Shown: positions 1 through 64,000 of the stretch, one piece after another
How the letters are laid out: each line of letters begins with the position of its first letter
Position numbering within the stretch: position 1 is the stretch's first letter
Source of the DNA: Chlamydiia bacterium
GTDB lineage: Bacteria; Chlamydiota; Chlamydiia; Chlamydiales; 2-12-FULL-49-11
Assembly: GCA_022601435.1 (NCBI GenBank)
Contig: JAJACQ010000034.1
Coordinates: forward strand, 28,688 to 92,687
DNA: 64,000 bases
Direction of reading: 5' to 3'
Program-made: the position numbers and the translations under genes
Notes under the pieces: model-generated
Seen by the model: the letters and a program-made list of their open reading frames with translations, nothing else
Database searches by the model: none
What the model was told of the DNA's origin: nothing

Positions 1-9137: not shown

Positions 9138-10184
9138 CTAATTTGCTGCATAGTTCATTTCATAGCGACATGGAAGTGAGTTTTTGTCATCATCTCCAAA
9201 AAGAAATGAAAACTTTGACTCGAATTTTGATTTTAGAGACTCAATAAAACTAGCTTTATGCTCATAGCTAACTACTTGTATTGAGCGATTTTTTAATTCC
9301 ATAGACTCAATAAAGTGATTAATCGCACCTTGATACTGAACATTTGCAGCATCTATATAGCCTAATCTTTGAGCTTCTTCACTCATATAGACAGTCGCTC
9401 CTAATTCTCTTAACTTGTCTTGTGTAAGACCCTTTGAAGATCTTGCATTAGAAACGATATCTAAAAACTTATCGTAAAAAGTATTAATTATTACGATGAA
9501 ATCATTATAGGATTCAGTCCCTTTAGGCATAGGAGAAAACATGGGAAAATGTTGCTTATTTTTGCCAGCAGATACCGTTGTTTGGGAGATGCCATACTCT
9601 TGCATTGCTTTGTAGAAATTAAACTTTGGAGGACTTATAACTCCGACTGAGCCAATAATGGTAATGGTATCTGCAGAAATATAATCGGAGGCACAAGCAA
9701 TATAATAACCACCAGAGGCACATAAATTGTTTGTCCAAGCATGAACGGGGATACCCATTTTCTGCTTATAGTCCATAATGCTTGTGTAGATTGAATCAGA
9801 ATCATATACGCCACCGCCTGGGGAGTTAATATGAATCATGATTCCCTTTATTCTATCTTTTTTGATGCCATAAAGGGTGGGCTGTTGAAGAATTTTAGAC
9901 ACCATTTTGGAAGATCCTAATGGGTTTGATGATTTTCCAATCACATCTTCAATATTGATTTGTAAAATAACAGCTGAGTTTTTGGCTAAATGCTCTTCAT
10001 ATCCTGTACGTGCATTTTTTACCTTCATGGGTAGCATACTCTCTGTAGCAGGGGATGATCCACCCATTGAATAGCCAAGTAAGCAAACAAAGATTAAGAA
10101 GGCTATGAAAAAGCCTAAAAAGGAAGCAAAAGATCCAAAAAACTTTCTAACTAAATGATAAAAAAATGATTCTTTGTGAGGCAT
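9138..10184 (-). CDS. sohB: S49-family signal-peptide-peptidase-like protease (SohB/SppA type)
   Basis: An N-terminal TM segment, 'IHINSPGGGV' and 'CASGGYYIACASDYI...GSVGV', which are typical of the S49 family. Confidence 0.8.
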   Translation of the reverse strand: MPHKESFFYHLVRKFFGSFASFLGFFIAFLIFVCLLGYSMGGSSPATESMLPMKVKNARTGYEEHLAKNSAVILQINIEDVIGKSSNPLGSSKMVSKILQQPTLYGIKKDRIKGIMIHINSPGGGVYDSDSIYTSIMDYKQKMGIPVHAWTNNLCASGGYYIACASDYISADTITIIGSVGVISPPKFNFYKAMQEYGISQTTVSAGKNKQHFPMFSPMPKGTESYNDFIVIINTFYDKFLDIVSNARSSKGLTQDKLRELGATVYMSEEAQRLGYIDAANVQYQGAINHFIESMELKNRSIQVVSYEHKASFIESLKSKFESKFSFLFGDDDKNSLPCRYEMNYAAN

Positions 10185-10262
10185 ATGATGCTATCCTTTT
10201 AAAAAAAAATATAAAAACACTATACCCCCTTTTTCACATGGATGCAAGGAAAATTCAAAGAG

Positions 10263-10787
10263 TTAAACTGTACTTTTTGGAAGAAAGAATGTTTTAAGTG
10301 AGAGCTCAATAAAGACAATAGCGGCAAGCAATAAGAATGCATAATAAATAACAATAGGTAATGAATAAGTTAAAATAACTGCAAAGAGCGTAATGAATTG
10401 AAGTAAGGTTGTAATTTTTGAGGCATAAGCTGGAAAATAAACAAGCTTTGATGGCCCTAATGTTGCAAGAGTCATGATAATATAGAGGATAATGCTTAGG
10501 TCTCTTGAGAGTAAAGCAAAAAGCTCAAATCCTGAAAGAGTTCCTTGGAAAGCTAAGGCTCCCATCACAAAATAGACAAAAAATTTATCCATTAAAGGAT
10601 CTAAAACCTTTCCTAAAAAAGTTTCACTTTTAAATTTTCTTGCTAAATAGCCATCAATCCAATCAGAAATCATGGCTGCGATGATGGCAAAAATTCTAAT
10701 TTTTATAGACTCGGAAAGAAATAAAAGAGCAAGCGGAGCTCTTAAAAGAGAGATGGTATTAGAGAGAGTTAGCATGTTTTTTTTCAT
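10263..10787 (-). CDS. pgsA: CDP-diacylglycerol--glycerol-3-phosphate 3-phosphatidyltransferase
   Basis: CDP-alcohol phosphatidyltransferase motif 'DWIDGYLARKFKSETFLGKVLDPLMDK'. The protein is multi-TM. Confidence 0.8.
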   Translation of the reverse strand: MKKNMLTLSNTISLLRAPLALLFLSESIKIRIFAIIAAMISDWIDGYLARKFKSETFLGKVLDPLMDKFFVYFVMGALAFQGTLSGFELFALLSRDLSIILYIIMTLATLGPSKLVYFPAYASKITTLLQFITLFAVILTYSLPIVIYYAFLLLAAIVFIELSLKTFFLPKSTV

Positions 10788-10912
10788 GTTCTTATTTCAA
10801 AAAAGTTATTGTAGTACCTTCAATTCTTTATGTGTCCTTATTTTAGAAAACGATTGAAAATACTATACCTATGCTCTTGATTCTTTTTATACCACATTTA
10901 TTATTTTGAAAA

Positions 10913-12451
10913 CTAGGCTTTCTGTGGAATAGGAGACTCAGAGGTTTCATTTCCTTGTTTAGAAGTTTGATTAAAGAGCTTCCCGAGAGATCTAACGGCA
11001 AAAACCCAGAAGAGGAAAATTATTGCTAGTATGGCTCCTACATATGAAACACTTGCCGCAACCGTTCCAAAAATCATTAATAAAGCCTCGTGAATTAAAG
11101 AAGCTCCTGATTTTCCTAAACGAGATCCAACGCCATCAATAGCAGCTTTTCCTTTAAGTTTTGACTCAGAGCTAAGCGGAATGAAAGCCATTTCTTTGGT
11201 TACATCGAAAAAAGTGAATTTTGAAGCTCTTGAAAAACAGTTTTGGAAGGAGCCTAAAAATGTTGTGATCATTAATGGAGATGTCCCTATAGATCCAGCT
11301 ATCCATAAAGCCGTATCTGAGGTTCTGCCAAGGTAGAATATGAAGAATAATACTCCAGAGATAAATAAGATAACAGGTGTTATATAAGCAGAAACCGTCC
11401 AACCAAACCTTCTTATGACTTGTCCGCAGACAAATATTGAGAGAATGGTAGATAAAATTCCTATATAGGTCATAACACTTCCCATATATGAGCCGTAATC
11501 TGCAGGGTAAGGACAAAGCATACGAACTTGATCTTTCCATACAACCTCAATGAGAGTGAGGGCTATGTTGAAGCAAAGCACAATTAAGGCTATGAAAATA
11601 AGATAATTTGATTTTGCAAGATAGGCAAAGTTTTTTCGAAGCCCCATTTTTGGCTTTTCTTTCTTTTTACTTGCTATGCACTCATCTGGAGAAGTGATCG
11701 TATTTGCAAGCCACTTATATAATACTAAAATAAAGCAACCAATTCCTAGTATTACTAAAGTGATTAACATTAAAGAAAAAGACCATCTATCCATGCTTGG
11801 ATGAAAAAAACTATGTAAATATTTACCACAAAAAAACATGCCTGCTTGACCTGCGATGATCGTAGCAATATTTGCTCCTACGCCTAATATGGCATAAAAT
11901 CTTCCTGCTTCTTTTACTGAAGTCACTTCATTTGCAAATGACCAAAATAGGACTGACATAATCATTGTGCCCCATAACTCACACATTACGTAGAAGAGGG
12001 TAAATGTCCAGTTTCTAAATACAGCAATAAGACCTTTACACCCTGCAGGAAGGATTGCCTGCATTTTATCGGCAAAGGTATTGAAGTGAAGAAGTTCTTG
12101 GTTAGGATAAAGTATAAAAGCAAAGATAGCAAAAAAGCTTAAAAAACCAACCATCATGATGGTAAAGACTTTTTCTTTAGTGTATTTATTAGCAAGCCTT
12201 GTAAAGATCATTGTGCTAACAAGGGCCATTGGAAGAATTGCCCAGAGCTTTATAAAAGGTATAGTTTCAGCGCCAGAGTGTTTTGCAGTGACTATGAGAG
12301 CGTCTTTAATTGTTTTAAGGAGACTATAGTTAAAGACAATAAATGAATAAATGAGAAGCATTGGTAAGAACTTAGAACGTTCTGATCGCATAATGGGCCA
12401 AAAGAGACGTTTTAAGGGGTGCATGCTTTTTAAGCCATCTTCTGAAGCCAT
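10913..12451 (-). CDS. ntt: nucleotide transporter, ATP/ADP translocase (TLC/NTT) family
   Basis: A ~12-TM protein of 512 aa. The N-terminal 'LKRLFWPIMRSERSKFLPMLLIYSFIVFNYSLLKTIKDALIVT' closely resembles chlamydial/rickettsial Npt/Tlc transporters. Confidence 0.9.
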   Translation of the reverse strand: MASEDGLKSMHPLKRLFWPIMRSERSKFLPMLLIYSFIVFNYSLLKTIKDALIVTAKHSGAETIPFIKLWAILPMALVSTMIFTRLANKYTKEKVFTIMMVGFLSFFAIFAFILYPNQELLHFNTFADKMQAILPAGCKGLIAVFRNWTFTLFYVMCELWGTMIMSVLFWSFANEVTSVKEAGRFYAILGVGANIATIIAGQAGMFFCGKYLHSFFHPSMDRWSFSLMLITLVILGIGCFILVLYKWLANTITSPDECIASKKKEKPKMGLRKNFAYLAKSNYLIFIALIVLCFNIALTLIEVVWKDQVRMLCPYPADYGSYMGSVMTYIGILSTILSIFVCGQVIRRFGWTVSAYITPVILFISGVLFFIFYLGRTSDTALWIAGSIGTSPLMITTFLGSFQNCFSRASKFTFFDVTKEMAFIPLSSESKLKGKAAIDGVGSRLGKSGASLIHEALLMIFGTVAASVSYVGAILAIIFLFWVFAVRSLGKLFNQTSKQGNETSESPIPQKA

Positions 12452-12682
12452 GAGGTCCTTTGTAAATTGTTATTTGAGTAAAAAAATGTTTTGCTTTTAG
12501 ATACAAAAAGACTTAAGTAAAAGTGATCATGTTGAGAAAAGAAATTTTTTGTTTTAACTTTCAAAATATTTTCTAATAGAAGAGTTTATCTTAGTACGAA
12601 GATACTACACCTCATACATGTAAATATTAACCTTGAGGGCATTTAATAAGCAAGGGATCTCTTAAGATAGTATAAAAAAAAT

Positions 12683-13885
12683 CTATTTTAAGGCATCTAA
12701 TCCTGGAAGAGTTCCTTTTTCAATAAATTCTAAAGTAGCGCCTCCTCCTGTCGATATATGCGTAAACTTCTCCCACTTAGGAACTAGGTGAGCAGCAGCT
12801 GCTGTATCTCCACCTCCCACTATGGTCATGGCATGGCTATCGGCTAGATATTCAGCCATTGAAAGAGTTCCATTTTGAAAAGCAGAAAGTTCAAAAACAC
12901 CAAAGGGGCCATTCCAAAATATTGTTTTAGCTTTTTGAAGTATTTCCTGTAATTCAGATATAGTTCGAGGGCCAATGTCGGCACCTAAAAAACCGTCATC
13001 AATGCCTTCTTTGATAGAAACAATGGCAGTTTCTGCTTGATCAGAAAGAGTTTGCGTAATGATAATATCATCTGGAAGATGAAGAGCAATTGACTTTGAT
13101 TTGCACTTCTTAATTAAATTTTTTGCTGTGTCAATATGGGGATGATCTACTAATGAGTTCCCTACTTTATAGCCGAGAGCCGAAAGAAAAGTAAAAGCCA
13201 TAGCACCTGTGATGATTAATCCATCAATACGGTCTAACAATGATTCTAAAATTCCGATTTTTGTGGATACTTTTGCCCCACCAATAATAGCATAAAAAGG
13301 TTCCTCTGCTTGATTTAGTAGATTTTCTAAAACCAAAATTTCTTTTTCTACTAAAAATCCTGCGCCTCTTATTTCATATCGTTTAGGAAGATAGGTGGTA
13401 GAAGCATGATTGCGATGAAGCGCTGCAAAAGCATCTCCAATATATATATCTGCTAGATCAAACAAAAAGTCAATAAACTCAGGGTGATTTTCTGGATCTT
13501 CTTCACCTGGATGAAAGCGAATATTTTCAAGCATTAATAACTCACCCGGCCTTAATCGATCAGCCAGTTTTTTTGTATGACCTCCAAAATCAGCTGAAGA
13601 TAAAGCAACTTGTTGATCTAACAGATCAGATAAATGCTTTGCTATGGGATTTAAAGATAATGAAGGAATGACTCTGCCACCTGGTCGCCCAAAATGAGAG
13701 ATTAAAATACAAGAAGCGCCTGATTCTAAAATATACTTAATTGTTGATAGAGAAGATCTAATCCTTGAATCATCTGTGATCTTGCCATCTCCATCCATGG
13801 GAACGTTATAATCAACGCGAACAAGAACTCGCTTGTTCTTAAGATGAAGAGTTGTCAACGTCTTAAAGCTTTTTGCAGTGTGCAT
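12683..13885 (-). CDS. pgk: phosphoglycerate kinase
   Basis: 'VRVDYNVP', 'SHFGRPGG' and 'GGGDTAAA...STGGGATLE' are PGK signatures. Confidence 0.95.
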   Translation of the reverse strand: MHTAKSFKTLTTLHLKNKRVLVRVDYNVPMDGDGKITDDSRIRSSLSTIKYILESGASCILISHFGRPGGRVIPSLSLNPIAKHLSDLLDQQVALSSADFGGHTKKLADRLRPGELLMLENIRFHPGEEDPENHPEFIDFLFDLADIYIGDAFAALHRNHASTTYLPKRYEIRGAGFLVEKEILVLENLLNQAEEPFYAIIGGAKVSTKIGILESLLDRIDGLIITGAMAFTFLSALGYKVGNSLVDHPHIDTAKNLIKKCKSKSIALHLPDDIIITQTLSDQAETAIVSIKEGIDDGFLGADIGPRTISELQEILQKAKTIFWNGPFGVFELSAFQNGTLSMAEYLADSHAMTIVGGGDTAAAAHLVPKWEKFTHISTGGGATLEFIEKGTLPGLDALK

Positions 13886-13945
13886 AGAATCAACCTTTAC
13901 GATCTAAAGTACCATAACCCCTTATTATTTTTTTAACAAGGTTAA

Positions 13946-14114
13946 TTTTGGCGAGCTTTGTCACTATCGCCTACCTCCGAGTACCACTCGTACACTATCG
14001 GTAAGCGCTAGAACAAATCTCATCCAAAAATTTTGGCGATCTTTGTCACTATCGCCTCCCTCCGAGTACCACTTGTACACTATCGGTAAGCGCTAGAACA
14101 AATCTCATCCAAAA
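13946..14114. repeat. tandem direct repeat, two 84-nt units (period 85) of an intergenic element family
   Basis: Units at 13946-14029 and 14031-14114 differ at 3 positions. Each starts TTTTGGCGA and ends TCATCCAAAA. Internal hairpins: GGCGA(12 nt)TCGCC and CGAG(TACCA)CTCG. Confidence 0.9.
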
Positions 14115-14262
14115 TACAGCCCTCTTTAACCATCTCCTAAAATGTTTTAATAACCGATTTAATGTAGAAGTCAAAAAGAACCTTCATTCATTTCCGTAAT
14201 AAAAAATGTACTTGAGGAGTTTAAATATGAAAAATCACCAAAAAGACACACAAATTTCTAGA

Positions 14263-15012
14263 TTATAGGTTTTTGAAAGGGTTATTGGCTTCGAAAAAAG
14301 GTTTTTGCTTTCTTCTTCTTTTTCTTTCTTTTTGAATAGAGAATAATAAATCCTCATCAAAGTCTTGATGTCCTGCCCAATGAAGGTAATCAATAGGAAT
14401 TTCTCTAAACATATAGCCACGATACTTTCCGAAAGGAAAAGTCTTCATTTCAACAGGTTTTGATAATCTTTTTAAGAGCTCTTCAGTCGTTTTAAACCCT
14501 AGGCAAAGTTTTTTAAAGACTTTGATGTTAACGATCACATCATTCATGGCTCTATGAGCTCCTTCTTCAGGAATATTAAAATGCTCACGTAAAACTTCTA
14601 ATGAATTTTTTGGGCTCTCGCCATATAGACGGGCTAATCTTAATGTATCTATTACAGGATTTGAGGCAATAGACTTTGGGTGATTGTGTCTTCTAAGCGC
14701 AGCTTCAATTATTGCTATATCAAAACCAACATTATGACCCATAATTGGATAATCACCAATTAAGTCGGTGGCCTCATCTAATAAAGATTCAATATATGGC
14801 TTATTTTGCACCATCTCATCAGTAATATGGTGAATAGCAATAGATTCAGGTGGTATAGGTCTTTTTGGATCGACTAAAGCATCTAAAGATCCTATCTCTT
14901 TATCGAATGTAAACTTAATTACAGCCAGCTCGATAATTTCATCATTTGCAGTGTCAAGCCCTGTTGTTTCGCAGTCAAGACATATAAGTGTGTCAGTTTT
15001 TAATTGCCCCAT
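14263..15012 (-). CDS. DnaQ-like 3'-5' exonuclease (DEDDh) with C-terminal 'FGKYRG' domain
   Basis: ExoI 'LDCETTGLD', ExoII 'GHNVGFDI' and ExoIII 'HRAMNDV'. The C-terminal 'FPFGKYRGYMFREIPIDYLHW' is a small conserved tail domain. Confidence 0.8.
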   Translation of the reverse strand: MGQLKTDTLICLDCETTGLDTANDEIIELAVIKFTFDKEIGSLDALVDPKRPIPPESIAIHHITDEMVQNKPYIESLLDEATDLIGDYPIMGHNVGFDIAIIEAALRRHNHPKSIASNPVIDTLRLARLYGESPKNSLEVLREHFNIPEEGAHRAMNDVIVNIKVFKKLCLGFKTTEELLKRLSKPVEMKTFPFGKYRGYMFREIPIDYLHWAGHQDFDEDLLFSIQKERKRRRKQKPFFEANNPFKNL

Positions 15013-15595
15013 CTAAATTTAGTTTTTCCTTTAATGTGTGAATCAGCTCTTTTTTCCCTAGTTCTTCTTTGGTGGAATGCAATATAGTCTTACAACCTTC
15101 AAGTTCTTTAGGTAGCTGTTTTAGTTTTTTTCTTTCCTTCCCTTTTAGTTTATCTGTTTTTGTAAAAACAACTAAAGGTTTTTTTCCTAGAGAAGTAATC
15201 CATGAAATTAATTCAATATCTTTTGGGAAAGGAGGGTGTCTGCTGTCTATTAATACTGTGAAGACAATTTTATCAAAATTAGTTTCTATAAAAGTGTTTA
15301 TCCATTCATCCCACTTATTTTGCTCAGTCTTACTTTTCTTAGCATATCCATAGCCGGGTATATCAACTAAGAATAGATTGTCATCGACTAAAAAATAGTT
15401 GATGAGTGCTGTTTTCCCTGGATTAGATGATGTGTGAGCAAGACCTTTTTTAGAGAATAGATGATTGATTAGTGAAGATTTACCTACATTTGATCTTCCT
15501 GCAAAAACGATAATAGGGAAATTATCTTTTGGATAATGAGATGGATCAGTTGCAGAAAGAAGAAACTTACATTGTTTAAATGAGTAAGTAGTCAT
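14993..15595 (-). CDS. engB: ribosome biogenesis GTPase EngB/YsxC
   Basis: G1 'GRSNVGKSSLIN', G3 'DIPGYG' and G4 'TKTDK'. Confidence 0.9.
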   Translation of the reverse strand: MTTYSFKQCKFLLSATDPSHYPKDNFPIIVFAGRSNVGKSSLINHLFSKKGLAHTSSNPGKTALINYFLVDDNLFLVDIPGYGYAKKSKTEQNKWDEWINTFIETNFDKIVFTVLIDSRHPPFPKDIELISWITSLGKKPLVVFTKTDKLKGKERKKLKQLPKELEGCKTILHSTKEELGKKELIHTLKEKLNLDGAIKN

Positions 15596-16005
15596 AAGAT
15601 TTCGATCCTTCTTTTACTATTTACATGAGAAAAAGAAACCCTGATTGTATCTTGAGGAAGATGAGCTTCAATAATTTCTGGCCATTCAATAAGGGTAATA
15701 AACTCTGATTCTATATATTCTTCAAATCCTAGGGCAAAAAATTGGTCCTTATTTTTTAGACGGTAGAGATCAAAATGCGCTACTTTATCTTCATAAATAT
15801 TTAAGTAAGTAAAAGTAGGGCTTGAGATGATGCTTTTAATCCCGAGGTGCTTGCATAAAAATCTAGCAAAAGTTGTCTTCCCTGCTCCTAAATCACCTTT
15901 TAATGTGATGATATCTCCAGGCCTTAATGTTTGTGCGATCTTTGATGCTACCAAATCCATTTCATTTAGATCATAAGTCATTGATTCTAGATTCTGGATG
16001 TGCAT
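15592..16005 (-). CDS. tsaE: tRNA t6A biosynthesis protein TsaE
   Basis: 'LKGDLGAGKTTFARFL', 'SPTFTY' and 'HFDLYRL' are typical of the TsaE/YjeE ATPase. Confidence 0.85.
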   Translation of the reverse strand: MHIQNLESMTYDLNEMDLVASKIAQTLRPGDIITLKGDLGAGKTTFARFLCKHLGIKSIISSPTFTYLNIYEDKVAHFDLYRLKNKDQFFALGFEEYIESEFITLIEWPEIIEAHLPQDTIRVSFSHVNSKRRIEIL

Positions 16006-16031
16006 AATAAATACTTTTGTTTGAGGGCTTT

Positions 16032-16835
16032 TTAAGCCTCTTCATCAACCTCTTCACTAGAAGCTTCGTCAGAAACATCTTGAGCAACCTCTTCAACGTC
16101 TTCTGCCTCTTCCATCCACTTAGTGATATATTTTTCAAATTCAGGCTTAGATCCAAGAACTTCTACGAAAGCAGAGACTTTAGAGTCTTCAAGATTGCTT
16201 TCTAAAAACTCAAGGAAGTCATCATGAAGCTCGAATCTGTTTTGAGTAGTCACTTGTTTCATTGGAATCTGTTTGATGTGATTTTCTAAAAGATCTTGAA
16301 TGACACCTTTCTTGCTGTTGAAAAGCTTACCAGTAACCACAGAAGAGAATACAGTTTTAGAAAGTTCTGTTTTTTGAGGCTTGATATAATTTTTAATAAC
16401 CTCAGGATCTTCTGAAATATAGAATTTTTTAACTCGTACACCATCTTTTCTTTCTGTGTTTTCAGGGCAAGTAGACACCCAATCATAAATCGCATCTTGA
16501 GGATTCGGATGGGTGTTGTCAGCAAAAACCTTTCCAGAGTATGGGCATATATAAACTTTTTTACTTTCTTCGTTCACACTTTTTTTACCAAGCTGAATTT
16601 TGATAGTAGTTTCTCTAAAGAGCTTATTTTCTTTTTCAAGAGTCTTTATCATGTGATCTTCACTTAAAAAAATCTTTTTCTCTTTCATAAAGACAACAGG
16701 GCAAAGTTTATGCTTCATCTCGAGAAAAGAGAGGTACGTTGTGATTAGATCAACATTTCGATTTTTTTTAATAAATTCGAGAAGATCTTTAAAGATTCCA
16801 TTTGATATGGCAAGTTTAGTCATGGTTAAACCCAT
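16032..16835 (-). CDS. hypothetical protein with acidic C-terminal tail
   Basis: A long ORF that is first in the co-directional operon with tsaE-engB-exonuclease. The C-terminus is 'EEAEDVEEVAQDVSDEASSEEVDEEA'. No family recognised. Confidence 0.6.
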   Translation of the reverse strand: MGLTMTKLAISNGIFKDLLEFIKKNRNVDLITTYLSFLEMKHKLCPVVFMKEKKIFLSEDHMIKTLEKENKLFRETTIKIQLGKKSVNEESKKVYICPYSGKVFADNTHPNPQDAIYDWVSTCPENTERKDGVRVKKFYISEDPEVIKNYIKPQKTELSKTVFSSVVTGKLFNSKKGVIQDLLENHIKQIPMKQVTTQNRFELHDDFLEFLESNLEDSKVSAFVEVLGSKPEFEKYITKWMEEAEDVEEVAQDVSDEASSEEVDEEA

Positions 16836-16983
16836 CTATTGTTGATTTTAGCGAGAATAATAAGACAAAAATACCTTTTTAGCAAGATATATATGGTTAT
16901 TCAAATAGCATTAATGAGCTCCTTTAGTATTTTCTTTACCTTTTCTAAGAAGATCTGATATGGTTTTCTTTTTTTGAGGAATA

Positions 16984-18090
16984 ATGAAATTTAAAATATT
17001 GAGTCTCATTCTAATTATCGTAGGTATTTACGTATATATAGTTTCACATGCGGAAACGATACTACCGAATGAACCATTTGCCGCAACTCTTCCTGTCATA
17101 GAACAGATAAAACCTGTCCAAATAAGTGGTTACAAGGCCTTTAATGCAGGGGTGCTACCTTTAGAAAATGGAGAATATCTATTTGCCTCTCGAAAACGAG
17201 CAGAATCTGCATTTGCCTCTGTATGGAAAAGATTTTTTTTAAAAGAGAATGTAAAAGGCCTAGTCATTGGCGAGCTCGATAAAAATTTTAAAGAGAAAAA
17301 AAATATTAACACAACGTATCAAGCTACCGAGAAAGTTGAAGATAGAGATATTCAATATATTGATCCAAGGCTTATGCGCATTGGCGATGAGATTTATATG
17401 GTCTATTGTCAACAAATTAATAGAGATACGCGTATTGAATCAGAAGCGTATTTACATTTTGCAAAGCTTGAAAAGCGTCAAGGTAAATGGAAGATTGTTT
17501 CAGATAAAAGAATTGAATTTGAAAACAATATGGACTTTGAAGAGTTCTATCAAAAAGGTCTTGTTCAGAAAAACTTTGAAAAAAATTGGATGCCCTTTTG
17601 TGATAATGGTGAGGTGTTTTTTGTTTACTTAATGGAACCTGATCATGTTGTTTTAAAACTTGATTTAAAGACTGCCAAAGCTAAGATCTATTCACGTGAG
17701 AAAAATCCATTTAGTAAACAATTTAATGATGCAAGGGGAAGCACCCCTGCAGTTTTTGATGAAGAGCTAGGTGAATGGATCACACTTTATCACTTTGTTT
17801 ATCCCACAGAAAGAAAAATTACAGGGCGTAAAACACATGCCTATTTTTTTGGTGGCTATACTTTCTCTAAGGATAAGCCATATAAAGTGATAAGAAAAAC
17901 AAAAGGCCCACTTGCTGGAGATACTATCTATAATAACTTTCAAAAGATTGTTTTTCCCACTTCTTTAGTCCGCGAAAATGATGATTATCTCATATTTTAT
18001 GGAGACGATGATAAAACTAATAAAGTCGCCAGAATATCTCGAAAAAAATTGCTAGAAACTATGCAGTGTGTCGGAGATCTAGATGATTAA
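16984..18090 (+). CDS. membrane-anchored GH130/DUF377-like beta-propeller protein, paralog 1
   Basis: An N-terminal signal anchor 'ILSLILIIVGIYVYIV'. Motifs 'DPRLMRIGDEIYMVY', 'EKNWMPF', 'RGSTPAVFDEELGEWITLYHFV' and 'IFYGDDDKTNKVARI' follow the order of GH130 blades. Confidence 0.45.
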   Translation: MKFKILSLILIIVGIYVYIVSHAETILPNEPFAATLPVIEQIKPVQISGYKAFNAGVLPLENGEYLFASRKRAESAFASVWKRFFLKENVKGLVIGELDKNFKEKKNINTTYQATEKVEDRDIQYIDPRLMRIGDEIYMVYCQQINRDTRIESEAYLHFAKLEKRQGKWKIVSDKRIEFENNMDFEEFYQKGLVQKNFEKNWMPFCDNGEVFFVYLMEPDHVVLKLDLKTAKAKIYSREKNPFSKQFNDARGSTPAVFDEELGEWITLYHFVYPTERKITGRKTHAYFFGGYTFSKDKPYKVIRKTKGPLAGDTIYNNFQKIVFPTSLVRENDDYLIFYGDDDKTNKVARISRKKLLETMQCVGDLDD

Positions 18091-19138
18091 AAGATCAGTA
18101 CTTATCGCTGCTCTTATTCCTATAATTTACTTTACTTTTGTTCATAGAAGTAGAGAACTTCCTTCTGCTGTGATTAATGAAGGTATTTCTGTTATTGAAA
18201 GTATCCGCGATGTAAGGCTTTCAGGTTACAAGTGCTATAATCCTGGTGTTCTTGATTTAGGTGATAGATACTTGATTGTTACGCGCGAAAAAGCGGTAAG
18301 TTTTTTTGATTATGTAAAGTTAAAACTTTTAAAAAAGAGAAACAATGTGATTAAGCTTGCAGAGCTTGATGAGAATTTTTGCGCCTTAGGTCCTTCTGTT
18401 CAGATTCTTCCGGGTAATGATGATTCAATGCATAAAGTGACTGATCCAAGGCTTTTTAAGCATAATAATCGCATCTACATGATTTTTTGTGATCATAGTC
18501 AAGGCGGTAGCATTCAAACTCTTTCAGAGCTTTCTAAAGAAGCGGGCGTTTGGAAAGTAAAGTCTGTTAAACCACTTTCATTTGATGCAGAAGAGTTTTA
18601 TAAAGCAAAAATGGTAGAAAAAGGTATAGAAAAAAATTGGATGCCATTTTCAAAAGATGGAAAGCTCTATATCGTTTATTTATTAGAGCCTGAAAAGGTG
18701 GTCCTTGAAGTAGATATAGATTCAGGAAGCTGTTTACTTTGCTCAAGAACTAAAAATCAATTAATGGATAAGTTTTCCCCTTTAAGAGGGGGAACAGCGC
18801 CTGTCTTTGATGAGGAACTAGATGAATTTATTACGATCTATCATGTGGCTTATCCAGGGCGTCATAGTTACACAAATTTAAAGAAAAAAGTCTATATTGG
18901 TGGAGCTTATTGCTTTACTAAAGAAGCGCCTTTTGAAATGACAAGAAAATCTAGCGGCCCTTTCTATCAAGAAGAGTTGTACAATAACCGTGAGAAGATT
19001 ATCTTCCCAACAGCCTTGATTAAAAAGGCAGATCACTATTTAATGTTCTATGGAGAAGATGATTGCAGAATAAAAGTTGCAAAGATCAATAAAGAAAAAC
19101 TACTTATGACTATGAAAGGAGTAGATCCGTGCAAGTAA
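18083..19138 (+). CDS. membrane-anchored GH130/DUF377-like beta-propeller protein, paralog 2
   Basis: It shares motifs with the upstream gene along its whole length ('DPRLFKHNNRIYMIF', 'EKNWMPF', 'RGGTAPVFDEELDEFITIYHVA', 'MFYGEDDCRIKVAKI'). There is an ATGA start/stop overlap with paralog 1. Confidence 0.45.
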   Translation: MIKRSVLIAALIPIIYFTFVHRSRELPSAVINEGISVIESIRDVRLSGYKCYNPGVLDLGDRYLIVTREKAVSFFDYVKLKLLKKRNNVIKLAELDENFCALGPSVQILPGNDDSMHKVTDPRLFKHNNRIYMIFCDHSQGGSIQTLSELSKEAGVWKVKSVKPLSFDAEEFYKAKMVEKGIEKNWMPFSKDGKLYIVYLLEPEKVVLEVDIDSGSCLLCSRTKNQLMDKFSPLRGGTAPVFDEELDEFITIYHVAYPGRHSYTNLKKKVYIGGAYCFTKEAPFEMTRKSSGPFYQEELYNNREKIIFPTALIKKADHYLMFYGEDDCRIKVAKINKEKLLMTMKGVDPCK

Positions 19139-20847
19139 AAGATTTAATTATAAATGAGATTAAAGGATCTGTCGAAGAGGCCTACACCTCTTTATTTGAT
19201 ACAGCAGAAGAAGCTCATATTGATCAAAGCAAGGACAAAAAATTCGGCGATTATCAATGTAGCATCGCTTTAAAAGCTTCGAAAATCTTACAAAAACCTC
19301 CCCGAGTAATTGCTGAACTCATTTGTGAGAAGATAAAAGATTCTGATTTATTTGAAAAAGTTGAGATTGCAGGTCCTGGTTTTATTAATATGACCCTTGC
19401 CAAAGATAAAATCACTTCCTGGGCAAACGATTGCTTGTCCGATGAGGGGCTTTTAGTTCCAAAAGAAAAACACGAAAAAGTCATTGTTGATTTTTCTTCT
19501 CCAAATATTGCAAAAACTATGCACGTAGGCCATCTGCGCTCAACAATTATTGGTGATGCCATTGCCAATCTTCTAGAATTTTTGGGTTACGAAGTTCTTC
19601 GTTTGAATCATGTGGGGGACTTTGGCACACAATTTGGAATGTTGATTACATACCTAAATACATATAAACCTCAAGTGCTCAAAGAAGATAGAAATTGCAG
19701 TATTGAAGATTTGGTTGCTTGGTACAAAGCTTCAAAGAAGAAGTTTGATGAAGATCCTCAGTTTAAAAAAGAGTCTCAAGAGCAAGTTGTAAAATTGCAA
19801 TCTAAAGACAAACAATCTGTTCAAGCATGGGAGAAAATTTGCGATATTTCTAGAAAAGGCTTTTCGCAAATCTATGATATCTTAGATGTTCACCTTGAAG
19901 AACGCGGCGAATCTTTTTACTACCCGTTTCTAAAAAAAGTGGTAGAAGATTTTGAAAGCAAAGGCTTATCTAAAATTGATAATGGAGCAACCTGCGTCTT
20001 TATGGAAGGCTTTAAAAATAAAGATGGGGACATTCTTCCGCTAATCATTAAAAAATCCGATGGTGGTTTTAACTATGCAACTACTGATTTAGCTGGTTTT
20101 TTTTATCGCACTTCAGAAGATAAAGCAAAGCGCATTATCGTAGTGACTGACCTTGGGCAAAAAATGCACTTTACTATGGCTCACGAAGCTGCAAAACTTG
20201 TGGGATACATCGATGATACTACACGCTTTGATCATGTTCCTTTTGGTCTTGTACTTTCTCCTGACGGTAAAAAATATAAAACAAGATCTGGTGAAACCGA
20301 AAGCCTAGCAGACCTTTTAGATGAAGCCGTTACTCGCGCAAAAGCCTTGCTTGATGAAAAAGGTGTTGAAGATAACGATGAGATTGCAAAAGTACTGGGG
20401 ATTGCCTCTGTTAAATATGCTGATCTGTCTTCAAATCGCATTAAAGACTATACTTTCAGCTACGATCGTATGCTTAAATTTGACGGCAATACCGCCGCAT
20501 TCATCATCTACTCTTACGTAAGAATCCAAAGCATCAAAAGAAAAGCAAATGTTCAAATAGAAGATTTGCCAAAAGAAATTTCAATCTCTCATCCATCTGA
20601 AAGATCATTAATCTTGCACTTGATGCACTTCGGAGAAGTCCTGCACACCATGAAAGATGATTTGCTGCCAAATCATTTGACTGAGTATCTCTTTTGCTTA
20701 GCCGAAAAGTTTAACGCTTTCTTCAGGGATTGCCAGGTGATGAATTCTGAGGAAATGAATTCCAGATTGCTGATTTGTGAGCTTGCCGGAAGGCATATCG
20801 CCCAAGGGCTAACAATTTTAGGCATAAAAACCGTTAGCAGGATGTGA
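19129..20847 (+). CDS. argS: arginine--tRNA ligase
   Basis: Class I HIGH variant 'AKTMHVGHLRSTIIGD'. Length 572 aa. The C-terminal anticodon-binding domain ends in '...SRM'. Confidence 0.95.
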   Translation: MQVKDLIINEIKGSVEEAYTSLFDTAEEAHIDQSKDKKFGDYQCSIALKASKILQKPPRVIAELICEKIKDSDLFEKVEIAGPGFINMTLAKDKITSWANDCLSDEGLLVPKEKHEKVIVDFSSPNIAKTMHVGHLRSTIIGDAIANLLEFLGYEVLRLNHVGDFGTQFGMLITYLNTYKPQVLKEDRNCSIEDLVAWYKASKKKFDEDPQFKKESQEQVVKLQSKDKQSVQAWEKICDISRKGFSQIYDILDVHLEERGESFYYPFLKKVVEDFESKGLSKIDNGATCVFMEGFKNKDGDILPLIIKKSDGGFNYATTDLAGFFYRTSEDKAKRIIVVTDLGQKMHFTMAHEAAKLVGYIDDTTRFDHVPFGLVLSPDGKKYKTRSGETESLADLLDEAVTRAKALLDEKGVEDNDEIAKVLGIASVKYADLSSNRIKDYTFSYDRMLKFDGNTAAFIIYSYVRIQSIKRKANVQIEDLPKEISISHPSERSLILHLMHFGEVLHTMKDDLLPNHLTEYLFCLAEKFNAFFRDCQVMNSEEMNSRLLICELAGRHIAQGLTILGIKTVSRM

Positions 20848-21050
20848 GAAGGTTTTATTTTAAGTGATTGGGGGAGGGCTCTTTACTTATAGTGTATTTA
20901 TTTATTTAAAACCGGATTAATTAATAAAGTTAAAATTTTAATTATGGTGTTTATGAAGGTTTTTCCATTTTCTTTTAAGGTTAATCTTGAGAAATTTGTT
21001 TGTAACGTGTTACATTTATTTAAAATAGCCACAATATAGGACATAATAGC

Positions 21051-21944
21051 ATGAACATAATCCATCAGAATGCTCAAAACTTTTTAGATATGAGTATTGC
21101 ACTACAGCTTAATGATGAGCAGGTAAGAGAATTAACGCAACTGTTTAGCGATCAAACAGTTGAGTATGATGATCGTTTAATTAGACATATTGATGGAAGG
21201 ACTGTAAAGAATTTATGGGATAAGACATATGAGTATGCTGGGCATGATAGATATATAGGGGTGATATTAAGAGTATTATATACTCTAGCAAGTCTTGTGT
21301 CTGCTGGTATTTTTACTTTAATTGATCATGGTGTTCAAGCAATTCGAAGAGAGATTATATATAATGGAAGGGACTTTTCATATAATCAGGGATCATATAC
21401 TCCGAATCAAGCACCTGATTTTGATACAACACGTCGAAGGCTTATTCAAAGAACTCTTGAGTATCTAGATAGCCAAGGTTTTCTTAACAGAATAAATGGT
21501 CGCTATCCGAATCAAATGCCTGATTTAGATGAATGGATGCAAGCTCGTTCAGAAGCACGCAGTCAACAACAGGCAGTTGATCAACAAATAGGAGCTCGAA
21601 TGGAAGATTTAAGTCGTGCCATGGAAGATATAGCTAATCCAGTCACAAGCGAAGCTCGATCGGCATTGCAAGAATCATTGAATGCTGCAAGGGAAGCGAC
21701 TAATCATTTATCAGAGGAGCAGCGACAAGGTGTTATAAATGATAGTTTTACTGCTGCAGAAAACATGCTAAGAAGAGAAACATTAGAAGAGCAAAAAGCA
21801 AAGCTAGCAGAAGTACATTCTGCCTTAAATAGGACTACACAAGCAAGCAAAGGCAGAGTGCCAACAATGTCATTTGCACAATTAGACTCTTATATAAGTC
21901 ATCTGAGAGAATCTATACAAAAACAAAGAGTCAATATAGGTTAA
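21051..21944 (+). CDS. hypothetical protein, one hydrophobic segment plus Q/E/R-rich helical C-terminal half
   Basis: Hydrophobic 'YIGVILRVLYTLASLVSAGIFTLI' (aa ~68-91). The C-terminal half looks coiled-coil-like. It follows a 203-bp AT-rich gap containing the inverted repeat TGTAAC-GT-GTTACA. Confidence 0.55.
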   Translation: MNIIHQNAQNFLDMSIALQLNDEQVRELTQLFSDQTVEYDDRLIRHIDGRTVKNLWDKTYEYAGHDRYIGVILRVLYTLASLVSAGIFTLIDHGVQAIRREIIYNGRDFSYNQGSYTPNQAPDFDTTRRRLIQRTLEYLDSQGFLNRINGRYPNQMPDLDEWMQARSEARSQQQAVDQQIGARMEDLSRAMEDIANPVTSEARSALQESLNAAREATNHLSEEQRQGVINDSFTAAENMLRRETLEEQKAKLAEVHSALNRTTQASKGRVPTMSFAQLDSYISHLRESIQKQRVNIG

Positions 21945-21965
21945 TAAGAACTAATTAGAGTATGT

Positions 21966-24551
21966 TTACTTTTTTTTGAGAATTGTGTAGGTGACAACAG
22001 GTTTTGAGATACCCTTAAATTGTTGAGGCGGATTTTCGCGGTATTCTACATGGTCTTTTACAAAGGCAAGGGTTTCATGGGTGACAAGTGTCTCACAGCC
22101 TTTGGCAAAATCACAGATACGTGCAGTCAAGTTAACGATATGACCAAGCACTGTATAGGAGAGGTGATTTTCTGCTCCGACGTTTCCAGCGACTGCTTCA
22201 CCTGTGTGGATTCCAATTCCTATTTCTAATTTGCAAAAGCCTGATTTTTCTCGCGTATCATTCCAGATAGTAATGGCTTTTTGCATTTCGATAGCGCAAA
22301 GAACGGCTTGTAGGGCGTGATCTTCAGTAGTAATAGGGGCGCCGAAGAGGGTCATGATTTTATCACCTTCATATTTATCGATCACTCCTTCAAAGTCATC
22401 TATAACGGCGCTTAAAAGGGTGAGGCATTCATTAAGCATGATAAGAACATCTTCAGGATTCATTCTTTCTGTAATAGAGGTAAAGTTTCGGATGTCACAA
22501 AAGAACACTGTAAGGGTTCTTAACTCACCGCCTAAAGAAATACCCTCTTTTAAGATCTTCTCAGCAACTTGTTTTGAGACTACTTTATCTAAAAGACCGC
22601 GGACTTTATTTCCTTCTTTCATGGCTGTTAACATTTCAGCAAAAGAGGTATAAAGTGTTCCAATTTCGTCTTTTCGTTTTGTTTGGGTATCATCTATAGA
22701 CACATCGGTTATTTTTCGTGTAGTTATTTGTTTCGTAATGGCTGCTAATTGATTAATAGGGCGCGTTACTGTATTGATGACTCTAGAAAGTATAAAGATG
22801 ATGATGATCAAAGATACAATTATTAAAATAGAGGAATGAATTGTTACACGTCTTGAAAGGGCGTGCACATGATTACTTATTGAATTGATAATCGATGTGC
22901 GACTTTCTTGTTTTTCGATGAGGATGACTTGCCCACCTTCAGTAGTAATTTTTCCAAGATTTGTAAAAAAGAGCTCATGACCATCATTATCAATCAATGA
23001 TCCAGTTTTTTGTGTGAGAAGTTTCATTCTATTTGGGTCGCTATCATTGAGAATATTTTTTACATTACCGTTACTTTCGTAGTATCTGATATTTCCGTTA
23101 CCATAGACAAAAGCAACTTCATCTGGTGAAATAAGACTTAAATTTATCAAAATGGGATCAAGGGCTATTCCTAAAGTAATGGCAGACTCATTAGCTTCTT
23201 TCATAGGAGGTTTTTGGTATGTGATATAGCTTGTGCTAGTAATATAAGGCTCTTTTAACTCTTCATCGAAAAAGACTCTAAGCTCAGGGTCTCTGCAGGA
23301 TCGAGCTGTTCCTGCTTTGCCATCAAAAATGATTTTTTTATCATATTCAGGATTTCCTACTTCTAGTTTACAGTTTCTTGTGACATGAATAGTTTTGTTT
23401 AAAAAAACATCATCGGTAAAAAATCCTTCGGTGACATTTTCAAAGAATGCTTCTTCATCATTTGTTGTTCGAGCAAGTGATGTGACTATTCCTTTTGGCA
23501 TTCCAGGAGAAAAAGGAGAAAAATCCCAAATACCTGTTCGTATAAGCATTCCTAATTCCCAGATTAATCTTGATTGTGTGATCTTATGTTCAAAATTCCT
23601 TCTGGTTGTCCATTTTCCTTCAGGAAAGCGTTTTATTTCATAATCACAAGATTTGCCAATGCAAAAATTTCTTTCGTAAGAAATATTAGGTTTTATTTTG
23701 TTTAATTCTTGTTTTATAAACGGTTGAAGCTTTTGTTTGTTTTTGATTGTAGAGACAAGGTCTGGGTTAGAATTAAGTTTTTCTTTCGTAACTTTAAGCA
23801 TTACTTTTAAGCTCTCAAATAAAAAATCAAATTCTTCTTGAGTATGAAGGGTTATAGCTTCGTCAAACACGTGTTTATAAAGTAAGTGATTTTGAATAAT
23901 TAAATCATCAGGATTCATATTTAGAACTTGATCAACCGTAAACAATAGCCATTGAGGTGGTTGCTTTGCTAAGAAAAAATCTGATACATTATCCGTATTT
24001 ACATATTTAGTAATTGTTTCATTAGACCAAAATGGAACGCCTACGTAGGCGCAAAAATTACAATCCTCATTTTTAGTGGTAAAGATGACAAGGTCTTCGC
24101 CAACGGGTATCTTTACAAATTTAAGAAGAAATGGTTTTGCCTGCCTGATGTAGGCCGATAGGTTGTCATTGATTTGAACATTTATAAAATCGAGCCATGG
24201 GTAGGTAGTCATCACAGCAGCACTGCTTCCCCAATCATTTGTTTTTACATTAAAGGGGTCGGGTAAAAATCTAAGGCGCCATTGTGAACTTGTTCTCATA
24301 GATTTAAAAACATCATACATTTTTTCGGCTTCATCATTTATCGTTAAGCTTAAATATTTAAGGATATTTTCAATGTTTGTCTCATCTACTTGCTTAACTT
24401 TTGAAATAAGATTATTTTCTTCTTTTTTAAGGCTAAAGCTAATTTCAAAATGCGAAATAAAAAATATCGAGGAGATGGCAACTAAAAAAAGTGCGGAAAC
24501 CAAGAGTAGTATTCGAATTCTTAGAGGCATAACTTTTAAATAAACGATCAT
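21966..24551 (-). CDS. receptor-type class III adenylate cyclase (TM - large extracytoplasmic domain - TM - HAMP - cyclase)
   Basis: TM1 'ILLLVSALFLVAISSIFFI' and TM2 'ILIIVSLIIIIFILS'. HAMP-like 'RPINQLAAITKQI...EIGTLYTSFAEML'. Cyclase 'TVFFCDIRNFT', 'KYEGDKIMTLFGAP' and 'GHIVNLTARI'. Confidence 0.85.
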   Translation of the reverse strand: MIVYLKVMPLRIRILLLVSALFLVAISSIFFISHFEISFSLKKEENNLISKVKQVDETNIENILKYLSLTINDEAEKMYDVFKSMRTSSQWRLRFLPDPFNVKTNDWGSSAAVMTTYPWLDFINVQINDNLSAYIRQAKPFLLKFVKIPVGEDLVIFTTKNEDCNFCAYVGVPFWSNETITKYVNTDNVSDFFLAKQPPQWLLFTVDQVLNMNPDDLIIQNHLLYKHVFDEAITLHTQEEFDFLFESLKVMLKVTKEKLNSNPDLVSTIKNKQKLQPFIKQELNKIKPNISYERNFCIGKSCDYEIKRFPEGKWTTRRNFEHKITQSRLIWELGMLIRTGIWDFSPFSPGMPKGIVTSLARTTNDEEAFFENVTEGFFTDDVFLNKTIHVTRNCKLEVGNPEYDKKIIFDGKAGTARSCRDPELRVFFDEELKEPYITSTSYITYQKPPMKEANESAITLGIALDPILINLSLISPDEVAFVYGNGNIRYYESNGNVKNILNDSDPNRMKLLTQKTGSLIDNDGHELFFTNLGKITTEGGQVILIEKQESRTSIINSISNHVHALSRRVTIHSSILIIVSLIIIIFILSRVINTVTRPINQLAAITKQITTRKITDVSIDDTQTKRKDEIGTLYTSFAEMLTAMKEGNKVRGLLDKVVSKQVAEKILKEGISLGGELRTLTVFFCDIRNFTSITERMNPEDVLIMLNECLTLLSAVIDDFEGVIDKYEGDKIMTLFGAPITTEDHALQAVLCAIEMQKAITIWNDTREKSGFCKLEIGIGIHTGEAVAGNVGAENHLSYTVLGHIVNLTARICDFAKGCETLVTHETLAFVKDHVEYRENPPQQFKGISKPVVTYTILKKK

Positions 24552-24610
24552 TTATTAATTAGGTATAAAAAAACATTTATAGAATAGATTTTTTTAAGTA
24601 AACTAAAGTT

Positions 24611-25960
24611 ATGAATTTTGATTATTTTGAAATTAAGGGTGGAATACCTTTAAATGGTGAAGTCAAGGTCACGGGTGCTAAAAATGCAGTGACTAAAATT
24701 ATTGTTGCCTCAATGTTATCGGACAAAAAATGTACTCTGCATAATGTTCCTAATATTTCTGATGTGGAGATCACTTTAGAGCTTTGCAAAGAAATTGGTA
24801 TGAAAGTTAATTGGGATAAAAAAAAACATAAGCTATCAATTCAAACAAAAGAGATCATTACACGTCACATTCCTCAAAGATTTTCAGGCGCTAATCGTAT
24901 CCCTATATTGCTTATTGGAGCATTATTAGGAAGGTGTCGTGAAGAAATTATCATTCCAACTGTTGGGGGATGTCATATTGGACAGCGTCCTGTTGATTTC
25001 CATATTAATTCTTTAGAAAAACTGGGTGCTTTCATTGATTATCGCAAGATCGGTGAAGATACTGTTTATGTAGCATCTGCTCCTAAAGGTTTGGTAGGAC
25101 AAATCATTGAATTGGATTACCCTTCGGTAGGTGCTACCGAAAATACTATTTTAGCTGCATGTTTGGCAAAGGGCCGGACTGTAATAAAGAACGCTGCAAT
25201 GGAATGTGAGATTTTGGATTTGATTCATTTTTTACAAAAATGCGGTGTGTCTATTTATGTTGATGTAGATCGTACCATTCATATTGATGAGACAAAGCAA
25301 TTCTATCCATGTGAACATACTGTGATTACTGATCGTATAGTTGCCGCTTCTTTTGGAATGGCAGCCATTGCTACTAAAGGAAGAGTCTTTGTTAAAGGTG
25401 CTAATCAAGAACACATGGTTACATTTTTAAATCACATCCGAGAAATAGGTGGCGGCTTTTCTGTCGAAAAAGACGGTATAGAGTTTTATTATGATAAAGA
25501 GCTAAAGGGAGGAGCGCATCTGGAAACGGATGTTCACCCTGGCTTTATGACTGATTGGCAACAACCGTTTACTATTTTACTTACTCAAGGAAAGCATTCA
25601 TCTGTTGTTCATGAAACTGTTTATGAATCTCGGTTTGGATATGTTCATACCTTAATTGAAATGGGGGCGGATATAGACTTTTTTACGAAATGTCTTGGTA
25701 GGAAACCTTGTCGTTTTGCTTTAAAAAATCATGCTCATTCAATTGTGATTAAGGGAAATGCAAGACTTGTGGCTAAAGATATAATGATTCCAGATTTAAG
25801 AGCAGGGTTTGCGTATGTGATGGCTGCATTAGTAGCAGAAGGCACTTCTAAAATTTCAAATTTACACTTTTTGGATCGTGGTTATGAGGATTTAGAGAAT
25901 AAATTTAAAAATTTGGGGGCTCAGATTGAAAGAAAGTCCTCTGAGCTTGTTTTGATTTAA
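24611..25960 (+). CDS. murA: UDP-N-acetylglucosamine 1-carboxyvinyltransferase
   Basis: 'VTGAKNAVTKIIVASML' and the active-site loop 'VGGCHIGQRPVDFH', with Cys at aa 121 (codon TGT 24971-24973). Confidence 0.95.
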   Translation: MNFDYFEIKGGIPLNGEVKVTGAKNAVTKIIVASMLSDKKCTLHNVPNISDVEITLELCKEIGMKVNWDKKKHKLSIQTKEIITRHIPQRFSGANRIPILLIGALLGRCREEIIIPTVGGCHIGQRPVDFHINSLEKLGAFIDYRKIGEDTVYVASAPKGLVGQIIELDYPSVGATENTILAACLAKGRTVIKNAAMECEILDLIHFLQKCGVSIYVDVDRTIHIDETKQFYPCEHTVITDRIVAASFGMAAIATKGRVFVKGANQEHMVTFLNHIREIGGGFSVEKDGIEFYYDKELKGGAHLETDVHPGFMTDWQQPFTILLTQGKHSSVVHETVYESRFGYVHTLIEMGADIDFFTKCLGRKPCRFALKNHAHSIVIKGNARLVAKDIMIPDLRAGFAYVMAALVAEGTSKISNLHFLDRGYEDLENKFKNLGAQIERKSSELVLI

Positions 25961-25984
25961 GTTATCTTGTGGTATGCTGTTTAC

Positions 25985-26938
25985 ATGGAGAAATGGCGTC
26001 TAGTTCAAAAGAAAGGGTTTACAAATCTTGATGATATCGCTCAATTTTTATCTTTAGATAAAGATAAAAAGGCTCGCTTGATCACAAAAAAGGAATTTCC
26101 TCTTCATTTGCCATTGAGAATCGCTCAAAAGATGCCTAAAAATTGTCTTGAAAACCCCTTAGCACTTCAATTCCTTCCTTTAGATCTTGAGTTAAGTGAT
26201 GAAGGGATGATTGATCCTGTCGGTGATGTAGCAAGTTCTAAAGGTAAAGCTTTACTTCATAAATATGAAGGAAGGGCTCTTTTGTTAGTGACTGGAGCTT
26301 GCGTTATGCACTGTAGATATTGCTTTAGGCAGAATTATTCCTATGAGTCAGAAATCGATAAAGCTATAGCAATAATTCGCCAAGATCCATCCATTAAAGA
26401 GGTTATATTAAGTGGAGGAGATCCGTTATCCTTGTCAGATCGAGCCTTGTCAGCCTTAATGGCTCAGATTGAGGACATTGATCATGTTGAAATTATCCGT
26501 TTTCATACAAGATTCTTAATTGGGGTTCCTGAAAGAGTGACTGATAAGTTTTTATACACATTAAAAAGTAGCTCTAAGCAAATAGTATTTGTTCTTCATG
26601 TGAATTCTGCTCTTGAACTAGATAGTGATATATTTTCAGAACTATCTAAAATACAGAAACTTGGGGTTCCAGTGTTAACTCAAACGGTGCTTTTAAAAGG
26701 AGTAAATGACTCTAAGCAAAAGCTTTACGATTTATTTTGGGGATTGGTAGTACATGGGGTAATTCCTTATTACCTTCATAGCTTGGATAGAGTTAAAGGC
26801 TCTTTGCATATGGAGGTGTCTAAAAAAGAAGGAGTTAAGTTGATAAATAGCTTGAGGGATTGCCTTCCAGGTTATGCTGTGCCAACCTTTGTAGAAGAGG
26901 TAGCAGGAAGAAGATCTAAAACCATAATAAACGTATAA
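25985..26938 (+). CDS. epmB: radical SAM lysine 2,3-aminomutase family protein (EpmB-like)
   Basis: CxxxCxxC 'CVMHCRYCFRQ' and 'ILSGGDPL'. Its size fits EpmB rather than KamA. I prefer the ATG at 25985 over the listed TTG at 25967. Confidence 0.8.
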   Translation: MEKWRLVQKKGFTNLDDIAQFLSLDKDKKARLITKKEFPLHLPLRIAQKMPKNCLENPLALQFLPLDLELSDEGMIDPVGDVASSKGKALLHKYEGRALLLVTGACVMHCRYCFRQNYSYESEIDKAIAIIRQDPSIKEVILSGGDPLSLSDRALSALMAQIEDIDHVEIIRFHTRFLIGVPERVTDKFLYTLKSSSKQIVFVLHVNSALELDSDIFSELSKIQKLGVPVLTQTVLLKGVNDSKQKLYDLFWGLVVHGVIPYYLHSLDRVKGSLHMEVSKKEGVKLINSLRDCLPGYAVPTFVEEVAGRRSKTIINV

Positions 26939-26941
26939 TTA

Positions 26942-26970
26942 TTGATTTTAAATTAATAATTTGATATAAT
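26942..26970 (+). promoter_or_regulatory. sigma70-type promoter with extended -10 (TTGATT-17 nt-TGaTATAAT)
   Basis: TTGATT at 26942-26947, a 17-nt spacer, then TGATATAAT at 26962-26970. It lies 28 nt upstream of the ATG at 26998. Confidence 0.5.
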
Positions 26971-26997
26971 TTATTTTACTAAAAAAAGGATTTAATT

Positions 26998-27549
26998 ATG
27001 CAAAAATTTGAGATCGAGTTACCCTCTCATCTAACAAGGGTATCTTTTACTGAGGCACCGATTAAAAAAATCATTGTTTCTATTAGAAAAGGATTTAATC
27101 ACTTAACAGAGCTTGTTATGAACCTTGTTTCTATACTTAGAAAAGGTGCTATAAAGATTAGAGCTTGTTTAAAAAAGACCGTACATCAAATTAAAGCTGC
27201 ACAAAAAAGCATTCCTACAAGCTTTACCAGGTTAGTTTTTCTTTTTAAAAGAAGGGTTATTCTAGAAGATGATAGGCGTCATTTAGAGTTAAAAGCTGAT
27301 TCTGAAATACACAGAAGACATAGTATGGCAGCAGAAGCAATAATTCAAAAAGAATATTTTGTTGTAAATATTAACAATTTAGATGGCATTTCAAAAAATA
27401 CACTAAGTAGATGTAAGCCAAATACAGTTGTAAGAGCAGGTCCTCATTTAGCATCTAGAACAGCAACTAAATGGCTAAATGAACATACAAGTCACGAAGC
27501 AGATTCTACAGCTCGAGGGATTGATGCTCACGGAAAATTAGTTTTATAA
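26998..27549 (+). CDS. hypothetical basic protein (orphan)
   Basis: A 183-aa ORF with its own promoter and an AGGA Shine-Dalgarno. No recognisable domain and no TM segment. Confidence 0.55.
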   Translation: MQKFEIELPSHLTRVSFTEAPIKKIIVSIRKGFNHLTELVMNLVSILRKGAIKIRACLKKTVHQIKAAQKSIPTSFTRLVFLFKRRVILEDDRRHLELKADSEIHRRHSMAAEAIIQKEYFVVNINNLDGISKNTLSRCKPNTVVRAGPHLASRTATKWLNEHTSHEADSTARGIDAHGKLVL

Positions 27550-27571
27550 TTTTTTATTATTTTCAAAACGA

Positions 27572-27615
27572 TCTTTGAACAAATTCAGTTATTTGCTATA
27601 GTCTTTGTTCAAAGA
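27572..27615 (+). promoter_or_regulatory. 12-bp perfect inverted repeat (TCTTTGAACAAA / TTTGTTCAAAGA) ending 2 nt before the histidine-kinase start
   Basis: The arms are at 27572-27583 and 27604-27615 with a 20-nt spacer. Each arm contains the quasi-palindrome TTTG(A/T)(A/T)CAAA. Confidence 0.4.
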
Positions 27616-27617
27616 AT

Positions 27618-28649
27618 ATGTTAAATAAAAGTAAAAAGATTTTAGACAAGATGGGTCCTTATGTTGACGAGGGGCTTATTTTAGTTACCCCAAATTTTGA
27701 ATTAGAGATTCTTTCAGATGCTGCTTATAAATTTTTAGAAATAAAGCAAAAAAGTAAAAAATTACATATTTTTGATCTTCCTGAAAATGCGCTTTCTAAG
27801 AAAATTGAGGAGATGGTGACTTCTGATAGTGAGATTGGTAGTATAAATTCAGGCGAAACCCATACATTGATTGAGTTGATTAATCTAGAAAGAAGCAGCG
27901 TAAGACTTTTAATAATTAAAGATGACTCTAAGCATGAAAAGATGCTTAATATGGGAAAAGAGTTTGTAGGCAATGCCTCACATGAGTTAAGAACTCCTAT
28001 AACTATTATAAAAGGATTTACTGAGATGTTGCTTGAAGCAGGGGAAGATATTGAACCTGTTACACAGAAAAGCATTTTAAAGAAGATGCAGGCAAGTTGT
28101 GATCGCATGGAACATTTAGTGAAGCACTTACTTCGGTTAACTGATTTAGAAAATTGTGATTTAGAAGCCTTGGCATCTGTTGATATTCATCGATTAATTG
28201 AAGACATTAGTTATCAAGTGGTCTCAATATATCCAGATTTTCGTATTGAACATCTGCGTACAGAAGATGAGGCTAAGGCTTACATTGATTCAGATTTAAT
28301 AGAGCTTGTTTTAACTAACTTATTTAAGAATTCAGTGAAATATTCACGTGATGAAAAGGTGATAGAAGTTAAAGTGGATACAACCGGTGAGTATGTCTAT
28401 ATCCAAATAAGCGATAAAGGGATCGGTATTCCAGATAAAGATTTAGATAAAATATTTGATCGATTCTATACAGTGGATAAAGCTCATTGTCGTAAATTAG
28501 GTGGGGCAGGCTTAGGTCTTTCGATTGTGAAATTAATTATTGAGAAGCATGGTGGGAAGATATTTGCTACTTCTGAGTTTGGACAAGGTACAACAATGCA
28601 TCTATATTTACCAAAAGCAAAAGAGCCTATGCAGGTGGCCCTGAAATAA
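27618..28649 (+). CDS. cytoplasmic sensor histidine kinase (PAS-like N-terminus, HisKA, HATPase_c)
   Basis: H-box 'ASHELRTPITIIKGF', N-box 'LTNLFKNSVKY', G1 'DKGIGI' and G2 'GGAGLGLSIV'. No TM segment. No response regulator is adjacent. Confidence 0.9.
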   Translation: MLNKSKKILDKMGPYVDEGLILVTPNFELEILSDAAYKFLEIKQKSKKLHIFDLPENALSKKIEEMVTSDSEIGSINSGETHTLIELINLERSSVRLLIIKDDSKHEKMLNMGKEFVGNASHELRTPITIIKGFTEMLLEAGEDIEPVTQKSILKKMQASCDRMEHLVKHLLRLTDLENCDLEALASVDIHRLIEDISYQVVSIYPDFRIEHLRTEDEAKAYIDSDLIELVLTNLFKNSVKYSRDEKVIEVKVDTTGEYVYIQISDKGIGIPDKDLDKIFDRFYTVDKAHCRKLGGAGLGLSIVKLIIEKHGGKIFATSEFGQGTTMHLYLPKAKEPMQVALK

Positions 28650-29508
28650 TTAGGTTACCCTGATCACTCATTAAATAGGTTTGCTCTTTATTGAATGATT
28701 GGTTTTGAAAGCTAAGTAATTTTTTATGATCATTCAATAAGGCACTGTCAAGAACCTTATCAAGATCTTTCTTTGCTAATTTGTAATTTTTCTTTCCTGC
28801 ATAGAAAAGCTTTTCTTCTTCTATAAGAACTTGGATAGAGATTTTTTCTAAGAATGCTTTTAAGACAGGAAGAGATAGTGAAGGAAAGCAAAGGGGGGCT
28901 TTATTATTACAGTTTTGAAGCGTTAAATACTGAACAAGAGGCTTTGCTTTATCAATTGATTTATATGAGCCATTACAAAGACTCGTGTAGAGATTTCTGA
29001 AATGAGTATTTGAAAAGGGGATTTTTGAAAGGGATTTTGTTTTTGCAATGCCATCTGTAATTTCTTTTGCAAATGTGTCTAGAAAAGAAGAGCTTATGTC
29101 AAGTTCTCTTTTAAAGATAGGCTCGTCCTTATAAAGTTCATTGAGCAAGTTTTTTAAGGTCTTAGACAGTATATTCTTTTGAATTTGACTATACTTATCA
29201 CTTGTAAGGGGAAATAGATTAAGTTTTGAATTTTCGCTGATCGACTGTCTAGGATTAAAGGGAAGATTTTTTCTTTTTGCTTTACGAAGCTTTTCGTTGT
29301 GGGCAGGATTTTTTTTACTTGCTGCTGATTTTTTTTTAAGTTTTGCAAAATCCTTATCTACTTTTGTGTTTTGAAGTTTTAGTACATTTTCAGTCTTTGT
29401 TTGCAGGGCTATTGATATTGCAGCTGTGGTTTTTAATGAGTTTGACATGGATGTAGAGACTAAAGAAAAGAGTAGAATAAGAAGGGTGGTTAAAAAGATA
29501 AAATTCAT
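28627..29508 (-). CDS. hypothetical membrane-anchored protein, last gene of pseudopilin operon (possibly GspK-like)
   Basis: An N-terminal hydrophobic anchor 'FIFLTTLLILLFSLV'. Its start overlaps the stop of the upstream pseudopilin gene. Size and position are like a large minor pseudopilin. Confidence 0.4.
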   Translation of the reverse strand: MNFIFLTTLLILLFSLVSTSMSNSLKTTAAISIALQTKTENVLKLQNTKVDKDFAKLKKKSAASKKNPAHNEKLRKAKRKNLPFNPRQSISENSKLNLFPLTSDKYSQIQKNILSKTLKNLLNELYKDEPIFKRELDISSSFLDTFAKEITDGIAKTKSLSKIPFSNTHFRNLYTSLCNGSYKSIDKAKPLVQYLTLQNCNNKAPLCFPSLSLPVLKAFLEKISIQVLIEEEKLFYAGKKNYKLAKKDLDKVLDSALLNDHKKLLSFQNQSFNKEQTYLMSDQGNLIISGPPA

Positions 29509-30011
29509 TTTTTTACCTCCTGAGACGGTTTAATAGAAAAAGCATAATTAAAATGTCTCTCATCTGTATCTATAAGATATATATGAAGATGATCGTTTTT
29601 GACTTCATATCTAAAAGAAGAAATATGCGATAAAAAAATTCTGGAAAGCTCTTTTTTGGATGAGATGATTTTGTAGATAAGTTCATTTTCATGTGTTCTA
29701 AAGAGCTCACAGCTACATTTACCAGAAAAAAAAGGGCTATCTTTAAAGCCATTATCAAAAGTAAAAGATAGAAATTCATTATAATCTAAGGATTGATCTT
29801 TTATAGAAGTGCTATCTAATGACAGGGTCATATCAGTCATCTTATCAAAGAAGAAAGCTCTTTCTAATACATAAGGTCTTATGTCAGTAATACGTGTTTT
29901 AAGCTTTTGATATCTGAAGAAAAGTGACGTTGTAGAGAAGATTAAAATTGCAAACAAGGATGTTGCGATGATGATCTCGATAAGAGTAAACCCAAAACAT
30001 TTTTTTATCAT
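29505..30011 (-). CDS. type II secretion/type IV pilin-like pseudopilin
   Basis: A canonical prepilin signal 'MIKKCFG|FTLIEIIIATSLFAILIF' with G-1, F+1 and E+5. Confidence 0.75.
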   Translation of the reverse strand: MIKKCFGFTLIEIIIATSLFAILIFSTTSLFFRYQKLKTRITDIRPYVLERAFFFDKMTDMTLSLDSTSIKDQSLDYNEFLSFTFDNGFKDSPFFSGKCSCELFRTHENELIYKIISSKKELSRIFLSHISSFRYEVKNDHLHIYLIDTDERHFNYAFSIKPSQEVKK

Positions 30012-30164
30012 GATTTTTTTACTTTTATATACTTAACAGGTGAGTATTTGGTTGCGGATACATGATTTAGGTTGTTTATAGGAATATTTTTTTTAAATGC
30101 TCTAGGATCTATATGGACAAATTTAGAATTATTATTATTATTAGAGTACTTAAAAAGAAAAGGT

Positions 30165-30575
30165 TTAAATTGCATGATTATCCTTTGATTGTTTAATGAT
30201 TCGTTTTTTTTGAAAGACCTCTTCGCAATGAGGTGATTTTAAAGTTAATGTGACAATTGCTTTTTTATATATCTTAGAAGTTTTAAGGCTGATATATTTA
30301 ATTGAAAATTTTCTTTTGATATTTAATGTGTCTTTTTTTCCATATGGGATTGTCAAATTTGAGAGTTTATAGTTTTTTTCAGTACTTATATTTTCAAAAA
30401 TTTCTGAAAAACTTTGATTCACATATGGTTTCATTTCTAAAGATTCTAAAAACCCAAGCTCTTTCTTAAAATTCCTATAGGGGTATGAGGAAAACGGTAA
30501 GATTGAGAAGGATAGAAGTAAAAAAGAAATTAACACTTCTAAAATAAGGAAATTAAAAGTTCTTTTTTTGATCAT
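30165..30575 (-). CDS. pseudopilin-like protein with degenerate prepilin signal
   Basis: 'MIKKRTFN|FLILEVLISFLLLSF' keeps F+1 and E+5 but has N instead of G at -1. Confidence 0.55.
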   Translation of the reverse strand: MIKKRTFNFLILEVLISFLLLSFSILPFSSYPYRNFKKELGFLESLEMKPYVNQSFSEIFENISTEKNYKLSNLTIPYGKKDTLNIKRKFSIKYISLKTSKIYKKAIVTLTLKSPHCEEVFQKKRIIKQSKDNHAI

Positions 30576-30685
30576 AATAGAAACTCTGAAATCTGTTTAA
30601 TATCAATGATATTCGAATTTAGGATTGAAGAAAATGAATAAATACTATAAACCTAATTCAAGTTAATTGTAAAAAAAAGAAGGGC

Positions 30686-31630
30686 ATGCTTTTTTCTGGT
30701 AGAGCATATTACAATCTTCTCTGGTTAGAGAGGGGGCGAGGCAAATTGATTCCTGCAGAAGAGTGGGAATATCTCGATTATAGAGAGATTGAAACCTCAG
30801 TACTTTTTAAAATGATGCATCAATATGAAATAGTATTTGATACTGAATCTTTTATTGAATATTGTGATGAACTTGATTCTCCTGAAGATTTTCCTGAAAC
30901 GTTGCAATTAAATGAAGAGGATAAAAGAAAGGTTTACTTGATTGCTTTTGAGCTTTGGCGACGTCTTTTGCCGAAAGAGTCAATCTCAGTTTTTTGTGAT
31001 GAACTTGATTATACAATAGCATCCTATGAAAAAGATAAAAATTCAAATAGGCTTTTGTTTTTACTTCAAAAGATGAGGGATATTTTAGATCAAAATGTAG
31101 CTTTTGATGAAGACCCCCAAGTTATTTTTAAACGCTTGTGCCTTTATGTTGCTCATGATCTAGAAAATGTTATCTATACTTACATAAACTCTCAACTAGG
31201 TGAATCACAAGATCCTTATGTCGACCTTCTAGATTCTTTTATGCCATACGTAAAAGAAAAAAGAGCTTTGCTTTTTTTAAAGTTGAAAAGTATTAACGAT
31301 GTTTTTGAAGAAAAAGACTGTTTAATGGAATATTTATGTGGCTCATTGCAAGAATCAGTCAATTTCTCACTCTCAGTGGCGATGCTGTTTTTCTTAATTG
31401 AGAAAAATAAAGATGAGCTCTTTAAAGAACTTTTTTCTTTCTTAGTCACTGAAATTAAAGAAGAAAAGCTTCTTGTAACTTTATTAGATGTACTAATTGC
31501 CTACCACCAACAAATGGGGCACAAAGATATGAAAGAACAAGTTTCTGAATTTTTACAAAAAAAGCTTAAAAGCAATAGAAAAACAAAGCTTACAAAAGTT
31601 CAGAAAAATAAAGTACTTTCATTCTTATAA
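30686..31630 (+). CDS. hypothetical protein (helical, acidic)
   Basis: A 314-aa ORF divergent from the pseudopilin operon. No motif recognised. Confidence 0.55.
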   Translation: MLFSGRAYYNLLWLERGRGKLIPAEEWEYLDYREIETSVLFKMMHQYEIVFDTESFIEYCDELDSPEDFPETLQLNEEDKRKVYLIAFELWRRLLPKESISVFCDELDYTIASYEKDKNSNRLLFLLQKMRDILDQNVAFDEDPQVIFKRLCLYVAHDLENVIYTYINSQLGESQDPYVDLLDSFMPYVKEKRALLFLKLKSINDVFEEKDCLMEYLCGSLQESVNFSLSVAMLFFLIEKNKDELFKELFSFLVTEIKEEKLLVTLLDVLIAYHQQMGHKDMKEQVSEFLQKKLKSNRKTKLTKVQKNKVLSFL

Positions 31631-32380
31631 AAGTTGAATAGGACAAAAATTTAAATAATCACACGCCGTACACAAATAGCGCGTGCCGTCTTTTTCAAAA
31701 TTTACAGGTGCATCAGGAAACAAATTGTGCAAATGGCCATATATACAAAAATCAATACTATAGTCCTTAATAAGTCTAGAAAACTCATTGTCAGATCTAT
31801 CTGGAGGGATAGGGGGGTAATGTATCATTAGGATCTTGTGCTTTGCGTTGTGATCCATCGCATCTAAACTTCGAGCTAATCTATCAAGCTCATTATTAAA
31901 GATTCTTGTGTCATGACGCACAGTATCATCATCATACTGCTTCTTCTTAATGTTAACCCCGTCTATCTCTTTCATATCGATAAACTTATAATAGTTCAGA
32001 TCAGGATGATCCCATAATCGGGTGCCGCCAATTGTTATATCATCTATTGTAATAGCGTCATTATTAATAATTTGAATAGATGGAGGTAAAAGCTTGCGAA
32101 CCTTAGAAGGTGACTTCCACCAAAGGTCGTGATTCCCCTTGCTCATAATTTTTTTTCCAGGAAGCGACTCAATCCAATTAAGATCCGGCATCAGCTGATC
32201 AGCTTTTAATGCCCAGCTAATATCACCACATATCAAAACAAGGTCCTCAGCTGCAACCAGCTGCTCCCATTGTTCCTTAATTTTTTCAGGGTGATTAAGC
32301 CATTTGTCTCCGAATACGTCCATTTTTTTATTAGGAGTACCAAAGGACAAGTGCAGATCACCCAATGCCCACACTCTCAT
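31625..32380 (-). CDS. calcineurin-like metallophosphoesterase
   Basis: The motifs 'GDLHL', 'GDISW', 'GNHD', 'IHYPP' and 'GHLHN' occur in canonical order. Confidence 0.85.
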   Translation of the reverse strand: MRVWALGDLHLSFGTPNKKMDVFGDKWLNHPEKIKEQWEQLVAAEDLVLICGDISWALKADQLMPDLNWIESLPGKKIMSKGNHDLWWKSPSKVRKLLPPSIQIINNDAITIDDITIGGTRLWDHPDLNYYKFIDMKEIDGVNIKKKQYDDDTVRHDTRIFNNELDRLARSLDAMDHNAKHKILMIHYPPIPPDRSDNEFSRLIKDYSIDFCIYGHLHNLFPDAPVNFEKDGTRYLCTACDYLNFCPIQLL

Positions 32381-32392
32381 AGTTACAGCATA

Positions 32393-32442
32393 GGTCGGAA
32401 GGTAAATTTATTTAAAGTATTAAATAAATTTACTTTCCGACC
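32393..32442. repeat. 50-nt near-perfect palindrome (23-bp stem, 4-nt loop)
   Basis: GGTCGGAAGGTAAATTTATTTAA-agta-TTAAATAAATTTACTTTCCGACC has 22 Watson-Crick pairs plus one G.T. It starts 13 nt upstream of the phosphoesterase ATG on the minus strand. Confidence 0.9.
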
Positions 32443-32462
32443 GTTGGGGGGTGGGGGCGTCT

Positions 32463-32562
32463 TTTGGCGTCTTTTTTTTATCTCAGCCTTGCAGGTACTA
32501 CCTGTACATGCTGCGGCCGAGATAAAAAAATTCATCCAAAATACATCCCCCTTAATCCCTAT
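32463..32562. repeat. third copy of the intergenic element family (conserved ends, different hairpin core)
   Basis: The ends are shared with 13946-14114: TTTTGGCG ... TCATCCAAAATACAnCCCnCTT. The core forms TTTTTTATCTCAGCC/GGCCGAGATAAAAAA (15 bp, 1 mismatch). The central CAGG(TACTA)CCTG corresponds to CGAG(TACCA)CTCG in the other copies. Confidence 0.75.
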
Positions 32563-32772
32563 TCTAGAATTAATCAAACAACATGAAAATAAAATGAGTT
32601 ATGAGTTAAAAGGGTGGGTCAGTTTTGTAACCAGAGTATCCTTTGGTTCGCATGGCCCACACTCATATTATATGAATGATGTACTATTTACAGATAAGAG
32701 TCTTATATTCATGCACTATCTATACTTATTTTATTTTTTGCGTGTACGCAAAAAATCAAACATGGGTTTAGA

Positions 32773-32814
32773 AAGGGTCTTTGACCCTTCTCAGGGTTTG
32801 GGACAGCGTCCCAA
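32773..32814 (-). terminator. two adjacent 7-bp stem-loops just after the glgC stop (putative terminator)
   Basis: AAGGGTC-ttt-GACCCTT at 32773-32789 and TTGGGAC-agc-GTCCCAA at 32798-32814. The glgC stop codon is at 32819-32821. There is no long U-tract. Confidence 0.4.
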
Positions 32815-32818
32815 GAAC

Positions 32819-34054
32819 CTATGCAGATAAGCGTTGCTTATTTTCGACAATAGAAAAATTCTTTGGAACGGTGGCGCCCTGCTTGACGATGATGATCCCG
32901 TCCTTTATCATGACGGGTCCGAGGTCGGTATCGGGAAGGGGTGTACCGTGTAAAGAGAGGTCTGCTCCTGATTCTATGGTAGCATTTTCATCTACGATGA
33001 CTTTTTCTAAGAAGCAATTTTGTCCTATGTATGACATCCCATCTTTTGAAATTGTTCCGAGACTTAATACTCCTGTAAGAATCGATCCTTCTCCAATCGA
33101 GGTGTTTAACCCGATAAGCGAGTGAGATATCTGCTTTGCTTTTATAATACAACCATCTGTAATTACTGACTTATCTATGAGACAATTTTCTATCATCGCA
33201 GGTGGTAGGGTTGATGCATCTGTGTGTAGGGCTTTTTCTTTATTAAATATATTTAGTGAGGCACTACTTTCTAAAAGCTTTAGGTTTGCCTTGTAATAGG
33301 ATTTAATTGTTCCAATGTCTTCCCAATAGCCATCAAATATGTAGGCATATGTATTCTTTTTTGACAGTTGCCTTGGGATAATATGCATTCCAAAGTCTAT
33401 ACCCTTATCTTCTTCTAATAAAGCGATCAAAGCTTCTTTCTTAAAGATATATATCCCCATTGAGCCTAAAAATATCCGCTCATTTATCTCATGAATCTTA
33501 CTGGACTGATTACGCGATAGAGAAAATCTTTGTAAGAGACTTTCTTCTTGAGGTTTTTCTTTGAAATCGATGATTTCTTTCTTATCATCAATCTTCATTA
33601 CACCCATTCTTGTTGCTTCTTCCTCATCTATCGGAAGTGTAGCTATTAATAGATCGCAATCTTTTTCTTGAGCGTCCATGAGCATCTCATCTAAATCCAT
33701 GGAATAGAGTTGATCTCCTGATAAGATGATCACATGATCTGCCTTTGTCTTTTTTAAAAGATCTAAATTCTTTCTAATTGAATCTGCTGTCCCTTCATAC
33801 TGACTCTCTTTTCCTGTTAATACAGAAACACTTTCACCATAGGCTTTTTTGATATAGTCATTTAAAGAAGAGCTTAAATATTGTGTTACAGCATAGATGT
33901 GCTTAAAATCTTTCTTTAAAGCATTAGAAAGTGCAATGTCTATAAGACGATAGCGCCCTGCAAATGGCACGGCAGGCTTGCATCTATGTGAAGTTAAAGG
34001 AGATAACCTAGTTCCTTCACCGCCGGCAAGAACAAATATGATCGGTTCAGACAT
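32819..34054 (-). CDS. glgC: glucose-1-phosphate adenylyltransferase
   Basis: 'LAGGEGTRLSPLTSHRCKPAVPFAGRYRLIDIALSN' and a C-terminal left-handed beta-helix region. Confidence 0.9.
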   Translation of the reverse strand: MSEPIIFVLAGGEGTRLSPLTSHRCKPAVPFAGRYRLIDIALSNALKKDFKHIYAVTQYLSSSLNDYIKKAYGESVSVLTGKESQYEGTADSIRKNLDLLKKTKADHVIILSGDQLYSMDLDEMLMDAQEKDCDLLIATLPIDEEEATRMGVMKIDDKKEIIDFKEKPQEESLLQRFSLSRNQSSKIHEINERIFLGSMGIYIFKKEALIALLEEDKGIDFGMHIIPRQLSKKNTYAYIFDGYWEDIGTIKSYYKANLKLLESSASLNIFNKEKALHTDASTLPPAMIENCLIDKSVITDGCIIKAKQISHSLIGLNTSIGEGSILTGVLSLGTISKDGMSYIGQNCFLEKVIVDENATIESGADLSLHGTPLPDTDLGPVMIKDGIIIVKQGATVPKNFSIVENKQRLSA

Positions 34055-34111
34055 AAAGACTTAATTTATTTAGTTAACATACTCTTTACATAACAGAGGG
34101 TTTGACTAAGA

Positions 34112-35059
34112 TCAAGCACTATTCTTCCAAAAAGAGATAATCAACTGCATTTCATCTATAAGATTCTTGCTTATATTTTGACTTTTAGATAGTTGAATAA
34201 AAGAATTTCTGTCTTCTTCTGTTTCTAAACCTTCACATATACATATTAAATATGAGACAAAACTTTCGTGTTTAAAAGTCTCTTTTTTGCCAAGCTGATA
34301 AAGCGCTAATTTTGCTGTTTCATCTGATATAGGAAAAGAGGCAAGGGCCATTGCTGCTATATAGTTGTCATTTGTATAAGGCGCTGCTTTTAAACGATCT
34401 GCTAGAAACTGTTCTGCATGTGAACCTAAAGAGGTGATCGCTTCTAAAATAGCTTCATCTACTACAAAACTTTTTCCTAACGCTTGAAATAAAAAAGGAA
34501 CGACATCTGGATTCTTTAAATCTTTTAGACATAAAGCTGCATTAATAGGAGCTCTTCCGTAGCCAGGATTAAGGGTGTTATAGAAATAATCTTGGAGTAA
34601 AATCTCACTTAAAGGCTTCACTGCTTGGTCTTCAAATTTAGCAAGCTCTTTGATTTCTTCTTCAGGATGATACTCTTCTGATAAAATTAGATCAGCAATT
34701 TTATGGGGCAGAATTTCATCTTCTTGTTCATAACAATTCTTAAATTTAGTGTAGAGATCTTTTGAAAAAATTACTTCAGATTTTGCCATCTCAGGTAACA
34801 CCTCATTTGATAGATGACCTTCCTTATCAAATGCTTGAAGCTCTTTTATCCGATCGATATCGAATTCTTCTTGAACTCCTACTCCATCTTGCTCGTAATA
34901 ATCTATCATTGTTTCAAAGCTACCTCCAAAATGGGCATCTTTGTGCATTAATATCTCTAAATCAATAGTATTTAATAAAGGGTGATCTTCCATGGAAATA
35001 ATATACCTTAAATAGTCTTTTTTGTACCTAAATAAGTACCTTAAAGAATTTATTTGCAA
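34112..35059 (-). CDS. hypothetical protein (helical-repeat/HEAT-like C-terminal half)
   Basis: The ORF follows lipA in the same operon. The listed start overlaps lipA by 10 nt. An alternative ATG at 34993 ('MEDHPLL') is possible. Confidence 0.55.
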   Translation of the reverse strand: MQINSLRYLFRYKKDYLRYIISMEDHPLLNTIDLEILMHKDAHFGGSFETMIDYYEQDGVGVQEEFDIDRIKELQAFDKEGHLSNEVLPEMAKSEVIFSKDLYTKFKNCYEQEDEILPHKIADLILSEEYHPEEEIKELAKFEDQAVKPLSEILLQDYFYNTLNPGYGRAPINAALCLKDLKNPDVVPFLFQALGKSFVVDEAILEAITSLGSHAEQFLADRLKAAPYTNDNYIAAMALASFPISDETAKLALYQLGKKETFKHESFVSYLICICEGLETEEDRNSFIQLSKSQNISKNLIDEMQLIISFWKNSA

Positions 35060-35964
35060 GTACTATGTTTCTTTTTTAGATCTTCAAAAACAGCAGAAGC
35101 ATTGTAGCTAGAACGAACATAAGGGCCTGAATAAACATAAGGAATGCCGATTTTTTCACCTGTTGTTTTCCAAAACATAAATTTTTCAGGTGTGACATAC
35201 TCTTTTACGACTAACTTCTTGCGCGATGGTCGCATATATTGTCCCATTGTAACAATATTAACTCCTAGAGACTGTAGATCCTTTAGAGCCTGTTTAATCT
35301 CTTCATCATCCTCTCCTAAACCGAGCATAATACCTGATTTGATGAAACTATTAGGAAGCATTTTTTTTGCATGCTTTAAGATGAAAAGGGTGCGATCATA
35401 AGTTGCCTTATGACGTACTCTTGGTGTAAGTCTTCTAACAGTTTCGAGATTATAATTAAAGATCTCCGGCTTTTCATTTAAGATCATTTCTAAAGCATCA
35501 ATATTACCATGAAAGTCTGAGGTAAGAACTTCTATAGTAGTGTTAGGGTTCATTTTGCGGATCTCTCGGATGGTATCTACAATCGATGAGGCTCCACCAT
35601 CGTTTAAATCATCTCTTGCAACTTGAGTTAATACAGCATGCTTTAAACCTAAAGTCTTAACCGATTCTGCCACTTTTTTCCCTTCACAAGGATCAAGAGC
35701 AGGGGGAGCTTTTGAAAAGCCAATCTCACAAAATCCGCACGCCCTTGTACAAATACTTCCGAGTAAAAGAAACGTCGCTGTTTTTTTGCTATAACACTCA
35801 AAACGGTTTGGACACTTTGCTTCTTCGCAGACTGTGGAAAGCATCTTTTCATTTATTAAGTTATCTGTCACAGAGTATTGCTCTTTATTAGGGAGCTTTC
35901 GATGTAGCCATGATGGGAGTGTTTTTTTTTGATCTATAATTTGAAGAGGATTATCTTTTGTCAT
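35050..35964 (-). CDS. lipA: lipoyl synthase
   Basis: Two Cys clusters, 'CEEAKCPNRFEC' and 'CTRACGFCEI' (radical SAM). Confidence 0.95.
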   Translation of the reverse strand: MTKDNPLQIIDQKKTLPSWLHRKLPNKEQYSVTDNLINEKMLSTVCEEAKCPNRFECYSKKTATFLLLGSICTRACGFCEIGFSKAPPALDPCEGKKVAESVKTLGLKHAVLTQVARDDLNDGGASSIVDTIREIRKMNPNTTIEVLTSDFHGNIDALEMILNEKPEIFNYNLETVRRLTPRVRHKATYDRTLFILKHAKKMLPNSFIKSGIMLGLGEDDEEIKQALKDLQSLGVNIVTMGQYMRPSRKKLVVKEYVTPEKFMFWKTTGEKIGIPYVYSGPYVRSSYNASAVFEDLKKKHSTCK

Positions 35965-37347
35965 TTAGCCTCGTTTTGGAAGATGGAGAGGATGCCCAAG
36001 TCCTAGCTCTGCGGCTTCTGCCCAACTTTCTGCCATTGTTGGGTGAGCGTGAATTGTTTCTGCAACTGCTTCTAATGTAAGTTCTTGTTTTTGAGCTAAA
36101 GCAATTTCTGCAATTAATATTGAAGCGCCATCTCCGAGTGCTATTCCACCTAAAATTTCTTTATGCTTTTCACCATAGATGATTTCTACAAAGCCGTCTT
36201 CTTTTTGAGTGGCCTTTGCTTTTCCTAGTGCTGCAAAAGGAAATAATGCCGACTTGACTTTGATGCCCTGCTTTTTTGCTTCCTCTAAAGTAAGACCTAC
36301 ACTTGCAATTTCTGGATCTGTAAAAATGACTGCTGGTATACATGAATAATCAGCTACTTTTGAATGACCAGCTATATTTTCTGCTGCAACAATTCCTTGA
36401 TATGAAGCTGTATGCGCAAGCATTGATTTACCTGTTACATCGCCAATTGCATAAACTCCAGGAACACTTGTTTCTAATTTATCGTTAACTTCAATAAAAC
36501 CACGTTTGTCAGTTCCTAATCCAATGGCATCAAGATGCAATCGATCTGTAAAAGGCTTTCTACCTGTGGAAACAAGAAGAGAGTCTCCTGTTATTGTTGT
36601 GCCATCATTTAGTGTGCAAGTAACAGAGTCATCACGGCTTTCAACTTTTTCTACACCTTTTTGAAGAATAAGATCAATTCCTTTTTCTTTAAATTTCGAA
36701 GTTAAAGTATCGGCAATGCGTGATCCTTGTGTAATAACAAGCTTTTCAAACATCTCAACAATCGTAACTTTTGACCCGAGCTCATTAAAAAGTGAAGCAA
36801 ACTCACATCCTATGTATCCTCCACCAATGATGATAAGACTCTTAGGCACTTTTATAATATCTAAAATAGAAGTAGAATCATGAATTAAGCATTTATCAAC
36901 CTTTGCCATGGGAAGTGTTGCTGGTATAGATCCTGTGGCTATGATTGTGTTTTTAGTCTCTAAAGTTTTTGATTCATGACCCTTAACTTTGATTTTATTA
37001 GCAGATATAAAGCTTGCAATGCCCTCAAATTGGTCCACTCCTGCAGCAGTTAATAAGCCACTAACCCCTCCAGATAATTGTGCGACTACATCATCTTTTT
37101 TGCTCTTCATCTTGCCATAGTCAAATGAAAACCCACCAATTTCAATCCCAAAATCCTGGCAGTTTTTAATCGTTTTTAAGACAGATGCATGGGCAAGAAG
37201 GGTCTTGGTGGGAATGCAACCCCTGACTAAGCAAGTGCCTCCTAATTGATCCTTCTCAATAATAGCTGTTTTTAATCCAAGGTGAGCTGCTTTTATTGCC
37301 GCTACATAGCCCCCTGGACCGCCCCCTATGACCACTAAATCGTACAT
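35965..37347 (-). CDS. lpdA: dihydrolipoyl dehydrogenase
   Basis: FAD motif 'VIGGGPGGYVAA', redox disulfide 'GGTCLVRGCIPTK' and C-terminal 'HAHPT'. Confidence 0.95.
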   Translation of the reverse strand: MYDLVVIGGGPGGYVAAIKAAHLGLKTAIIEKDQLGGTCLVRGCIPTKTLLAHASVLKTIKNCQDFGIEIGGFSFDYGKMKSKKDDVVAQLSGGVSGLLTAAGVDQFEGIASFISANKIKVKGHESKTLETKNTIIATGSIPATLPMAKVDKCLIHDSTSILDIIKVPKSLIIIGGGYIGCEFASLFNELGSKVTIVEMFEKLVITQGSRIADTLTSKFKEKGIDLILQKGVEKVESRDDSVTCTLNDGTTITGDSLLVSTGRKPFTDRLHLDAIGLGTDKRGFIEVNDKLETSVPGVYAIGDVTGKSMLAHTASYQGIVAAENIAGHSKVADYSCIPAVIFTDPEIASVGLTLEEAKKQGIKVKSALFPFAALGKAKATQKEDGFVEIIYGEKHKEILGGIALGDGASILIAEIALAQKQELTLEAVAETIHAHPTMAESWAEAAELGLGHPLHLPKRG

Positions 37348-37491
37348 ATCCGAATAGTATCATAAAACCTTTTTAAGGGGTTAAATTTGATCTTTTTTTT
37401 ATAGATTTCTCTTCAATCTCATAACTGCCTGACTGTTAGAAGGATGCAAAATGAAGGTTTAAAATAATATCTTTAAAATTAAGTAATTTTA

Positions 37492-37500
37492 TGTTATAAT
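37492..37500 (+). promoter_or_regulatory. extended -10 promoter element TGtTATAAT
   Basis: TGTTATAAT lies 35 nt upstream of the ATG at 37535. TTTAAA sits at the -35 position (37472-37477, 17-nt spacer). Confidence 0.4.
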
Positions 37501-37534
37501 TATACTATAATAAAACTAAAAAAAGGGATAAATT

Positions 37535-38200
37535 ATGGAATCAACAAGTACGTCAACAAGTAGTAGCTCATACTCTCCAACAAAACTAGGACAGGAGTTT
37601 GATAAAATTACTAGAACTGTGGTTGGTCAATCAAGCTTATATGCCAAAAGTATTTCAAAACTCAGTAATACCTCATCAGCAGTCAGTGACTATTTTAAAG
37701 CACAGCTTAATGAGCTTAAGAACAACGAAGATGCTGTAGTTAAAGATGTTAGAAATTTAAAACAAATAAGAAAAATGATCAAAGCTTTTAATAAAACGAT
37801 GACTGACTTGAAAAATCAGATGAATAATATTAGCGATAAATACACTGAAGAAAGAAAATTATCAAAAGATATAGCTATTGCAATATGCCATGCTAATGAA
37901 TCAAGATCAAGAAGCTCTACTCCAGAATCTGTTGAGGATAAAGACAGTTCATCCTCAGATGATGATTTATCTGGATCATTTTCTGAAAGTGTCTCCCAAT
38001 TTTTTGGATTGGCTGGAACTTATTTGTCTCAATCTCACGACACTGTAGAAAAGATGTTTTCTTCTTTTAATGAATTAGGATCAAAAATACTTCGATTACT
38101 ACCGCAAGTTAGTACGGTAGGTGAAGAAGAAGGGGCACTAATATCAGCTGTCTTTGAAAACATGGCAGAGATGAAAAGAGAAGTTGAATCTATAGCTTAA
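37535..38200 (+). CDS. hypothetical Ser-rich protein (orphan, candidate secreted protein)
   Basis: The N-terminus is 'MESTSTSTSSSSYSP', with internal 'SRSRSSTPESVEDKDSSSSDDD'. No TM segment and no known domain. It has its own promoter. Confidence 0.55.
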   Translation: MESTSTSTSSSSYSPTKLGQEFDKITRTVVGQSSLYAKSISKLSNTSSAVSDYFKAQLNELKNNEDAVVKDVRNLKQIRKMIKAFNKTMTDLKNQMNNISDKYTEERKLSKDIAIAICHANESRSRSSTPESVEDKDSSSSDDDLSGSFSESVSQFFGLAGTYLSQSHDTVEKMFSSFNELGSKILRLLPQVSTVGEEEGALISAVFENMAEMKREVESIA

Positions 38201-38296
38201 CTCTTTGTGGTTTTTTGTTAAAACAAGTGTCAAATTGTATAATTGAAAATTTCAATTTCTTGCAGTATATTTTTTAAAATGTTAACTTGAACTATT

Positions 38297-39028
38297 ATGA
38301 AGTTTTTAATTACATGGTTAATTATGACATCTTTATTTTCCGGTGAGAAGGTTTTTATTGCGCATCGTGCAGCAAATAAGTGGATGTCTGAAAATACATT
38401 GGAATCTTTTAAGCGTATGCATGCAAATGGTGCTTTATGGTTTGAGATTGATGTTCATTTAATGAAGGATGGTAACATTGCTGTTCTTCATGATCCGAGA
38501 TTAAATAGAACAACCACTGGTAGAGGTAGAATTGCAAGAATGACTTGTCAGGATTTGACTAAGGTTTTTGTTAAAGGGGGACATGAAAAAATTCCAATGC
38601 TTCCTGATATGATGGAGTATGCTTATCAAAATGGTCTTCATATACAGATTGAATTAAAGGGAAAAAGCTTAAAACTAGTTGATAAAGTAGATGATCTTAT
38701 AAGACGCTATGATTGTGATTTGTTTTCTGTCTATTCTTTCAATAAAAAGTTAATAAAAGCTTTTATGGCAAAACAACCCGCATATCCTGTTCATTTAAAT
38801 ACAGAAAAATTTTCTTATAGAAATTTAGAGTTTGGTAGAAGCTTAGGAGTTGGTGTTAATTTAGATGGACGATTTGTACGCAAATCAGATATAGAGAAAT
38901 TAAAGGGAGCAGGAATTTCTGTGCATGTATATACTATAAATGATGCAGATCATGCTAATGAGCTTTTAGGTTATGGCGCAGATGCGATCATAACAGATAC
39001 GTTGATAAAGGGAGAAGGCGTTGAATAG
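38297..39028 (+). CDS. glycerophosphodiester phosphodiesterase (GDPD family)
   Basis: 'IAHRAANKWMSENTLESF' and 'EIDVHLMKDGNIAVLHD' are GDPD catalytic motifs. There is an N-terminal signal-like segment. Confidence 0.85.
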   Translation: MKFLITWLIMTSLFSGEKVFIAHRAANKWMSENTLESFKRMHANGALWFEIDVHLMKDGNIAVLHDPRLNRTTTGRGRIARMTCQDLTKVFVKGGHEKIPMLPDMMEYAYQNGLHIQIELKGKSLKLVDKVDDLIRRYDCDLFSVYSFNKKLIKAFMAKQPAYPVHLNTEKFSYRNLEFGRSLGVGVNLDGRFVRKSDIEKLKGAGISVHVYTINDADHANELLGYGADAIITDTLIKGEGVE

Positions 39029-39473
39029 TACCGAAAAGATGAGAATGTGCCCTTATTGTGAAGGAACAGTCCCTTTAGAAACGCCAACATGTCGCTTTTG
39101 CGGCTCATCTTTTGAAACAACAGAGGAGCCATTAAAAGGTGCCTTTCGAGAAGAAGATAACTCTCAATACATCCCTCCTTATACACCTGTTAACGATAGC
39201 TATAAAGAAAGCGTCTATTATCCTGAAAATGATGAAACTGTTCATCAAGATCATGAAGAAGATATTGATGAAGAAGCAGAAAAGGGACATCTAAGTGCAC
39301 TTACTTTGCTTTCATGTGGAGGAATGCTTCTTACATTGAGCCTCATGCTCTTTTTCTTCTCAGAACATGGAAGATTAGTCCTTGAATGGAAAAGCCGTTA
39401 CTGGAGTCTTTATATGATTTTAGGCCTTCCGATGCTCTATTATGGGTTCAAAAAACTTAAAACTATAAGTTGA
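39021..39473 (+). CDS. zinc-ribbon membrane protein (2 C-terminal TM segments)
   Basis: 'CPYCEG...CRFCGS' zinc ribbon, then the TM segments 'ALTLLSCGGMLLTLSLMLFFF' and 'YWSLYMILGLPMLYYGF'. The TTG start is supported by GGAGAAGG 5 nt upstream; an alternative ATG is at 39039. Confidence 0.6.
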   Translation: MNSTEKMRMCPYCEGTVPLETPTCRFCGSSFETTEEPLKGAFREEDNSQYIPPYTPVNDSYKESVYYPENDETVHQDHEEDIDEEAEKGHLSALTLLSCGGMLLTLSLMLFFFSEHGRLVLEWKSRYWSLYMILGLPMLYYGFKKLKTIS

Positions 39474-39577
39474 TTTAACGTTCATCACTTTACCAAATAA
39501 TGTGCTACAATAATCGCTCAAAATCTATTGCTAACATAGATTAAAAATCCTGATATCTTAATTAGAAGATTTTTAAA

Positions 39578-42466
39578 CTACAGCTTAATCTTACTTAAGC
39601 TTTCTGTTACTTCAGGTGGTGGTCCTAAAAGCTCCATTTGAGAAATTAGATTTTGCAGTTCTTTTGCGTCAGGCACCATGATGGTGAAGGCAAAGAGTTG
39701 GTGTGTGATATCTTTTTTTACCTCTAGAGAGAATTCGTTAAAGAGGTGAAAAGCTTCATGCTTAAACTCCTGAAGGGGATCTTTTTGGGCAACTGATTGC
39801 ATAGATACTTCTGTTCTTAAATGATCAATCCCGAGCAAATGCTTTTGCCACTTTGAGTCGATCGATCTTAAAAGAATAGATCTTGTTACATCCATTAAGA
39901 CACTAAGAGGATCGATTTCTTTGCCTGAAAGCTTTTGCATAGCAGAGATGATGCCCCCTTCATTTTTTAGCTTTGATTTAAAAGCTGTTAAGACTTTTTC
40001 TTTTATTATCTCAAAGGTCTCTTGATTCATTGGAGGTGAAATCTCATTGCTAATATTAATTGGTACGTGAGACATCAATAGTTCATTGAGTCTTTCGGTT
40101 GTAAGAGCTTTATTAGCTTGATATTCTTCATGAAATTGACTGCACAACATTTCAGTAAAATCACTTAAGATGCTTGAAGCAAGTGCAAGCGGGTTATCTG
40201 CTAAGAGAATGGATTGTCTGAATGTATAAACTTCACTTCTGTGTTTATTCATTACATCATCATATTCAAGAGTGTGCTTTCTGATTTGGTAGTTTCTTGC
40301 TTCAACACGCTCTTGGGCAGTGCCGATTGAGCGATTAAGAATCGGTGCAGAAATAGCTTCTCCTTCAGGAGGTCTGAAACGCTGAAGCATATTTATTACT
40401 CGAGGAGAAGAGATCATTTTCATCAATGGATCTTCAAACGAAACATAGAATTTAGACTTTCCAGGATCTCCTTGTCTTGCACAACGACCGCTAAGCTGTC
40501 TATCAATACGTCTTGAACTGTGCCTTGTTGTACCAATTACATAAAGTCCGCCTAAATCTGCTACACCTTCTTCTAGTTTAATGTCTGTTCCACGTCCTGC
40601 CATATTTGTAGCAACAGTAATAGCGGATTTCTTTCCTGCGTTGGAGATTATTTCTGCTTCTTTAGCGTGATTTTTGGCGTTTAGAACTGTATGCTTAAGT
40701 TTTTCATCTTTTAATAATCTTGAGACCTTTTCAGACACATCAACAGATTCGGTACCAACCAAAATAGGCTGACCTTTTTGATGGGCTTCTCTGATCTCTT
40801 TAAGGATAGCATCATATTTTTCTCTTTCTGACATGTAAACTTCGTCGTTTATATCATCTCGGATACACTTTTTATGAGTTGGAATACTTAATACTTCTAA
40901 GCCATAGATCTCTTTGAGTTCTTTTGATTCAGTAATAGCGGTACCTGTCATTCCTGCAATTTTCTTATAGAGTCTGAAATAGTTCTGCAATGTAATAGTT
41001 GCTAATGTTTGGGTCTCTCTTTGAACCGAAAGATTTTCTTTGGCTTCGATTGCTTGATGTAATCCATCAGAAAAACGCCTTCCAGGTTGCGGACGTCCTG
41101 TATTTTCATCAATGATGACAATTTTTCTATCTTGAACGATATAATCAACATCTTTTTCCATCAAAAGCTGAGCTCTGAAAAGCTGCCTTATATTATGAGA
41201 CATCTCCTTTCTTCGTGCATCTTCTTCTCGAAGGGCCACCTTTTTTTGTAAAGCTTCTTTTTCGTTTAGCTCTTGTTTTTCAATCAAGGCATACTCATGA
41301 CCAAGGTCAAGCATCATAAATGCCGTAGAATCACCTTTCCATTGCTTAACACCTTTATCAATAAGTTCATAATCTTGATTTTTTTCATCAATGATGATGT
41401 ATAGATCTTTGATAACTTCGGCGCGTGCCTCTTTATTCATATCTGAATAATAGAAGGTGTCAATACTTTCAATCTCTTGCCTAATATCGGGATTTTGTAA
41501 ATAGCGCTTAAGAACTTTATTAGTTGGGGTGCCTTTGGATACAAGCCATAGCTTCTCTAGTGCTTCTTTCTTTTTTTCTTTTTCTTCTTTTGAAAATTTT
41601 AGAGTTGAAAGCTCTGTCGTCGGAGTGATTTTTAAACTATCAAGCTCACGTCTTGCAAAAGAAGCGTAGTTGTTACAAAGATCTTTTTGAGCTTTTACAA
41701 GATCTGCTACGGGGCTTTTGAGTTCATCATACATTTGCATAGAATTTTCAGCCGGTCCTGAAATAATCAATGGCGTTCTTGCTTCATCAATTAAAATAGA
41801 ATCAATCTCATCAATAATAACAAAAAAATGACCTCTTTGAACAATCTGATCTTTGCTTTGAATCATTGAATTATCTCTTAAATAGTCAAATCCAAATTCT
41901 GAGGCTGTTGAGTAGACGATGTCTGCTTCGTAAACATCTCTTCTGTCTTCGTGTTTAGTTTTATTTAAAAGAGGCTTTGATGTAATTCCTAAAAAAGAAA
42001 AAATGGCTCCAATCCACATGCAATCTCTTTCTACTAAATAGTCGTTAACTGTCACAAGATGAACAGGTTTTCCTGTTAAGGCATGAAGGTATAAAGGCAT
42101 CGCAGATGTAAGGGTTTTTCCTTCCCCGGTCTGCATTTCAGAAATAGTCCCATTATGCATTGCAAGAGCACCAACGATTTGAACATCATAAGGAATCATA
42201 TCCCAAGTTTGCATGTGACCTAAAACATTGATTTCTTTTCCACAAAGTCTTCTGCATGTATTTTTAACAGTTGCATAAACTTCTACTAAGATATCATCCA
42301 AAGAAGCACCCTGACTTAAGCGCTCTTTAAAAACAGCAGTTTGATTTTTGAGCTCTTCGTCGGAAAGATTTTGCAGCTCTTTTTCTTTCTGGTTAATTTG
42401 TTGAACAGTCTTTCTATATTTCTTGATTGTTCTTTCACCGGCAGTTCCAAATAATTTCTTTAGCAT
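39578..42466 (-). CDS. secA: preprotein translocase ATPase SecA
   Basis: 'MQTGEGKTLT' Walker A, 'DEIDSILIDEARTPLIISG' and 'ATNMAGRGTDIKL'. Confidence 0.97.
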   Translation of the reverse strand: MLKKLFGTAGERTIKKYRKTVQQINQKEKELQNLSDEELKNQTAVFKERLSQGASLDDILVEVYATVKNTCRRLCGKEINVLGHMQTWDMIPYDVQIVGALAMHNGTISEMQTGEGKTLTSAMPLYLHALTGKPVHLVTVNDYLVERDCMWIGAIFSFLGITSKPLLNKTKHEDRRDVYEADIVYSTASEFGFDYLRDNSMIQSKDQIVQRGHFFVIIDEIDSILIDEARTPLIISGPAENSMQMYDELKSPVADLVKAQKDLCNNYASFARRELDSLKITPTTELSTLKFSKEEKEKKKEALEKLWLVSKGTPTNKVLKRYLQNPDIRQEIESIDTFYYSDMNKEARAEVIKDLYIIIDEKNQDYELIDKGVKQWKGDSTAFMMLDLGHEYALIEKQELNEKEALQKKVALREEDARRKEMSHNIRQLFRAQLLMEKDVDYIVQDRKIVIIDENTGRPQPGRRFSDGLHQAIEAKENLSVQRETQTLATITLQNYFRLYKKIAGMTGTAITESKELKEIYGLEVLSIPTHKKCIRDDINDEVYMSEREKYDAILKEIREAHQKGQPILVGTESVDVSEKVSRLLKDEKLKHTVLNAKNHAKEAEIISNAGKKSAITVATNMAGRGTDIKLEEGVADLGGLYVIGTTRHSSRRIDRQLSGRCARQGDPGKSKFYVSFEDPLMKMISSPRVINMLQRFRPPEGEAISAPILNRSIGTAQERVEARNYQIRKHTLEYDDVMNKHRSEVYTFRQSILLADNPLALASSILSDFTEMLCSQFHEEYQANKALTTERLNELLMSHVPINISNEISPPMNQETFEIIKEKVLTAFKSKLKNEGGIISAMQKLSGKEIDPLSVLMDVTRSILLRSIDSKWQKHLLGIDHLRTEVSMQSVAQKDPLQEFKHEAFHLFNEFSLEVKKDITHQLFAFTIMVPDAKELQNLISQMELLGPPPEVTESLSKIKL

Positions 42467-42521
42467 TGTTTACCCTCTGCTCTCCATCTAGTTTTTCAAG
42501 CAGTATTATAAAGCAAAATTA

Positions 42522-43274
42522 TTAAAATTCCAACTTAAAAGAGACCTTTTCAGGGGTTATCGACAAGTAATAATTTGAATCAGTTCGAGAAACAGCTTCA
42601 CACGCAACATATGCCATCAGCCATCCTAGCATAACTTGGGATGGATAGTGATCATTGTCATTTATTCTTGAAATACCCGTGAGTGTAGACCCAATATATA
42701 AAAGACTTTTCAAGAAAAGATCATCTACCATTTTAGCCCCTGTAATAAACAAAATTGCTCCAGTATAAGTGTGCCCAGAAACGCCATGCGGTAGAGTGAA
42801 AAAATCCCAAGTTGAGCTTCTTGTTGTGTTCGAAGGCCTTGATCCACCTACGATCTCACGAGCTACATGAAGGGGAATAGTTCCTACAATAAAAGCTCTT
42901 GCAGATTTAAGTACAAGATCTCCAACATAACCTCCCATGGGCCTATTTTGAAAGGTTAATGCAAAAGCAGATAATCCTCCATAAGCATAAAGCGCTTGAT
43001 CTTGTCCCATGTACTTCCAAAATTGAAAGAAGTTATCGGTTCCTTGGCTTCGCAAATTATTTTGATAAAAATCTTGTATATCTTGATCAATCGTTGTATT
43101 TGCCATTACAGCACCAGCCGAAAAGCCAATTACAAGAGTGATAAGAGTTGATTCACTAAAGTAATTCTTAAAATCTATTGGGATTTTTTGCCAGTAATTT
43201 GTACCATAGCTTCTTAAGTAGTTTTCGCCAAAAATAGAAGACATAAAGAGTAGAATAAATAAGAAGCGCTTCAA
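42522..43274 (-). CDS. PAP2-superfamily (acid phosphatase/lipid phosphatase-like) membrane protein, paralog B
   Basis: A signal peptide and 6 hydrophobic segments. C1 'REIVGGSRP', C2 'VSGH' and C3 'SRINDNDHYPSQ', where the final D of the consensus SRx5Hx3D is replaced by Q. Confidence 0.6.
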   Translation of the reverse strand: MKRFLFILLFMSSIFGENYLRSYGTNYWQKIPIDFKNYFSESTLITLVIGFSAGAVMANTTIDQDIQDFYQNNLRSQGTDNFFQFWKYMGQDQALYAYGGLSAFALTFQNRPMGGYVGDLVLKSARAFIVGTIPLHVAREIVGGSRPSNTTRSSTWDFFTLPHGVSGHTYTGAILFITGAKMVDDLFLKSLLYIGSTLTGISRINDNDHYPSQVMLGWLMAYVACEAVSRTDSNYYLSITPEKVSFKLEF

Positions 43275-43987
43275 AATTTATACCCCAATGAAATTTTAGT
43301 TCCATCTGCTTCAAAAGTTAAACTGGTTTTGGTTATTGCATTGCAAGCGGTATACGCAAGAAGCCACCCTAATAATACTTGTGAAGGGTAGTGGGAGTTA
43401 TCATTTATACGAGAAATGCCTGTAAACGTTGACATGATATAAAAAATGACCTTAAGCGGCAAAACAGAAGACATGTTAGCGAGCGTTATAAACGGAATAG
43501 CGCCCATATAAGCGTGACCAGATATTCCATGATCATTATGAAAAGGCTGCCACGCAGAAGTAGTGTTTTGATTTGGCCTATCTGCCCCTAAAACTACCTG
43601 CCCAGTAACAAGAACTGGCAAGCCTACAAGCGTTGACCTTAGAGCGTAAAGTGAAAAATCATATAGAAATTCTCCTACAACAGTCTCTTTAAAGACAAAC
43701 CCTAAAGAAAAAGCTGAAGCATAAAGAATTCCAAGTGGCTTATTGCTTCCAAATTTTTTTACAAACCTCGAAAAATCATCTGTTCCTTCTGTACGTATAT
43801 CATCTTGATACCAATCTTGAATACTTTGATCTATGGGTGAGTTCGCCATGATGTCTGCCACCATAAGGCCAACTCCAATTGTAAATAGAGTGTCTTTACT
43901 ATAAAAATTTAGCTCATCATCAATAAGCGCAGAAGCTGCAAAAACAGGAAGAACAAAAACAAGTGTTAATAAAAAAAACCTATTCAC
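43271..43987 (-). CDS. PAP2-superfamily membrane protein, paralog A
   Basis: A paralog of the downstream gene. It has 'GADRP', 'ISGH' and 'SRINDNSHYPSQ'. ATGA-type overlaps occur at both ends. Confidence 0.6.
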   Translation of the reverse strand: MNRFFLLTLVFVLPVFAASALIDDELNFYSKDTLFTIGVGLMVADIMANSPIDQSIQDWYQDDIRTEGTDDFSRFVKKFGSNKPLGILYASAFSLGFVFKETVVGEFLYDFSLYALRSTLVGLPVLVTGQVVLGADRPNQNTTSAWQPFHNDHGISGHAYMGAIPFITLANMSSVLPLKVIFYIMSTFTGISRINDNSHYPSQVLLGWLLAYTACNAITKTSLTFEADGTKISLGYKF

Positions 43988-44873
43988 AATTTGTTAGCGA
44001 TGTTCCCATATTTAAGAGGACTTCCATTTGATTGTCTGTATACTCAATGAGTTTTTTATCGATTGTTAGCATATCATTTTGAAAAAGTGTGATTATCATT
44101 GACCCACCAAAAGAAAAATAACCTAACTCATCACCTTTTTTGTATCTTTTGCTCTGTTTTGCTGCGATATTAATGCTTCCAACATGCGTAGCTCCTACTG
44201 CAATCATTAAAACATTTCCATACTCTGCAGACTCTAGTTCTATAAATACTTTCTTGTTTTCTATGATATTTTTTAAACGTTGCTTTAATGCGATGGGATT
44301 AACTGAATGAAGAGTCCCTTTAATTTTCCTAATATTTTTAACTGTGCAATCTATGGGAAAATGAAACCGATGATAATCAACAGGTGCCAGACGTGATATA
44401 ATCATAATACCTTGCTTATATAAAGATGCAATATTTTGATCTGGAATTAACTCCTGAACTGAAAACATTTGCCCCTTAACATAAATACCCTTGATATCTG
44501 CAGTATTTTGATAAAACAGATGCCGCCCATCACATGGAACAATTATATCTTCTTTGCTAAGCATCCTAGCATCACATCTTAACTTTCGAATAAAAAAATC
44601 ATTAAAACTTTTATAGTCAACATCCTGGAAATCTCCGAGCTTTACTCCATAATCGCGTACAAAATCTCGAATAGATCTTTTTGACCAAGGAGACTTCATT
44701 AACCAGCTAATAAATCTTGAAACTAAAGAATTCTTACACATCAAACGCTGAAGGGTTAATGCTGAATAGGTGTCATTTTGATAAAGCAGCCTTAACACGC
44801 TCTCACCTGGTACTTTCTCTTCTATGACTCGTTGATTCTTAAAGTCGAATACTTTTATTTTACTTAGTTCCAT
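43980..44873 (-). CDS. psd: phosphatidylserine decarboxylase proenzyme
   Basis: 'DYHRFHFP' and the self-cleavage region 'GYFSFGGSMII'. Confidence 0.9.
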   Translation of the reverse strand: MELSKIKVFDFKNQRVIEEKVPGESVLRLLYQNDTYSALTLQRLMCKNSLVSRFISWLMKSPWSKRSIRDFVRDYGVKLGDFQDVDYKSFNDFFIRKLRCDARMLSKEDIIVPCDGRHLFYQNTADIKGIYVKGQMFSVQELIPDQNIASLYKQGIMIISRLAPVDYHRFHFPIDCTVKNIRKIKGTLHSVNPIALKQRLKNIIENKKVFIELESAEYGNVLMIAVGATHVGSINIAAKQSKRYKKGDELGYFSFGGSMIITLFQNDMLTIDKKLIEYTDNQMEVLLNMGTSLTNCE

Positions 44874-44945
44874 ATTCTAAAGAAGTATATGGAACATTAA
44901 GATTTATTTACACAACTTTGTACCATTGCAACAATTTTTTTTAAT

Positions 44946-45830
44946 TTATTGAACTGAATTATTCTTGCTGTTAATAAATTCTAATAGTTGCTTTTTCATA
45001 GAATCATTAGATAGTTTATTTGCCATTTCCATTGCTTTTGTTTTTTGATTATTTTTTAAGAGCTGCTCAGCGATAAAAAAATGGCATAAATCCTTAGTTC
45101 TATTGCTGTCAATTGCAGTTATATAAAATAAAAGAAGATCAACTTCTTCTATTGCAATGAATCTATTAATGACGTTACTTAGTGATGTATTAAGGTGGTT
45201 TAAATCCTTCATTTCACCGATGACTTCTAAGGCTTTTGAGATTTCATTTATGAGTAAATATTCATCGGCAATTAATTCTTTTATTCTACTATATGCAAAG
45301 TCTTTGTTAGATTTGTCAACTTTAACAAGGTCCATCATCAGGGATACTTTTGAAAGCGAATTTACTATTTCTTGAAAGAGGTTTTTGCAATTGTAAGGGA
45401 TAGGAAGTTCATTTGCTTTATTTCTTAGCTCCACGAAATCCCTGTAATGTATATTATATTCCTCGTGTGTTATAAAAGCTTTACTTAAACAAGTATCATA
45501 TAGACGTTCTAAGACTCTTTCTAAAATCAGTAATTTAGGGATTGTAAGAAAAAATTTTGCAGTTTGATGGGGGATGATTTCTTTGGGGTCTTCACAGGGG
45601 AGAAATTCGTTTCTAAATATGACTAATTCATCGGTTTTATCTAACTTTAGATGATTTATGAATACGTCAATATAAGCTTCGAATTTTTTTGCTTCAGGAT
45701 GAAAGTCTATGCTTTGTTCTATTTTTGGTTCAGAAAAAGGGTTATATAAGGCAAGATCAATACAGCTTAGCGTATTTGGAAGAATTCCAAAAAAGAATAA
45801 TGAGATCCTCAATAGATATTTATTTAACAC
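44946..45830 (-). CDS. hypothetical secreted protein
   Basis: An N-terminal signal-like 'LLRISLFFFGILPNTLSC'. The remainder is helical. No family recognised. Confidence 0.55.
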   Translation of the reverse strand: MLNKYLLRISLFFFGILPNTLSCIDLALYNPFSEPKIEQSIDFHPEAKKFEAYIDVFINHLKLDKTDELVIFRNEFLPCEDPKEIIPHQTAKFFLTIPKLLILERVLERLYDTCLSKAFITHEEYNIHYRDFVELRNKANELPIPYNCKNLFQEIVNSLSKVSLMMDLVKVDKSNKDFAYSRIKELIADEYLLINEISKALEVIGEMKDLNHLNTSLSNVINRFIAIEEVDLLLFYITAIDSNRTKDLCHFFIAEQLLKNNQKTKAMEMANKLSNDSMKKQLLEFINSKNNSVQ

Positions 45831-45868
45831 AGTTCCCTCCAGTTAATTTTGAAAAACAAGAATGTTAT

Positions 45869-45903
45869 AGTTGGGTGTGTTTTATGTAAACAAAAACCCA
45901 ACT
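45869..45903 (-). terminator. stem-loop downstream of nth (weak terminator candidate)
   Basis: AGTTGGGT ... ACCCAACT (8 bp) with an inner TGTTT/AAACA pairing. On the minus strand a T-rich run follows ~10 nt later. Confidence 0.3.
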
Positions 45904-45958
45904 GGTTAAAAGCATGCTTTCAAGGAAGGGAAAATATTAGGTGTTTTTATTGAAAATA

Positions 45959-46573
45959 TTAATTATTCAGAAGGGCGCAAATTGGGCATTTTTGACTATT
46001 ATGTTTTTTGGCAGGGCAATAGGCGCGGGCATAGTAAATGATCTGAAGGTGGAGTTTTGCCCAAAGGTTTTTTGGGAAAAGGGCTTTTAGATCTTTTTCT
46101 GTTTGGGTGACATTTTTCCCTGATGAAAGGCCCCAACGTTTTGCTAGGCGATGAATGTGTGTATCGACGGGGAATGCAGGCGTGTTAAATGCTTGTATCA
46201 TAACAACAGACGCAGTTTTATGACCAACCCCAGGAAGAGATTCTAGCTCCTCTAAGGTTTTGGGCACTTCTCCATTCCATTTGTCGATGAGGATCTTTGA
46301 AAGATCAAAGATTGCTTTTGCTTTAAATCTATAAAGTCCGCATGTTTTAATAATTTCTTCAATTTCAGGAATTGAGAGTTTAATCATTTTAAAAGGAGTG
46401 TTTGCTTTTTTAAACAGTACTTTGGTAACGATGTTGACTCGTTTATCAGTGCATTGAGCCGATAGAAGAACGGCGATTAAAAGCGTATAGGCATTTTCAT
46501 GATCAAGGGGAATTGGCGGATCTGGAAAATGTATTTCTAGTAGCTCAATGATTTTATTTATTTTCCGACACAA
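45959..46573 (-). CDS. nth: endonuclease III
   Basis: HhH-GPD 'LPGVGHKTASVVM' and 'DTHIHRLAKRWG'. The C-terminal Cys cluster 'CPAKKHNSQKCPIC' has only three Cys before the stop. Confidence 0.9.
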   Translation of the reverse strand: MCRKINKIIELLEIHFPDPPIPLDHENAYTLLIAVLLSAQCTDKRVNIVTKVLFKKANTPFKMIKLSIPEIEEIIKTCGLYRFKAKAIFDLSKILIDKWNGEVPKTLEELESLPGVGHKTASVVMIQAFNTPAFPVDTHIHRLAKRWGLSSGKNVTQTEKDLKALFPKNLWAKLHLQIIYYARAYCPAKKHNSQKCPICALLNN

Positions 46574-47892
46574 AATTTAGAAAAAATTCCTCCGAGTATT
46601 TCTTCAGTGATATTAATTCCGATCACCTCAGAAAGTTTTTCAAGTCCAAATCGTAAATCAAAAGAGATCAAGTCGATTGATAAATCAGCTTCAATTCCTG
46701 TTAAGGTTTTGTCAAGAGATGACAAGGATTCTTTTAAGCAGTGATGGTGGCGTTCTTTTGTGATAAGCGGGGTGTCATCGATATGCTCGAAGTGTGTTTT
46801 TTCTAAAATTGCGTTTTTAAGGCTTTGAAGCCCTTGTTTTTCTTTTGCGGATATATAGATCGGGTTTTGTATGTTTAGGGGATTAGAAAGCTTGCAAATG
46901 TCTTGTTTATTATAAGCAATGATTGGATTTATTAAGCTTTTGTAAATATGGATAATTTGATCATTTATTGGAGTAGATAAATCAATTAATAAAATAGTGA
47001 TATCACTTTCATGAATTGTTTTGAGGGTTTTTTCTATTCCAATTTGTTCTACTTTATTTTGAGAGTTATGAATTCCTGCTGTGTCAATAAATTTGAATGT
47101 GTGGTTATCAATTAAAATTTCTTCTTCGATAGTATCGCGTGTTGTTCCTGCAATCTCTGTAACGATAGCGCGATCTTCTTCTAAAAGGGCATTTAAAAGA
47201 GATGATTTTCCGGCATTTGGGGCTCCAATGATAGCAATTTTGTGACCATTAAAGAGTTTTTTCCCGTCAGTAAAAGAATTAAGGAGCTTTAGAATTTTTT
47301 CTCTAGTTATTTGGATCATAGAGATTACTTCTGCTTTGGTGGCTTCTTCTAATCCTTCTTCGGGATAGTCGATATGTACTTCTATGATAGTTAAAAGATC
47401 TATAAAGCACTGTTGTAAATCTTTGATATAGACTGATAAAGATCCAGCTAATTGTTTCGAAGCCTCTTTTAAAGCACGTTCATTTTTTGCGTGTATGATT
47501 TCTTTGATGGCTTCTGCTTGTAATAGATCAATTTTACCATTTGAATAAGCGCGCCTAGAAAACTCACCACCTTCTGCAAGCCGAGCACCTAATTCAAGGG
47601 CTCGTGTTAAGATTTTTTTGACAATCAAAGGGCTTCCGTGACAAATAATTTCTACGCTATCTTCACCTGTAAAGGATTTTTGACCTTTCATTGTGATTAA
47701 AATAACTTCATCAATGATTGAATGATTCGAGCTTAGGATATTGCCTAAAGTGGCTTTATGGGGTTTGAGCGTTAGAACATCTTTTGAAAAAAAAGAGTTC
47801 GTTAGGTCTAAGCAGCCTTTTCCTGAAAGTCTAATAATAGATAAGGCGCCTATGCCGGGAGGGGTTGCTTGAGCTATGATTACATCGTTCAT
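46558..47892 (-). CDS. mnmE: tRNA modification GTPase MnmE
   Basis: G1 'GAPNAGKSSLLN', 'DTAGI' and the C-terminal 'CVGK' tetrapeptide. Confidence 0.95.
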   Translation of the reverse strand: MNDVIIAQATPPGIGALSIIRLSGKGCLDLTNSFFSKDVLTLKPHKATLGNILSSNHSIIDEVILITMKGQKSFTGEDSVEIICHGSPLIVKKILTRALELGARLAEGGEFSRRAYSNGKIDLLQAEAIKEIIHAKNERALKEASKQLAGSLSVYIKDLQQCFIDLLTIIEVHIDYPEEGLEEATKAEVISMIQITREKILKLLNSFTDGKKLFNGHKIAIIGAPNAGKSSLLNALLEEDRAIVTEIAGTTRDTIEEEILIDNHTFKFIDTAGIHNSQNKVEQIGIEKTLKTIHESDITILLIDLSTPINDQIIHIYKSLINPIIAYNKQDICKLSNPLNIQNPIYISAKEKQGLQSLKNAILEKTHFEHIDDTPLITKERHHHCLKESLSSLDKTLTGIEADLSIDLISFDLRFGLEKLSEVIGINITEEILGGIFSKFCVGK

Positions 47893-47966
47893 AAAGGCAG
47901 TATAGCACGAAAGATTGTTTATCCCAAACCCAGAAATTTATAGTTCAGAAGTTATTAATTTTAATT

Positions 47967-48533
47967 TTATTTTTCTAAAGAAAGAGAGATAAGATTTGAT
48001 AGGTTTAATTTTTGAGTACTTTTCTTTAGAGCTTTTTGTACAAGGTCGTAGGCTTGTCTTTCTTTATAACCTAGAGTGACAAGTGCAGCTATTGCATCAT
48101 TAGAAAATAAAGAAGCTGTTTTAGTGGTATTTGAGCCCATTTGATCAGAAAGCTCAGTAATAATTCGTTCGGCTGTTTTTTTGCCAATACCTGGAATTTT
48201 GGTAAGGCTTAAGCTGTCTTTGCTTTTGATAATTTCTTCAAGATTCATAGTGTCGCTTTGTCCAACAATCGAAAGGGCCGTTTTTGGTCCGAGCCCTGAT
48301 ATTTTAAGGAGCTTTTCGAACATTTGTTTGTCCTCTAGTGTTTGAAAGCCAAACAGCCTTTGACTATCTTCACGCACTATATAGCTTGTATAGAGAAATA
48401 AAGAGGAGCCTTCTTTAATACATTGGGTAAATAGTGATAGCGGTGTGTGAATGAGATAGCCAATACCTAAAACATCAAGGATCACATGATCAATTTCTAG
48501 TTTTATTAAGGTTCCTTTGAAGTATGCATACAT
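47967..48533 (-). CDS. ruvA: Holliday junction branch migration complex subunit RuvA
   Basis: 'MYAYFKGTL' OB-fold start and the HhH pairs 'ISGLGPKTAL' and 'IPGIGKKTAERI'. Confidence 0.9.
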   Translation of the reverse strand: MYAYFKGTLIKLEIDHVILDVLGIGYLIHTPLSLFTQCIKEGSSLFLYTSYIVREDSQRLFGFQTLEDKQMFEKLLKISGLGPKTALSIVGQSDTMNLEEIIKSKDSLSLTKIPGIGKKTAERIITELSDQMGSNTTKTASLFSNDAIAALVTLGYKERQAYDLVQKALKKSTQKLNLSNLISLSLEK

Positions 48534-48551
48534 AGATTTAGTCTAAGGGTT

Positions 48552-49037
48552 CTACAATATTGTAGCAAGAAGTGAATTCATAAAATGGGCATGACAAAGC
48601 GCTAATGAAAGTGCATCTGCAGCATCATTTGAGATTTTTTTTCTAATGTTAAGTAAAAGATACATCATCTTTTCAACAGCTTCTTTAGGAGCTTTTCCTG
48701 ATCCTGTAACAGCCTGTTTGGCGCGAGTAGGTGTATATTCAAATACGTCAATATCATTTTGGGTAGCAGCTAAAATAGCCATTGCTCTTGCCATAGAAAT
48801 CTTTATGGCAGAGGAGGGGTTTTTGTATACAAATTGTGTTTCTATAGAAACTGCCTCTGGTTTATACTTGTGAACAATTTTCATAAGCTCTTCGAAAATA
48901 GTGTTATATTTTAAGGACAGTTTTTTTTCTTTTGGACGGATGGTCCCGCAGTCAATAAATTCATATGTATTGTTAACAATTTTAATCACGCCCCAACCGG
49001 TGCAAGCAGTTCCGGGATCTATGCCTAATATAATCAT
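48552..49037 (-). CDS. ruvC: crossover junction endodeoxyribonuclease RuvC
   Basis: 'IILGIDPGTACTGWGVI' and 'DAADALSLALCH'. Confidence 0.9.
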   Translation of the reverse strand: MIILGIDPGTACTGWGVIKIVNNTYEFIDCGTIRPKEKKLSLKYNTIFEELMKIVHKYKPEAVSIETQFVYKNPSSAIKISMARAMAILAATQNDIDVFEYTPTRAKQAVTGSGKAPKEAVEKMMYLLLNIRKKISNDAADALSLALCHAHFMNSLLATIL

Positions 49038-49123
49038 AGGGTAAGGTTACATGATTTTTGATATCTGAGTACAGATTTTTTTTGAAAATTTGATGTTTAA
49101 CTCATTTTTTTGATGAAATTAAA

Positions 49124-50860
49124 GTGTGGTTAATAGATAATTCTACCATGGAAAACAGATGTGATTCTAAGATTATCGTAAGACTTCCAGATAAATTATC
49201 TGATCTGGTAAATGCTTTACCAATCTTTTCAATCTTAAGGCAAAACTTTTTAAATAGTTCTATTACGGCTTTAATTGAGAGTAAAAATGCGTCTCTTTTA
49301 AAAGGGTTGGAAATTGATCATATTTTAGAGTTTGAAAAAAAGCCAAGATTTGCTCCTGTATTGAAAAATGGGGAAGATGTCATCACTTTTTTGCAAAAAA
49401 AAGACTATGACATTGGTATTGTTATGCCTTGGTCATTTTCTGCTTATTATTTGTTTTATCAAGGAATGGTGAAACGAAGAATTGGTTTTCACAAGCCCTT
49501 TTGTGGGTTTATGCTAACGGATATTGTCAATGAAGATTCTTATAAAGATTTGCTTACTCCTTTAAAAATTAAAGAGAGCTCTTGGGAAGTTTCTTTATTT
49601 GCAGAAAATAGAAATAGCAATGTACTACAAGTGGGAATGCAAGGTTTTTTTGATAAAAAAGGGCCTAGTATAAAATGGACTAAAGAGTTTATTCACTTTA
49701 TACTAAATGAACTTCCTTCTGCAGAAGTTATCTTGTTTGGAAATACCAAAAATAAGAAAATTGCCTTAGAGTTTTTAGATAATTTTCCGAAAAGGGTGTC
49801 TTTTCTTTCTACAAATTTATCGTTACCGAAGAAGGTTAACGCTATTTCTTCTTTAAGTGTTTTGGTTGCAAAAGATCGAGATTTACTGTCACTTACCAAA
49901 GGGCTAAATACTGCAAAGGTGGACTTATCTGAGCTTGTAACTAGTCAAGGTTTACTTGTTGAGGATATGTTTTTAAAAATAAGAGAGGCTCTGCTTGATT
50001 CTTTAAAAAATACATCTGAAATGGCTAACTTTAGCGAATACGAGCCTATTGAAAGTGGAGTTGTTTCTGTTTCAAATCGTATAAAGGAAGATAAGAAGAT
50101 TGGTGTTATTATTTTAGCAGGTGGCATGGGAAGGCGTTTAGGTTTCGATAAGCCAAAAGGATTTTTGTCTTTGGGGAATCAAACGCTATATGATATTTTA
50201 CTCAAAAAAGCAGACGGTGCTGATAAAATAGGAATTTTGACATCTCCTATCACATTTGAAAAAACATGGGACTATATTAAAGATAAGAAAGTAGATCTTT
50301 TTACTAAAAAAGCTTATCCAACTGAATGTGGAAGTGGTGTAAGCCCTGAAGGTAATGGTGCTTTGTTTGAGGCAGTTGTTTATTCAAGGTTTTGGAATGA
50401 ATGGAAAGATTTAGATCTTATTTCAGTCATTGCTATTGATAATCCCTTAGCTGATCCTTTAGATGCAGAGCTTTTATCTACGCAGAAGGAACTTGCAGTA
50501 ATAGGTGTTGGACGCGATAAAAATGAAGAGAAGTTAGGGGTGTTGTGTAAAAAGGGCAAATCCTTAGCGGTTAGGGAATATTTTACGTTGAAAAAAGATG
50601 GTATGGAAGGTCTTGGATACAGCGGAAGTTTTGCAGCAAAGCCAAAATTTTTTGAAGCTGTAGCAAAAGAAAGTTTGCCATTTTATCGAGTGAAAAAAAA
50701 GCAGCAGGTGTTCTTCGAGCGATTGTTGATTGATGGCTTTAGCTATGCAGAAGATTTTGATGTAATAGAAAAGGAAAGAAGCAAATGCTTTTTCCCAATT
50801 AAAGAAAAAAAAGATGTATTCAATTATTGTAAATTACAGGGCATTGGAGGGAGTAAATGA
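49124..50860 (+). CDS. two-domain protein: degenerate GT9 (heptosyltransferase-like) N-domain fused to eukaryotic-type UDP-sugar pyrophosphorylase (UDPGP/UAP family)
   Basis: N-domain 'IIVRLPDKLSDLVNALPIFSILRQNF' is GT9-like. C-domain: 'ILAGGMGRRLGFDKPKG', 'SPEGNGALFEAV' and 'AIDNPLADPLD' match the UDPGP motifs LAGGxGTRLG..PKG, PdGnGg and vDN.L....DP. An alternative ATG is at 49148. Confidence 0.65.
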   Translation: MWLIDNSTMENRCDSKIIVRLPDKLSDLVNALPIFSILRQNFLNSSITALIESKNASLLKGLEIDHILEFEKKPRFAPVLKNGEDVITFLQKKDYDIGIVMPWSFSAYYLFYQGMVKRRIGFHKPFCGFMLTDIVNEDSYKDLLTPLKIKESSWEVSLFAENRNSNVLQVGMQGFFDKKGPSIKWTKEFIHFILNELPSAEVILFGNTKNKKIALEFLDNFPKRVSFLSTNLSLPKKVNAISSLSVLVAKDRDLLSLTKGLNTAKVDLSELVTSQGLLVEDMFLKIREALLDSLKNTSEMANFSEYEPIESGVVSVSNRIKEDKKIGVIILAGGMGRRLGFDKPKGFLSLGNQTLYDILLKKADGADKIGILTSPITFEKTWDYIKDKKVDLFTKKAYPTECGSGVSPEGNGALFEAVVYSRFWNEWKDLDLISVIAIDNPLADPLDAELLSTQKELAVIGVGRDKNEEKLGVLCKKGKSLAVREYFTLKKDGMEGLGYSGSFAAKPKFFEAVAKESLPFYRVKKKQQVFFERLLIDGFSYAEDFDVIEKERSKCFFPIKEKKDVFNYCKLQGIGGSK

Positions 50861-51846
50861 AAGTAGGTTTTTTAGGAAGTGGAATTTGGGGAATGGCGCT
50901 TGTAAGTCTTTTGATTAAGAATAATCATGAGGTTTTAATTTGGTCTATAGAAGAGGATGTCCTTGATCATTTGCAGAAAGAAAAAAGGCATCCAAAGTTT
51001 AAAAAAGCTGTTTTTAACGATTTGGTGAACACGACAAAAAATATTAATGATATAAAAGAGTGTGATGTAGTTATTGAGTGTGTCACTGCCAAGGGTTTAA
51101 GAAGTGTGTTAAGTCTTTTATGTATGAAAGAAAAGCTTGAAAAACCTTTTATACTCTCTTCAAAAGGTATTGAAACTCATACAGGTGAGATTCTTTCTGA
51201 GATTGCAGAAGAAATTCTAGGGAAAGAGGCTTTGATTGGAATTTTAAGTGGTCCTACTCTTGCTGATGAGGTGCTTTCAAATCATCCAACTTGTGCAGTA
51301 GCTGGTTCAAGGCATGAAAAAGTTCAAAGTTTAATTAAAGATCTATTTGAGAGTGAGCATTTTAACGTTCAGAGTTCATATGATCTTCATGGAGTTGCTT
51401 TAGGTGGCGCAATGAAGAATGTTATCGCAATAGCTTGTGGTATGTCTGCAGGCTTAAATTTAGGTTATAATACAACCGCTATGTTGTTAACCAAAGGGCT
51501 TCAAGAGCTTAAGAAGATGGCTGTCATTAAAGGTTGTAAAGAAGAAACAATGAATACTTTATCTGGATTAGGTGATTTAATTGTAACAGGCGTCTCTCCT
51601 TTGTCCCGTAACTTCAGATTTGGAAAGCATTTAGGTGAAGGACTTGGTGCTGATGAAGCAAAAAAGGAAATAGGAATGGTCGTTGAAGGCGAATATACTG
51701 TTAAAGCTGCTTATGCTTTAATGGTAGAGTCAGATATGGATCTTCCTATTACTAAGTGTGTTTATAATGTTCTAAATAGTAATATGTTGCCCATGGAGGC
51801 AATAAAAAAGATCTTGCATTGTTATCATGAAGTGCAAAGTGCTTGA
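50857..51846 (+). CDS. gpsA: NAD(P)H-dependent glycerol-3-phosphate dehydrogenase
   Basis: 'VGFLGSGIWGMAL' Rossmann motif, and 'GLGDLIVTGVSPLSRNFRFG'. Confidence 0.92.
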   Translation: MKVGFLGSGIWGMALVSLLIKNNHEVLIWSIEEDVLDHLQKEKRHPKFKKAVFNDLVNTTKNINDIKECDVVIECVTAKGLRSVLSLLCMKEKLEKPFILSSKGIETHTGEILSEIAEEILGKEALIGILSGPTLADEVLSNHPTCAVAGSRHEKVQSLIKDLFESEHFNVQSSYDLHGVALGGAMKNVIAIACGMSAGLNLGYNTTAMLLTKGLQELKKMAVIKGCKEETMNTLSGLGDLIVTGVSPLSRNFRFGKHLGEGLGADEAKKEIGMVVEGEYTVKAAYALMVESDMDLPITKCVYNVLNSNMLPMEAIKKILHCYHEVQSA

Positions 51847-53368
51847 GAAAAACCCTTTTTTTTGTAAATTCAATAAAAAAGGGTTATACTTGAGATCTTC
51901 TGATCATAAAACATCTTTAGTCGGCGAAAAAATCGTATCCGCTTCTGGTATGGCTGCGTATGAGAAAATCCTTATTCAAAAAGAACCTGGTCTATCAGAA
52001 ATATATATGGATGCAGCAGCCCTTGGGATGTTTCATTGTTTAGAAAAGAGTGTTTTGTCTCAATTTGAGTTTTCAAAAGTAATTTTATTGGTGGGAAAAG
52101 GTAATAATGGAGGGGATGCTTTTGCTCTAGGCGCTTTATTCTTAAAAGCTGGGTATCAGGTGATAGCATTTCAAATTTCTGAAACGCTTTCAGATTTATC
52201 TTCCAAAAAAGCAGCGGCCTTTGATAAAGAGGGGGGCAAAAGATATATATTAAAAGAAGCAGATCATATCAAAGTTGCTAAAGATGATTTGATTATAGAT
52301 GGACTGTTAGGTACTGGATTTAAAGGTATAGTGAAAGATCTTTTAGCTAGTGTCATTGAAAAGGTTAATAAACAAGAAGCATTTATATTTTCTATAGATA
52401 TCCCTTCAGGAGTAAATGGCAATACTGGAAAAGTTGAAAAAAGTGCCATTTTTGCTGATATGACCGCTTATTTAGGAGCTTTAAAAGTGGGTCATCTTTT
52501 TGAAGATGGTATTGAGCATGTGGGTCAACTATCCTATGTTGATTTTGGAATGAATATTCAGGGTCTTGTAGAAAAGATGTCGCTTGCAAATTATGAAGCA
52601 CTCGATTGTAATCTTCCAAAGCGCAAAAAAAAAGATCATAAATATAGTGTGGGGAAAGTAATTATCATTGCCGGAAGTAAATCCATGCCAGGAGCTGCTT
52701 TCCTTGCAACAAACGCAGCTTTACGCTCCGGTGCTGGTTTAGTAAGACACTTTACTTCTGCAAACAACCCTCACTTGATTCCTGAAGTGATATCTTCGAA
52801 TATTGATTTTGAGAAGATTGATGAAGAGCTGAAAAATACAAAAGCGTTACTTATTGGTCCAGGTTTGGGAAGGTCAGAAGAGGCAAAAAAAATTGTTCAA
52901 CACATTTCTCAATTATCAAACATCCCCCTTGTTGTGGATGCAGATGCTTTATTTTTGTTAAAATATGTACCCGAAAAAAGTGTATTAACTCCTCATCGAG
53001 GTGAACTTATAAGGTTATTAGAAACAGAAAAAGATGTTAGTGATGAAAAGCTTTTGGAAGAGGCTGAAAAGTATGTTAAAAAGCATAAGGTTATCATTGT
53101 TTGGAAGGGAATGCCTACTGTAATTGTTACACATACGCAAAAGCCCATTTGTCTTGTGTCTGGAAATCCTGGAATGGCAACAGCTGGATCTGGCGATGTT
53201 TTAGCTGGAATCCTAGTTTCATTTTTAGGACAGGGATTAGAGGCAAAAGAAGCTGCTGTTTTAGCCGTAATGGCTCATGGAAGGGCGGGAGATATTGCGA
53301 TGAATAACAATTCTATGCGCTCTATGATCGCTGGTGACATAATTGATTCTTTAAAACATGTTCTATAG
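51827..53368 (+). CDS. nnr: bifunctional NAD(P)H-hydrate repair enzyme (epimerase/ADP-dependent dehydratase)
   Basis: YjeF-N 'GKGNNGGDAFALG' and the C-terminal kinase-like 'GSGDVLAGI'. The true start may be internal (for example the Met at nt ~51950). Confidence 0.85.
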   Translation: MKCKVLEKNPFFCKFNKKGLYLRSSDHKTSLVGEKIVSASGMAAYEKILIQKEPGLSEIYMDAAALGMFHCLEKSVLSQFEFSKVILLVGKGNNGGDAFALGALFLKAGYQVIAFQISETLSDLSSKKAAAFDKEGGKRYILKEADHIKVAKDDLIIDGLLGTGFKGIVKDLLASVIEKVNKQEAFIFSIDIPSGVNGNTGKVEKSAIFADMTAYLGALKVGHLFEDGIEHVGQLSYVDFGMNIQGLVEKMSLANYEALDCNLPKRKKKDHKYSVGKVIIIAGSKSMPGAAFLATNAALRSGAGLVRHFTSANNPHLIPEVISSNIDFEKIDEELKNTKALLIGPGLGRSEEAKKIVQHISQLSNIPLVVDADALFLLKYVPEKSVLTPHRGELIRLLETEKDVSDEKLLEEAEKYVKKHKVIIVWKGMPTVIVTHTQKPICLVSGNPGMATAGSGDVLAGILVSFLGQGLEAKEAAVLAVMAHGRAGDIAMNNNSMRSMIAGDIIDSLKHVL

Positions 53369-53441
53369 TATTACTATCTGTAAAAGTTATAATTAAATTC
53401 GATAATGTTAGAATTAGAATTATTTGATTTTCTGTAATCTT

Positions 53442-56400
53442 TTAGTGTTCTTCGTTACTTAGGATTTCGTGCCATTTATGAATAACAGAGGCAGCAAGAG
53501 GAGCTGCTTCTTTTCCGTGGTTTCCGAAGTTTAGTTGAACTACGACTACTAAATCTGGATTTTTGAAATGCGTGGTATCATCAAAAGAGATGGCTGTAAA
53601 CCATATGTTTTTTGTAATAATAGGAGCTTGTTGTCTGTCTATGGTGGGATTATAAGCAATCTCTGCGGTCGAAGTTTTACCGGCCATATTTTCCATGACG
53701 GATTTATAGATTGATCGTTTATAGGGGCTTGTAAGAAGGGATCCGATAGCAGAGGCCCGTGCAGTTCCTTTACTGCTATTTACCACGTTATAAAGACTCT
53801 GCATTAAGGTACGGTGAACAGGTTCAGGAATTGCAATTTTTCTTTTTAGTTCCTTCTTACAAGTTTTAATATAGGGCGTATCAGATCCTGTTTCACCTTC
53901 CGGAAATAGAGGGAAGAAAATACCAATATTTTTAAATTGATTTTCGTAATTAATAGATTTTTTGAATAGAGCATCAGTAGGATTTTTTGCAGGTTCAATA
54001 TTCGCAATGGCTTTAATTATTTGTGGCTTAAGAAGATCTCCTCCTAGTGCAAGTGTGCTCAAGGCTGATGCTGTTTGTAAGGGCGTCACTATTAAGGAGT
54101 GTTGTCCTATTGCAAAAGAGTATAAAGATGTTTTATTTGTCAAAATATCTGTGGGTATTGATCCTTTTGCCTCATAGGGAAGTTCTATATTTGTTCTTTC
54201 TCCAAATCCTAGTTCTTTTGCCGTGGTGATCAGTGTTTCGGGATTTTTAATAACATTAGAAGCAAGTAATGAGTAATATAAATTAGAAGATTTTTCCATG
54301 GCTCCCATAAAATCAACTTTACCAATATTTTGGTGACCTCTTGGTAATCGACCCCCTTTATAGATCCTTTTAATTGGTGTATAATCTGTATAATAGCCTA
54401 AAACGGAGTCAGATGTGAGCTTTGTGTTATATGAAGGGGATTTGTCGATGATTGTCATCGGATTGAGAGGAAAAGAAAGGTTTTCTTTTGATTCAAAGTG
54501 ATTCATCAAGGCTTCAAAACCAATAAAGAGTTTAAAGCTTGACCCTAAGGGCATGTTATCAACAAAGGCATGGGATTTTGAAAAACTAAATCCATTACCA
54601 GGATAAAAAGCGCGAGCAAGATCTTTTTCTGTGGGATTTTTTCCCGACTTATAAAGGAAATAATATTTTCCGTAGAGAGGGCGGTTTAATTCTTTAAAAG
54701 AGCGCATGGTTTTGATGTAGGGGATGATTTGCTTTTCAGAGAGCTTTTCAAGATGTGCCTTTAGTTTCACGTATGATGAATCGGTGTTATTTAAGCTTTT
54801 TTCTATGAGTGCTTGAAAATAGGGCAAACGAATATCATTTTCTGCAATGGGTGCTCCGATTGTTAAGTATGCGGCAATAAATTCCCATTTGTTTACAGAA
54901 AAGAATTGTTCAAAGAGTTTTTTTTCCATCTCTTCTAAATAAGAAACATATGGTTTAGCGGGGCGTTTTTTTTGTCTTTCTTCTGCGCGTTTACTCTTGA
55001 GGTAGTCTTTGAAGTAGTCTCTTCGCCAGTCTGCAAATTCAATTCTTCTAAAAACTTTTTTTGTAATCTCCAAAACTTCTGACTCAACTAAATATTTAGC
55101 GTTACAAAACTCTTTGTATGTGGCAAGAGATTCTTTACCAGTTTCTGCAAGAAGCGAATCATCAAATAGGTGATTTGGACAAAAGACTCTTAAAATATCT
55201 AAAAGTAAAATTTTATCATCATTTTTTTGGATATCCTTAAAAAAAGGATCAATTTCTTTTCTTATTTCATCTAAAAGGGACGTCTTAGCGTTTATCTTTT
55301 GAAGAATTTCTTTTTGCTTATCTTTGCCCGTATTAAAAAAAGTAAGAGAATGTCTTTTTGTCCTGTATAAAGAATCCATAAGTGAATGCATTTGGGTTTC
55401 TTCAGAAAGTGTAAGGAGCATTTCCATGCAATTTTGTATGAAGTTAGCATTATGGATATTCTTAATTTTATAGATGGCTTCTTTTACTTTTGACTTCTTT
55501 GAAAGGATAGTTTTAAGGTAGGTATCAAAGCTTAATTCTTGAGTAATGTGATCCCATTTTTCTGTGGTAATATTGTACACATCTTTTTCGAGTAGATATT
55601 TACCATCAAAAATTTGAGCGATATAGGATGGTGTTTCAAGCCACTTCAGAGCGTTTTCTTTATTCCCTGATGAAAAGTCATTGGGATCAAAAGTTGGATA
55701 CGAAGCCATTGCTACAATTTCTCCTGTATCTGGAATCATAGCTATGATTGAACCTCCTGAAATCCAGGGAGTAGGTATTTGATTGTGATGCTTTCCTGCT
55801 CTTTCAAATCCATCCATCCTAATTTTTTCACTATCTGCTAAAAGCTTTTCGCAGTGATCTTGCAATTCTGATGAAACTGTTAGTAAAATACGCCTGCCAG
55901 GCGTTTCTTTGTATGACTCAGGAAGTTTACATCGTCTATTTCCTTTGTGATCTACTAAAAAGAAATCTTTCCCTATGGCACCTTTTAGTTCTTTATCAAA
56001 AACTTTTTCAATACCACTTTTCCCTACTTGAGAGTGAATTGTGTATGAACGATTGATTAAATAACGCAAATCATCTTGGCATTGCTTCAATGAGGAGTAG
56101 CCTTTTGGAAGTGGCGTTACAATGTTATTTTTTTGATTTTCTATGTACTCTTTTAAGGTGTTTATTTTAGTTTTTATGTTTAAGTGTTCTTTTTCATTTA
56201 TAGCCCCCATGTAACCTAAGAGATGAGAGCACGGTTTTGCATTTGGATAAGTTCGATGGCTACTTATTTGCATGTAAAGACCAGGGTGGCTGAGTTCTTT
56301 CATCTTAAGGGCATAAAATATATCCTCGGAAACATTTTTTTGTAGTACAAAGGGGGTGTTTGGAAATAATGTAGCTTTGCTATAGATTAAATCTTCAATA

Positions 56401-56762
56401 GCTTGAAAATCTTTGTCACAATAATCTGCTAAAAAAAGCGAAAGCTTTTCAATGGCTTCTTTTCTTGGATAAATAGGCTTTTTGCCTTTTTGAAAAATTC
56501 TTCTTGGAAGAGTTTTAATAGGATCGTAAAGCACGGTAATGTTATATGAGATAGTGTTGATAGCTAAGGGTTTGTTAAAACGATCTCTAATAGTCCCGCG
56601 ATTTGGAGTCTTGATAATTGTTTTAAGAGCGAACCGCTTGGCTTCTTTTATATGGAAGTCGTGCTTGATGATCGCCAAATAATAGACACGAAGGCCGAAA
56701 AGTAAAAAAACGCTTCCTAAAATAAATAAAAGGCGCCGTATTTGAAAAGAAATATCCCTCAT
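53442..56762 (-). CDS. mrdA: penicillin-binding protein 2 (class B transpeptidase), long chlamydial-type form
   Basis: An N-terminal anchor plus 'NRGTIRDRFNKPLA'. The SxxK motif is 'GSSFK', SxN is 'SSN' and KTG-like is 'GKTSTAE'. The 1106-aa length implies large insertions. Confidence 0.85.
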   Translation of the reverse strand: MRDISFQIRRLLFILGSVFLLFGLRVYYLAIIKHDFHIKEAKRFALKTIIKTPNRGTIRDRFNKPLAINTISYNITVLYDPIKTLPRRIFQKGKKPIYPRKEAIEKLSLFLADYCDKDFQAIEDLIYSKATLFPNTPFVLQKNVSEDIFYALKMKELSHPGLYMQISSHRTYPNAKPCSHLLGYMGAINEKEHLNIKTKINTLKEYIENQKNNIVTPLPKGYSSLKQCQDDLRYLINRSYTIHSQVGKSGIEKVFDKELKGAIGKDFFLVDHKGNRRCKLPESYKETPGRRILLTVSSELQDHCEKLLADSEKIRMDGFERAGKHHNQIPTPWISGGSIIAMIPDTGEIVAMASYPTFDPNDFSSGNKENALKWLETPSYIAQIFDGKYLLEKDVYNITTEKWDHITQELSFDTYLKTILSKKSKVKEAIYKIKNIHNANFIQNCMEMLLTLSEETQMHSLMDSLYRTKRHSLTFFNTGKDKQKEILQKINAKTSLLDEIRKEIDPFFKDIQKNDDKILLLDILRVFCPNHLFDDSLLAETGKESLATYKEFCNAKYLVESEVLEITKKVFRRIEFADWRRDYFKDYLKSKRAEERQKKRPAKPYVSYLEEMEKKLFEQFFSVNKWEFIAAYLTIGAPIAENDIRLPYFQALIEKSLNNTDSSYVKLKAHLEKLSEKQIIPYIKTMRSFKELNRPLYGKYYFLYKSGKNPTEKDLARAFYPGNGFSFSKSHAFVDNMPLGSSFKLFIGFEALMNHFESKENLSFPLNPMTIIDKSPSYNTKLTSDSVLGYYTDYTPIKRIYKGGRLPRGHQNIGKVDFMGAMEKSSNLYYSLLASNVIKNPETLITTAKELGFGERTNIELPYEAKGSIPTDILTNKTSLYSFAIGQHSLIVTPLQTASALSTLALGGDLLKPQIIKAIANIEPAKNPTDALFKKSINYENQFKNIGIFFPLFPEGETGSDTPYIKTCKKELKRKIAIPEPVHRTLMQSLYNVVNSSKGTARASAIGSLLTSPYKRSIYKSVMENMAGKTSTAEIAYNPTIDRQQAPIITKNIWFTAISFDDTTHFKNPDLVVVVQLNFGNHGKEAAPLAASVIHKWHEILSNEEH

Positions 56763-56799
56763 AAGTATTACTATAAAGGGAGAGAAATTTTTTGACCCT

Positions 56800-56824
56800 A
56801 AAAAAGGGAAGAAAAATTCTTCCC
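56800..56824 (-). terminator. Rho-independent terminator between the acidic-repeat gene and pbp2
   Basis: On the minus strand GGGAAGAA-uuu-UUCUUCCC (8-bp stem) is followed by TTTTTT (complement of A56800-56805). Confidence 0.7.
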
Positions 56825-56842
56825 CTTTCTAGTAACAAAATT

Positions 56843-64000: not shown

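Follow-up and report, generated by a model that had tools for sequence, protein, structure and literature searches.

Introduction

Among the described systems that most resemble the repeats reported here are the long-hairpin MITEs, namely Correia/NEMIS of Neisseria, ERIC/IRU of enterobacteria and RUP/BOX of pneumococcus. MITEs of the Correia, ERIC and RUP type are approximately 100–150 bp long, fold as an inverted repeat over the whole element and are located in untranslated regions (UTRs) and intercistronic spacers; they are co-transcribed, and may serve as substrates of RNase III or change mRNA stability, while BOX forms modular arrays. The terminal inverted repeats of MITEs match those of a parent insertion sequence (IS), and the elements are accompanied by target-site duplications (TA in the case of Correia). 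The REP/BIME elements of Enterobacteria, Pseudomonas and others are mobilised by RAYT Y1 transposases. REP sequences measure 20–40 bp with a stem of 5–13 bp, bear an unpaired GTAG or CGTC tag and are mostly arranged as inverted dimers, and a single-strand, hairpin-dependent mechanism without target-site duplication has been proposed for them (PMC3733652). The Rickettsia palindromic elements (RPEs) are CGTC-tagged (PMC3733652).

In the current study, a 64-kb stretch of DNA from an uncultured Chlamydiia MAG (hereafter the window) was analysed with regard to a hairpin unit that occurs in two of its intergenic spacers. A REP/MITE-like repeat family had been among the roles listed for this unit in a preliminary description, and it has emerged as the best supported of them, with the qualification that neither the size, tag and inverted dimers of REPs nor the target-site duplication and parent IS of MITEs were found in the sequence examined. 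Our judgement leans, if only slightly, towards the units being a previously undescribed, lineage-restricted family of interspersed palindromic repeats that moves or duplicates and is REP/MITE-like in behaviour only. Since the features that define REPs, MITEs and integron attC sites did not hold for it, the family is described as working like these elements and not as a member of any of them.

The units recall REP/BIME elements in being intergenic, multicopy hairpins whose copy sets differ between related genomes, and in that they cluster, frequently lie downstream of genes and are plausibly transcribed into RNA hairpins. They depart from them in size (approximately 84 nt with 26–31 pairs, as opposed to the REP dimensions above), in their ends, which read UUUUGG.../...CCAAAA after ..T(T/G)A without a GTAG or CGTC tag, and in their head-to-tail arrays, where REPs mostly form inverted (head-head) dimers. 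The size range is similar to that of MITEs and each unit is an imperfect inverted repeat of which the terminal 6–7 nt pair, but target-site duplications are absent, no IS was encountered in the window or at the relatives' loci examined, and copies within the same genome have stems that are nearly all different, with the pairing kept. As in the case of RPEs, palindromic repeats have spread in the genomes of an obligate intracellular lineage; RPEs, however, are a separate sequence family often found in-frame inside genes, whereas the members described here are all intergenic.

Results

A tandem pair of hairpin units upstream of pgk

The element is described on the minus strand of the window, which was taken as the sense strand because it folds better. 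In agreement with the preliminary description, two 84-nt units lie between an exonuclease gene and pgk, both on the minus strand, and the locus comprises, in the sense direction:

14263..15012, minus strand: RNase_T-family exonuclease gene (PF00929, E = 2.8e-34), upstream of the tandem pair
14115..14131, minus strand: purine-rich 5' leader of the pgk array, sense GGUUAAAGAGGGCUGUA, which aligns with the leaders of other members
14031..14114, minus strand: W2, the first hairpin unit in the sense direction, UUUUGGAUGAGA...GAUCGCCAAAA, an exact pattern match
13946..14029, minus strand: W1, the second hairpin unit, nearest pgk and without a leader of its own
13940..13945, minus strand: UUAACC directly 3' of W1, complementary to GGUUAA in the leader, with which it could form an outer stem round the whole array
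12683..13885, minus strand: pgk (PF00162), downstream of the pair, with a product 100% identical to the PGK of 'MAG: Chlamydiia bacterium'

Tandem Repeats Finder reported an array at 13944-14114 with a period of 85, a copy number of 2.0 and 96% matches, and the pattern TTTTGGCG-N(45-75)-TCATCCAAAA had three exact matches in the 64-kb window (13946-14029, 14031-14114 and 32462-32541), where 100 shuffles led us to expect 0. W1 and W2 mismatch at 3 of 84 nt, at plus-strand unit positions 10, 28 and 44. When folded as RNA, W2 reached -29.1 kcal/mol on the minus strand versus -17.7 kcal/mol on the plus strand, the corresponding values for W1 being -35.5 and -23.3 kcal/mol (z = -5.8). With a covariance model of the family (R2, built from ten members), W2 together with its leader scored 84.7-90.2 bits and W1 49-69 bits.

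As the hairpin alone is doubled while the leader is single, and as only three differences separate the copies in 84 nt, the pair is consistent with a recent local duplication in tandem, confined to the bare hairpin; recent duplication had been one of the two previous readings of their near-identity, next to concerted evolution. The outer stem UUAACC/GGUUAA appears in the predicted fold of 216 nt; it is not conserved in other members, and its importance around the pgk array is uncertain. The pgk locus is neighboured by a TLC nucleotide transporter gene. One Logan contig terminates within unit W1.

A third copy in the glgC-phosphoesterase spacer

The remaining match lies approximately 18 kb from the pair, at the site where a third family member had been indicated, and is accompanied by the following features, again in the sense direction:

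32819-34054, minus strand: glgC, flanking W3
32561..32589, minus strand: promoter-like TTTTCA-17-TAGAAT just upstream of the W3 leader, predicted from 9/12 matches in a consensus scan
32542..32558, minus strand: purine-rich 5' leader of W3, sense GGAUUAAGGGGGAUGUA
32462..32541, minus strand: W3, the third family member (pattern match), with a stem sequence different from that of W1/W2 and the same architecture
32393..32442, minus strand: AT-rich long hairpin outside the family, between W3 and the phosphoesterase start codon
31625-32380, minus strand: metallophosphoesterase (calcineurin-like) gene, flanking W3

W3 folds to -34.5 kcal/mol on the minus strand (z = -6.9) versus -30.1 kcal/mol on the plus strand, and R2 scored it at 83.5 bits in the sense versus 26.6 bits in the antisense orientation. 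The tail that had been reported as common to the pair and the third member was recovered, in that the plus-strand sequence after W2, TACAGCCCTCTTTAACC (14115-14131), resembles that after W3, TACATCCCCCTTAATCC (32542-32558).

In a related genome (contig L098) the same spacer holds a counterpart of W3, the two being approximately 60% identical and both still perfect hairpins. An AT-rich long hairpin at 12126-12181 of this contig occupies the same relative place as that at 32393..32442 of the window, and the two are not alignable. At the corresponding empty site of another relative (L099), TTTTCA-N16-TAGAAT directly precedes the phosphoesterase start codon. A CGTC sequence adjoins W3 and no other member.

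The presence of W3 bears on the reading that there is only a local duplication and no wider family. While the two pgk-proximal units are indeed a local duplication, W3 is located 18 kb from them and four related genomes contributed eight more members at other loci, so that this reading retains next to no probability and the existence of copies beyond the pair, as the preliminary description had anticipated, is substantiated.

Anatomy of the unit

The units are 80-84 nt in size with 26-31 base pairs, and each whole unit constitutes one long imperfect hairpin in which the terminal TTTTGG and CCAAAA are paired. On the sense strand it reads 5'-UUUUGG-AUGA...apical GURC-N5-GYAC...CG-CCAAAA-3', with a purine-rich leader in front. 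In the conserved base UUUU(G/A/C)G is paired to C(C/U/G)AAAA, followed by a bulged A and by UG/CG. The 5' arm is U-rich and the 3' arm A/G-rich, and their sequence varies among copies with complementarity kept; a purine-rich internal loop is situated between the U-rich 5' arm and a conserved apical stem-loop, U-GURC-N5-GYAC-U, which has a U.U mismatch beside the apex. Only the base, apex and leader are common to W1/W2 and W3, the stems being wholly different and equally well paired. In most members the leader is a purine-rich stretch without pairing, and its sequence is weakly conserved; an alignment (W3 GGAUUAAGGGGGAUGUA, L098 GGAUAAGAGGAAUAAG, L100 AGAGGGGGUUA) shows it to end in T(T/G)A in the majority of members.

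Fold z-scores of the window units ranged from -4.1 to -6.9, with the exception of the W2 plus strand (z = -2.65), and in all three copies the minus strand folded better than the plus strand. The short hairpins GGCGA..TCGCC and CGAG..CTCG, on which attention had originally been focused, were not borne out: the family supports one long hairpin, and covariation backs the GURC-N5-GYAC apical stem.

Covariation and strand specificity

Pairs were counted in a model-guided alignment of ten distinct members. Standard pairs accounted for 90.4% of cells, versus 44-56% when the 3' partners were slid by 1-3 columns, and both sides had changed at 11 of the 21 consensus pairs, values that none of 500 shuffles attained. 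Compensatory changes maintain the pairing: the closing stem occurs as UUUUGG/CCAAAA, UUUUAG/CUAAAA or UUUUCAG/CUGAAAA, and the apex as GUAC/GUAC or GUGC/GCAC. The apex type is uniform within each genome and different between genomes, GUAC being present in all three window copies and in L094, and GUGC/GCAC in L093, L098 and L100-XC.

The sense strand gives the more stable fold in 7 of 9 members, G.U pairs over these nine number 19 on the sense strand versus 9 on the other, and one U.G wobble position is kept in 8 of 10 members. DNA folding parameters gave the same ordering of the strands as RNA parameters. From the G.U excess, the kept wobble and the stability bias towards the sense strand it follows that the selected form is single-stranded and strand-specific (RNA or ssDNA) and not a symmetric duplex site.

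Such a form invites consideration of the units as a cis-acting structured RNA of 5' UTRs and intercistronic regions, with spread being secondary. A protein would bind the conserved base and apex, or RNase III would cleave there, and control would thereby be exerted on how stable the transcripts of adjacent genes (pgk, the metallophosphoesterase gene) are and on how they are processed or translated. The strand-specific fold with its conserved U.G wobble, bulged A, U.U mismatch and purine-rich internal loop speaks for this, as does the fact that at both window loci the folding strand is the sense strand of both flanking genes. W3 and its L098 counterpart, moreover, are placed between the conserved promoter-like TTTTCA-N17-TAGAAT and the phosphoesterase start codon and have remained perfect hairpins at approximately 60% identity, and an apex type that is constant within a genome and switches between genomes is what co-evolution with a trans-acting factor would give. 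The distribution of the family in related genomes, which is presented below, weighs on the other side.

Filled and empty sites in related genomes

Syntenic contigs of related uncultured Chlamydiia were gathered through PGK and GlgC homologues. A covariance model built from the copies, an avenue that the preliminary description had pointed to, detected members both in the window and at other loci in related Chlamydiia: R2 assigned 69-92 bits to ten distinct members and at most 27 bits to their reverse complements, and it retrieved exactly three copies from the 64-kb window. The clade sequence examined amounts to approximately 200 kb, from which any copy number per genome is an extrapolation. 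Copies in the relatives are:

L098:12016-12120: member in the glgC-phosphoesterase spacer, as W3 (74-87 bits; GlgC 78% identical)
L098:11950-11980: 5'-half copy, 85 nt upstream of the intact L098 unit
L093:1199-1456: array of two intact units and several partial ones, after a guanylate-cyclase gene
L100:3158-3516: three-unit head-to-tail array after secA
L094:1020-1124: degenerate copy near argS, antisense to both neighbours

The L093 contig is a fold-back in which positions 1-840 mirror 860-1700; its array was accordingly counted once and its fine structure is to be read with caution. All members found are intergenic, and none was found in L096, L097 or L099. The arrays in the window, L093 and L100 are all head-to-tail, with units adjacent or 25-60 nt apart, and those of L093 and L100 follow terminator-like modules between convergent genes.

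At the RNase_T-pgk spacer, the window has 377 nt, whereas the spacer measures 70, 88, 166 and 78 nt in four relatives that keep this gene order; by the covariance model the spacers of these relatives (PGK 88, 87, 82 and 81% identical) contain no member. The glgC-phosphoesterase spacer is likewise empty in L099 (GlgC 70% identical; spacer of 125 nt) and L100 (67%; 119 nt). The family is limited to one lineage of uncultured Chlamydiia.

These data count against a cis-acting RNA. Members stand beside a set of unrelated genes (pgk, phosphoesterase, cyclase, secA, argS), close relatives have the same genes without the element, the arrays of L093 and L100 are situated between convergent genes, beyond terminator-like modules, the L094 copy runs antisense to the genes on either side, and partial and decaying copies occur; the orientation relative to genes is informative at 2-3 loci only and is not significant. 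A primary role as a cis-acting RNA is viewed as the chief alternative to the favoured reading, serious but rather unlikely.

Known families, coding potential and terminators

At gathering thresholds, Rfam 15 recognised only three tRNAs in the window, and in E-value mode the best scores over 13850-14300 were 16-20 bits against thresholds of 34-111, which is chance level. ARAGORN identified no tRNA or tmRNA at the locus of the pgk pair. No family match was obtained by BLAST against plasmids and phages, while two family-specific patterns gave one chance match in viral contigs, of 17.5 bits and inside an ORF. A full-text literature search on palindromic or MITE elements of Chlamydiae returned nothing relevant except a general REP survey (PMC3733652), and no account of small repeat families in environmental Chlamydiia was found.

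No ORF is conserved across members, which upholds the earlier view that the units encode no plausible protein. A mini-ORF, ATG-(xxx)-TAT-TTT-GGA-TGA (M(x)YFG and a stop), spans the leader/hairpin junction in four of the five early members and is absent from L098 and L100, and the ORFs that begin at the internal AUGA are of unequal length, with a stop reached after 6-50 codons; both were rejected as candidates. A K-turn or box C/D reading of GGAUGA... was also rejected, the 3' strand being without the required GA/CUGA. Type III toxin-antitoxin (ToxI-like) organisation, with tandem RNA repeats directly ahead of an endoRNase toxin gene, was not observed, the genes downstream of members being pgk, the metallophosphoesterase gene or convergent unrelated genes.

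An RNA termination module had been another of the suggested roles. It is not supported, given the lack of a U-tract after the hairpin on either strand, the unit ending in ...CGCCAAAA in the sense and ...CAUCCAAAAUACA in the antisense direction. The terminator scan called none at the pgk locus; the calls at W3 involve a GGGGG run that pairs with the first bases of the unit, apart from the unit hairpin.

The missing U-tract is also of relevance to the proposition that the units are independent genes for trans-acting sRNAs, with their own promoters and the purine-rich leader as seed. Tandem sRNA gene copies occur in other bacteria, a promoter-like site is found directly upstream of the W3 leader, and most members have a leader that is free of pairing and rich in purines. 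Against this, no unit is followed by an intrinsic terminator or U-tract and no promoter and terminator enclose the units as a pair; W1 lacks both a leader and a promoter for itself, the scan gave no promoter-like site ahead of the W2 leader, and the leader sequence is weakly conserved, all of which renders sRNA genes a very unlikely explanation.

The possibility was also considered that the family crosses phyla, the same 22 terminal bases being present in Akkermansia and in rumen Clostridia/Eubacterium MAGs. The pattern used for the large collections, TTTTGGCG-N(50-80)-TCATCCAAAATACA, is end-anchored and specific to the variants of this genome, and it did match full-length hairpins in L086, L088, L089 and L092. 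Its nine matches in 596 Gb of GTDB genomes, however, approximate chance expectation and five of the nine are not hairpins; under R2 the hairpin matches scored 22-29 bits versus 69-92 for true members, two of the non-hairpin chance matches (L087 and L083) 16-18 bits, and the other three fell under the reporting limit. Nothing is common to them beyond the bases forced by the pattern, neither leader nor apex motif. The 22-base pattern had one match in JGI metagenomes, three or four of its matches overall being hairpins, and an 18-base pattern at least 80 chance matches in viral contigs. With R2 scores of only 22-29 bits, the cross-phylum candidate was rejected as coincidence, and we attach hardly any probability to a family of that breadth.

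Mobilising genes, insertion junctions and the attC comparison

Pfam searches of essentially all ORFs of at least 136 aa in the 64-kb window revealed no transposase, integrase or reverse transcriptase, and no RAYT gene is present in the window. The ORFs of unrecognised function beside members in L093, L094 and L098 gave no transposase, integrase or reverse transcriptase in Pfam either. The window is ordinary core chromosome. Its GC skew suggests that the plus strand is the leading strand, in which case the lagging template would expose the weaker-folding antisense strand, an observation that, with two loci only, has no evidential weight.

When the flanks of ten members were compared by eye in alignments, no direct repeat indicative of target-site duplication was apparent. 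Left flanks end in ..TTA or ..GTA, and right flanks begin with GAA, GAC, TTA or CTC. Because the orthologous spacers are too diverged for alignment, they define neither a clean junction between empty and filled sites nor a target-site duplication.

Folded single-strand recombination sites like those of integron attC, in which crossover would take place at the conserved base and the bulges would identify the strand, deserve separate mention. The likeness is one of design: structure is kept while sequence varies, a paired conserved base is followed by an unpaired or bulged spacer and a variable stem with extrahelical bases and a variable apex, and the fold is strand-specific. The RYYYAAC/GTTRRRY (R/L) boxes are nevertheless absent from the sequence, units are adjacent or 25-60 nt apart with no gene cassettes between them and may abut directly, no integrase is encoded in the window, and the Rfam search of the locus in E-value mode found nothing. 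An identity with attC-type sites is accordingly regarded as highly improbable.

Discussion

The reading of the units as a mobile or duplicating interspersed repeat, which we favour by a narrow measure, is based on the restriction of the family to one lineage, the differing loci, the empty orthologous sites, the arrays and the half and decaying copies. It is possible that the family has spread by a hairpin-dependent, single-strand mechanism through an enzyme that is provided in trans and that we purely infer. The obvious candidate mobiliser would be a transposase of the Y1/HUH type that works on folded ssDNA, in the manner proposed for REPs (PMC3733652), a process of this type being suggested by the strand-specific fold, the unpaired leader ending in T(T/G)A at the base of the hairpin and the absence of target duplication. 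Arrays might then enlarge through local tandem duplication, of which the pgk-proximal pair would be one recent instance involving the bare hairpin.

Given their location inside or beside transcription units, the copies are probably also transcribed as stable RNA hairpins, and these may have a side effect on mRNA processing or stability. If transcribed in the pgk and phosphoesterase leaders, the repeats would add approximately 100-200 nt of very stable structure to the mRNAs, and expression could then differ from that in sister lineages without the insertion.

Not every observation sits easily with mobility. W1 and W3 share only their ends and apex, unlike the copies of a recent burst of a typical MITE, and this divergence suggests something closer to elements under long-term structural selection. 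The glgC-phosphoesterase member is intact in two genomes although their GlgC proteins are only 78% identical, which points either to selection having retained it or to insertion or conversion on repeated occasions. Furthermore, the bulged A, the U.U mismatch, the purine-rich internal loop and the fixed U.G wobble look like a protein-recognition surface, a feature that a functional RNA fits equally.

Carried one step further, the hairpin may be the recognition module of an undescribed Chlamydiia system, consisting of a structured RNA or folded ssDNA and a dedicated trans-acting protein; this is advanced tentatively, as an unlikely extension of the data. In that event the surface that is recognised could consist of the conserved bulged A and the fixed U.G wobble together with the apical stem flanked by U.U and the internal loop rich in purines, and the genome-by-genome switch of the apex between GUAC/GUAC and GUGC/GCAC looks as if the hairpin had co-evolved with a trans-acting protein. 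The system, if real, could represent a new form of hairpin-dependent transposition or recombination without target duplication or, alternatively, a post-transcriptional regulon in which metabolic genes, for example pgk and the phosphoesterase gene adjacent to glgC, have one and the same protein-binding hairpin in their 5' UTRs.

With its conserved ends and apex, compensated stems and strand-specific fold, the family is nearer to attC-like, "structure-coded" elements than to ordinary MITEs, and this pattern of conservation makes it a reasonable candidate for having a new hairpin-recognising protein as partner. The family would provide a handle for locating the putative enzyme that moves the repeats. 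As it is defined by a covariance model, it would also be usable as a marker for typing strains or lineages, and it may explain breaks in assemblies such as that of the Logan contig inside W1.

Structured elements in the glgC–phosphoesterase spacer

Between glgC and the metallophosphoesterase gene, all four lineages compared (the window and the related Chlamydiia contigs L098, L099 and L100), including those that lack the 84-nt element in this spacer, retain a GUGGGCC...GACCCAC hairpin with CC(U)UUU after it:

Window 32608-32660, minus strand: GUGGGCC...GACCCAC hairpin
L098:11345-11400: GUGGGCC...GACCCAC hairpin
L099:2718-2765: GUGGGCC...GACCCAC hairpin
L100:11280-11318: GUGGGCC...GACCCAC hairpin

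This hairpin may serve as the terminator of glgC, or it may be a structured RNA of some other kind. In the relatives without the insertion (L099:2770-2825 and L100:11330-11370), a TAGAAT -10-like box lies only ~10-20 nt before the phosphoesterase start codon, a spacing which implies that the phosphoesterase mRNA would be leaderless or carry a very short leader in these organisms, whereas the gene in the window is preceded by a highly structured leader of ~190 nt.

A second repeat family associated with stop codons

Another repeat family, unrelated to the 84-nt family, is positioned directly 3' of stop codons in this Chlamydiia clade:

Window 32730-32792, minus strand: stop-codon repeat module just 3' of the glgC stop codon
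L093:1105-1190: stop-codon repeat module
L100:3070-3150 and L100 ~4793: stop-codon repeat module, two sites
L101:1920-1991: stop-codon repeat module

The module comprises a hairpin, CCAAAGGGU-CAAAGA-CCCUUUGG, a linker 3' of it, AA(A/U)CCCA-N5-UGA, and finally an A-tract/GC-hairpin/U-tract resembling a terminator that works in both directions. The 84-nt-family arrays of L093 and L100 begin immediately 3' of this module.

Assembly evidence and the RNase_T–pgk spacer

In the long-read contig L093 (ENA), the first ~840 nt of positions 1-1700 are the reverse complement of the following ~840 nt, and a second, inverted RNase_T gene lies near the other end of the contig. This inverted structure probably arose in assembly, as a fold-back or a chimera, so the L093 array was entered only once in the counts.

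L002, a Logan contig (SRR15145662), comes from a separate assembly of the window's genome and starts at a break inside the pgk-proximal tandem unit (13946-14029), 134 nt upstream of pgk. A genuine tandem duplication would be expected to make an assembly graph collapse at this point. The RNase_T–pgk spacer of the relative L096 (166 nt; PGK 82% identical) has, in the position that the tandem pair occupies in the window (L096:9855-9935), a hairpin of ~80 nt that is unrelated to the family (AGAGCCC...GGGCUCU), and in view of this hairpin the spacer may have a tendency to acquire palindromes.

Other repeats and hairpins

An 84-nt hairpin common to three rumen Clostridia/Eubacterium MAGs (L088, positions 6405-6585; L089; L092) was rejected as a family member, its match to the search pattern being coincidental. 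It lies immediately 3' of a near-consensus promoter (TTGACA-17-TATATT) and 5' of a cytidylate-kinase-like gene, and may constitute a separate leader element.

Within the window, a 120-nt tandem repeat (4.3 copies, 95% matches; 57792-58313) lies inside a 538-aa ORF (56843-58459, minus strand) which gave no Pfam match and probably encodes a repetitive acidic or serine-rich protein.

Follow-up and report, generated by a model that had tools for sequence, protein, structure and literature searches.

In the 64,000-nucleotide stretch of an environmental Chlamydiia MAG analysed here (the window), the spacer between a glgC-like gene and a Metallophos phosphoesterase gene, both on the minus strand, holds a composite block at 32393–32562. 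Closest to the phosphoesterase is a palindrome of 50 nt (32393–32442, unstranded), with a 23-bp stem, one G:T pair included, and a 4-nt loop. Its edge lies 13 nt from the minus-strand ATG (32380), exactly where an earlier sequence-only reading had put it, and 3 nt from the shell of the adjoining element. It folds at −28.9 kcal/mol, beyond chance by comparison with 200 shuffles (z = −10.7). The palindrome, which may or may not belong to the adjoining element, occurs only once in the window and has no counterpart in relatives' spacers.

The adjoining element is a core hairpin of 80 nt (u3, 32462–32541, minus strand) within an outer stem, or shell, giving about 115 nt in total. One shell arm, GGGGGGTGGGGGCGTC (32446–32461, unstranded), contains the G6TG5 run GGGGGGTGGGGG (32446–32457). 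The run was located correctly in the sequence-only reading, which had taken it for a separate feature, but it forms one arm of the element's outer stem, and its partner, CCCCCTTAATCCC, lies on the other side of the hairpin. The opposite shell arm, TACATCCCCCTTAATCCC (32542–32559, unstranded), was assigned from the fold and from direct repeat D8, in which this tail region is 77% identical to 14097–14143; the tail is shared with 14115–14131. An inverted repeat (I1) joins 32453–32488 to 32515–32550, with the G5 at 32453–32457 pairing with the C5 at 32547–32551, and in the minus-strand fold of 32385–32575 the core is closed by GGGGG.GUA...GAC.CCCCC. On the plus strand the core begins with TTTTGGCG at 32462 and ends with TCATCCAAAA at 32541, followed by TACATCCCCCTTAATCCC; on the minus strand it reads 5'-UUUUGGAUGA...CGCCAAAA-3' and comprises an irregular basal helix that encloses a variable stem with GUAC/GUAC at its tip. 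By themselves, G5 runs are unexceptional in the window (35 observed, 25 expected); four are grouped within one 105-nt stretch at this block. A single event would account for three oddities at once: the run of Gs, the tail common to both loci and the repeat itself. Further on lies an extra hairpin-rich spacer of about 250 nt (32563–32818, unstranded), which is missing in relatives and stands outside the hairpin-repeat family; it holds a palindrome, TTTTTTGCGT-GT-ACGCAAAAAA, at about 32729–32760.

The second locus, 18 kb away, lies between an RNase T-like gene and pgk and shares the core ends and the shell tail with the first. It contains two core hairpins of 84 nt on the minus strand, u1 (13946–14029) and u2 (14031–14114), which form direct repeat D3 and are separated by 1 nt. 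The u1 hairpin folds at −35.5 kcal/mol on the minus and −23.3 kcal/mol on the plus strand, and u2 folds at −29.1 kcal/mol. The two are 96% identical, and two of the three substitutions in u2 disrupt pairs; u2 scores 94 bits with the chlamydial covariance model (R1). The tail TACAGCCCTCTTTAACC (14115–14131, unstranded), defined by D8, has only its outer TTAACC paired, with GGTTAA at 13940–13945. This exact, core-only tandem duplication suggests that the core is able to act alone as a unit.

The 80-nt hairpin thus described was said to have both ends in common with the 13946–14114 units, and it does so beyond chance. Three of the five occurrences of TTTTGGCG in the window, and three of the four exact occurrences of TCATCCAAAA, fall inside units. 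Both boxes at unit spacing, with up to 3 mismatches, were found once against an expectation of 0.10. The three units are members of a single repeat family, in which compensatory changes have preserved the hairpin, and both loci have the same orientation relative to the flanking minus-strand genes. A relaxed regular expression and the covariance model with filters off, applied to the window and its relatives, recovered no copies beyond these three units and three in the relative L127.

The u3 core folds at −30.1 kcal/mol on the plus strand and −34.5 kcal/mol on the minus strand (z = −6.1 and −6.9), and none of the 200 shuffles equalled the observed folds. The better-folding strand is thus the window minus strand, 5'-UAUUUUGGAUGA...UCGCCAAAAGA-3', on which u3 also matches model R1 (69 bits, E = 3e-12). 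The conserved termini that had been listed proved real but too short: on the best-folding (window minus) strand they are part of an irregular basal helix, 5'-UA UUUUGG A UGA ... UCG CCAAAA GA-3', made up in order of a U-A pair, an A·G mismatch, six Watson-Crick pairs, a bulged A, a U·G pair, a G-C pair and an A-U pair. Inside the hairpin, the sequence differs among lineages yet pairing is kept, and a further, lineage-specific inverted-repeat shell usually surrounds the hairpin.

Covariation across the hairpin is strong, as the sequence-only reading had proposed, and indicates that structure has been kept. Compensatory changes occur in 11 of 25 pairs among the six chlamydial copies. Across 34 copies from several phyla, double changes affect 18 of 25 pairs and 92% of cells are paired, values reached by none of 500 shuffles. 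The particular change on which that proposal relied, CGAG/CTCG to CAGG/CCTG, does not bear it out: it compares two sequences only, and three further chlamydial copies are unable to form this pairing and keep GURC/GYAC. The pairing is one of two alternative registers; the other, in which a 4-bp GUAC/GUAC helix at the tip closes a 5-nt loop, is preferred by RNAfold and by the wider chlamydial alignment. By direct reading, internal loops of the tandem G·A type are found repeatedly close to the tip, in chlamydial as well as Bacteroidota copies. The strand with the better fold is the same in 73 of the 80 unique copies, and interior G:U pairs number 192 on one strand against 50 on the other, a bias that comes mostly from related Bacteroidota copies (about 20 against 10 elsewhere). 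The bias hints at a constraint on a single strand, either RNA or ssDNA.

The element showed no sign of being coding or of belonging to a catalogued RNA class. At the gathering level, Rfam matched only three tRNAs in the window; in E-value mode (E ≤ 10), both element types and 13 loci from other phyla gave only chance miRNA-like matches far under the cut-offs. ORFs across the element had no Pfam match, and those starting from the AUG in GGAUGA are short and vary in length and frame between copies; by direct reading, the 83- and 84-nt variants change the reading frame. A K-turn or box C/D motif at GGAUGA was rejected on inspection, the opposite strand having CGCC where GA is needed. CsrA sites, DnaA boxes, IHF sites and the Bacteroidota −7 promoter each differ from the boxes at two or more required positions on inspection, and do not fit the phylogenetic spread. 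A likeness to SRP (4.5S) RNA or a sarcin-ricin loop (GCCCCCACCC and UAGU..ACGAG.GG, in u3 and u1) is not retained in other chlamydial copies. An intrinsic (Rho-independent) terminator was also rejected, as no U-run follows the element or the palindrome on the minus (gene-sense) strand, and three 'terminator-like' scan calls were artefacts of the G-run, G:T-rich and on the plus strand. A promoter-like TTTTCA-17-TAGAAT ends at 32561, immediately upstream of the element; one such match was found where 1.9 are expected, which is not above chance.

Gene order at both loci is preserved in close relatives of the MAG, with far shorter spacers. The spacer between the glgC-like and phosphoesterase genes is 40, 45 and 119 nt in three relatives, compared to 438 nt here, and that between RNase T and pgk is 70, 88 and 78 nt, compared to 377 nt. 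Empty sites were seen in contigs of six relatives. As the relatives keep the gene order, we conclude that both loci are lineage-specific insertions. The relatives L127 and L128 have three copies of their own downstream of secA, a position without any copy in the window, and one of the three (L127_B) adjoins a G-rich arm, GAGGGGGT, that resembles the window shell arm.

Genomes were scanned with TTTTGGCG-N55–80-TCATCCAAAATA, the boxes (also written TATTTTGGATGA ... TCGCCAAAAGA) being required exactly. At least 119 genome stretches matched, and about 79 of these are rod-like hairpins. Dozens are hairpins of 80–90 nt with the same irregular basal helix and variable interiors, in hosts that include Bacteroidota, Clostridia, Campylobacterota, Desulfobacterales and Victivallaceae. 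As exact boxes were demanded, their conservation is partly circular. Outside the imposed pattern, GAnnUUU/AAAnnUC beside the boxes is common to the copies, and a 3' GA is present in 15 of 20 representatives. The asymmetry of the boxes (an extra A; T versus C) is identical everywhere. The chlamydial covariance model matched copies from Bacteroidota, Campylobacter, Ruminococcus and Clostridia at full length and always on the same strand, with E down to 3e-8. As a control, the same boxes in 61 viral contigs were all non-hairpin or coding chance matches; none was a hairpin member, and a phage origin was rejected. The irregular base of about 12 bp is common to repeats of at least six phyla, with differing termini and duplication lengths. 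Copies can be dense (several per 8 kb in Saprospiraceae SCS4bin.38), and the clostridial ones lie within the loops of differing terminator-like hairpins. The metagenome scan gave no match to the window-type tail and four matches to the chlamydial tip motif, all chance or coding, and plasmids held nothing matching the Bacteroidota MITE or the clostridial composite. Searches of the literature by sequence string and keyword found no description of the family. It is best read as uncatalogued and cross-phylum.

Besides the empty sites, the Bacteroidota members give evidence for mobility. There the hairpin is the centre of a MITE of about 160 nt, with terminal inverted repeats (TIRs; 16 nt, GAGTCCACTCCGGAAA) and 6-bp target-site duplications (TSDs), which are perfect in 24 of 36 cases and match at five or more of the six positions in 29 of 36. 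Flanking duplications are shorter elsewhere, about 2–3 bp in Clostridia and about 3–4 bp in Desulfobacterales. In the window, a TIR-like pairing joins GGGGG..CGTC to TACAT..CCCCC, with TTTTGG/CCAAAA inside. Duplications, which the sequence-only reading had suggested looking for at the element borders, are thus present in Bacteroidota relatives but not recognisable beside the L127 copies or at the two window loci. As the Bacteroidota shell and core behave as a classical MITE, we take the mode of movement there to be cut-or-copy-and-paste by a transposase in trans. No autonomous partner was found: about 0.9 Mb of loci contained no long element bounded by boxes or shell TIRs, no solo boxes beside ORFs and no TIR pairs with a spacing above 190 nt. 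Comparing every ORF up to 3 kb from 89 loci with every other gave no recurrent neighbour gene and no recurrent Y1 (RAYT) transposase, a search that a single-copy RAYT elsewhere in the genome would escape. Across the family, orientation relative to genes is unbiased (11 +,+ and 9 −,−).

The closest known parallels are the prokaryotic MITEs, such as Correia in Neisseria, bcr1 in the Bacillus cereus group, RUP and BOX in Streptococcus pneumoniae, and ERIC/IRU. These too are non-coding, intergenic, multi-copy repeats of about 100–160 nt; they are imperfect palindromes that form long hairpins when transcribed, may sit between co-transcribed genes, carry TIRs and TSDs (here present in Bacteroidota members), and differ in presence or absence among relatives. 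Prokaryotic MITEs are, however, largely genus-specific (PMC11602168), which makes sharing across phyla unusual: those named above are confined to a genus or family, while here an internal helix of about 12 bp recurs in at least six phyla. A further difference is that no parent insertion sequence is known here, and the chlamydial copies have no detectable duplications. A plain DDE-type MITE leaves unexplained that the central module, and not the termini, is conserved across phyla, and that the box asymmetry is constant.

Other hairpin repeats resemble the family in part. REPs are 20–40 bp long with a GTAG or CGTC tag, and a REPIN is two inverted REPs; REP dimers can be nested in long palindromes, and REP superfamilies extend across phyla (PMC3733652). 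Like the present family, RAYT-associated REP/REPIN elements are hairpin repeats found in several phyla, sometimes nested in longer palindromes and often dimeric or clustered, with a preference for single-strand folding and, where the stem starts, conserved bases that are unpaired or mismatched. Unlike them, the family has one hairpin of 80–90 nt with TTTTGG/CCAAAA boxes and no GTAG, shows no RAYT association, and includes Bacteroidota members with TSDs; CGTC is found only in u3 and L040, and not in the position of the tag. Integron attC sites share paired, conserved basal boxes, extrahelical bases, a variable terminal structure, a length of 57–141 nt and one better-folding strand. The present boxes are, however, TTTTGG(A)YGA / TCRCCAAAA and not RYYYAAC/GTTRRRY, and the copies are dispersed or in tandem without cassettes, have no adjacent integrase and carry TSDs. 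Rickettsia palindromic elements (RPEs) are likewise palindromic repeats of about 100 nt that have spread in a bacterium with an obligate intracellular life. They are restricted to Rickettsia and Wolbachia, where they enter protein-coding genes and keep the reading frame. Judged by descriptions of RPEs, in part those in PMC3733652, the present copies would be set apart by being intergenic and by having no sequence in common with them.

The chlamydial units belong to this family, relatives are polymorphic for the insertions, and the Bacteroidota members have the TIRs and TSDs of transposed DNA. We propose, with a probability of roughly 0.6, that 32446–32559 and 13946–14131 are copies of a non-autonomous hairpin mobile element, here a relic, of an uncatalogued family that crosses phyla. 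The repeat would have entered both spacers after this Chlamydiia lineage parted from its sequenced relatives. Its chlamydial copies probably spread as in Bacteroidota, with a transposase acting in trans, and may now be relics, because they are few and lack clean duplications, one shell arm has been lost at u1/u2, and u2 is gaining changes that break pairs. The element behaves as selfish or neutral, having no recurrent neighbour and no orientation bias, with u2 degraded relative to u1. Any present effect would be incidental, arising from very stable hairpins, in transcript or DNA, between co-directional genes and right before the point where the phosphoesterase gene begins. A trans-acting factor is the putative binding partner of the conserved basal helix. 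A more far-reaching version is tentative and, in our view, doubtful: the basal helix would be the recognition site of a trans-acting protein, and the family a new superfamily of phylum-crossing hairpin elements whose core propagates itself into hairpin loops and palindrome centres, hitch-hiking on the local shell or terminator. Reading the core as a unit in its own right would account for the unrelated shells, the differing duplication lengths and the recurrence of one core among Chlamydiota, Bacteroidota, Bacillota, Campylobacterota, Desulfobacterota and Lentisphaerota-type MAGs.

A related but unlikely explanation is a single-strand DNA hairpin element akin to REP/REPIN, IS200/IS605 ends or attC, in which a HUH (Y1) transposase or a tyrosine recombinase recognises the folded strand, with its bulged A, A·G mismatch and T·G pair, and transfers or copies the core as one unit, by preference into the loops of hairpins or the centres of palindromes, with shells and terminator stems as targets or vehicles. 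Such an enzyme would fit a helix whose irregularities are kept across phyla, the single better-folding strand in 73 of 80 copies (an asymmetry that is weak outside Bacteroidota), and the core-sized tandem duplication of u1/u2 with its 1-nt spacer. Cores are always at the tip of a longer palindrome, and the clostridial composite sits inside terminator loops, in keeping with the nested REP dimers and phylum-spanning REP superfamilies already reported (PMC3733652); no shell lacking a core was found, however, which leaves nesting unproven. In some families the core lies between direct repeats (GGCT(C) in Saprospiraceae OZ244987, TCGCTTGT in Campylobacter L099), but these are inconsistent in length and absent from most families. 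The GTAG/CGTC tag and the AAC/GTT R-boxes are missing, no Y1 transposase or integrase was seen as a neighbour of the loci, and the clean 6-bp duplications and TIRs of Bacteroidota are not products of HUH or tyrosine enzymes.

The sequence-only reading had left the choice between a mobile, MITE-like element and a functional RNA. Empty sites in relatives and the Bacteroidota TIRs and 6-bp TSDs favour the mobile element, and the functional RNA gained no positive support. As an RNA, the minus-strand rod-like hairpin with its purine-rich internal loops might act in cis, on mRNA stability, processing or phosphoesterase translation, or serve as a small RNA or protein decoy. We consider this improbable, even though at both window loci the strand that folds well runs in the same sense as the genes on either side and is the one that G:U pairs favour, compensatory changes are strong, and the tandem G·A-type loops recur near the tip. 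The promoter-like match upstream is no more frequent than expected, and there is no Rfam family match. Relatives have the same operons without the element, which is thus not needed for these genes; the family as a whole has neither orientation bias nor recurrent gene context; TSDs and TIRs show that copies are products of transposition; and u2 is decaying. Least probable by far, and largely refuted, is a local, non-mobile origin by in-place inverted or tandem duplication (for example template switching at AT-rich spacers), with the likeness to other phyla arising by convergence or chance. Unrelated hairpins do generally enlarge the spacers in this MAG (as at 32563–32818), u1/u2 is a local tandem duplication, and the gene-proximal palindrome arm TTTAAATAAAT loosely resembles TTTGAATTAAT in relatives at the same distance from the ATG. 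Against this, loci 18 kb apart have core ends and shell tail in common, homologous copies occupy a third locus in a relative, full-length, strand-specific copies from other phyla are recovered by the covariance model (E down to 3e-8), and the chance box matches in viral contigs are never hairpins.

If the element is mobile, as we favour, two chlamydial operon spacers have grown four- to ten-fold through inserted hairpin DNA, one insertion lying immediately ahead of a gene start and separating blocks that are contiguous in relatives. We infer that this insertion may have split a promoter by entering between a −35-like TTGATT and TATGCT-N6-ATG, and go no further than this because scanning the relatives with the consensus does not pick out either site. 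A base of about 12 bp that is kept in at least six phyla while the transposon ends are not would point to unrecognised mobility on folded single strands, or to a widespread host or transposase factor that binds the helix; either explanation would offer a useful way into the question of how small repeats pass from one bacterium to a distant one. Copies of the family are frequent at contig ends, which makes the element a practical marker of assembly breaks.

The palindrome, G-run and third repeat unit that a sequence-only reading had listed beside the phosphoesterase gene were all confirmed where it placed them. The palindrome (32393-32442) has a 23-bp stem with one G:T pair and a 4-nt loop; its folding energy is -28.9 kcal/mol, with z = -10.7 when compared to 200 shuffles. 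The G-run GGGGGGTGGGGG (32446-32457) is not an independent feature but a shell that extends the hairpin of the repeat unit: its G5 (32453-32457) pairs with C5 at 32547-32551, and its outer G's pair partially with CCC at 32557-32559. The unit itself (u3, 32462-32541, 80 nt) starts with TTTTGGCG and ends with TCATCCAAAA, followed by TACATCCCCCTTAATCCC; on the minus strand the element reads 5'-UAUUUUGGAUGA...UCGCCAAAAGA-3'. The other two units, u1 (13946-14029) and u2 (14031-14114), each measure 84 nt; a single base lies between them, and they are 96% identical. Common AT-rich strings do not account for the shared ends, as 3 of 5 occurrences of TTTTGGCG and 3 of 4 exact occurrences of TCATCCAAAA in the 64 kb lie within units, and the two boxes at the hairpin base were found at unit spacing once, against 0.1 expected. 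Both strands of u1 and u3 fold, the minus strand better (-35.5 versus -23.3 kcal/mol for u1; -34.5 versus -30.1 kcal/mol for u3). Upstream (plus strand) of u1, at 13895-13930, AAAGTACCATAACCCCTTATTA is similar to the family tail AAAATACATCCCCCTTAATCC, and may be what is left of a third unit there.

The earlier suggestion that structure is preserved despite sequence change was upheld, though on other pairs than those proposed. CGAG/CTCG in u1 and CAGG/CCTG in u3 do pair, but the same bases also form GUAC/GUAC with a 5-nt loop, which is the pairing chosen by RNAfold. In three copies from a chlamydial relative (L127) the proposed mini-hairpin is impossible, while the alternative register is retained: the tip of copy C is GUGC/GCAC, a true double change of GUAC/GUAC, and that of copy A is GUGC/GUAC.

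The window's secA and pgk match proteins of a Chlamydiia MAG at 100% identity, and the contig is also present in ENA and Logan assemblies. Both window loci lie between minus-strand genes, u3 between a glgC-like nucleotidyltransferase (32819-34054) and a Metallophos phosphoesterase (31625-32380), and u1/u2 between an RNase T-like exonuclease (14263-15012) and pgk (12683-13885). In each case the strand that folds better is sense for the flanking genes. Gene order at both loci is kept in relatives, with short spacers. Between the glgC-like gene and the phosphoesterase gene, three relatives (L123, L125 and L127; SecA 73-77% identical to the window's) have 40, 45 and 119 nt, compared to 438 nt in the window; between the RNase T-like gene and pgk, L190-L192 (PGK 81-88% identical) have 70, 88 and 78 nt, compared to 377 nt. 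The relatives' motif TTTGAATTAATC..AATAAGGGTAT is discernible in the window immediately upstream (gene sense) of the u3 shell, and their TATCTT/TATGTT-N7-ATG matches TATGCT-N6-ATG immediately downstream of the palindrome. As these flanking blocks are contiguous in relatives, 32393-32559 (shell, core, shell and palindrome) is an inserted block. We tentatively infer that it splits the -35-like from the -10-like element of a promoter that would give a nearly leaderless mRNA; a consensus promoter scan did not call these two sites.

The secA-downstream spacer of L127 and L128 contains three family copies and is 458 nt long, compared to 104 nt in the window, where no copy is found downstream of secA. 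Since these copies occupy a position that is empty in the window, the family has moved within this chlamydial lineage. In L127 (and L128) the spacer spans 12890-13347, with copies at 13000-13087, 13145-13232 and 13253-13340, all in secA sense. A 22-nt sequence, AAACAGTTCATGTAAAGGTGCT, precedes both copies A and C in L127, and its repetition makes the arrangement a local, array-like amplification.

The family extends well beyond Chlamydiia. A scan of one genome per species with the pattern TTTTGGCG-N55-80-TCATCCAAAATA gave at least 119 stretches, and about 79 among these listed matches were rod-like hairpins of 74-98 nt. They occurred in Bacteroidota (Saprospiraceae, Draconibacterium, Cyclobacteriaceae, Flavobacteriaceae, Bacteroidales), in Clostridia (Feifaniaceae, Acutalibacteraceae, Ruminococcus and others), and in a Desulfobacterales MAG, Campylobacter troglodytis, a Campylobacteraceae MAG, a Victivallaceae MAG and an unclassified bacterium. 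The other matches listed were plain chance or coding, for example DEAD-box motifs. None of 61 viral control contigs with the same boxes contained such a hairpin. Box conservation is partly circular, because the scan demanded exact boxes; unselected copies show variants, including the compensatory TTTTAG/CTAAAA. Beyond the search pattern, members share a second helix adjoining the boxes, GAnnUUU/AAAnnUC, and GA follows CCAAAA in 15 of 20 representatives. RNAalifold and inspection gave a basal helix of U-A, A*G, UUUUGG/CCAAAA, a bulged A, U*G, G-C and A-U. A covariance model built from only six chlamydial copies matched copies from Bacteroidota, Campylobacter, Ruminococcus and Clostridia (best E = 3e-8), at full length and always on the same strand. 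In a 34-sequence alignment, whose figures lean towards structure because it was fitted to the covariance model, 92% of cells were paired and 18 of 25 pairs showed double changes; none of 500 shuffles reached these values, and sliding the partners reduced pairing to 50-63%. In the Victivallaceae MAG (L087, 4410-4860) the copy begins 25 nt past a 5S rRNA gene (Rfam, 81 bits) and is followed by partial tandem self-repeats that recur about every 121 nt. The GUGUAC-N6-GUACAC tip of this copy looks like the chlamydial one, a likeness that would fit a shared PVC-type subfamily.

Comparison of the sequences wrapped around the core showed that the transposon-like ends vary among phyla while the internal basal helix is constant. 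In Bacteroidota the core is the centre of a long hairpin of ~160 nt that ends in 16-nt terminal inverted repeats (GAGTCCACTCCGGAAA...). The direct repeats on either side are AT-rich and 6 bp long, perfect in 24 of 36 copies and matching at no fewer than 5 of 6 positions in 29 of 36. These copies are very dense in some MAGs, often at contig ends. The Bacteroidota element is a true MITE whose mobilizing enzyme cuts in a staggered manner. Five Saprospiraceae copies share the duplication ACTAGT, four from the complete genome OZ244987.1 (L051, L058, L066, L118) and one from assembly CBDCVP010000023.1 (L011), which suggests a subfamily with a palindromic target preference; the remaining Saprospiraceae copies have varied AT-rich hexamers. 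The clostridial core forms one arm of a composite of ~300 nt whose termini (GGGCGTGTTCACTTAGGG) are different; the second arm (TTTTGG...CCAAAAC) bears a terminator-like hairpin. The composite sits in loops of terminator-like hairpins that differ from one another, with repeats of 2-3 nt, and looks like a terminator-targeting, terminator-replacing MITE. At three such loci in Clostridia MAGs (L114, 5466-5775; L020, 3239-3520; L111, 6847-7130) insertion was exactly in the loops of A-tract/stem/T-tract hairpins, and the non-coding composite has a folding energy of -127 kcal/mol (z = -15.5). Still other shells surround the copies in Desulfobacterales, Ruminococcus and Campylobacter. In Campylobacter troglodytis a separate repeated sequence, GTCATTGCGAGC...GCGAAGT..., precedes both copies (L044, about 4130-4200; L099, about 600-680). 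Throughout the family, copies are almost always intergenic and randomly oriented relative to neighbouring genes, and no recurrent gene was found near them.

In what form does the hairpin act: as RNA, as single-stranded DNA or as a duplex? A single-strand mechanism of the REP/RAYT, IS200/IS605 or attC kind is a live rival, consistent with the retention of the mismatch and bulge, with u1/u2 being a tandem duplication of exactly core size, and with a folding preference for the UUUUGGAUGA strand, which folds better in 73 of 80 unique copies and has 192 interior G:U pairs compared to 50 on the other. This preference is suggestive rather than proven, because the signal comes mostly from related Bacteroidota copies (outside them the counts are about 20 versus 10) and the U*G imposed at the hairpin base contributes to the energy difference. 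Against such a mechanism, the defining sequence features of all three systems are absent, and the 6-bp duplications favour a DDE-type enzyme, at least at the level of the shell. Four observations disfavour a dedicated cellular RNA function: relatives have empty sites, copies are random in orientation and gene context, no Rfam family matches, and two of the three differences of u2 from u1 break pairs (-29.1 versus -35.5 kcal/mol).

By behaviour, the nearest known systems are the bacterial MITEs Correia, bcr1, RUP and ERIC; the hairpin base recalls REP and attC sites in architecture, but lacks their defining features. In the literature searched we found this family nowhere described. A survey of 183,232 genomes reports prokaryotic MITEs to be largely genus-specific (PMC11602168), and phylum-spanning REP superfamilies bear other tags (PMC3733652). 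We therefore regard the window feature as a relic copy from a family not yet catalogued, one that is of the MITE/REP kind but new in that its conserved part is an internal irregular helix common to several phyla.

The palindrome lies 3 nt from the shell, and a clostridial copy (L037) likewise adjoins a hairpin. It has no second copy in the window and is absent from relatives. A terminator reading was ruled out, since no U-tract follows it on either strand. Its gene-proximal arm is loosely like the relatives' TTTGAATTAAT motif, at equal distance from the ATG, and the palindrome may have arrived with the element or formed by inverted duplication of flanking DNA. On the other side of the block, ~250 nt of unrelated hairpin-rich DNA (32563-32818) is extra compared to relatives and may be a further inserted element or encode a small RNA; it includes the hairpins GGGACGCTGTCCC and GAAGGGTCAAAGACCCTTTC, a long GTGGG..CCCAC stem, and a near-perfect palindrome, TTTTTTGCGT-GT-ACGCAAAAAA, at about 32729-32760. 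At 14144-14176 (minus strand) Rfam CRISPR-DR40 gave a weak hit, with E = 1.2 and 20.5 bits where the cut-off is 42 bits; it occurs once and was taken as chance. Elsewhere in the window, a 538-aa ORF (56843-58459, minus strand) contains tandem repeats of 18 nt (57610-57735) and of 120 nt in five copies (57669-58388), so that 57610-58388 appears to be a repetitive protein-coding region.
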